A stretch of DNA of 64,000 nucleotides. Origin: Octopus bimaculoides (Eukaryota). The translations under genes were made by a program, and so were the position numbers. The notes under the pieces are model-generated. The model was not told where the DNA came from. It saw nothing but the letters and a program-made list of their open reading frames with translations, and did not search any database. How positions within the stretch are numbered: position 1 is the first letter of the stretch; each line of letters begins with the position of its first letter. The stretch is taken from positions 12,185,950-12,249,949 of the forward strand of contig NC_068998.1 of NCBI RefSeq assembly GCF_001194135.2, in the 5' to 3' direction. Positions 1 to 64,000 of this stretch are shown piece by piece.

Positions 1-385
1 ATAGGGTATGACTCCTTCGTGTATCACCTGGTTCGTAATACGGGTGACTAGGCTATAGCCAACACTGCCAGATATTTTGAGCATCTCTGCAGTGATTCCT
101 GATGGGCCGGGGGCTTTCCCGGTCTTCATACTCTTAATTGCTTTATCTACCCTGGTACTATCAACTCGGATAGCTGGTCCCTCTATTGGGTCGACATAAG
201 GCAGGCTCTCTTTCTCCCATTCATTCTCTTTATTAAGCAATCTATCGTAGTGGCATCTCCAGACCTCTTTCTTTGCATCCTCATTTAATGCAAGCGTACC
301 ATCATCCATGCGAACACATTTCTCTCCTACAACATCACTATTCTCTCTCCTACACTGTCTTACAACACGAAATACCTCGAGTCTT
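1..385 (-). mobile_element. RTE-clade LINE ORF fragment (EN-RT linker), runs off the window edge
   Basis: Reverse frame reads ..VFRVVRQCRRENSDVVGEKCVRMDDGTLALNEDAKKEVWRCHYDRLLNKENEW..KAIKSMKTGKAPGPSGITAEMLK.., typical of RTE elements just before the RT domain (KAPGP.GI..EM.K). Confidence 0.8.
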
Positions 386-1087
386 GATACCAATAAAATA
401 ATATGGAGTTGATTTCATTGACTGAACCCCTTTTAGGCAATATACTGTCATGGCCACAGTATAACAACTTGGACAAGTAAGCTGAAAACGCTTACAATTG
501 TTGGCTATAAACAACAAAAACGTTTGAAAGATTAAAAAAAAAAAACTTGGGTGAAAGGATTCCAAAGAACTAAAAGAATATCTAAATGCAGAGGAAACAT
601 TTTTTAAACAGACAATAAGGCAGGGTAATTAAAAAAAATTTTAATAACAAAAATGTATTTAATGGTAGGAGATAAGCAAAGTAAAAAGTACTTAGGATTA
701 GTTAGAATATATTTGACATATTTTAATTTAGTGCAATTTCACTGCAGTTCACTCCGAAGAAAAATTTTTGCTTATGGTAAAAGTGTAAATATAGTGGGGT
801 TGACTTCATGGCCTAAACCCTTTTAGGCAACTCATGGTTACCTCTCTTTTGTGTCCTCCACTGAGCAAGTTGTAAGGAGCCAAAAATTAACCTGGGGTTC
901 CAGTAAAGAGTGCCACTGAGCTGCTAAGATATCTTTACCATGAATGAGATTTTTTTTTTTTTCCTTCACTGTAAATTGCAGTGAAATTACCTTTAGAACT
1001 AACATAGTTTCTTTCTTATCACTGCATTTGTGCTTTATTGAATCTGCTTATGTAAAAGTACTTTTGTTTTGGATATTTTAATGATTG

Positions 1088-1115
<28 letters not shown>

Positions 1116-1118
<3 letters not shown>

Positions 1119-1300
1119 CATCATTGTCGTTTAACGTCCGCTTTCCATGCTAGCATGGGTTGGACGGTTTGACTGGGGACTGGTGAAACCAGATGGCTAC
1201 ACCAGGCTCCAATCTGATTTGGCAGAGTTTCTACTGTTGGATGCCCTTCCTAACACCAACCACTCAGAGAGTGTAGAGGGTGCTTTTACGTGCCATGAAC
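1116..1300 (-). mobile_element. Short retroposon (RTE/SINE 3' tail family)
   Basis: Reverse complement of the element at ~54675-54835 (GGTTGGYGTTAGGAAGGGCATC...CCAACCCATGCTAGCATGGAAAGCGGACGTTAAACGAC, then an (ATG)n tail). Many more copies occur in the window. Confidence 0.8.
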
Positions 1301-2675
1301 TGGTTAAGAAAAGGTTGGGCTTTTTATCATTGCTGTAATTTAACAATTCTTACCTAAAATATAAAATTTCTACATGAGAACATAGTTATACCGCACACCA
1401 TAAAATAAGTTGTTTCATGAACAGAACTTATAAATTGGTGAAAAATCATGTGATTCACAGCATTAGTAGTATTAATTACATGGCCTGGATTTCTAACTTA
1501 GCCAGAAGCTTACAAATTAATTCACAGAATCCAAGTTATACAGTGAATTTTGCTCTTGCATAGACTTCAACATGCAAGTTGAGCAGGTGCGTGTTTGAGG
1601 GATTAGTTCTCAATCATAAGGGTTTGAGGCAGTTGTCTGTGGAGATTCTTGTTTGCCAGGTGACCTAGATCTCGTCCCAAGAAGCTTAAAAATAGTGAAA
1701 ACCAGTCACTATATAACCATGTGTGAAGTGAACAAGCAAATACAAACCTGTTACCCAATAAAAGATGTGCTTTTTAAGAAACCGGGAGGCAACAAAAATC
1801 CCTTCTCTAACCAAAAAGCTAACTGATTTGTATGCATATAGAGAAAATGCATGGTTAGTAACCATGGAGAACACTCCAAGGTTAGAAAGAAAAAAAATGA
1901 TTCAAGTATGCTGCCAAGTGTTGAGAGAAAAGTGGGCATTGCCTGAGGTGTACAAGAGAAGAAACAGCTATGGAGATATGAAGAATAGTCAAGTGAAGTA
2001 AAGCACTTCTACAAAAGGAAGCCAATGAAATGGTGAGATCTAATATAAGTAGCAAAATACTAATGAACCAGACGTCCAGCTGATACAGAATTATCTTTTA
2101 TAGCTTTGAGATTTCAATGATGTGATCGTTTATTTTTTTGAATGACACTGTAGGAGAGGTAAGAGATCAGATCCGGTCAGTTTGGCCCGGATATAGCCAA
2201 CCAAATGCTTTTAAGTAAAACCATTTACACACAGGTACTGTTCGTGGCTAAACTACCAATAAGCATTTGAATGCAGAATATCTATTTGAATCAAAAACTA
2301 TTTTCATCCAAAGAAATTATTCATACTGAGAAAGTAGCATTATTACTAGTTAAGGGAGATAACTGGAAAAATGGAACGGTTGACCTTTGATAAGTACAGT
2401 AAAAATTCTGGACAATTCGGTTTCATACTTCTTCGGAGAAGCATTTTCTAATATGTACTTACCAGGTCTGAGAATGGCTTGAGAGGATATACTTTTTTTC
2501 TGTGAAAATTATTCAGATTAAGCTATTTAAACATGACGGGAAAATATCTAACTGTATGCAGGTAACGGTAGAATGCACACAGCTGTGAGGACAGCATCAA
2601 TGAAACTTGGGGGATTCCTATGTACTGGAGTCATGACAGCAATACTAACAAAACAATTTTAATATTACCACCACT

Positions 2676-3045
2676 CAAGGCAGTGAGCTGGCAGAATTGT
2701 TAGAGCACCAGGTAAAATTCTTAGCATTTTGTCTATCAGGGTCAATAAAATAAGCACCAGTTGAACTTTGAGATCGATGTAATCAATTTGCTCCTTTGAA
2801 ATTGTTGGCCTTGTCCCCATAGTAAAAAGAAATGTTATCACTACTCAAGGTGGTGAGTGCTTAGCTGCATTTCATCAGTTTTTATATTCTGAGTTCAGTT
2901 CAAATTCTGCCATGGTTGGCTTTGCTTATCAACCTGGAACAGGGGGCAAAAATATATGTACCAGTTGAACACTGGTCAATGTAATCAACTTACTCTTGCC
3001 CCTGGAGTTGCTGGCCTTGTGCCAAAATTTGAAACCAATATTACT
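2676..3045 (+). mobile_element. Two degenerate tandem tRNA-derived SINE copies
   Basis: Head AAGGCAGTGAGCTGGCAGAATTGTTAG and body GAGTTCAAATTC..GTACCAGTTGAACACTGG..GGCCTTGTGCC are shared with copies at 17590, 30270 and 54285. Confidence 0.65.
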
Positions 3046-3665
3046 ACCGCTCAATATATAAATAGAAACTGGGTGGGTCATTAGCTAAATTGGGGGTTAG
3101 TGACCAATTCACATTCACAATGACCAAGGTGCTAAAATCATCAAAAAGGGGTCCCTCGATTAAGTGGTGGAAGAGGTGGCTTTATGCTAGGTGCCTGGGA
3201 GGGTAGTAAATTATCATAGAAGTCAAGTACAAACAATTGTCTTACTACAAAGAGATACATGGCCATTTTGCATTTTATAAGGGCAGATGTGAGGCTGTAA
3301 TGGGGTACCAGAGCAAGGGAGGATATGGGGAATGGATCAAGAGGGGTGGGAGGTTACAAGAGTATGAAGGAAAAGTAAAAGATGGTTAGAAATAGGGACA
3401 AAAAACATTGCTGCAGCTAGGAACCAAAACTTCACCCACAGATATTAGAAATATTCAAAAAGGTGATAGGAAAAAAAAAAAAACTTAACATATTTTGAAA
3501 TAACATTTATTATCAAATTTTCATAAGAAATTTTATTTAAAATAAAAAGGAAGATATGAAACGAAGGCCATCTTGCATTATTTGTGTTCAGTCATCCACG
3601 TTAGCTCACTGAGCTTAAAAACCTAACACTCCTGGCCTAATAAACCTCCTCAAACCATCTTATGT

Positions 3666-13614
<9,949 letters not shown>

Positions 13615-13689
13615 GGTTTATACTTCGCAAGCAAATAACCAAGTTGGATAAGATGAAATTGGACTGCTGTAGTACGTGTNNNNNNNNNN

Positions 13690-13724
<35 letters not shown>

Positions 13725-13737
13725 AGAAGAGAGGGGG

Positions 13738-14090
13738 CGGAGTGATATAGTTATATATAAACTGAAAGAGAGGGTAAGAAATATAGTTATATATAAAGTA
13801 CGAGAGAGGGGAGAGATATCATCATATACAAAGTAAGAGAGGGGAGAGAGATAACTATATACAAAATAAGACAGAGAGGAAGAAAGAGGGAGAGAGAAAT
13901 ACTTATATAAAGAGAGGGTGAACAGAGATATTATATATAATTTAACAGAGAGGAGGGATTGAGAGATTAGAAAGAAAGAAAGAGAGAGAGAGAAAAGAAA
14001 TTTGAGCGAGAAAAGGCGAGATTAAATAGAGAGGGGAGAAATGAGGGAGTAACTGTGAAATTAGAAAAAAAAGAAAGAGACAGAGAGAAA
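13738..14090. repeat. Purine-rich degenerate minisatellite / (GA)n low-complexity tract
   Basis: Repeated ~30-36-bp units like AGAGAGGGGAGAGATATAGTTATATATAAAGT grading into (GA)n. Confidence 0.7.
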
Positions 14091-15561
14091 CAGTCACGTA
14101 TTCAGCTGACAGTTCATTTGCTTTAGTATTATATTTGCTGCACTTTACTCAGAGACATTCCTCTTACGCTAGAAAACGAAAAATACTATTCAGAGAACAA
14201 CTTTGTTTTGGATTTGTACAAATCCTATATTAAAAGTTGATGGCTACTGAAATGTGATTATTCACTTCTTTAGGACTTTAGGGAGAAATTAGTAGAGACT
14301 GAAAATACTTTCTCCTATTTAAACACAAATCCCTTGCTAAGGAGAATAACTAGGATATTGTAACGCTACTTTTTTTACGTGGTATTTGTGTCGAGGGTGA
14401 AGTGTTATCTATGGTTTCAACCCAACATATAAAAAAAAAAACTATTTCGGGGGTTCGATTGCTCTGAAAATAACATCTCTGCGGCTATTAGTTTGAACCG
14501 AATTGAAGTGAAAAAATATAAGCTTTTCTCAACAACACTAACAGTAAAATGTTTTATATGGCACATTCTACCAGTGTCCGAAGTTTGAAAGTGTTCAGTT
14601 ACAAAAAAAAAATTAATTTCTAATCTGAACCTTTCCCCCCTTTTTTTTTTTTTTACGGAATCCCACGTTTTAGGCTATGGAGATTCCGATTCTGAAAAAA
14701 AAATTTCAAAATTTCTATCCCCCCCCTCCGGTTTTTATATAGATCCACACCCGGTGGAAAAAGTGAAAAAAAAAATAGTGTAGTAGTTGAAATGCACCTT
14801 ATATGAAATAAATATGAAGGAAAAAATGCGCTTTGGCAAACGGGGTTAGGGTTAGGTTTTGAGTTAGTGGGGAAAGGTTCAGATAACATACAGCCCGTCT
14901 CCGCCGATTTGGCTGCAATCTCCAGCGGGTCGAGTGAATTCATAGAAACTCCGTCGTTGGTTCGTTATAATGAAATAAACTGGAAAGGTGATGTTCACCG
15001 TGGGTCAATATGGAGTGTAGGGGAAGCGCGTGCTGAAGAAATATTGGTGGGGTAACATATTTCTCAATAAAATATATATTGAGTAGTTCAGTCGCAAGGA
15101 GGAAAAAGGGAAAATTAATTTGATTTAAAATTAAGAAGCAAACTTGTTGCATGTTGACAAAATTTCAAAATTACCCCACCCTCCCCACGGTAAAGTATCA
15201 ATGTTCATAATTAGGAGTTATACCCACGGAAAAAAATGAGAAAGGAAACTATATTAAGTAGTATATTTGCTTTCTATGTATCTTAGAACAAGGAATAAAC
15301 AGGTAGATTTGATTTCAATGTTACGGTTTAACAGCCTGAATTTAATTTTCACCTAAATATGCAACACTTGTCACATTCTGAACCTAAATTAAGTTCACTG
15401 ATTTCAATATTCATGATATGTATTTGCTATACGAAGAATAAAAATATCAGCAAAAGCGTATATTTTCAGTTAGATATACAGCAACATTTAATTAATTATG
15501 GAAAAAGATTAATGGCATGAATACGATACTATTGCTGAGAATGAGTCGTTAACTTTATTAC

Positions 15562-15598
15562 TATATATATAAGCAATTCCCTCTTGAACTTCCTTTCT
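15562..15598 (+). promoter_or_regulatory. TATA box plus polypyrimidine initiator (TCT / 5'TOP) of RPS27 copy B
   Basis: TATATATATAA at 15562-15572 lies ~27 nt before CTTCCTTTCT (15589-15598), which is ~30 nt before the ATG at 15619. This is the classic ribosomal-protein gene start. Confidence 0.8.
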
Positions 15599-15618
15599 GT
15601 ACGGTTTAACGGGACATC

Positions 15619-21282
<5,664 letters not shown>

Positions 21283-23600
21283 TAGTGATGACCTGAAGTT
21301 ATTTATGGTTTAAAATAAAAGAAATTGAGCCTCATCTCATGTCTTACAGTTTTTACTTTATTACACAAAACCAGTGATTTCAGTGTTATTTAATATACAT
21401 AGTAAGTGTTAAAATAGAGTTTCTGACAAAATATTTCGTTTCATTTCCATGTTTCAGTTGAAATTCTGCTATGGTCAACGTTGCCTTTTCATATTCAGGA
21501 TCTATAAAACATGGGCTAGTATGTACTCTTCCCAGCAAAAGTATGGCATTTTGCTAATGTTAGAAATTGGTAAACAATAGAATTAGCAATTCTTTTTCCT
21601 AATATTTCATGACTAAAACCGTTTTAAATTTGATTGCAGAGTCTAGTGTATTGCTTATTAACTTTTTCAATGTGGAATTAAATTTCATGGTTATTCCAGC
21701 AACGATCTTAAATATCAACCAAAGAATAGAATTGGCATTTTCTGCAAGTGATATTGCCTTAATAAATTTGTTATAAATTGTTTCATATATGCCATTCCTC
21801 AACAAAAGGTAGATTGGTAATGAAATTTTGAGCAGATATATCTGATTTCCATAGCAAAAGAGATAACTAATTTCTGCAGTTTGTTGATTGGTCTTGGCTA
21901 TTTCTGACAAACTTGTGCATGAATCATAACATTGTTGGTGTTTATAGAACATTACTATACTATCAGAAATGTAATACAAGAGAGTGGTAATAAGGAAACG
22001 AGCCAGTGTGTGTTGGGGTTGGATAATAAAGATTGTATTTGAATGTATCTTTGTGTGTGCACATTCTCATAGAAATATATATTGGTGAATTTCTAAGTAA
22101 GGAGGAGGTGTATATTTCTGCGGGCTTGGTCATGCTGAGAGTTTGTAGAAATAAAATTTCTCTTCTTGATTGTCTAAAGGAGGAAAGGCACATTGTAAAA
22201 TGCACTGGAATAAATGAGATGATCATATGGCTTCAGCACCGGATTATATACAGCTGGTTTTGGCATAAATAAGAGTTTTTTTTTTAATTGAGGCAGCGTT
22301 TTTCTGTTGAAATACACTGACTTTAACTCTTTCATTACCGTATTTATTTTGAGATGCTCTGTTTCTTTCAATTACTTTCAATATAACAAAAAATTTAGTA
22401 AACTAACTTAGCTATCATTAAGCTGGTGTTAGGAACATAAATAGTGACTAAGGTTTGGTGGAAGATTTTAATTCAAAGCTTATGTCAACAAGACATTTGT
22501 ACTACACAGCCAGTTTCAGCTGGGTTGGTATCAAAAGGGTTAACTTAATTTTAAATTGTGAAAATAATGTACAATTTAGTAAAATTACTTTATTATTAAG
22601 CTGATATTAGGAACTTCAATAGGTTTTAATTAAAATCACTTTAAAACAGGAAGTTAATATTGAATGAGGAACAATTTAACATCAAGAAAGTTAATGTTGC
22701 AAGTTCTTTTGACAGCTCAATAGAAACAACTGGAAATCAATACTGGATTGTCAATGAAGCCATTTCCACTTTATTGATGAGTTTGTTCATTAACATTCAG
22801 CTTGGTGAATGAAGTTATAGGCTCCTTAGTTTAACCCCAGGTCAAACCTGATTAGAGGCATTTCGATCCTAACTGCCTCATCTAGGGAACTCCAGATCAG
22901 TGTGGCTATTTTTTAGAGGGTAATCATAGTGTGATTTGGCTGCTATTTCTAGCAGGTTGTACCAAGTAGATACTCTCAATTACCAATGAATTTAACATCT
23001 CAGGTCCGAATATTTCTTTTCCAGCACCTTTCTAACATTACTATTAGCAGCAATCTTAGCTGGCTTCAGTTACTCATTTTATGGCTGGCTAATGATGGTG
23101 TTAATCACTCTTTGTCTAAAGTAGGCATGGGTGAACTTACTTGCATTGGGCCAGGCCATAAGAGATTACTCATAAAGCTCTGTCCACACCACTAACAGGA
23201 TAATACTGTAGGGAGTACAAGGGGGTGAGTTGGTTGAATTGTTCATATGCTGGGTAAAATGCTTCATGGTAATTCGTCTGAAGTATCAGTTGAGTTGATT
23301 TTTTTTTTTTCTAACCCCTTCAGGATGTTGCCCCTGCATAGCTGTAGCCCAATGACTGGATCATCGTCATCATTTAATGTCTGTTTTCCATGCTGGCATG
23401 GGTTGGAGGGTTTGAAAAGAGCTGTCTGGACTCCAATTGTCTATTTTGATATGGTTTCTATGGCTTGATATCTTTCTGTTGTGGAGGACACCCCCGAGTG
23501 AGAGAAGTGGGCTATTGCACCACAATTAAATAGTGGACAGGCACAAGTGGTGTCAAACTGCGAGGTACGCCATTTGGGCTAGTCATACAGACAATGAAGT

Positions 23601-23947
23601 GGAGGCGCAATGGGCCAGTGGTTAGCGCAGCGGACTTGCGGTTTCGATTCCCAGACTGGGCGTTGTGAGTGTTTATTGAGCGAAAACACCTAAAGCTCCA
23701 CGAGGCTCGAGCAGGGGACAGTGGCGAACCCTGCTGTACTCTTCCACCACAACTTTCTCTCACTCTTACTTCCTGTTTCTGTTGTACCTGTATTTCAAAG
23801 GGCCAGTCTTGTCACACTGTATATCCCCAAGAACTACGTTAAGGGTACACGTGTCTGTGGAGTGCTCAGCCACTTGCACGTTAATTTTACGAGCAGGCTG
23901 TTCCGTTAAATGGATCAACTGGAACCCTCGATGGAGTGCCAACAACA
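23601..23947 (+). mobile_element. tRNA-derived SINE with 14-bp TSD and (AAC)n tail
   Basis: ACAGACAATGAAGT at 23587-23600 and 23948-23961. Same family as 5718-6161. Confidence 0.92.
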
Positions 23948-24870
23948 ACAGACAATGAAGTAAGTCGTTATAATGTGGGACATATCAGTGTCAAGCAAGG
24001 CAACACTTTCCTAATGACAACCACTACACAGAGTATGCGGGTTGCTTTTCATGTGCCACCAGCACGGGAACAGATGACTTTGACATACATTTATAAAAAA
24101 AAGCAAAAGGGTTGCTTGTGGCCCCAATGTCGGGCTTCTCATGCTTGAACTAAAGTATACACTATTTAATCCATTTCTGTCCATTTGGTTTGTACTGGCC
24201 ACACTACACAAAATTCTTTACCGTTTACCGGTTTGCTGAATGCAGCCACTTTATCGCTGGAGTTAAGTGACCCATTCCAAAATTTTATACCAGACATCAT
24301 ATCTTGTCACTTTGAAGTCCACTTTTCCATCTTTGCATGTTGGATAAATCTTGTTAAAGTGCATTTACTACGGCCGATGACCTTTTTGTTGCCAACCCTT
24401 ACCTGTTTCCAAGTAAGGTAATAATTCTCTTTGACCAGACGTTTTCATGGAAGATGAACGAAGGACAGTAACATTTGTTTACAACTATCAAGGCAAAGAG
24501 ACAGTAACACACACACACACATATATATACACATATGATAGGCTTCTTTAGGTTTCTGTCTACCAAATCACATGGCTTTGGTTGGCCCAGGGCTATAGCA
24601 GAAGACACTTGCTCGAGGTGTCACAAAGTGGGATTGAACCTGGAACCTTCAGAGAAAAAATTAAATCTGTACCTTAATATAGGATAATTTTATTTTAAGT
24701 ATGTATACAATTTGGAATAATACATTGAGTCAATAAATAATAGGAGCATTGTTTTCTTTTTTACAATTGTTGTAATCAGAGTCTGAAAATGCTTATTTCT
24801 CTGTAGATTTCTTGGCTGTCTCAGCTTTGGATCTGAATATACTGCATGGCAATCAGTTTTTCTCTGATCT

Positions 24871-27800
24871 TCATCTAAAACATTCATTATTCAACGTTAA
24901 TATCAGCCATTTATGAAAAGAGAAAGGGAATACAAAAACCAAATGAGAATTATTGTGAATGCGGTTCACACAAGAAATGCAAGATTCAATCTATTAATAT
25001 TCTAATCAGTTTGTTTCCATGCTGTAAAACCATTGCTAAAACTAGTTATAAATAGACATGATGACACACCACTCTTGATAGCAAGTTACTCATGCTGCAC
25101 CTCCAGCAGTCAAAAGAAATCAGGTTTTTTTTTTTTTTGTCTGAGATGTTGTATATGTGTATGTGAGACAAGGTGTGTGGCCTAGGTGTTGCATTCATCA
25201 TTGCAAGATCATGGTTTCAATTCCCAGCCTGGCAGTGCACTGTGTTGTTGAGCGAAACACTTCATTTCATGTTGCTCCAGTTCACCCAGTTGTGAATGGG
25301 TAACCCTGTAATGGATTAGAATTCCCTTTAAGGGGAATGTTGACCTGCCTACCTAGTGAGCAGGTTGGTATTATGGGAAAATAAAACAATTCATTTCTAC
25401 AGCTAAGTGAAATGGAGCTACATGAAATAAAGTGTCTTGCTCAAGAACACAACACACAGCCTGGCCCAGGAATCGAACTCACCACCTCATGATTGTGATC
25501 CCAACACTCTAACAATGTGCCTTCACACACACATAAAATAATTGATTAAAAGTATTTTTGTATGGATAAAAGCAATAAACATTAATTGAATTAAAGACTT
25601 GGTATATATGTAGAGTCTGATATTTAAAATGATTTACTTTTGTTGACAGCAATCTTAAAGTTTCTTAAACCATATATCAGTGAAACTTCAAATTCTCTAT
25701 CAACACACTTATAGATATGTATATGTATATATGTGTGTTTGGAGACACATGATAAAATATACAATAATCCATTACAATATAATATACAATAATCCATTAC
25801 AATATAATATACAATAATTCATGTTGGTGAAAATGAATTCTAAACAGTTAAAAAATATATATATAAAATAATTACCTCTGTAAAGTTGTTGGGGCAGACT
25901 GAGATGTATTTCCATGGGCCTTGTTGAGACGCTGTCGGCGCTTTTGATGTGCAAGTGACAAAGAGGCACTTCTTATATTTATTGGAGTATCGCGATTATT
26001 TGACAATTGACGAAGACTAAGGGAAGCTTGCCGAATTGAAGTGTACTGAGTTAGCTCAGATCTGCAATGTAATGTTTGTGTGATAAGTAAAACTAATGGA
26101 GTTTTAAGGATGTAGGATTTAGACCAGTGGCTAAACAGACAGCTAATAGGTTAAAGGTAGAGAGATGTACTCTATATATGTCATTAGGACTGGCACAAAC
26201 TATGTGCCATCTGGTTTAACACTGAAAATGTAAATAGTAGGTCGACACTAATTTAACCTCTTAACATACACATTTGTCTTCAATTTCTATGCAAAAAATA
26301 TTTTTTATTTATTCATTTTGAATCTGTGTATAAGGAAGAATAAGTACACAAATTTTTTTGGATCAGTTATGATTTATTCCGAAGTTACTAATAGAAATGA
26401 TGGTTAGTGGTAGAAGACAGGAATAACATCACAGATGAAGTATTTCAGGTTAGAAATAAGTGACAGATACCCCAGAGTATAGTGAATGTATATTTTCATT
26501 TAAATATATATTTACTAGATATGTCTGAATGAAAATATACGAGATAATATGTTAAGAGGTTAATGCTGATTATGATACCAGAATTGCAGGTGCTAGCTCC
26601 AACATATTCGATCCACAGCAAAGAATATGTGTAAAAAACAACTTACTATCTTCAATTCAGTTTTTGTGCCTATCCTCACCTATAGTCAAGAATGTTGGGT
26701 AACAACTGAAATATTGTTCCTCTGAAAGGTCTCTGAAGTGACGTTACCAGACAGGATGAGTAGCTCAGAGATCAGGGAGGCTCTCCAGCTTGAGTTGCTA
26801 CTTCTCTGCTCTGAGAAGTCACAGCTCTGACACTACAGACATTTTATTAGAATGTCACAGGAAAGAACTGCTAGACAAATTCTTTGAGCTGAGCTAACCA
26901 GCAAGATTCCTCGAGGTGGACCAAGAATGAGATGGTTAGATAATATTCATCGTCTCTGTTGGATATACTTGGGAATTCAGTTGGACAGTATAATGATGGC
27001 TGCTTCTGATAAAACCCCACGAAAGGTATGCCTTAGGGCTACCTAGATGAACCTCCCAGGAATAGAAAGTGGAGAAGATGGATGGATGGTTGGAAAAATA
27101 TTAGTGGATTGAATAGCTTTGTAAATAAAAAGAGAAGCATACATTGCCATGTATTTTATACAAGATCTTTTTTATGACAACTGTTTTATCAGACAGTTGA
27201 ACCAGTACATGAGTAATATGGCGATGAGCAAAGAGTCTTGTCCCACCTCAAAATGCAATAACTGTGATTGGGTGTTAAACTATGAGACAAATAGCTCAAT
27301 ATGGATCATTGTTTCTAAAAATCAAAAAAAATTAACTTACTCTGGTGTCTGACAAATTCTTTTCTCTCTGGAAAGAAGAAAAAAACAAAACATTTTAGAT
27401 AACTGCTACTATATATTTTTGTATTTATTTGCAACTTCATAAAAATATACTGAATAAACCATTTGAGATTTTAAAGTGAGAGAATGAGAGATCAGGACTG
27501 ATTATTTCTCCCCTAATATAAATTAAATTAGTGAAATTGATTCTCAATTTTATCAAAATTACCTCTCATTCCTAGCACCTCTAGGCTATTGTTTATTTTC
27601 TCCTATTTAATGGTCATCTCCTCAGATAATGTTGGGCTTTGGTGCTATTTTATCTAAAATGCCTTTAACAATTGACCAGGAAGCAGTGATTAAACACTAT
27701 ACTTTAGTGAGTAAAATTTTGTTGCAGTATATTTTCTTATTTATAGGCATAATTTTAAAGATACACGTTGTGGCTCTTGAACATAAAACAAAAATCATAT

Positions 27801-28104
27801 ATGGCTCATCATATGAAATTTGGTCATATAATAAGACACGGAAAAACAATCAAATATATAATGACTGTCATCAACATCATATCATTTTCACATCCACTTT
27901 TCCATGCTTGCATGAGTCATATGGAATATTACAAGCAGATTCCCTTTCTGTTGCCAGCATTGCAAAGATGTTTTCCCATGGTTAGACATGTTTACACCGA
28001 AGATTAGAACTGAATGGCATAGCTTGCACATTAATTTCATGAGCAAGCAGTTCTGTTGATCGTATCAGCTGGGACCCTCATCGTCATAACAGATGGAGTG
28101 CTCC

Positions 28105-28171
<67 letters not shown>

Positions 28172-28704
28172 AAACTTCTTTCAGTTTCTGTCCAACAAAT
28201 CCACTCATAAAGCTTTGGTCAGCTTGGGATTATAGCAGAAGACACTAGCTCTGGGGGCCATGCAGTGGGATTGAAACAAAAACCACATGGCTGGGAAGCA
28301 AACTTCTCACTACACAGAAATGCCTGCACCCATGTGTTATCTAAAATGGGTTGTGAACTATTAGGGCAGGTATATTACCTCTGCTATATGGTCCACATCA
28401 CAAGTGGCTGGAAATAGATTTTAATTTCTGTAATAGAATCAATACTAGACTAGAAGATTCAGAAATGCTGAAACATACTCACATGCCAACTCTACCACAA
28501 CACATCATGCAGCTGAGAAAGAGAACAACCAAAAGCAATACAGCAGCTGGTATGATGACAAACGTCACAAAATCAGGAAATATGTCATGGCAGCGTTCAC
28601 TGAGACATTTGGGAGGATCAAAATCATCGACGATAGGAAGCACATTATCCAAGAGGATCATTGTTTCACATCAGAGTCACGTCCAATTAAAAGAAAAAGG
28701 GAAT
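24871..28704 (-). CDS. SGCE: Alpha/epsilon-sarcoglycan-like locus, 3' part; open frame join(28661-28483, 27367-27341, 26061-25876, tentative 24874-24871); upstream frame disrupted
   Basis: The joined exons read MILLDNVLPIVDDFDPPKCLSERCHDIFPDFVTFVIIPAAVLLLVVLFLSCMMCCGRVGI-EKRICQTPE-SELTQYTSIRQASLSLRQLSNNRDTP... This matches remembered human SGCE [80 protein letters not shown], with both introns in phase 2. Two in-frame TGA codons lie 5' of Met 28661, so it may be a pseudogene or a truncated gene. Confidence 0.8.
25876..26061 (-). CDS. SGCE: Sarcoglycan cytoplasmic-domain exon
   Basis: ttgcag|A TCT GAG CTA ACT CAG TAC..CAG AG|gtaatt, 186 nt, open. ELTQYTSIRQASLSLRQLSNNR matches the conserved sarcoglycan cytoplasmic motif. 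Confidence 0.85.
26540..26960 (+). mobile_element. Degenerate RTE LINE RT C-terminal fragment in a sarcoglycan intron
   Basis: Remnants IFNSVFVPILTYSQECWVTT and RHFIRMSQERTARQIL..SKIPRGGPRMRWLDNI, resembling the RTE WFGHV.RM..R.RGRPR.RW.D motif. Confidence 0.7.
27341..27367 (-). CDS. SGCE: Sarcoglycan 27-nt microexon (I)EKRICQTP(E)
   Basis: tttcttctttccag|AGAGAAAAGAATTTGTCAGACACCAGA|gtaagt, phase 2/2. Confidence 0.85.
28483..28704 (-). CDS. SGCE: Sarcoglycan transmembrane exon (5' 43 nt contain two in-frame TGA)
   Basis: Acceptor ctcttcag| at 28705 and donor AT|gtgagt at 28482. Hydrophobic TM helix followed by CMMCCGR. Confidence 0.8.
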
Positions 28705-30269
28705 CTGAAGAGAAAGAAAGAGAAAAACAGCATAAATTGTCAGAGTGCTTTGATTTTTAATACTCATTTTATACGATCTATCTTTTATTTTTTACTGGGA
28801 CACCATCTTGATGGCTTTATTTGAACAAATCAACCCAGGTACTTACTTTTTTAAAGCCTGAGACTTATTGTATCAGTCACCTTTGTTGAGATTGGATACG
28901 TTAGACCAATGAAGCATGGCAAAATAGATTTTGTTTCCTGGAGCCTAATGGCATCTATAAATAAGAGAACCTTTGCTGTTTTCATCAGTGAGGTGGGAAT
29001 CTTCAGAGAAAGAGAGGAGAGTGGTTTAACAAGTAGCTTTGATGCACTACTTGTGTTCCTATTTGCCGCGCTCGTATAAACAGAAAGAATGAGAAACTGC
29101 AAGAAGTCATGTAATATATTTCTGTCAAGCACACATCAAATTTCTACTGATCTGAGAATCAAATATGTATACTTTCTTCAGAAAGTTATCATCATGATTT
29201 AACCAACCAGTTGCTGTACAAATTCACTGACTGGCTGAATAAAGCTTAACAGTTAATTACAACTTTTCTTGTATTTCTTTCCACTGTTCTAAACACAACT
29301 AATTGGAATCAATAACTTGTAATTATACCAGGGCCAGAGACATGCTAACCAGCTCATTAAAAACTCTATATTAGCCCTGAACATGCAAGCCTATGATTAA
29401 AAGTACCCCAGCTTCAACTCTCATGCTTTTTGTAGGTTTAGAACATTATCCAAAATCATCATCATTTAACATCCATTTTCCATACTGGCATGGATTGGAT
29501 GGGTTGACAGGAGATGGTAAGTTAGAGAGTTGCCCCAGACTCCAATTGTCCGTTTTTGCATAGTTTCTATAGCTGGATGCCCTTCCTAATGCCAACCACT
29601 TTACAGAATGAACTGGATGTTTTTTATGTGACACCAGCATGTATCTTTCCTATTCTAAAACTGTGTGATATGAGGGAGATATGGATGCTATACCTCATAG
29701 TTCTTTCATTATATTTATACATTTTATTCCTATCTTATTCGTCTTCCTTCATATAGCTCAACTACGCCTCAATCATATCTGTGAAGCTAAAACTCTGACC
29801 TAACCACAACTTTGAAAAATATTCCCGTCTGTTTCTGTCAAACATAAATGATTACATATCTCTTTATCATATATTAGGTTACCTCTCAATGGCTCAGTTC
29901 ACGTGGTCATATGAAAGTACTATGGGAGTTCTGATAAAGCTTTAAAAATAATTACCAACAATAGGTATGGAGGTACATTAACTGCCAACTTGCCCCTGTT
30001 CCCGGGTAGAAATTAAAATGAGAGGAGATAACTCTTTCAGTTGATAACAACACAATTGGAACCCCCAGATGGTGGCCAACCCAACTGATATCACATGGTG
30101 AGCCAATAAAAAATCTTCTATATGCCCACTCGACCCATTAGTATTACCAATCAAACCTCTGAAATTTTCAAAGAAAAGACAAAGGCATGTTTATTAAGCA
30201 CATCTATGTAAATTGATTCTCAATTTCTTGAAATTATCTCCCCTCCCTTTGAGTTTTTTTTTTTTCTAC

Positions 30270-30475
30270 TCTAGGCACAAGGCCCGAAAATTTTGGGGAG
30301 GCGCCAGTCCATTAGATAGATACCAGTACGCAACTGATACTTAATTTATCGACCCCGAAAGAATGAAAGGCAAAGTCGGCCTCGGCGGAATTTGAACTCA
30401 GAACGTGAAGACAAGACGAAATACCGCTAAGCATTTCACCCGGCGTTCTAACGTTTCTGCCGGCTGGCTGCTTTC
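30270..30475 (-). mobile_element. tRNA-derived SINE (third family), well preserved
   Basis: Reverse complement of the 17590 and 54285 family, CpGs largely retained. Confidence 0.85.
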
Positions 30476-33400
30476 CTTTCTTTGAGTATTACAAACACTT
30501 GCTACTATGTTGTTCTTTTCTTTCTCTAATTAAAGAAATTTCCTTAAATTGAAAATATTTTGCACATATCTTTCAGTAACCAACCTGCCCTTATATATCT
30601 TATACACACTGTTGTTTTTAAACGGAATGAGCCATATAAGAGTATAGTCCAAGATACTGTTTGAAAACTATGCTTTTATTATACAGACTTGAGCTAATGT
30701 TAAAAATATCATTTCTCGATTAAACCTCCTTAATTGCTTCCGGCATGCTTGTTGCTTAGTGGAGTGCACTGGATGGCACTGTCCAATTCACTTATTTAAT
30801 GCTGCACCCAGATTTATAAATTACAGTTTACAAAAATCTACCCTCTATACAAATTAGTGCCCACCCAGAATTATTCTGAAACACCCCCAGGCACCAAAGT
30901 CTGGTGACAGGCCTGGCTTCAGGTGATACAAATTAAATCTTCTGGTTATATCAATCCGATCAATACACAGGTGTCAGCTGAGAAAGGATTATGGCCGTCA
31001 AGTGATATCTACACTCAGACTGTTCTCACCCAGTTGAAACATGATATATGATAGCACGATTGTAGACAAGCATTCCAGAACTTATTGGGTTGCCAGGACA
31101 TTACTGAAGTTTGTCTTTGTGCAGTGTTTTTAGTTTATTGAAGGAAGAATTTAACTCATCTCTACAGTTTAAAAGAAATATTCGCCAGTTTTAGCGCGCT
31201 GTTACCAATAACTGTTTATAAACAATTATCATAAACAAAATACGTGATAGAAATAATTAACAACCAAATATATGTCAACTATAATTATGTATCCAAATAG
31301 ATTAGAAACAGTTGGTCAACAATTATTAGTATTTTTTAGTTTTCATCATTCTGTTTGTAATAAGTATTTAAAATTGTGCTTCTTTGCCATCCCCCACCTT
31401 CTGTCCTCTAATGGCTGACTTATTTTACACCTGTTGTATTCTTGTACTTTGAATTAATCTGTTTCGAAAGCAGCCCCTGTATTTCTACGACTTCCAATTT
31501 GTAGATAGATATTGCAGAGTGAAATTATGTATTGTAGACCAGAGACGTGGACATAACATGGAAAAAGAAAAATTATTTGTGTTAAAAGTACACCCGTCGT
31601 TTCTGAATGGAAATTGTTTAGTTCCAGGTGAGATCTGATCACGCAGATCCATGATCAAACGCATTTCACCTTGTATTTAAGATACTTTATTTTTTTACGA
31701 TAGATTAGGGTGAGATTTGAGAAAACTTTGACCCTTATTTCGAATAGATCGAACAACTACGCAGGAAGCCTTTCGTTAGTTTTTTTCCAAATAAAAGCTT
31801 GTGTACAGGTATATTGTATTTACCCATAGTTTCGTTTAAAGCGAAGGACGTGCAATGAAACTAGAATAGCTCTGAACGTGTATTATGCATTATTAAACCA
31901 GCTTTCACTCACACAGTGGAAAAAGAAAAGAAAAAACAGTCACAGTTGTCATAATTCAAAAAAGGGGTTAAAGGTAACAAGTGTCAAAAATTGAAATGGG
32001 TGAGTTTTGAGTTTTCCTAAAGAGGCAACAATCAAATCATTCTTCAGATAGATCAATTTTTTAATAGATCAATTTAAATTCGCAAATACCAACATCTTGT
32101 TGATTAAAAATAAGGATCTAACAATTTAAAAACTTTTCTGATAGCTGTCTGTCAATAACCACCACCACCCTGTCCTCCTCCATCACCACACATCCACCCA
32201 CCGTCGCAACAAGTTTCATCAATTATACAATAACAACATTAATTACCAACCAATTTCTAGTTTTAGTAACATATATTTTATTGAAACCGGAATCCATTCA
32301 TTAAATAGAGAAAAAACGATGGAATATTTTTTTTACCGAAGTCTTATAGAATAAAAGGAATTCATTCCTTCTTACCAAAATATGATTCTGTAAACAAAGA
32401 AATAAAAAAGAATAGCTAAAGTAGACCATTATATATAATATTTATCACACTTGAATTTAAGTGAATACAATAAGATGAGAACGATATTAATTGTTCGAAA
32501 TATAAATAGTTTAAGAAGCAATGAAATTAATTGTGGGTTAAAGAAGACGTAAGAATATAAATTAGATATGAAATGTCAAATAAAATTTTAAAAACCTATG
32601 ATGACATTCAAAGTTTACATTTATCGATCAGTAAAGGCTTTGATAGTAAACATTCAACTTACTTTTTGAGCATGTATCTAACAGGGAAATGTGAAGAATT
32701 ATAATTCTGAAGAAGTTATTCTTAGTAGAGGTAAAGTAAAAGTTTTAGCAACAGGGAACGTCAGCCATTACGTGTTAAGGAATGGTACCGCTTCTCTTCT
32801 CCTTGCCTAGCTGCTGCTATTTTAGTAGAAGTACCTATTTTCGCAGAAAGGAAATCAACCACATGAAGATACATCGTTCTTCACACATCAAATAATAATA
32901 ACTCCTGTCAAATAACGAAACTTATCTAGCAGTGGTAGTTAGTTTAAAATGATATTAACGTCAAAAAATATAGAAACAAATAAATAAATATTGCTGAGTG
33001 ATAGATCTTCGTTCAGCCATGTCTTTTTATTGTTGTTAAACAATCTTTCAAAAGACACCAAAGTAGTTAGGAAATCTGTTAAGTCAGAAACTCTTAAATT
33101 TTAAAACTAATACATTTCAATAATCAAAGAATTTTATTTCTTGCATTAGCAATAGGTTTAGTTTGAATCTTAGAATCCTTAATAAAACCTCTTCAAAAGT
33201 TATTCAACTCACAAAGCCATCTCGTACGTGTTTGTGTAATCTACTAAGCTTTAGAACGGTCTAGGAGTTTCTAAACGGCACTTTTATTTTTGTAATGCGG
33301 CCCACCTAATGATGAACCACGTCTCATGCGGCCCGCTTCCCGAAAAGGTTACCTATGCTTACTCTAGAATTAGGGTAGCATTTTATAATATATGTCTTCG

Positions 33401-36400
33401 TTAGTTGAAGTTTGTATTGAATAACGAAATTATATGTATAATCACTTTTCTTTATAAAAATATTAAAGCCATTTATTTGGAGGCATAATGCAGGATCAAG
33501 TATACGGCAAAAACAGAACATTGAGGACATCTTAGATATTTCCAGAAACTTGCTGTAGGAGACTTCTGGCGTGTGAAACCTAACTTTTCCTAAATGACGT
33601 TCTTTAATATTATTTCATTAGTATATGGTCCAAGACATTAGATACAAGCATAAGAACGTTTTGACTTGCAAGATTGAAGTTAATCGTAAGTCAGTCTTTG
33701 CTTGTGTGTTTTAAATGAAACATTATTTGTATGTCTGTTTGATAACTTTAATGAACCGCGACCAAGAGGTCAATAGATGCCTTAAAATATACGTGTTATT
33801 ACAAAGGCAAAGCGAAATGAAAACAACTTTATAAATATGTATATACACTTCTTGTCAGAAGCGTGGGGGCAGCCCTACCCCGCTGTGTGTGTGAGAAAGA
33901 GAGGAAGATAATTAAGAGAGCAGATAATTTGCTGTTTAATGAAATAAAGATGTTTTAAACTTTAGAAACTTGTCCAAACACAATGATAAAGAAAGAAAAA
34001 TTATGTGGATGCAAAGAGTCTGTCTTGTCTTCTCATTAATAAAGAAGTTGGTGGGGAGGGGCAAGAAAATTCATTAAAATTTTGTGGGTTGGGGACTGAT
34101 ATCTGTCAGTGTAAGAACCATTGAATTAACTTATTTTTCTTACAATTTTTATGTAGTGTTTTCTGTGCTGACATCCTGTTTTCAGAAGAAAATTAAATTC
34201 TTATGATGATATTCTGTTTCGGCTATTGAAAATGTAGGTCAAGACTTTCACATCAACTCACAAAATCAACATCTGTCGCGCCAATGAGAAAAGCCTCAAT
34301 GCAGTCGCTTAATTCTTTAGAAATAGCAACTAAATCTCCATCAAACTATACCTTATCAGCTTAAAATAGAACAAACAATGGAGGAAAAAGACAAAATGAC
34401 CACGGCTGGAATGCTTTTCATAAGTTGGCTTGAACAACGTCGACCTGGGTAAACGTTAACGACTGCAACAATATTGCATTGTAAGATAATTTCGTTCGTT
34501 CTCCTCACCGCCTCGATACTTTAAAATCCTTCCCAATACTATTTGAATAGACGCGAAAAATATTTTTATCGTAGTGTTTTATAGGCATTCCTTTTTATTT
34601 TTAAGCTCGATTTTTTCCTCTATAATTTCTATAGTTTTTGAAATCTGAATAAATCTTACCTCTCTCTTTCTCCTCGAGGTAACCATGTATCTACTTTATT
34701 GCAAAGCGCCTATTTCTGCCCATCTGCTGACCTCTCATGTGGCACAAAGTCACCTTCCTCAACACCCCACCACCATCTCATTTGAGGAGGTCTTCTCTTG
34801 TAAATTATTTGGTGACCTCACTGCTACTGGTGCCACATAAAAAGCAGCCAGCGCACACTGTAAAATGGTTGGCGTTAGGAAGGGCATCAAGCCGTAGAAA
34901 GCATGCCAAAGCAGACAATGGAGCTCGGCGCTGTCTTCTGACTTGCCAGCCCCTGTCAAACCGTCCAACCCATGCCAGCATGGAAAACAGACATTAGATA
35001 ATGATGATGATAATTTACCTCTTCAGATGCATGACGATTGAGTGCCAAATATTTATTAAAAAAAATGAATTTAATATTAATACGTTTAAGAATTTTGTCT
35101 ATTAATTTTGATTAATTTTGCGATTGTAAAAGCACAACTTTAGAATAAACAGCAGTGGTTCAGAAACTTGGATTAAAAATATGGTTACATACGAAATGTG
35201 TTATTTATCAAGGATAACCTTCAACAGTTTTGAAGTATAAAGTTCTACAGACTTATTTGGTAGACGGTTATTTTCTCTAAACATTTGAATCGGTTTCCTG
35301 TTTTCTGGAAGGGTTTGTTGAAAAAGAAATCGGCCATATGATTTAGATTTAATTTTACACCCGCTGCCAACTAAATATGTTACAAGGAGATATTGTAAGC
35401 CGACCTTCTTATTTACGTATGGTGTAAATGTAGACGTGTTGCCTAGTTATTCAGTAATAAGGAGCCGAGGTAGGGCTAGACAAGGCCCTAAGCACTCAAA
35501 AAATGTTGATGCCACCATATATAAGTAATTCAAAATATATTAAAAATAATAAACCATGAAATAAACTTTGATTTTTCAACATGAAACAAAACTAACAGTA
35601 AGATGGGAAATAATGTTTATATTTGTATACTTCCATTTGTTTATATATGAAAAGTGTTCTACTTTTATTAGAGTAAAGTTTTTGAACAGATCCTATGAAC
35701 ACTTCGAAATTATATTTCTGACTATATAAACCACTTCGAATTTTACTTTAGCAAGTTTAAAGTAATTTATTTTGTGCCGTAAACCATTTACCATTTCTGT
35801 GATGCCCTAAACCTGTGGTTATTTTGCTTTGTGGTTAATATAGCGCCAAGATAGTCCCAAAGAAACGTTGTTTAGGATCACTGAGAGTTTTCAGTGTTCA
35901 GCATCAGTAAAAAGAAAAAAAACAAAAAATCGTTTGATAGAATACCTTGTAGCGTCATTTCTGGCTCTCTGCGTTCAGAGTTCAAATTACATCGGGGGAA
36001 CATCGTCTTTCATTTCTTCGAATTGATAAACAAAGTATCAGTTTAGCACTGGGGTAGCGGTTAGGGTTGTAGCGTGGGTTGCGACAAGACTTGGTGGAAG
36101 TTTATATATACTTTTATTGCTACAATTTGTACAAAGCTTCAAGAAATACAGACAGCATTAGTGGTGATCGATTGCGATGATCAAAATACCCACCATCTTT
36201 GCTTCGATCATCTTGGTCCCACGGTAACGACGTTTCGATGGATAAATTAGATATTGTTTAAGCTGTGTGTTGTTCCCATATAAAATCAAGTTGAACATAA
36301 TTTATTTTGCTGTATTAGTATGCTTTTTCTCGCTAAAAACCACTGTATTTAAGGCTTCCGTTGATAGAAAGTTCTAGTGAGTACCATGTGAACAAAAAAG

Positions 36401-37429
36401 TTCTGATTGACTGAAATGGGGTCTGCACGCATAATTAACTCGCGATTTACATGGGGTCGAAATTAATAGCCATGAAATAGAACGTATAAAAGACTGCTGT
36501 GGACAAAGTTATGGCAACGTTACCAACAGTGTTAAGTATAGTGGTTCATAAGCACGTATTACAGAATTAAATTACTTTGCAAATTAGATGCCCTTTCTTT
36601 TTTTGCGCATTCGTAATTTGTTTTTGAAAATGCGCTGCTGAATGCTGTCATAAAGCGTTAATTTTCTTTGAATTATATATATTATTTTTGCTTTTACCTA
36701 TCGGTGGCATTTTCTTTCAGCTACATTGTTTAAAGGTGGCGCTCATATGTCCATGTGAAAAGTATGTCATTTCATGCAACGGAAGCACTTTTGCACAGCT
36801 TTTCTGCAACAAAACAAGTCTTGGATGACATTTCATAAAACACTCACGAGAAAAGAAAATGTCAGTACAAACTAGAGAACTATTTTCAACCATGATAAAG
36901 TTGAAAAAAAGGAATAAACGTAATTGTGTGAAATTAAGTATTACGGTGTTTTCAGAGGACTAGTTCCTCATTGTAATATTTTGGTGAAGATTTGAGCATA
37001 GCTTACACACTCTATAAATGGATATATTCAAGCTATGCGGTCTACTTTCTCAGGTATTGAGTAAAAAAGCTAAGGGCCGAGCTGAATGAGAAGATCACGA
37101 ACAACTAACTCGAAGAGAATACAGCCGAAATTACAAGTTTCTGTGATTTCGTCACTTCTACCTCATTTATTGAAGTCAGGATACCTTTCTCGGAAGTTTA
37201 AAAACAGAGCATTTCTTGCTATATTGATAGCTTGGTTATCAAACCATAAATATTATATTTGGCTTCCTTCATTCTTAGCAATTTAATTATGGAGAGATCA
37301 TCAAAACTTGCCGGATCATATCGAAATGGTGTGGAAGAATCTGTGCAGTCGATAGCATTGTCTAAAACTAATACTGCTTCTCATATTGTCATCTAGTAAA
37401 ACTTCGTAGAATTACAGTTTTACCATTTG

Positions 37430-37740
37430 ATGTGTAGTGGCGCGTGTGACCGCCATCTTGGGAAGTGCCATTGTGCATGTGCAAGGGATTTGCCGTCAGC
37501 GGAAGTACCCGAGTACGCATACGCAATGCAACAGGTGGAGAAAAAGCAATAGTGTTCGCGCTCTTTTCTCTCTAGCAGCGGTGGCGACAACACGTATCTC
37601 TTTTCCATCCAGCAGCGGTGGTGACAACACGTCTGTCCCAACTCGACCCCGACATGTGGTCGAAGCTTCCTTTGGTATTCTAGCGGCATGCCTATTCACC
37701 CAGGAACGAAACGGCTCTATACCAACCTAGAATAAACTAT
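37430..37740. promoter_or_regulatory. CpG-rich housekeeping-type promoter candidate
   Basis: Local GC/CpG enrichment with YY1-type CCGCCATCTTG (37450-37460), ETS-type CGGAAGT (~37500) and NRF1-like CGCATACGCA in an otherwise AT-rich region. Motif matches only. Confidence 0.55.
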
Positions 37741-37871
37741 TGATCTGTTGCTACCGTTATACCTCGTGTTGTTGTATTTCTGGATTTAATGATTAATATA
37801 AGAACTGGGGAGAGATGGCCAAGCCATCATATCTCATCCAATTCTTATAGATGACTGACAATTCTTTAGAG

Positions 37872-38016
37872 CAGGCATGGTTACTTTTTTTCGAGAAGCT
37901 GGCTGCATGTGACATGACTCATCATCAGGCAGGTCGCACTGCCAACAAAATTCAAGGTAATTTTTTGTTGGCATGCTATTCAGAAAGTTCCGTGGGTCAC
38001 AATTTGCCTATGACTG
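37872..38016. mobile_element. hAT-type MITE with 8-bp TSD CTTTAGAG
   Basis: CAGGCATGG..CCTATGACTG imperfect TIRs; TSD at 37864-37871 and 38017-38024. Related ends at ~16750-16855 and ~33295-33360. Confidence 0.75.
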
Positions 38017-38024
38017 CTTTAGAG

Positions 38025-38207
38025 TAGTGCTCTACGACCGTTTTTCAATTGCAGTACACTTATGTTCTTTTCAAAATTCAGCAGCACACCTGAACTAAAA
38101 ACATAATTAAACATGGGAACAAAATTATATTCAGGTTACACTACAGCACACCTAGCATCGTCTCGTGGCACACCAGTGTGCCGCGGCATACCGTTTGCGA
38201 AGCACTG
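38025..38207. mobile_element. Second, different hAT-type MITE sharing the same TSD
   Basis: TAGTGCTCTACGACCG..CCGTTTGCGAAGCACTG, followed by CTTTAGAG at 38208-38215. Confidence 0.7.
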
Positions 38208-38477
38208 CTTTAGAGTTTCGTTTTCTAAATGTAGAAATGCCTTGAGCTTTCATATGTCACTCACAACTACCAGCTGTAATAGAGAAAAGCTCATTTTCAA
38301 AACTGGTAAGGATTAAGCATAAACTAAGGAACATAATGAATAAAAACAGATTGAACAATTCCACTGTTTTGAGCATTGAAATGGATCCTGAGTAAAATAA
38401 ATATTTCCAGTGTCACTCACGGATAAAACTAAAAAAAAAAAAATGTGAAAATTGTAGTTTAAAATTAAAGAAAAAAA

Positions 38478-38581
38478 TACATTATTTACATTTGACGGAT
38501 ATTTGTCCTCATCTTGTTTGTTGTTAACACAAACGTATTAACAAACAAGAAGACAAATATCCGTCAAATGTAAATAATGTA
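38478..38581. repeat. ~100-nt foldback hairpin
   Basis: TACATTATTTACATTTGACGGATATTTGTC pairs perfectly with GACAAATATCCGTCAAATGTAAATAATGTA. The stem continues imperfectly through TCTTGTTTGTT/AACAAACAAGA. Confidence 0.9.
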
Positions 38582-41500
38582 CATAATTCCTCATCTCTTA
38601 AATATAGAACTGTAAAGAAAAAATGTTTTTCTATCATTTATGTGNNNNNNNNNNNNNNNNNNNNNNNNNNNNNNNNNNNNNNNNNNNNNNNNNNNNNNNN
38701 NNNNNNNNNNNNNNNNNNNNNNNNNNNNNNNNNNNNNNNNNNNNNNNNNNNNNNNNNNNNNNNNNNNNNNNNNNNNNNNNNNNNNNNNNNNNNNNNNNNN
38801 NNNCACTCTTTTGGTCAGGAACGTGGACCGCTTTTAACGACTTGGGCAATTTGGGATATAGTCATAGGAATCGTTAATTGTACACGAAATATTTTAAATT
38901 TAGAAAACTGGATTATAGTCGCGTAAAAATTGACCAGCTTAAGGTTATGGACTGTATAAGATATATGATCTTGCAGAATGTATATTTTTGGTGACGAAGT
39001 ATTTTTCAGTTATTGATGCAAGTCTGTATTTACTCTTTGTGACTATAATTTTTTTAAAAATAAATTTTACAGATTTTTTTAGTGGAGATGAGAAATTAAT
39101 TAATTTTAAAAAATACATTTCGTTGTTATTTTAAGTAGACGTAAAATCAACGTGTACTGATGGTTAGATGTAAAACTGTACATCATGCACTAATATACAA
39201 GTCTAGCTTTCTTTTGTCTCCTGCAAAATGTTTCGTCCCTCCAAATCCCTCATTAGTCCTTCCAATAAACCAAATAAGCTAACAAATTCAAAAGATAGCG
39301 TGCTATAACTTCTTTTACAGGCATATTTGAATATATATTTGTAGTATATTGTCTTCTTTATTGATCACATAAAATTCAACCTATTCGATTAGTTGAAACC
39401 CATTGAGACCATAGGAATAAAAGCACTTTTAAACAGAGGTAACTTATTAAGGCTTCCATTCTACGCCGCGAACTTACTTCTAAATCGTAGTTATCTCCCC
39501 TTTTCATGGCACTGTCATGAACGAAAGAATTAACGACTTTGGCAACACAGCTGCGATTTGATGGATTCCTGCAGTCTACAGATATGGTTTGTAATATACA
39601 TCATGTATTTTAACCCACATTTTCACGTAGTTTATAATTAAACAGGAAAATACTAAATATTCTGCCTAATTTTTCTACATTTCCTGCCTTCCATTCAAAC
39701 TCATGATGTAAAGTATAACAAGCGGATTTTAGGCATATTGTTTCTTTTCTTCAACACTCCCTAAATCTTATTTTAGATTTTTATCTTATTTTCTGATTAT
39801 GTTTATGTCCGTGTATTGACACCGATCTATCGCCTCGCAACCACTGCATCTTCTGGTGGGAATTTTCCACTCTATAGAAATACCATTACTCCTTATTGAA
39901 TAATGCTTATATATATATATTACAAAAATTCTTTTATTAATCTAACACTCTAGGGATACTATCTTTTCTTTATCTTTAAATTTTTCTCCTTGGAGGTCGA
40001 AACGGCTACCGAAATTCTATCGATTGCTGTCTTGAGGTGCCGGAGGAGTTTTCAGAACAAGCTTTGTCTCACCTTAGAGGAGGCGGAGGAGGAGGAAGAA
40101 AGATGATGATATAAACAAAAGGTGATGGAATATTTATTCAAGTTTATTATTATTATTTGTTTAAATTTAATATTGACTTTTAATATTTTCCACTGAAACG
40201 GAACCACATGGAAAGAATTAGACATGACGCTTCTGTTTATCCCTGCCTCTTGTATCGTTCCATACATAGAATTAGTAACTGTTTTCATCGGTATGCTGGC
40301 ATATTGGCGATTTGTTGAAGAAGAAACGCCTCTCCTTACGTGTGATGTTGCCTACGTGCGTCATTTGCCACTAAACACATCGTTAATTCATAATCAGCAA
40401 TTCAACAGATAGCCTTTTTGTTTTGCTTTTTTGTTTTTTACTGAAGATGATCAGTCAGCATCATAGACTATTGCGATATTGTACTATTTACATTATTTAC
40501 AGATATTTGTGTGTGTATATCCATACGTATGAATGTATAGAAAAAATACTTGAACGTGTGAATCATGTTACACACATACACACACACAGATATGTGTTTC
40601 TTCATAGATGTGTTATGCCTGTCAGCCAAGGTTTGGTCATGGCTGTTTCGCTCTTGTCAGGTTCGAGTAATACTGTTGTGTATCTATTGAATATAAAAGG
40701 CAACAGTAGGAATGGTAGTAATACGTTAGAGAGATGAAGCAGTCAACCAGGTGAAAGAATGTGACAGCCACGCGTACCTGCCATGTTCAGCCAATGGAAC
40801 AGTCGACATCTAGAGAACTGCCGTACCAAAGAAACGAGAAACAATGTATGTGTGCGTGCGGGTGTTTGTGTATTTATATATGTACAGACATATGGTAGAA
40901 AATTGGTTCGTACATTATGCTAATTTAAATAAAAAATCTGTTGTATTTTAACGGAACCCTTGTATTTTTTACTCCAAATTTAATTCGTTCTGATATCTAA
41001 ACTTTGTATAAACCATATTCTGTATTTGTTTTTTGTTTTTTATCTTCCTTCACATCTCCATCAGTCTCGTCACACTCCACTTCACGTGTGCCCCAGTCTT
41101 CTTAGTTATCCTCTCAAATTATTCCCTCTTTTGGGTTACATTTGTTCGCATGGCTGTCAATATTGTTGACAAGATCGTTGCACAATAATTTTTGCGTGAG
41201 GTAAATGTTACTATAACTTAGAGATTTTCAGGGTCCGTTGCTAAAATAGATTTATTATAAACTGCTCCCTGTGTAAATGTTTTCTTCAGATGTCACATCA
41301 AAGGCATCCCTATCGGCGTAAAAGAACTATTTTCGTAATTAATAAACTCCTATATTTATAAGGAATTGTTCCCAGCACTTGTATTATATCCATGATGAAA
41401 GAATAAACATCTCTCACAAACAAATCTAATTTATACCAAGTTCCCATTTTACCCTTCCCTATGGATTTATCTATTATCTTTCATTTGTTTCAGTCATTGG

Positions 41501-41818
41501 ACTGCGGCTATGCTGGGGCAGTTTGGAAGGTTTAGACGAGCACATCGACCCCAGTACTAATTCTTAAATCTGGTACTTATTGTATTGTCTCTTTTGCCGA
41601 ACTGCTAAGTTACAGGGATATAAAGAAAACAAAATCGGTTGTCAAGCAGTGGTTGGATACAAACATACACATGTCCGTCACTAAAGGGGTGCACTGGACA
41701 GTACTTTCCCCTCACTGTTCAATGGTGTACCCTCAGATTTACAGTGATACACTTATTTCGAAACTTCACTTCAGCATTATTACAAATTACTGCCCACCAA
41801 AATCTGGCAACGGGCCTG

Positions 41819-41851
<33 letters not shown>

Positions 41852-42826
41852 GACAAGCTTTCATACCATTTCTATTGCCCAAAATTTAGTCACAAAGCAT
41901 TGGTTGGCCTGGAGTTATAACAAAAGACACTTGCCTGAGGTGCTGCGCAGTGGGACTGAACTTGGAACCATGTGGTTGAAAAGCAATCTTCTTAACCACA
42001 CAGCTATGTGTGTGTGGCTCTGGTTCTGAAACTGATAAATAGCAGTCTAGTCCCTGAAAAATAAAAAAGAATATAAAATTGCAGCCTTACTGCTTCATTA
42101 GGAAAACAAAACAGGCCTTTCTGCCAGTTGATTCTTTTTATTTATTCTGCCATAGTGCTCAATAAATTTGAAAAGCTAAACCCTTTAGTGTTTAAACTGG
42201 TCATATCTGGCCAAAATATTCTACCTTTTATCTTCAAACTGGTTCAATTATTGTTTTTCATAGCTACCTTACAGTCTCAGTTTTAAAATAATCAATCACA
42301 TCATTGAAATCTCAAAGACGTGAAATAATGCATGATTAATTTAAAATGTGAATAATAAGCTTTACATTTGACAGAATAATTTGAATGTTAATGGGTTAAA
42401 CCCATCTAATTTTATTAAACATGGCAATTTTTCTGCCCCATCTTCAGTTCTACGATGAGAAAGATATGGTGTTTAATTTTTTTTTTGTGCAGGGGTTCCT
42501 TGAGACATGTAATTTATTTTAAGGATTACGCAAGAGTAAAAAGGTTGAGAAACACTGGTGTAGAGTATAAAATGTGGGTAGTAATATAGTGTGAGTGTCT
42601 GAATATGTGGTATCAATTGCCTTATAATTTGAGGAGATATATATACATATATATATGTATGTGTGTGTCTTTTGTTTTCTTTCTCTTTGTTACCATGAGG
42701 AGGGACTCTATCTGATATGTTGGATGTCATTGAAAATTTGCCTTAATAAACTTTGTCTGTCTGATGCAGACATGGAAAAGTGGATGTTAAAAGCAATGAT
42801 GATGATAATATATGTATGTGTGTGTA

Positions 42827-42829
<3 letters not shown>

Positions 42830-42871
<42 letters not shown>

Positions 42872-43382
42872 NNNNNNNNNNNNNNNNNNNNNNNNNNNNN
42901 NNNNNNNNNNNNNNNNNNNNNNNNNNNNNNNNNNNNNNNNNNNNNNNNNNNNNNNNNNNNNNNNNNNNNNNNNNNNNNNNNNNNNNNNNNNNNNNNNNNN
43001 NNNNNNNNNNNNNNNNNNNNNNNNNNNNNNNNNNNNNNNNNNNNNNNNNNNNNNNNNNNNNNNNNNNNNNNNNNNNNNNNNNNNNNNNNNNNNNNNNNNN
43101 NNNNNNNNNNNNNNNNNNNNNNNNNNNNNNNNNNNNNNNNNNNNNNNNNNNNNNNNNNNNNNNNNNNNNNNNNNNNNNNNNNNNNNNNNNNNNNNNNNNN
43201 NNNNNNNNNNNNNNNNNNNNNNNNNNNNNNNNNNNNNNNNNNNNNNNNNNNNNNNNNNNNNNNNNNNNNNNNNNNNNNNNTGGTGTCTTTTATGTGCCAC
43301 CCGCACAAGAGCCAGTGGCACATAAAAGACACCATTTTGAGTGTGGCCGTTTTCGTGATATATATATATATATATATATATA
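42830..43382. repeat. (TA)n microsatellites flanking a 409-nt assembly gap (42872-43280)
   Basis: Direct observation. Other (TA)n tracts at ~1090, 8598, 13690, 28110, 43520 and 50000; other gaps at 5744-5800, 8581-8597, 13680-13689 and 38645-38803. Confidence 0.95.
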
Positions 43383-43515
43383 AGGTTAAGGAGGGTATTG
43401 GATTTAACCAAACGCAAAGATACAGGTAATACCGAGTAAGTGCTGTATACCGGCTAGTTATCCATAAAATATATTTCTAACTTTACCATTGTTCTCTTTA
43501 TCCTTTTCTCTATTT

Positions 43516-43553
<38 letters not shown>

Positions 43554-44563
43554 GTATATGTCAGCTGTATCGTTTGAAGTATCAGTTACATTGTATGCAT
43601 GTATGTGTATATCTAGCATTGGCTATACTAGGTACATGCATACACTAGTAGACACAGCATGGCTGAGTAGTTAAGAAGTTTGTTTTGCAATCATGAAACT
43701 CTGGTTTCAATCCTATTACAGGGCATCCTGAGCAAGTGTCTTTTACCATAGTCATGAGTTGGCTATGTTAAAATGTGACTGAAATTGTGTCGACAGAGAC
43801 TGTGTGAAAGCTATTTGTATGGATAGTACATTCAGTTCAAAGATTCAGCTTTGTCTCACAAGCTGCATTATGCTGGTTCTGACTGGGGGTTACAAAAAAT
43901 TGCAAGTACTTGTGGAATACTCAGTCCCTTAATATGCTAATTCATTAGGCTGGTAATTCAGCTGATTGAACAACTGAATATTCATTGTTGAAACTGGTGG
44001 AAATTGATTTTACCTTATTTAGTATTGGCCATGTGAAGTAAAATAGGAGGAATATGGCCTAGTGGTTAGGGTGTTGCGTTCATGATTATGTGATTGTAGT
44101 TTCGATTCTTGGACTAGGTAGTGGTTGGGAAGCAAGCTTCTTACCACACAGCCACATATACTAATCAAAAGTACAACCCACTTAGCAGAGAGTTGACATG
44201 ATTTAAGAACTTGTTTTGTCTTTTCAATCTTTTACAGTTGATCAAGAAATAAAGCAGCAGTTGTAACCAACCAACTTTCCTGAGGAGTTTGACTGGAAAA
44301 AAACAAACACAAAACAGTGTTATTACTGCAGCAACCACACAGTGTGGTCAGATCACAAACTAAGGCAGCAACTAATTTATTAATGTACGTACATTATCTT
44401 TCAAATTACAGTTGTTTTTATCCCATCTCTATATGTTATAGCTTCAAACCAGTGTGTATTATATCTGATAAGCTCTATGTTTAGTTGTTGTCGTTTATGT
44501 TTAGCTTGAGTTCTGAATTTTTTGTTTAATATTTATTTTTTTTTATTCTTTACAGTTTGTAAA

Positions 44564-46181
44564 ATGTTAGAACCTGTTCACAGCATGAGAGGGAAGCTGC
44601 CATCACTTCACCGGATTGGTAAAACAAAATGCATTGATGAGGATGAACCGCCACCAATCCATGATCTCAGTTTTGATCCGGTTCCATTTGCACTTCTTGA
44701 AGACAATCGCTTTGATGTCAGTGATGCAGAAGAAACACTTCGAGCTCTACGGAGAGCGTTCTGTATAGTTTGTCCTGGAAGACATGCTTGCAAACGATCA
44801 TTTGATCATTCTGGCTTGAACATCACACATTGTCGTGATGGCGTTGGGCTGGGGAAATATTATCTTCAGCTCCAAAAGATTATGGAGAAGAGGGCTTGGC
44901 TAGAATTTACTCATGATTGGATGTACCGAGTGAAATCCACTTTGCTTTTCATACAAGAACTTGAATCCATGGTCTATACTGAATACTGCACACTGTATGA
45001 TATTATGCACAATAACCAATTACCACAGGACATTGAGAGCAAACTTTGTGGTTTGAATTCGATATGTGAAGATTTGCGAGTGCACAGCAACCACTGGAAC
45101 AGTATCCAACAGAGAATCCGAACACAGCAATGGATGCAGCCATTACTAAGTAGCGTTTACTCAGAGTTGAAAATGTTAAAAAAAGTATTTTTTCAGCTAC
45201 AGGATGCCACAATATGGTGGATTCACAAATTAATTGAAATTGGTCTTGTAGTATTTTCTCACTCTCAGATGAGTCATGTTTCAAATGAAGTATTTTGGAG
45301 TGTTGCTCGCGGTCTGGAAGACTTCAATTCTATTGTCACAAGTGCCAAACTGAATGCCTTTCACGACAATGAAAGTATAATATTCAAGGACCCTAATTTA
45401 ATGGCTATGTGGAACAGTATTATGATAAATTCTAAATTTCACAATTTATCTTCCCTCATTACTATATCACCCATTTCTTTGAATCACATTTTGAATTGTT
45501 TCGCAAACCAAAGGTCGCGCTATGCCACTTTTGACACACATCGATTTCTAACGAAAAGCGATGAATTCATCGACAACTTAGATACAGGCACACTTCCAGG
45601 GTTTGTCTGGAATGATTTGTCTGCCAATATCATGAGTGCAGTGTCATCTGAGTCCTTTGAACATCAAATTGGTAATGGCAGTGCAAGTTTGAGCACTGTC
45701 ATATTAAATGTGAACTCCTTAAAAGCTCCTGATCTTTCTGTTTTAATGTCCCCACTGACTGACTTCGTCAGAAGGGAACAAGATTTTGCTGAAAAATTTC
45801 TAAGTGTCATATGCAATTCAACAAATTTTTTACGTTATGATAATACAAATAATTCTTCAACAAAGGACAACAAAGGTGTCACTACAAACCGGTTGACAGC
45901 TCGCAGATTTTCTGGTACGCCGGTTCTCTCCAGAACAGATTCACGTCGTAAAACTGTTTCCTGGGGCGACACTGCAAATTCTTCTATCAAATCTCAATTA
46001 GTTGCTACTTATTTGGAGAATATATGGCAGAACTTTGGTAAAAATTTTGAACACCTTATATACGAACCAGCCTGGAATGGTGAGAGAAGTTTAATGAGGA
46101 CAGATGTCGGTTCCTTATTTCTGGTTAACGACACATTAGTATTAATGTTATGTCGAATGATTTATCATGGCATCGTTAAAG
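44564..46181 (+). CDS. CCDC142: CCDC142 first coding exon (1618 nt)
   Basis: Acceptor tttacag| at 44555, ATG at 44564, donor G|gtaagt at 46182. This is the core of the 603-aa ORF. Confidence 0.88.
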
Positions 46182-49100
46182 GTAAGTTCTGTCTTGAAGT
46201 ACAACTTTGCTACTATTCCTACTTAAAAGATGCTTGTCTGTGTGAGCGACCAGAAACTTGCTTAGGGGTGAGCAGGCAGCAGGGGAAACCTTCAGAGGAA
46301 GAACTGTCAAGTAAATGTTTTGGCCTGTTCTAAGGGAACTGGGCCTACCTAGGTAGTGACTCCCAGATGTTCCCCTGCTGGTATTTAATCCTTTAGCATT
46401 CAGATTTCTTTGTATTGTTTATTTATTCACATTGTTTTTAATTAATCACGCATTATCTTGTAGTTACAAGGATTCAATGGTGTGTCTGCATATTTTTAAA
46501 ATGACTTTGTAGGATAGGTGTGAGAGGTTGGATCTGATTGGCTTTAACATAAAACAGGTAGAATATTTAGGCCAAATATGGCTGGATTAAATGCTGAAGG
46601 GTTAAATACCACCTTCAGTGGGGGTTGAACTCGAAACCTTTGATGAGCTTATTGCTCAGCCATGCAGAACTGCATGAACTTGCATTGTCTCAAACTGGGT
46701 TTTCTTCCTCCTATGTTTAGTGGCTTGCTGTATACCTTTCAGTTCCATCTGTGTGTATTTATGTATGTGTGTGTTTGTGTGTGTGAATCAGTGTGTGTAC
46801 ACATAAATGTATATATGTGCATGTCTGAGTCTCTATCTTCTTGTCTATACACCCATGTGTATTCATCAATGTGCCTGTGTTCGTGTATGTTAATGTGTTT
46901 CTGTGTGTATATCTATCTATCTCTTCAGATGTATTGTGTCTGTGTAAGTGTGTATGGCTTTTATATTCTTGTTTCAGTCATTAGACTGCAGTCATATATT
47001 TGAGTAGAAAGGATTATTATTATTATTGAATGTCAGAAAAGTTATAGAAATGGTTAAATATTGAACTAAATACTTTGTGCATTTTGGATATATCTGTTTA
47101 CATTTTGAGTTTGAGATCCTGCTGGAGTCAAGTTTGCCATTTTTCAGCCTTTGTGGATTGGTGAATTAAGTATCAGTTGGATATTGGAGTCAATACAATT
47201 GAGCACACTCTTCCTCTCTTCAGAATTTGTGGTTTTATACCTATATTAGAAATCATATTTGACAGACCTAAGACTGTGAACTGGTCAGTTTGTTAGCATA
47301 TCAGACAAAATGTTTAGTGGCATTTCTTCTGACTCTTTACATTCTGAGTTCAAATTCCACTGAGGTCACTTTTTTCTACGCAAAGGAGTTTTTTTTAACC
47401 TAATATTTCATCATCAACATTTAATGTATGTTTTCCATGCTGGCATGGGTTGGATGGCTTGATGGGAACCGGCAAGGCCAGGGGTCACATCAGGTTCCAT
47501 AGTCTGTTTTGGCTTGGTTTCTGTGGCTGGATGCCCTTCCTAATACCAACCACTTTAAGACTGTAGTGGATGCCTTTTATGTGGTACCAGCACCAGTGCT
47601 TTTTACCTGGTACCAGCACCCCAACTAATGCTTTTTATGTGGTACCTGGGTTTTAGGATCTCAATAGTTACACACCATTATATATAGCTTTATCTACTTC
47701 AAGTTCCACTTTTAAAATCATTTTATTTCACACATTTTCTTGAAGTTTCTAAATTCATATGACATCATAATTTCTAACATCATTATTGTTTCTGTATGTT
47801 ATATCCCTAATAAATGTTATATCTTCTCATTAAGTTAGGCCTCATGTTAGAAATAATTAAAATCTTATTTGCTGTATCCTAGATCTTTTCCCATCTGGCT
47901 CAGTTATACCACTGCAAATATTGGCACAGAAAATTCACACAATTGCTGCAATTGGATGCTGGGATAACTGTAAGTAAATAAGCTGGATTTTTTATTGTTG
48001 CTTTTGTTTTTCCCTAATTTAAAATGATCTATGCTGAACTTAGACTTCAACTTTCCATAAAAGCTTTATTAAGTATTTAAAGATCTTGGGTTTTTATTGA
48101 TTTCAATTATTATCTTATAAGATGTTCAGTCATACAGACACCATGGAAAATGTATTCATAAAGTATGTCTGAGATATACTTAGCACATCTGTGGGGAATA
48201 ACATTGCAGCAGTTGAATTTAAACTCTTCTATGATTCCTTCATTATACTCTACTTGGACTGCTTAACAATGGAATACTGTACATGTTCATGGTACTTGTT
48301 TGTAGTTGGTTCAACTAACCCATTCAATGTAAATGTCCTTGATGAGAATAAAGTGTAACTTTAACCCTTTTGATACCAACCCAGCTGAAATCGGCTCTGG
48401 CTCTGTAATACAAATGTTTTGTTTTCATAAGTTTTGAATTAAAATCTTCCACCAAACCTTAGTCACAATTTATGTTCCTAACACTAGCTTAATGATAACT
48501 AAGTTATTTTACTAAATTCTTTGTTATATTTAAAATAATTGAAAGAAACACAGAGCATCTCAAAATAAATACGGTAATGAAAGGGTTAATGTTGATACAT
48601 TGGCTGTGAGCCCTTCTTGTGGTTGGTTGGTTGGTTGGTTCTCTGTCAACTCCTTCAGTTGTGACTTCAATACTAAAAATATGAGAGCCTTTATGTGGCG
48701 ACTCAACCGTCTGGGAATAGCAACTAATTCTCCCTCAAGCCACACCTTACTGCCTTAAAAAAAGGGTAAGTTTATACTGAATATTGTAGTTGTAGATATT
48801 CCTTAATCAGATGAAATGGTCATGGCTGGAATGCCTCTGATCATAGGTCTTCTCAATCAAGGTTAATCTGGGGCTAAATAGTAACAAGCATTCTTTTTAA
48901 GACAATACTTAAGTATTTGAGTATAAATACCTGTTTTTATGGCAGAAGTAAATGTCTAAATTTGTAGAACTATCTCACCCATATCAGCATAAAGAAATTG
49001 ATGTGAAAACTGTTTATTTATAATTGCTGAAATTATATATGTTATGGGGGTCATAGATAGTCATGTCTTACTTGTCTAACTAACTATACTGTATACCGGT

Positions 49101-49990
49101 ATAGATGTTATAACAGTCCGATGTTGGATTACAACAATATATTATCTTTTTGTCCTTTTAAAGGTGTTTGTAAAGTTGAAGGTTTAAGGACAGTGGATAA
49201 ATGTTATCCCTGTCCGTTAGGTAATGGAGACTACAGCACAAAAACTGGATTACTCTTGAAAGACACATATCAACCATTATTATCTTCACTGGAAAATTGT
49301 ATTCAAAGTTTAAACTCAACAGGTAAGTGTTTGGAATTATTAATTAGAATTACATTTCAGGTTGTTTCAGAGAGCGTAAAGGGATGGTCTAATAGACTAC
49401 AGGGCAAATGGACAAATGGTTGGTGCTTTGTGTCTTGTCACTGTTTAATATCTGTGATCATGACACTCACTTCTCAATAATTGTATCCAGCCATCTAGCT
49501 CTTTGAAGGTATTACTATTAGAAGCAGTGGCAGTATTGGAATTGACAAGTATTAGTTCGTCTTTTTCATTGTTGGTCAACAGTTTGGCAGAGACGGTAAC
49601 TTAACTATCTCCACTGTGCCTGGGTTGTTTCTAGAAGTAAGTACCTAACCTTAAATACACGTACCACTTCTCCACTCATGAATATGCCATGAAGGAAAGA
49701 CAAGTCAATACATTTGCAGCATCCATGGAGCCACAGAGAGTACCAGATATCATTTGAGCATAACTGTATATATCTGGATTTTCTGTAGGATTTTACTCCC
49801 CTAACCTTTTTTAGATACTCTGTAAGTTACCCCACAGGGCAGCAAGGGTTTATTGTTATAGTGGGCATAGTTTGTGCTGAGCCAGTCCCACACTGTCATC
49901 CTACTCTCTCTACTGGATGCAGTTTAAAGTCATACTCAAGGCAATTTACAAGTATATATACCTGTGTGTGTGTGTATATATGTGTGTGTG

Positions 49991-50041
<51 letters not shown>

Positions 50042-53000
50042 AATGCTACCTTCATAAAATTGAGTACATTTTAATTTTCCTTTTATATGAATGCATTTAC
50101 ATGTTTTGGTTTTTGAAAAACCGTATCAAAAATATGTACTAAAATGGAATATGTAGAGAGAAAAGAGCTATTAATATAATTAAATTTAAATTAAAATTAA
50201 CATTCATAGTTTTATGATTTAAAAAAAAAAGATTAACTTTCATGTAAAATTTTTCATAGCCAAGGCACTTAACTGTCAGGCATTCAGGTTAAACTTGCTG
50301 CAGAAATAGACCCTATTGAAGTACTGCTTATCACTGCAAATATTCAAAGTATTGCATATTTGCTGGATGTTTTTTTTTTCATTAGTTGTTACTGGTAAAT
50401 TCAAATATTCTTGTATGTAAACTGTGGTATCCATTCGGGATTAGAAATATCTCTTCATCACATAACATTTTTTTACTACCTGTGGGAAATAGATACGTAT
50501 AAATTTAACTTAAATTTGCAATGATGGAAAACATAAAATAGTTGGTGAGAAGAAGGGAAACTCTAAATGAAATACCAAGCTTTCTCTTTCTCAATACTCT
50601 TCTTAACAAAACTGATGCAATGTAATTTCATCATAGGTCCATACATTTTGATTGATTAAATATTTGGACCATTGAATTACAAGTTCATGATTTCAAATCC
50701 TGTTAGAGGCATTGTATGATAACTGTTGACAAGATACATTGCTATAGCTAACCAGAAAGTAATAGATAATGTGCAAATATCCTCAATAAATCTTTGGTGT
50801 GGAGAGAAAGTATTTCGTTCTTAAAGAGATCTTGTATAATAACATTCTTGTTAAATAAATATTGTGACGGATTTTGATGAGGTGTTATTTAGTTAGGAAA
50901 TATGTTGAAGAATTGTTTGTTTTCTTGATGTTATTTAATTCTTTTCTGGGGGATAATAATTAAAAAGGAACTTTTTTTTTTGTTGAAGGGCCTGAGTCAA
51001 CTTTACAGAAGTCTGTAACGGACCCAACTCAAATATTGTCCCTTTTCACACGCCTTCAGACCACAGCATGCATCGCATTATCATGGTGCTATTCCAAGAC
51101 CCATGAGTTCCTTGCTAGTTGGTCGATTGGTTCGTTCATTCTTGTCACACAGACAGACTTAAAGGTAAGCTTTAATATGATAATCTAAAACAACAACAAA
51201 AAAATTGTAACGAATTTCCAGCTCGTTTCATTGCATCTCTGAGCTGGATGCTTTTCCTGTTCATTTAGCTTAGCTGTCAAAACTTTTGGGGAAGTTACCT
51301 ATGATTGTCTTATGCATTATGAGATGCACAGTTAATCTACTTCAATGCTTGTATGATATTTTCATCACTAGTTTTTTGATTTTGTTTAATTCTATTTCAT
51401 AGATACTGTCTGATGAAACAAAGCGTGCTGTATGTATAGCCCAGACGTTATGCACAAACCTATCGTTGTATAACTCATTGCACAATGCCTATATACACTC
51501 TGCTCTCACTGAGGTCTATCATGAATTAGAAGATATCAATTCCCAACTCCAGGTAAATATATGACACTATCGATACATTGTTAACACACATGATTGTTTA
51601 TATATATTTTAGACACTAAAATTATTTTAAAGTATATATTTACTCCACCTTTTATTTTGACCTGATGATAAATAAAATTTAAATATTCTGTCTGCTTCAA
51701 TATTAAGATATTTTTGAGTACTTCTGCATTTATGTGTACCTTCAGTTATTTGTGTGTATATAAAGGTTCGACCCCTTTGCACACTGCCTCATGAAGGTCA
51801 CTGCTAGCTCTCACTGTGCATACAACCATGTGCTGCTATCTGTTGGTGTGCTACAGTACTAGTCCTGGAACTTTTTTTGATACCACTTCGTCTATCTATC
51901 TATCTATCTATCTGTCTATACACACACACACATTATTGATGTTTATCAGTGAAGGATGTAAACATTGGAAGAAAAATTAATAAACCAGTGCTACAGAACA
52001 AAAATACCCTGTAGTATTTGTTCTGTCTTATTGTACAGACACTCTTTTGATTCTCATCTTTGTCATTGCAGTGAACCAGTTCTAGGTTTGTTGAAAACCC
52101 TGTTAACCGACAATGGTTTAAATATGTGATATAAAAAAATAAGCATGTCATTTATGAGGTCTTTTAGTAAAATCTATTTTTTAAAAATTTCTTTTCAGTC
52201 CTTATCTGGTTCAGTAATGAAACTGTTTTCTGAAAATTGTGGGAAAATATCGAAGCAGTTTTTCCAGAACAATATGCCTGGAGGCAAGATTTGGAGGAGT
52301 AAAAGTGTGGGTAGGTTTAATGGTAAATTGAAAATTTACACTGTTTTTTAATTGTTTTTTGTAAGTTACAGAAATGGTAATAAAGTATTTCAAATCATCT
52401 CTATACATTTCTGAGTTCAAATCCTCCTAGGATTGTCTTAGCTTTGAAGTCCTGCATAATAATCATCATCATCATATCATTTTTCACCATGCTATAATGT
52501 GTTTGACATGTTTTACAGGCTTTCACCACTCATCTTTGTCTTTAGTCATTAAGCATATACAAAAACAGAGATAGTTGACTAACTTTGTGTGTTTTTAGAG
52601 CTGTTTTTTACTTCTATTTCTAGCAATGCTGCTATTATCCTTGTACTCTTTATTATATATATATATATATATATATATAATCAGTTTTGTACAGCAGTTG
52701 ATTTTCTGAACTTAGAAATTTGTTGTATCAATGCTAGAAATCATTATTTAACAGTAATTATTTGTGTCCTTATTTAGTTTCATGTATTGAATTTATTTAG
52801 ACTTCTGTAGCCTGTTTGGAATTTCACCATGTTTATTTCTTCCTCATATCATCTCATCCAGTCCTGTCTGGAATCATGTTGTGTTAGACGACTCCATTCT
52901 TTATCTTTTGCCTTCACCACCACCATTATCATTGTTGCTGCTGTTGTACAGCTTTCTGTCTGTTGCTTCCCTAGCATTTGCGTTGGACACTATTGAAATC

Positions 53001-56000
53001 AAGTTGATATGGTTATATCTTCTTTCTCCATTCTTCCCAGTGTTGTGCCAGTATGTCCATCATTGATGATATAGAAGTGATTCAGATCACAGTTGGTCAG
53101 TGTTTGTTTGGATGTCTTCCAAAAGAGGAGCTCTTATTTACTTCAAAACTAAATGGATTCTCTTGGCATCTGACTTCAACTCTGCGCTGGAGGAGTGATG
53201 AAAGATGACAAGAATTGCCTTACATTTGCTCAAGATCATATGTTCGTAGGATTAATTGAACCGACTTCAGTACATGGTTGCTACATATGGACAATCGATA
53301 AAAAGAGTGCAGTGAAAATGCTGAGAGGAATGGAAAGTTCAACATTTCAGACAGTTCTTCTGGAAAAAAAAGTGACAGGAGAGAAATTAATAAGACCTAG
53401 CAAAGTTTTACATCCTCCAAGTTAAAAAAAAAAGAAACCAAAAAACAGGCTGCACCTGCAGCCCATTTAACATAGAGATTATAAAACTCTGCTGTCTCAT
53501 TAATTTCTCTCCTGTCAACTTTTCCCTGAAGGACTCTGTAACGACCGTACGACCAGGAGATGGTGACGAGGAATGGCTCCTTTTAGCGCACCGCACGGTC
53601 GATTGATTGGATTGCACCCTGGCACAAGATAGAACAAGAGACAAAAATACGCCAGTACCAACTAATCAGAGTGGTTGACACAACAGGGTCCAAAGATGTG
53701 GCTGAAGACTAGCTGTTATCTGCTACGTCCGCACTCATGTATATATAACAGAAAGAGAGAGAAGCATGCTCTATAACTCTGTCCAGAATGTTGGATTGTT
53801 TTGCTTTCCACAGCAAGTTCACTGCACTCTATTTTTATCAATTTTACTAAATAATACAAGTGTTGCTGACACCGACCAACACTGGTCTTTTGGATGATCA
53901 TATGTTACATAATGTAAATCCATTACATTATTGAACATGCAGAAATGAAAAACAAACTTAGTTCCTTCAAAATTTGAAGTTGAGATTAACAAAAACCTTA
54001 GAAATAGTATAATTTGAAACCAAGTTTACTTTCATTCACATTTTATGCTTAAATCTTTTCAGATTACACCATTGAACAACAGGATTATATTGAACACGCA
54101 CTGGAAACAATACTGGAACCTGTTGTGGAGGGTGTCAGTAAGCTGAGAGTGACGTCCCAACTGAGTGTTATCTCAATGGCAACTGTAGCCATGTGTGAAG
54201 CTTGGACTGACTTCATTTTGAAGGAGAAAATTAAATTTAGGTATTTAATTATTATTGCTGTTGTTGTTGTTCTTGTTGTTAAGGTGGTAAGCTGGCAGAA
54301 CCTTTAGCACACCGGGCGAAATGCTTAGCAGTATTTCACCTGTTGTGTTTTGGGTTCAAGTTCCGCTGGGGTCGACTCTGACTTTCATCCTTTTGGGGTC
54401 GATAAATTAAGTACCAGTTGCATACTGAGATCAATCTAATCAACTGGCCCCCTTCCCTCAAAATTTCAGGCCTTGTGCCTATAGTACTATTTTATGTTAT
54501 AAATATTGTTTCAGTGAATTTATTTTTGAGTATTAATGGTTTAATATATGTGTGAGCAATCAATATCTTGATTGTTTGACATTTTCCAAGATGCTATAAA
54601 TATGGGCAACAACAAAATTATATTATTGTCTAATATTTATATAGACAAGACAAACTTTATACATATCATATATATATGAGTGGTTGGCGTTAGGAAGGGC
54701 ATCCCGCTGTAGAAACTCTGCCAAATTTAGATTGGAGCCTGGTGTTGCCATCCGGTTTCACCAGTCCTCAGTCAAGTCGTCCAACCCATGCTAGCATGGA
54801 AAGCGGACGTTAAACGACGATGATGATGATGATGATAATATATGCCCTTCTTTGATTGGAACATCAACCTCAAAACAAAATATGCTGATTGTTTGGGGTT
54901 CTTAGAATTTTATACAATATATTTGAGTGAAATCTTAACAGTCTCATTGGTTCTTTTACAAAGCTAGAAACAGGGGCCTGGCAGACATGCTTATCTAAGG
55001 CATTACTGTTTTCCTGAGACCATATATTCTGGTTGGGATCCTTCCAGTTGGCTGAGGTTTGTATGACTAAACCACTTGTGTGCCTGCAATTCATATGAAT
55101 TTCCTGGAGCTCAACTCATTTTCTATTTCCTTGGATCATTCCTCAAACTCTTGCTATTGCAGACCCTCACAACCATCCTTGAATTTTAATGATTAGATTT
55201 GAACTTGCAATACTGTTTCAACTGCTAACCGTTCAACTATAAAATAGTAGAGGTGAAAGCTGTTGGCCAATAACTAGACTTATGCAAGCAGTTGTGTATG
55301 GTTTGTATACCCATGATGCCCTTCCTGCCGCCAACCCCCACCTGTTGCCAAGCCAGGTAGTTTTTTCCCTCTCTCACTCTCTGGGAGAGAGGCACAAGCA
55401 CATACACAGACATATATACACACACGGCAGTAACTTCCACCTACCAAATTCAATCACAAAGCTTCGGTCGGCTTGGGGCTATAGCAGAAGACACTTGCCC
55501 AAGGTGTCACGCGGTGGGACTGAACCCGAAACCATGTAGCTGGGAAGCAAGCTTCCTAACCACACAGCCACGGCCGCACCTACAACCACACCCAAATGTT
55601 TATCCTTATTAATTTTCTGCCAATTTCTGTTATTGCTTTTATTTGTTTTTGTACTTGAGCCTTTTTATTAATAAAACTGATTTCTTCGCTTCAGTTTACA
55701 TGGTGCTCACCAACTTGGTGCAGATTTCAACTTTGTCCGAACGTGGCTAAGCAGTGCAATCCGAAACAATGAAGTCAGACAGAGTATCACCCAACTCTCT
55801 GTTTTCAGCTATTTGAATGGAATTGTGCTTTTACTCCAAAGACAACCGAAAAAACGAGCTTCTACTCGCTTCACCGACCCTTGTGCTAATGATGATATCA
55901 GTAAGTAACCTCACCATCTTTATCATTATGATGATGATCGTCATCATTATGATGATGATTGTCATCATTATGATTAACACTATCATGCTGATCATCATTA

Positions 56001-59000
56001 TGGCCATCATTGTTTTAACACTTGTCAAGGGTTAAATAAGTTTGTAGTTCAACATATTACCACTACTCTTAACCGTGTGTCATCTAGTCTCCAATATCTA
56101 AAATCCAGAGATCTGTTTTCATCATTTCTTCTTCTCTGCTGTGACTACCATCCATTGTAATTTTTTGTGGATTTCGTTCCTAAAACTTGAATAGTCTGTC
56201 ACAGAGTTACTCATTTACAGATGAATGTGTTGGAGCAACTTGAAATGAAGTATTTTGCTCAAGAACACAACTCTAGGAACACAATCTAGGAATTGAAACC
56301 ACAATTTTGTGATCATGAGTGCAACACCCTAACCACTAGGCCATGTGCCTTCTCTAGCCAAAACAGAACCTCAAAGATGAAGTTTCCTTCTGGGGTCAGA
56401 AAATATTTTACTGCTGATTAGTTGCAGGTTCTCTAAAAAAGACCAACATTGCAGTAATTCTTCATCTTTGAGGATACTTCTGTTACACACAAAAACATCT
56501 TAAACTTTATTCAGAGGAAGACCTCTGACTAATTAACAAAGATTTCCTTCTGATCAGGCTACAACCACTAAGATCAAGTACAATTTATTCTCAATGCATT
56601 TTCTTCCACTTACTACAACAGCTCCTGCTCTTCTGGACTAGCTAGCCAAATACTATATCTGACCCTCAGAACTGGCACTAAACATTTTGCTCAATCATTC
56701 TCACACTGCACTGCAACTGTGTTCATTTCCAAAACATCTTGCACTTTGCTAGTTCAGTCAACTAGTTCGTTAAATAGGCAACAGTAACATAGCCTGGAGA
56801 TGCTGAAGTCCAACAGAAGTCAGTAGATTTGTCCATCCAGCAATGGAAACATTATACCTTTAGCATTTATACTGGCCTTATCTGGTTCAAATATTCTATT
56901 TGTTTTATGTTCAAACTGGCCAGATCTAGCTTTTCATGCATATCCTACAATGTCATTCTAGAAATAAACACTCGCATCATCAAAATTTCAAAGCTATGAG
57001 ATAATGGAATGATTAATTCAACAGAATGTGAATAAATAAGCATTACATTTGACAGAGTAATCTGAACGCTAAAATAATGGTCATACAATTGACTCTACAA
57101 GATTTATCACACTTGTGTGAGAAAATAAGTAGGTGCAGATATTGCTGTATGAATGTCACAACTTCCCATTATCAACTCATCCTGTAAAAATAAATAAATC
57201 TTTTGTGCTTAGACAAAATAGAACTCAGTAATAACTTTTTTTTTTTTCTTTTACTTATTTCAGTCTTTGGATTGCGGCCATGCTGCGGCAGAGCCTTGAA
57301 GGGTTTAGTTGAACAAATTGACATCAGTAATTTTTTTTTTTCTAAGCCTGGTCTTTTTTTTTTTTGTTGAACTGCTAAGTTATGGTGATGTAAACAAACC
57401 AACACTGGTTGTTAAGCAGTGGTTGGGGACAAACACAATCATAAAGACACTTGCGCATATATCATTATCATCATCATTTAACGCCTGGCTTCCATGCTGG
57501 CATGGGTGGGACAGTTTGACAGGAGCTGGCTAGGCAGAAGACTGCCCCAAATTTCTGTGACTGCTTTGGCAGGATTTTTACAGCTGGATGCCCTTCCTAA
57601 CACCAGCCAACCACCCACCCACCCAGCAGAGTGGACTTAGTGCTTTTTATATGGCATAAGCACAAGTGAGATCAGTTTTGGCAAGGTTTTTACAGCTTGA
57701 TGCCCTTTCAAATGCCAACCACTTTACAGTGTGGACTGGATGCTTTTTAAGTGGCACCTGCACTGACAGGGTCACCAAGTAACCTGCAAGACAAAAATCT
57801 TTTGAGAAGGAACGGGCATTGGAGGAAGTGATCTTGTATCAGATGATGAAAGATTATAGTGAAACAGAGAGACAAAAACAGGTATCTTGCTGTAGGAGAG
57901 GTACAAAGTTACCCAGCTAGAGAGAGAGAGAGAGAGATCATAAATGAGGACAGACATAGGTGTGCTGCTGCAAAAGAGATACATGGTTATCCAACCTGGG
58001 GGAAGTGCAGGAGAAGAAGAGAGAGAGAATGTGAGACATCAGGATAGAGATGGTGGCAAAGTGCCAGGCACACTCACAAGGAACAGGAATCAGAATATAA
58101 ATGGGATGGTTGGGTAAAGGCAGAGAGAGATATAGATGATGGCAAGTGCCAGGGTATACTCTTGAAGTTGAAGGTTATAATATGTGGCAGGATATTGCCA
58201 AAGAAGTGTGATTAGATTGTGGGGAGGGAAAGTGAGTGGTGAAAACCTGAGTATATAGAGTGGTGGTGGTGGTGATGGTGGGGCTACCGGATAGCAATGA
58301 TACAGAGAAACATGGCCGTAAGGACAGGGTTGGGGAGTGAGAGGTAGGCATAGTGCATGAAGGAGGAAATGTGAGGAAGAGAAGAGATGTAGATTGGTTT
58401 GTTGGGGTAGAGTGTGTGAAAAGCTTTCTTGTTACATGTGGGTGGAACACAGATCAGGAGCTAGCAAAAAGCAATGATACAGTGAGACAAGGCTGAGAGG
58501 ACAGGATTGAGGGGTGGGAGGTGTGTGTGTATGTATGTACAATTGGCATTGGGAAGGGCATCCAGCGATAAGAACCATGGCAAATAGGGCTGGAACCTGG
58601 TGCAGCCCTCCAGCTTACCAGTTCCAGTCAAACCTTCTAACCCATGCCAGCATGGAAAGTGGACGTTAAATGATGATGATGATGATGATGATGCACATCA
58701 TGTGATTGACCAGTCTATCAAATGTTATACATCCCTGGTCACAATGCACTTTGCATCATTTTAGCTTTTGAATGATGTCACTGCTGGCAAGGCGAGCAGG
58801 CCAACATTTCCTCTGATCAGAAAGCCAGTCCACCCAAGGGTTACCCATTTACAGCTGAGTGGACTGGAGCAACATGAAATGAAGTGTTTTGCTTGGTCTG
58901 GGAACCAGACCTACAATCACTAGATTGTGAGTGTAACACCCTAACCACTGGGCCACACATTTTCACATATACATACATATATATTTTTGTTTTTATTTTT

Positions 59001-59799
59001 ATTCTCTTGTTTCCCTTTATACTTCCTGTATCCATCCTTTTCCAAAATAACTCCTTATATTGAACTCTACTAATCCCTCCAGTTAACTCTCTCATATCGT
59101 CTCTGATGAAGGGATATCCCTAATATCCCAGAAACAGCTGTAAGACTACCTTTGTCTTTATAAATATCCTATAAATTCCACACAGCCTTGGCTTTGATGT
59201 CTCATTATATTTAACATATACATGCGCACACAAGACTCGCATTAGACTCCTCACTCGTATTATTATCAAGAGTCTAACTACGGTCCTCCCTTAGCACTTA
59301 CATAGCCTTACCTGCCATCTTGGGTCTTCTGAATAACATTACTTTTAAATCCTTACATATATATACATATGATGGGTGTCTTTCAGTTTCTGTCTACTAA
59401 ATCCACTCAAATGGCTTTGGTCAGCCTAGGGCTATAGTAGAAGACACTTGCTCAAGGTGCCATGCAATGAGACAGAACCCAGAACCATGTGGTTGGGAAG
59501 TAAACTTCTTACTACACAGTCACAACTGTGCCTGTGAGTTTTTTTTTTGTGTTTTTTTTTTTAATAACTTTTTTTTTTTAATACTTGTGTTGACAGGTTC
59601 GGATACTGCTGACAGCAATACGGAGAGTAATCATCGGGGAGCTAACTGTGAAAGTTCTACTGAGACAGAAGTGACAAACGATGAGAAAGACATATGTTCC
59701 GTATCAAACACAGATGACTGGCTTGCACTGAGAGTGTGTGGTGGCTCTCGCACTTGGAAATTTCCATCTTGTTTCAATATACAACGTGAAGACACTTAA
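44564..59799 (+). CDS. CCDC142: Coiled-coil domain-containing protein 142; join(44564-46181, 47883-47969, 49164-49322, 50989-51164, 51403-51552, 52199-52310, 54063-54240, 55695-55900, 59597-59799), 2889 nt, 962 aa
   Basis: All nine exons are AG/GT-bounded with compatible phases and no stops. Motifs WCYSKTHEFLASWSIGSFILVTQTDL, FSENC..F.NNMPGGKIWR, YIEHALETILEPVVEG..EAWTDFILKEKIKFSLHGAHQLGADF and DWLALRV..W.FPSC match remembered human CCDC142 (AQQYLAAWDPASFLLLIQKDL; FSQEC..MPRGRYWR; VLEPVLQG..GAWLDHILTHGIRFSLQGALQLKQDF; AWLALR). Confidence 0.9.
47883..47969 (+). CDS. CCDC142: CCDC142 coding exon 2
   Basis: tag|AT CTT TTC..GAT AAC T|gtaagt; DLFPSGSVIPLQILAQKIHTIAAIGCWDN. Confidence 0.85.
48361..48589. 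mobile_element. piggyBac-type MITE (sister of 10188-10409)
   Basis: TTAACCCTTTTGATACC...GGTAATGAAAGGGTTAA with a near-identical interior. Confidence 0.85.
49164..49322 (+). CDS. CCDC142: CCDC142 coding exon 3
   Basis: aag|GT GTT TGT..TCA ACA G|gtaagt. Confidence 0.85.
50989..51164 (+). CDS. CCDC142: CCDC142 coding exon 4
   Basis: gaag|GG CCT GAG..TTA AAG|gtaagc. Confidence 0.88.
51403..51552 (+). CDS. CCDC142: CCDC142 coding exon 5
   Basis: catag|ATA CTG..CTC CAG|gtaaat, 50 codons. Confidence 0.88.
52199..52310 (+). CDS. CCDC142: CCDC142 coding exon 6
   Basis: ttcag|TCC TTA..GTG G|gtaggt. Confidence 0.88.
54063..54240 (+). CDS. CCDC142: CCDC142 coding exon 7
   Basis: ttcag|AT TAC ACC..TTT AG|gtattt. 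Confidence 0.9.
54285..54485 (+). mobile_element. tRNA-derived SINE (third family)
   Basis: AAGGTGGTAAGCTGGCAGAACCTTTAGCACACCGGGCGAAATGCTTAGC..GGCCTTGTGCCTATAGTA. Confidence 0.8.
54675..54835 (+). mobile_element. Short retroposon (RTE/SINE 3' tail family) with (GAT)n tail
   Basis: Inverse of 1116-1300. Related copies at ~34840-35010 (+), ~47410-47570 (-), ~57465-57610 (-) and ~58545-58695 (+). Confidence 0.85.
55695..55900 (+). CDS. CCDC142: CCDC142 coding exon 8
   Basis: ttcag|T TTA CAT GGT..ATC A|gtaagt. Confidence 0.9.
59099..59146 (+). ncRNA. Minimal type I hammerhead ribozyme-like motif (Penelope-like retroelement type)
   Basis: GTCT-CTGATGA-A-GGGATA(TCCCTAA)TATCCC-A-GAAA-CAGCT-GTA-AGAC: intact core, 6-bp stem II, palindromic stem III ACAGCTGT, GUA cleavage triplet, and stem I GTCT/AGAC. 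Confidence 0.7.
59597..59799 (+). CDS. CCDC142: CCDC142 final coding exon
   Basis: gacag|GT TCG GAT..GAC ACT TAA. Confidence 0.88.
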
Positions 59800-62700
59800 T
59801 CAATGTTGATAATAGTATTTTTACAGCTGGACAAAAAAAAAAGATAACTTATTTTACTATGTGTAAGAAGAAAAAAATGGGGGGGGGGGAAATGAGTGTT
59901 TTTTTCACTTTGTATATACTAATTATGTAATAGTGTTGTTTTTATGGAACTCTTATTTATTTCTCTCTCAGAAAACCTAATTCACTTGTGTGTCATTTAA
60001 AAAAAAAAAAAGAAGTATTTTTTATCTATTAGAGAGTGGAAAGCAAGCAGGATTGAAAAATGGGGAACTCCAGACTAAATGCTTTACAGTATTTAGTTTT
60101 TGTCCCTTTAACAATTGTTAAGTTGAAATCCCACCAGGGTCAATTTTGCCTTTAAAATAAGTATCAGTTATATACTGGTTGACATCAATTGATTATATCC
60201 CTCCCTTACAAATTTGTGGCCTTGTGCCTGTATATGAAATCCTTATTTTATAGTTAGAATGTTCTGAGTTGGCATAAATATTAGAGTACCCAGACTAAAG
60301 GCATTATACCATTTACTATTTTGTTCCTGTGTGCTCTGAGTTGACTTTGCCTTTTATCTCACTTGGGTTGATTAAAATAGGTGTTAGTAAAATATGTACT
60401 GGAGTTAGTTTTGTTGGTTTGACTTAAGCCTTTGCGCCTAAGCAAAAACAAAAAAAAATTTTTTTTCTTTGTTCTTTTTAGAATATTAGCATTGAATACC
60501 ATAAAAACTGATAAACTCCTTGTGAGCGAAATCCACGACCCAGTTGTAGCTATTTCAGTTCACTTTATGCTGCTGATGTTTTTGAGAAAAGCATGAACAT
60601 CTCTTAAGTCTCATCTCATCCCTTATTCCCTATGAATCTGAACCCCTTGTGCCTATGTAAGAAATCGGTATTTTATCTTTAGAGAAGTTTAAAATTATAT
60701 TTTATTTATTTATTTATTTAAAAGTGAAAAACCAACACGTTATGAGGTTGTTGGTAGTGTTGCCGTCGGTTACCAGAAATCTGCTCTGATTGAGCTGAAT
60801 GCATAATATATATAAACAAAGGTATCTGGCAGACAGATTTATACATACCACATAATAATTATTGTTCACTCATAAGCCATCAGCTGTACTCCCTTAATAC
60901 AAGCAGTATTCTCCTGCCTTTAAATCTGGTGTTTGATTTAACCAAACCTCATAATGTGGATTACTTTGTAGCTGCGACCTTCATGTCTGCTGTTGGATCT
61001 TGTTTCTGTGTTGAAAACAATGACTAACTTAAAGTAAAGATTCCAATGATGTATTATCAATTCGTGTCTCTTACATAGACAGTATCTTGTTGGTTGCTGT
61101 AGTAGCCATCATGTAATATACATACATCTCTCATTGGTTGTTGTCTTGACTGGTAATATAATATTTTACAGATGGTCTCTCATTGGCTGCAGTGTTGGCA
61201 GGTCATGTACAGAAGTACTCTCTCATTGGCTTCTGTTTTAGCAGGTCATATGACACACTTTAGAAGCTCCCTTGATGACCAAACAAATTGGTTGGTACAT
61301 AAGTATTATATCAAATCTTTTGAATTTTTGAATCATTTAAAAAAAAAAAAAAATTTCATTTCACTTACACACATTATTTATCTACCAATTGCACATGCTG
61401 TGTATGTATGGTGAACAACTGTCCTGTTATTTGATTTTTTATTAAATCCCTGACTAACCCATTTACAGTTTAGCAGTGGGTGTTATGTGAGGGCCGAGGA
61501 CCGGCTGAGTTGAAGAAGTTGATGGCTTTTATCCTGTCAGTGACACTACACTATATCCGTAGTCGAAATTCTTAACTCTCAATGACCCAGATCAGTTAAA
61601 TGAAAAAAGGCACTATATTGTGGTATTTAGTTCATCACTAAAAACAATAACAACTGGAATTCAACTCATTTTTTTAGGAAAGTTATCTGTGATAGACTGG
61701 CATCCTTTCCAGAGAGAGGTTTCTCTCTCACTGTATAGTATTACAAAAACTGAAATTGAGCACTGGTGCAGAGGAATTTTTGAAAAGATTAACTGTAATG
61801 GTTGGTGTGATTTCAATATGAATCAGTTGATAGGCGCCTATTGAAATTTAAATTATTAAGTGAAGTAAACAAGTTACTTTGACAGAGCTCATGTCTTTTC
61901 AAGTAACACTCTTGAGAGGTGTTTTTTTAAATTATTTTTTTATAGTTTATTAAGAAGGAAAGGCAGCACCCATGCAGATCCTTCGAAATTGGTGGTAGAA
62001 AGAGAGGAGTTATTCTCGGACTAGAGGATAACTGGTTAGAATATATGCAACTGGGTGGGCTCTGCTAACAGCACCCATAGACCAGGTGGTGGGTGTTAAA
62101 CTAGTCATTAGATTAATTCTACCACCGCAAGACCAGGTACAGTCCACCCACTGGGCTTCCGCACAATTTCCATCTATTCAGTTGCACTGCCAAGGCTTGT
62201 GTTGATTCGAGCCTGTGGTAGAAGATATTGGATCCAAAGTGGTGCAGAGTAGGACTGAACCTGGACCCATGTGATAGTGATGCAAATTTCTTAACCACAC
62301 GGGTCATTGAGATATACTACTGAATGGTGCTTACTCAGTATTGGGCTGTGTCAATTGAGAATGAAGTGTCCTTGCCATAAATACATGATAATAATATCTG
62401 TGACGGGATATACACTTTTGAGCCTTAGAAACAGTGTCCCTCTTACTGATGAGGGTGAATGAGGTGGGACACAACTGTTAAGTAAATTTTGGTCCATGGC
62501 CCTTTTTTGTTTTTTTTTTGTTTTTTTTATTTGATCTGATCTGATCTCATGGCGTGTGTGTATTAGAATGACTACTTACTGACAGTTTGGAAATTAATTT
62601 GTTATGTAACAGCGAAGAAAAGATTTTTGGGGGTCTGTTTGTCAGTCATTTACACTTATTTATTATTAGTTTGTTAACCTATTTATTATAATTTCAGTGT

Positions 62701-64000
62701 TGATTTTGGTAACAATTTGTAAAAACAAAATCTCCACTGCAATTGTGCAACACTTTTTAAACAGAGAGAATGAATGTTTAAACAGACTGATTACTGTTAG
62801 ATTATATTAATAAAGATAATCATCACACCTCATACTGCTAAATTTCCTTCTTACCATTTCTTATCTGTTTTTTATTGTTGTCTTTTTATATTTTCTTTTT
62901 TCTTTCCCCTGTTGTTGTTGAAGGTCCAGGTCAACTTTCTTCAAGCAGGTCTGTGACCAAAGCTTATCAGCCATGACTGTGTTCTTCCATTTTTTAAAGA
63001 TGTGGTTTGAGTGAATTCACTGCTATTTTTAGCATGTTGTGTAACCATGTAGAGCCTCCATCTCCTTTATGGCCTTTTCTTTCTCTTTGACCTTATATAA
63101 TGTGTAAAATATCAATATATAGAAGAAAAGAAACTCTTGGTCTTTTCCATCTTATTCAAGATTAAGGAGAAAGTTTGTCTAGTTTACATCTGCACAGCTC
63201 ATCCTGATTTGAGTCAATTCCTACTTTCTCTTAATTACTGCTCTCTTAGGAGTGCCAATCATAAGACTAAATGTGAGAAAGCCAAAGAGAAATCTGCATA
63301 TGCAGAGACACCAAATTTCGGAGTGCACTTTGAGTTATGAGTGTAGCTAGGACAGTGGAGCTGCATTATAAAAAAAGAGAGATTGCAATCTCAGAGAAGA
63401 ACAAGTGTGTGTGATTTGCATATTAGTAAGAGATAACGATGGTATCTAGATTAAGTTGAAGTTCATGGATATTAGTGAAGAAGAAGGAAAATTGTTCAGT
63501 TCCTAAAGCTAGTTTATCAGGATGAAGAAAATAATGTAACTGAAGAATTCACAAAGTGAATGTTTAAAAATGCTGAAAAGTTTCACTGGAAAATGAAACA
63601 TGGTTGGATGACAATGTAATGAATTTGAGAAATTACAAATCTATGCAGAAGGATAGCAATGCTAAAAGTGAAGATTTAATAATTTACATTAACCCTAATT
63701 TAGTATTGAAACTGTCCATATCTGGCCAAAATATTCAACTTGTTAGAACTCTATTCCAGAACAATGAAATTGCAGGAAAAAGTCACAGTTATGCACTTTA
63801 TATGAAACAATGCTCCAAAGAAAATAATTCTTATTTTTCTCAAAAGGTTATTAATGAATAGAATAGTTTGCCAGTCGTCATGTAGTAAATGAGAGAAAGG
63901 GAGCTTCTAATAGGTTACTAAAGTTTTTGTCACTTTTCAAAGAGAGAAGGACAGTATTAGGAAAGATAGGAGCTGGTCAACCAGTAGTTCTCAAATTGTC

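Follow-up and report, generated by a model that had tools for sequence, protein, structure and literature searches.

The 64,000-nucleotide stretch of Octopus bimaculoides DNA analysed here (the window) carries on its minus strand an ORF of 131 codons that starts at ATG 28661 (A at -3) and, by direct reading of the sequence, has canonical, intact splice sites. The first coding exon (28483 to 28661, donor AT/gtgagt) contains the start codon and encodes an acidic stub, the transmembrane (TM) helix and a CMMCC-GRVG juxtamembrane stretch. It is followed by a 27-nt microexon (27341 to 27367, flanks cag/../gtaagt) for (I)EKRICQTP(E), which is the juxtamembrane EKR..TPE motif conserved in the alpha/epsilon-sarcoglycans, and by a third coding exon (25876 to 26061, flanks cag/../gtaatt) for a cytoplasmic helix and a disordered tail with the C-terminal SAPTTLQR. 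The terminal coding exon (24871 to 24874, tag/A+TGA) contributes the single nucleotide that finishes Arg131 and then TGA, with the 3'UTR running on downstream. The original prediction, made from the sequence alone, had described about 131 codons from Met 28661 in three exons with intact splice sites; the frame and the splice sites stand, and the coding exons number four. O. sinensis and O. vulgaris share the arrangement of one nucleotide plus TGA; Argonauta has S-R added ahead of the stop codon. The start Met and exon plan of Argonauta are those of Octopus, the exon plan of the oyster is similar, the cuttlefish carries the same 27-nt microexon, and a weak tblastn match suggests a small exon at the equivalent position in the oyster. 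Upstream lies a CCDC142/Cnd3-type gene in divergent orientation, and interpolation puts its coding start at a distance of roughly 4 kb.

At 100% identity the protein matches the NCBI model 'alpha-sarcoglycan-like [Octopus vulgaris]' (UniRef n=3 Octopus), and its Argonauta hians orthologue has 132 aa and 82% identity. The predicted extracellular stub is acidic, 27 residues long, and contains two Cys (C19 and C24). AF2 placed the TM helix at residues 28-56 (nt 28580-28494; pLDDT block means of 86 and 93 for residues 31-50) and a cytoplasmic helix with RxxS motifs at residues 69-92 (SELTQYTSIRQASLSLRQLSNNR; block means of 76 and 80 for residues 71-90), and predicted disorder outside these two helices. 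The stub has a net charge of -4, and GRVGIEKR, directly after the helix, of +2; together with the AF2 helix, these flanking charges predict an N-out/C-in topology.

A Pfam scan of the 131-aa protein gave no match at E<=1. Residues 251-324 of alpha-sarcoglycan in PDB 9c3c_a align to it (E=1.4e-5), and its TM-proximal loop, TM helix, CC-(R)-G-x-EKR..TPE motif and proximal cytoplasmic helix, with a QL..Y/H..I...LR.(L/M)S motif, are homologous to those of vertebrate SGCA/SGCE, the type I subunits of the dystrophin-glycoprotein complex. To our knowledge, the function of the vertebrate alpha/epsilon-sarcoglycan tail is still undefined. Unlike SGCA/SGCE, the octopus protein has no signal peptide, no cadherin-like domain (PF05510) and no SEA-like domain with its F.IDWC motif (PF20989 region), the ORF beginning 27 residues ahead of the TM helix. 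In SGCA, the cadherin-like and SEA-like domains are the regions least tolerant of mutation, the numbering of SGCA reaches residue 387 (131 aa in the octopus protein), and the CDHL-SEA architecture of alpha-sarcoglycan is said to resemble dystroglycan (bioRxiv 10.64898/2026.07.22.740214). By analogy only, with no claim of homology, the octopus protein recalls beta-dystroglycan, a single-pass subunit of the same complex with a short ectodomain, in which intracellular docking is done by the cytoplasmic tail. Beta-dystroglycan is the cleavage product of a precursor and remains bound to alpha-dystroglycan, whereas the octopus gene itself lacks an ectodomain.

Ahead of ATG 28661, the first coding exon carries a 43-nt leader (28662 to 28704, minus strand), read as 5'UTR, which follows the acceptor AG at 28706-28705; the predicted acceptor at 28704 reads ...ctcttcag/ATTCCC. 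In the coding frame the leader reads FPFSFNWT-stop-L-stop-CET, as originally reported, with both in-frame stops being TGA (28679 and 28673), and the other two frames are closed too (IPFFF-stop; ...DVKQ-stop). With no AG dinucleotide anywhere in the leader, the stops cannot be skipped by way of another acceptor, again as reported. Assembly indels had been considered as the cause of the closed leader, but the independently assembled genomes of O. sinensis and O. vulgaris have it closed as well, and so does Argonauta hians. Its length is 42, 43 or 44 nt across the three Octopus species (-1/+1 nt indels), so no conserved upstream frame is possible, and the Argonauta sequence upstream of the Met is unrelated to the Octopus leader and unalignable with it. 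We scored the three leader frames (ungapped BLOSUM62) against the DWC-to-TM stretch of 18 alpha/epsilon-sarcoglycan homologues, with the first W[CS] beyond residue 150 as anchor. The best score was 23, against 21.1 +/- 3.2 for shuffles, of which 133 in 500 scored as high or higher. The likeness to FRVDWCNVTL and FYIDWCKISL on which the original prediction had drawn is thus at chance level. Together with the congener indels and the unalignable Argonauta sequence, this argues against its view of the 43 nt as lesioned ectodomain rather than UTR, as does the chiton-like genomic contig, in which the DWC motif lies in the exon preceding that of the linker and TM helix (exon assignment from the chiton protein model). 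On these comparisons, ATG 28661 is the start of the ORF, preceded by 43 nt of non-coding leader. By direct reading, the leader also contains an out-of-frame ATG-TGA start-stop minimal uORF (28666 to 28671, minus strand), 10 nt upstream of the main ATG, in weak context (T at -3) and identical in O. sinensis and O. vulgaris, which may be a candidate for a regulatory role.

We searched the 64-kb window by tblastn with 28 alpha/epsilon-sarcoglycan homologue sequences, full-length and partial, and found no ectodomain exon; nor did tblastn reveal one in the orthologous loci of O. sinensis, O. vulgaris, Argonauta, oyster, limpet and mussel, which were taken with 10 kb of sequence ahead of the called start of the gene. 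At the 3' end, neither the window nor the octopod loci yielded a PPxY exon downstream; the Octopus and Argonauta proteins terminate at or shortly past TLQR, and the cuttlefish protein (P0003) retains PPPPY.

A HMMER profile search of 1.84e9 representatives gave 50 matches, and exhaustive profile searching about 20 short homologues (130-280 aa) in bivalves, gastropods and cephalopods that begin shortly before the TM helix; in most of the short proteins the profile alignment begins at residue 3-18. Ranking next after a full-length chiton protein, short matches came from Sinanodonta, Solemya, Mytilus (several species), Dreissena, Crassostrea and Tegillarca, and from Batillaria, Gigantopelta, Patella, Haliotis and Plakobranchus. 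Examples are Crassostrea virginica LOC111133945 (171 aa), Mytilus galloprovincialis LOC143072861 (174 aa), Patella vulgata LOC126814791 (198 aa) and Haliotis rubra LOC124284808; for the abalone and other short homologues the evidence here consists of protein models only. As informal marks of the short family we took an ORF start at most some 30 residues ahead of the TM helix with in-frame upstream stop(s), and a stub PP-x(1,3)-C-x(2,5)-[DE/G]-R-C combined with a cytoplasmic SAP.TLQR. Such a start was seen in Octopus, Argonauta, oyster, limpet and spliced transcripts, with in-frame stops upstream of the equivalent Met in oyster and limpet genomic DNA and in three spliced transcript contigs; the mussel has no stop within its 7-nt leader. 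The octopus stub DPPKCLSERC and tail SAPTTLQR fit the motif. Like the octopus ORF, those of the bivalve and gastropod proteins start 10-30 residues ahead of the TM helix, and the proteins share with it the stub motif PP..C..(D/E)RC.D.F.(D/E)F, a conserved TM Pro, Y.SIRRAS..LR..S..RDTP and SAP.TLQR, the exon plan resembling that of the octopus where checked. The stub Cys pair, C..(D/E)RC, is present in all aligned short proteins except that of Haliotis, which lacks both Cys, and is missing in every full-length protein aligned. Across 14 short-family members, conservation is at least 90% at P16, P17, C19, R23 and C24 and complete at S124, P126, T128, L129 and Q130. Most of the bivalve and gastropod proteins have one or two C-terminal PPxY and a longer tail, whereas the octopod proteins end directly after SAPTTLQR. 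In the bivalve and gastropod proteins the juxtamembrane segment is rich in Lys/Arg, and EKR..TPE, retained by octopods, has been lost. A retained ectodomain-less protein of about 130 aa, one of the two readings first offered, is strongly supported by this family, by the identity in three Octopus species and by the conservation in Argonauta. To call it notable for cephalopod muscle was too narrow, since oyster, mussel, limpet, abalone and others carry the short form.

The top profile match was the full-length epsilon-sarcoglycan-like protein of the chiton Liolophura sinensis (XP_064602747.1, 413 aa; 1e-29, residues 262-387), the nearest full-length relative. Epsilon-sarcoglycan-like proteins of echinoderms, amphioxus and a hemichordate were matched as well, the deuterostome ones at ~1e-8 to 1e-10. 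The chiton and octopod proteins share DD(F/Y)DPP, CCGR.G.EKR..TPE, Y.SIR.AS.SLRQLS.NR and SAP.TLQR; unlike the octopus protein, that of the chiton has a full ectodomain with PF05510 and a PPPY tail, and lacks the stub Cys pair. It scored 132 bits against the mini proteins, compared with at most 72 bits for every other full-length protein. That the sole ectodomain-bearing mollusc match is also the nearest relative of the minis is as orthology predicts. In an NJ tree from a short alignment, the octopod proteins cluster with the chiton (94% bootstrap) and not with the bivalve and gastropod short forms, so independent truncations are possible. The gene model of the chiton extends over 184 kb, has a GPCR gene nested within it and could be a chimeric prediction, in which case the story of an ancestral full-length gene that was later truncated would be weakened.

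The mini gene might instead be an ancient partial-duplicate paralogue, standing beside a canonical full-length copy elsewhere in the octopus genome and providing an accessory or regulatory, possibly dominant-negative-like, subunit instead of the only one of alpha/epsilon type. Two full-length transcripts exist (P0029 and P0088), and searches for ectodomain homologues had low recall, a profile of 14 ectodomain sequences recovering 2 of its own 14 members, so that these searches do not establish the absence of a full-length copy. Nevertheless, we think such a paralogue unlikely: an exhaustive C-terminal profile search gave short forms only for every named bivalve, gastropod and cephalopod, and the one mollusc protein with an ectodomain is the chiton protein closest to the minis.

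Compared with O. sinensis or O. vulgaris, the coding sequence in the window shows 9 synonymous differences and no non-synonymous one (S=90, N=303 sites), an outcome with a neutral probability of ~0.23^9, roughly 2e-6 by our own arithmetic. The CDS is 97.7% identical between Octopus species (384/393 nt), and the flanking introns about 88-92%. The original prediction had proposed a dN/dS comparison with other cephalopods; against Argonauta omega was ~0.03 (dN=0.095; dS>2.7, saturated), far from 1. Judged by these substitution patterns, the ORF is under strong purifying selection. The closed leader frames and the lack of recognisable upstream ectodomain exons would fit a once full-length SGCA/E gene, recently lost, whose 5' part is decaying and whose 3' exons are open by chance or recency. 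However, the stops are confined to the non-homologous leader, the start Met and exon plan are kept in Argonauta and a similar plan is found in the oyster, and some of the short homologues spread across three mollusc classes exist as spliced mRNAs. With none of the 9 substitutions non-synonymous and a whole family of short proteins, the recent loss or plain pseudogene first envisaged is refuted, and we regard it as very improbable. Scarcely credible, finally, is a full-length protein still made from diverged, unseen ectodomain exons, the leader stops being removed by assembly error, A-to-I editing or selenocysteine decoding: both stops are TGA, convertible to TGG by A-to-I editing, coleoids edit mRNA heavily, and acceptor 28704 lies 25 codons before DDFDPP where its chiton equivalent would lie 27 codons before DDYDPP (protein model and L006 exon end), but three independent Octopus assemblies are closed with leaders of differing length, Argonauta, oyster and limpet have stops too, no conserved frame runs through the TGA codons, an Rfam scan of the window gave no family, SECIS included, at gathering score, and no ectodomain similarity was found across the 64 kb.

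We consider it highly likely, from the sequence evidence, that the locus is a functional minus-strand gene, the octopod member of an old ectodomain-less alpha/epsilon-sarcoglycan family of bivalves, gastropods and cephalopods. The chiton model suggests a full-length ancestral gene, which would have lost the exons for the signal peptide and for the ectodomain with its cadherin-like and SEA-like parts, probably before bivalves, gastropods and cephalopods diverged, and the acceptor before the stub and TM exon would now splice to 5'UTR sequence. Without a signal peptide, the single hydrophobic helix would act as a reverse signal-anchor, with the N-terminus predicted outside and the C-terminus inside, as in the full-length protein. 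The mini protein would then be limited to what the subunit does within the membrane and in the cytoplasm, by means of the juxtamembrane Cys cluster, the amphipathic RxxS-rich helix and the SAPxTLQR motif, and would probably still act beside other sarcoglycans and dystroglycan. Octopods would additionally have lost the C-terminal PPxY that the cuttlefish, the chiton and several bivalve and gastropod homologues retain.

More tentatively, the short protein could be the only alpha/epsilon-type sarcoglycan in bivalves, gastropods and cephalopods, the ectodomain having been discarded once in their common ancestor and the TM and proximal tail strongly constrained thereafter. If this is true, the TM segment and tail would carry an autonomous, essential function, and these molluscs would assemble the sarcoglycan/dystroglycan complex without an alpha/epsilon ectodomain.

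On the minus strand of the window, which is AT-rich eukaryotic DNA with ~90% nucleotide identity to chromosomes of Octopus sinensis (GCA_006345805.1) and O. vulgaris (GCA_951406725.2), direct reading of the sequence gave what the original prediction had described: a splice acceptor (...ctcttcag) at 28704, a stop-bearing leader and, from ATG 28661, which has an A at -3, an open reading frame of 131 codons. Its predicted product, here called the mini-protein, corresponds to the transmembrane (TM) and cytoplasmic parts of an alpha/epsilon-sarcoglycan without the ectodomain. The proposed open frame and intact splice sites were retained, with every intron GT-AG, but the three proposed exons became four coding exons. 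Exon 1 (28661-28483) encodes the stub (~27 residues before the TM helix), the helix and the juxtamembrane stretch; exon 2 (27367-27341) is a 27-nt microexon; exon 3 (26061-25876) encodes the cytoplasmic helix and the tail; and exon 4 (24874-24871) supplies 1 nt plus the TGA. The introns measure 1115 (28482-27368), 1279 (27340-26062) and 1001 nt (25875-24875), while those of the O. sinensis locus are far longer (4021, 2274 and 1673 nt), mostly through inserted repeats. Intron 1 carries an (AT)n microsatellite of ~60 nt (28108-28168), and short interspersed repeat copies lie in the window introns at 28343-28119 and 24647-24511. An extra copy, found ~100-450 nt upstream of the TM exon in O. sinensis (L002 9446-9669) and O. 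vulgaris (L003 9481-9694), is absent from the window species.

The upstream neighbour in Octopus is a divergent CCDC142/Cnd3-type gene, whose coding sequence starts ~4 kb away; by interpolation it runs on the plus strand from ~32500 upward, and its 1983-aa model, which joins two unrelated Pfam families, may be a merged model. Downstream, an RPS27 (Ribosomal_S27e) gene at ~16400-21300 (plus strand, interpolated) is convergent with the 3' end of the mini-gene. Synteny was discarded as evidence of orthology, the RPS27 neighbour being common only to Octopus and Argonauta and the limpet and mussel neighbours being different; no neighbouring gene was called within the oyster locus.

No Pfam family matched the mini-protein, neither PF05510 nor PF20989, which are found on full-length relatives, being detected. 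Among the PDB sequences it matched alpha-sarcoglycan (9c3c chain a, residues 251-324; E=1.4e-5); the query had 145 residues, a 14-codon translation of the leader plus the ORF, and the match covered query positions 28-103, that is, protein residues 14-89. An exhaustive HMMER search of 1.84 billion cluster representatives with an Octopus-Argonauta protein profile returned 50 matches at E<=1e-3. The first was a full-length, PF05510-positive 'epsilon-sarcoglycan-like' protein of 413 aa from the chiton Liolophura sinensis (1e-29, residues 262-387), followed by short proteins, mostly of 170-230 aa, in most of which the match begins at residue 3-18. These came from bivalves (Sinanodonta, Solemya, Mytilus species, Dreissena, Crassostrea virginica and Tegillarca) and gastropods (Batillaria, Gigantopelta, Patella, Haliotis and Plakobranchus), nearly all of them labelled 'uncharacterized' or 'hypothetical' in the database. 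The lower ranks (~1e-8 to 1e-4) were occupied by canonical full-length epsilon/alpha-sarcoglycan-like proteins of echinoderms, a hemichordate, amphioxus, a myriapod and vertebrate-like sequences. The gene for the chiton protein (XP_064602747.1) occupies 184 kb for its 413 aa and encloses a 7TM GPCR gene in opposite orientation; either its introns are very long or the model is chimeric.

The alignment of the short proteins holds from their first residues, where they share the motif (D/E)(F/Y).PP..C..(D/E)RC.D.F.(D/E)F, and continues through a conserved Pro in the TM helix, a Cys-rich juxtamembrane stretch and the cytoplasmic motifs Y.SIR(R/Q)AS..LR.(L/M)S..RDTP, an SGS(L/M)(S/T)L stretch and SAP.TLQR. 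The oyster, limpet and mussel genomic loci have an octopus-like architecture. In C. virginica, the leader between acceptor and ATG is ~44 nt long, with TAA and TGA in frame no more than 10 codons upstream of the Met, and the exons encode in turn the stub and TM helix, a probable small exon, the conserved exon and a PPxY exon. The exon plan is similar in Patella caerulea, with a 21-nt leader holding in-frame TAA and TAG, and in Mytilus galloprovincialis, whose leader of 7 nt holds no in-frame stop. Two other Mytilus species have models of 192 aa, with 18-aa N-terminal extensions that are unrelated and hence not conserved coding sequence. In addition, three intron-free transcript contigs (one from a Logan run and two from a JGI metatranscriptome) code for complete members of 223 and 225 aa with in-frame stops in their 5'UTRs, so that stand-alone mRNAs of the short form exist. 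With homologues both in the HMMER results and at genomic loci of bivalves and gastropods, the short form is not specific to cephalopods, and the original stress on cephalopod muscle is too narrow. In the cuttlefish Acanthosepion pharaonis, the protein model P0003 (CAHIKZ030001819.1) has a low-complexity N-terminus of 18 residues, which is probably spurious, and a long C-terminal extension with PPPPY; the stub and TM exon was not found within 24 kb upstream of the microexon in the corresponding locus (L004).

How often the ectodomain was lost can be approached from the same sequences. A pair of Cys residues in the stub occurs in nearly all the short forms, octopods included (Haliotis excepted), and in no full-length protein aligned, a distribution that argues for one single truncation event. 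The HMM of the mini-family scored the chiton protein at 132 bits and every other full-length protein at 72 bits or less, and in a neighbour-joining tree of 90 shared columns the chiton protein clustered with those of octopods (94% bootstrap), and the short forms of bivalves and gastropods made a group of their own (62-72%); given this topology, independent truncations are possible. Whether single or repeated, the truncation is old, being earlier than the Octopus-Argonauta split, and it most likely took place before cephalopods, bivalves and gastropods diverged. The cuttlefish P0003, the chiton protein and several bivalve and gastropod proteins have PPxY motifs beyond SAP.TLQR, where the Octopus and Argonauta proteins end; octopods are the most reduced members of the short family. 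A TPPPY at ~22108 was rejected as a downstream octopus exon for want of an acceptor giving the right frame, and the loci of O. sinensis, O. vulgaris and Argonauta yielded no PPxY exon either.

The original prediction had left the choice between a pseudogene or recent loss and a retained mini-sarcoglycan of ~130 aa, and the dN/dS comparison proposed for it decides for the latter. The 131-aa product is identical to the NCBI/UniRef entry 'alpha-sarcoglycan-like [Octopus vulgaris]' (a UniRef cluster of three Octopus members), and the Argonauta hians orthologue has 132 aa and 82% identity. The coding sequences of O. sinensis, O. vulgaris and Argonauta were rebuilt from their loci and compared with that of the window by Nei-Gojobori counting. 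Relative to each other Octopus species the window showed 9 synonymous changes and not one non-synonymous change (S=90, N=303 sites), and between O. sinensis and O. vulgaris the counts were 4 and 0, respectively; the surrounding introns are just ~88-92% identical among Octopus species. Against Argonauta, dN was 0.095 and dS >2.7, the synonymous sites being saturated, with omega ~0.03. The mini-protein is under strong purifying selection.

The stops before the ATG had been read as lesioned ectodomain. The 43-nt leader (28704-28662) translates in the coding frame as FPFSFNWT-stop-L-stop-CET, the other two frames are closed too, and it contains no AG, so that, as originally claimed, no internal acceptor could skip the stops. 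The suggested likeness is to the DWC motif (F.IDWC), the conserved end of the SEA-like part of the ectodomain. However, when the three frames were scored against the DWC-to-TM stretch of 18 alpha/epsilon-sarcoglycan homologues, with the first W[CS] past residue 150 as anchor, the leader reached 23 versus 21.1 +/- 3.2 for shuffles, with 133 of 500 shuffles equal or better, and its F-rich 'FSFNW' is just what a T-run encodes. Alignment of the four species shows leader lengths of 42 nt for O. sinensis and 44 nt for O. vulgaris, through indels in and after the T-run, while the adjoining downstream coding sequence changes only synonymously; Argonauta has an unrelated, CCA-rich sequence ahead of the Met, with in-frame stops as well. 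Moreover, in a chiton-like contig (L006) the exon coding for FMVDWCRVV terminates at ...GTG AT/gtgagt, and the linker and TM helix come next in the chiton protein model, which places the DWC motif in the exon preceding the stub and TM exon. The leader is UTR, not lesioned ectodomain; stops within the first few dozen bases past an acceptor may simply signal 5'UTR. The octopus acceptor lies 25 codons before DDFDPP and the chiton boundary, taken from the L006 exon end and the protein model, 27 codons before DDYDPP, and 28704 is plausibly the ancestral intron position. That the octopus acceptor and the chiton intron are both in phase 2 is meaningless, since leader length varies among congeners and the oyster, limpet and mussel leaders are in other phases.

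Assembly indels, also considered originally, are ruled out by the closed leader in three independent Octopus assemblies and in Argonauta. Rescue of the two TGA codons by selenocysteine decoding or A-to-I editing (TGA to TGG) was rejected, as the reading frame upstream would have to be conserved, which it is not; nothing in Rfam, SECIS included, reached threshold within the window.

Within this UTR, 10 nt ahead of the main ATG, stands a minimal out-of-frame uORF in weak context (ATG-TGA, 28671-28666, minus strand), with the same sequence in O. sinensis and O. vulgaris; the Argonauta start, too, is preceded at 11 nt by an ATG out of frame. These upstream ATGs may provide translational control via leaky scanning. 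A 26-nt polypyrimidine-AG-ATTCCC stretch is common to the acceptor regions 28995-29016 and 28699-28720, 296 nt apart, which belong to the upstream exon proposed originally (start 29000) and to the TM exon; it scored higher than mononucleotide shuffles, and may reflect either a small duplication or no more than the composition of splice sites.

Searches for an ectodomain near these genes were negative. In the window, tblastn with 28 alpha/epsilon-sarcoglycan homologues (full-length and partial) matched the TM exon and exon 3 only, and the same queries gave nothing convincing in loci L001-L005, L011 and L012, which also cover the 10 kb preceding the called start of the gene. Weak Patella matches 0.8-0.9 kb upstream (E 0.015-0.04) were discarded, having a stop inside and no DWC motif, as was a match to a vertebrate-like alpha-sarcoglycan ectodomain at L004 68625-68482 (E 0.002, 28% over 50 aa), which is downstream on the wrong strand and probably due to chance. 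The exhaustive C-terminal profile search found no canonical full-length form among named octopus, bivalve or gastropod sequences. The chiton ectodomain as lone query recovered chiton sequences only, and a 14-sequence ectodomain profile recovered 4 proteins, with just 2 of its 14 own members, a recall too poor to argue that a full-length octopus paralogue is absent. Two full-length transcripts turned up outside the named sequences; the runs SRR24462578, ERR15003446 and ERR15003424 are unmentioned in the literature searched.

AlphaFold2, run with the family alignment, modelled two helices (mean pLDDT 64), the TM helix at residues 28-56 and another at residues 69-92, the remainder being disordered. 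The pLDDT block means are 86 and 93 within the first (residues 31-50) and 76 and 80 within the second (residues 71-90). The mini-protein probably lacks a signal peptide, and its TM helix would insert as a reverse signal-anchor. As the stub is acidic (net -4) and GRVGIEKR, right after the helix, is basic (net +2), the N-terminus is expected outside and the C-terminus inside, a predicted topology that would match that of the full-length subunit. The Cys pair of the stub might close a small disulfide loop or bond to another molecule, the CMMCC cluster may be palmitoylated, and the repeated RxxS of the cytoplasmic helix (RQAS, RQLS) would be typical of basophilic kinase sites. By homology, the mini-protein may hold the alpha/epsilon place in the sarcoglycan/dystroglycan assembly via its TM and juxtamembrane segments, and may supply a cytoplasmic docking or regulatory surface; this proposal is in keeping with a 2026 preprint (bioRxiv 10.64898/2026.07.22.740214). 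An example peptide for targeted proteomics is ICQTPESELTQYTSIR.

The octopus gene model is already in NCBI; what appears new is the recognition of a conserved ectodomain-less alpha/epsilon-sarcoglycan family of bivalves, gastropods and cephalopods, the literature searched holding no mention of such a sarcoglycan, nor of mollusc sarcoglycans in any detail. The annotation of members mostly labelled 'uncharacterized' is thereby corrected, and conserved candidates for function are named: the Cys pair, the CC cluster, the RxxS helix and SAPxTLQR. In a deep mutational scan of human SGCA, the ectodomain was the part least tolerant of mutation, and the cytoplasmic tail was dispensable for trafficking, its function undefined (bioRxiv 10.64898/2026.07.22.740214). 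The molluscs represent a natural experiment in reverse of that scan, one that points to an autonomous role for the TM and cytoplasmic segment.
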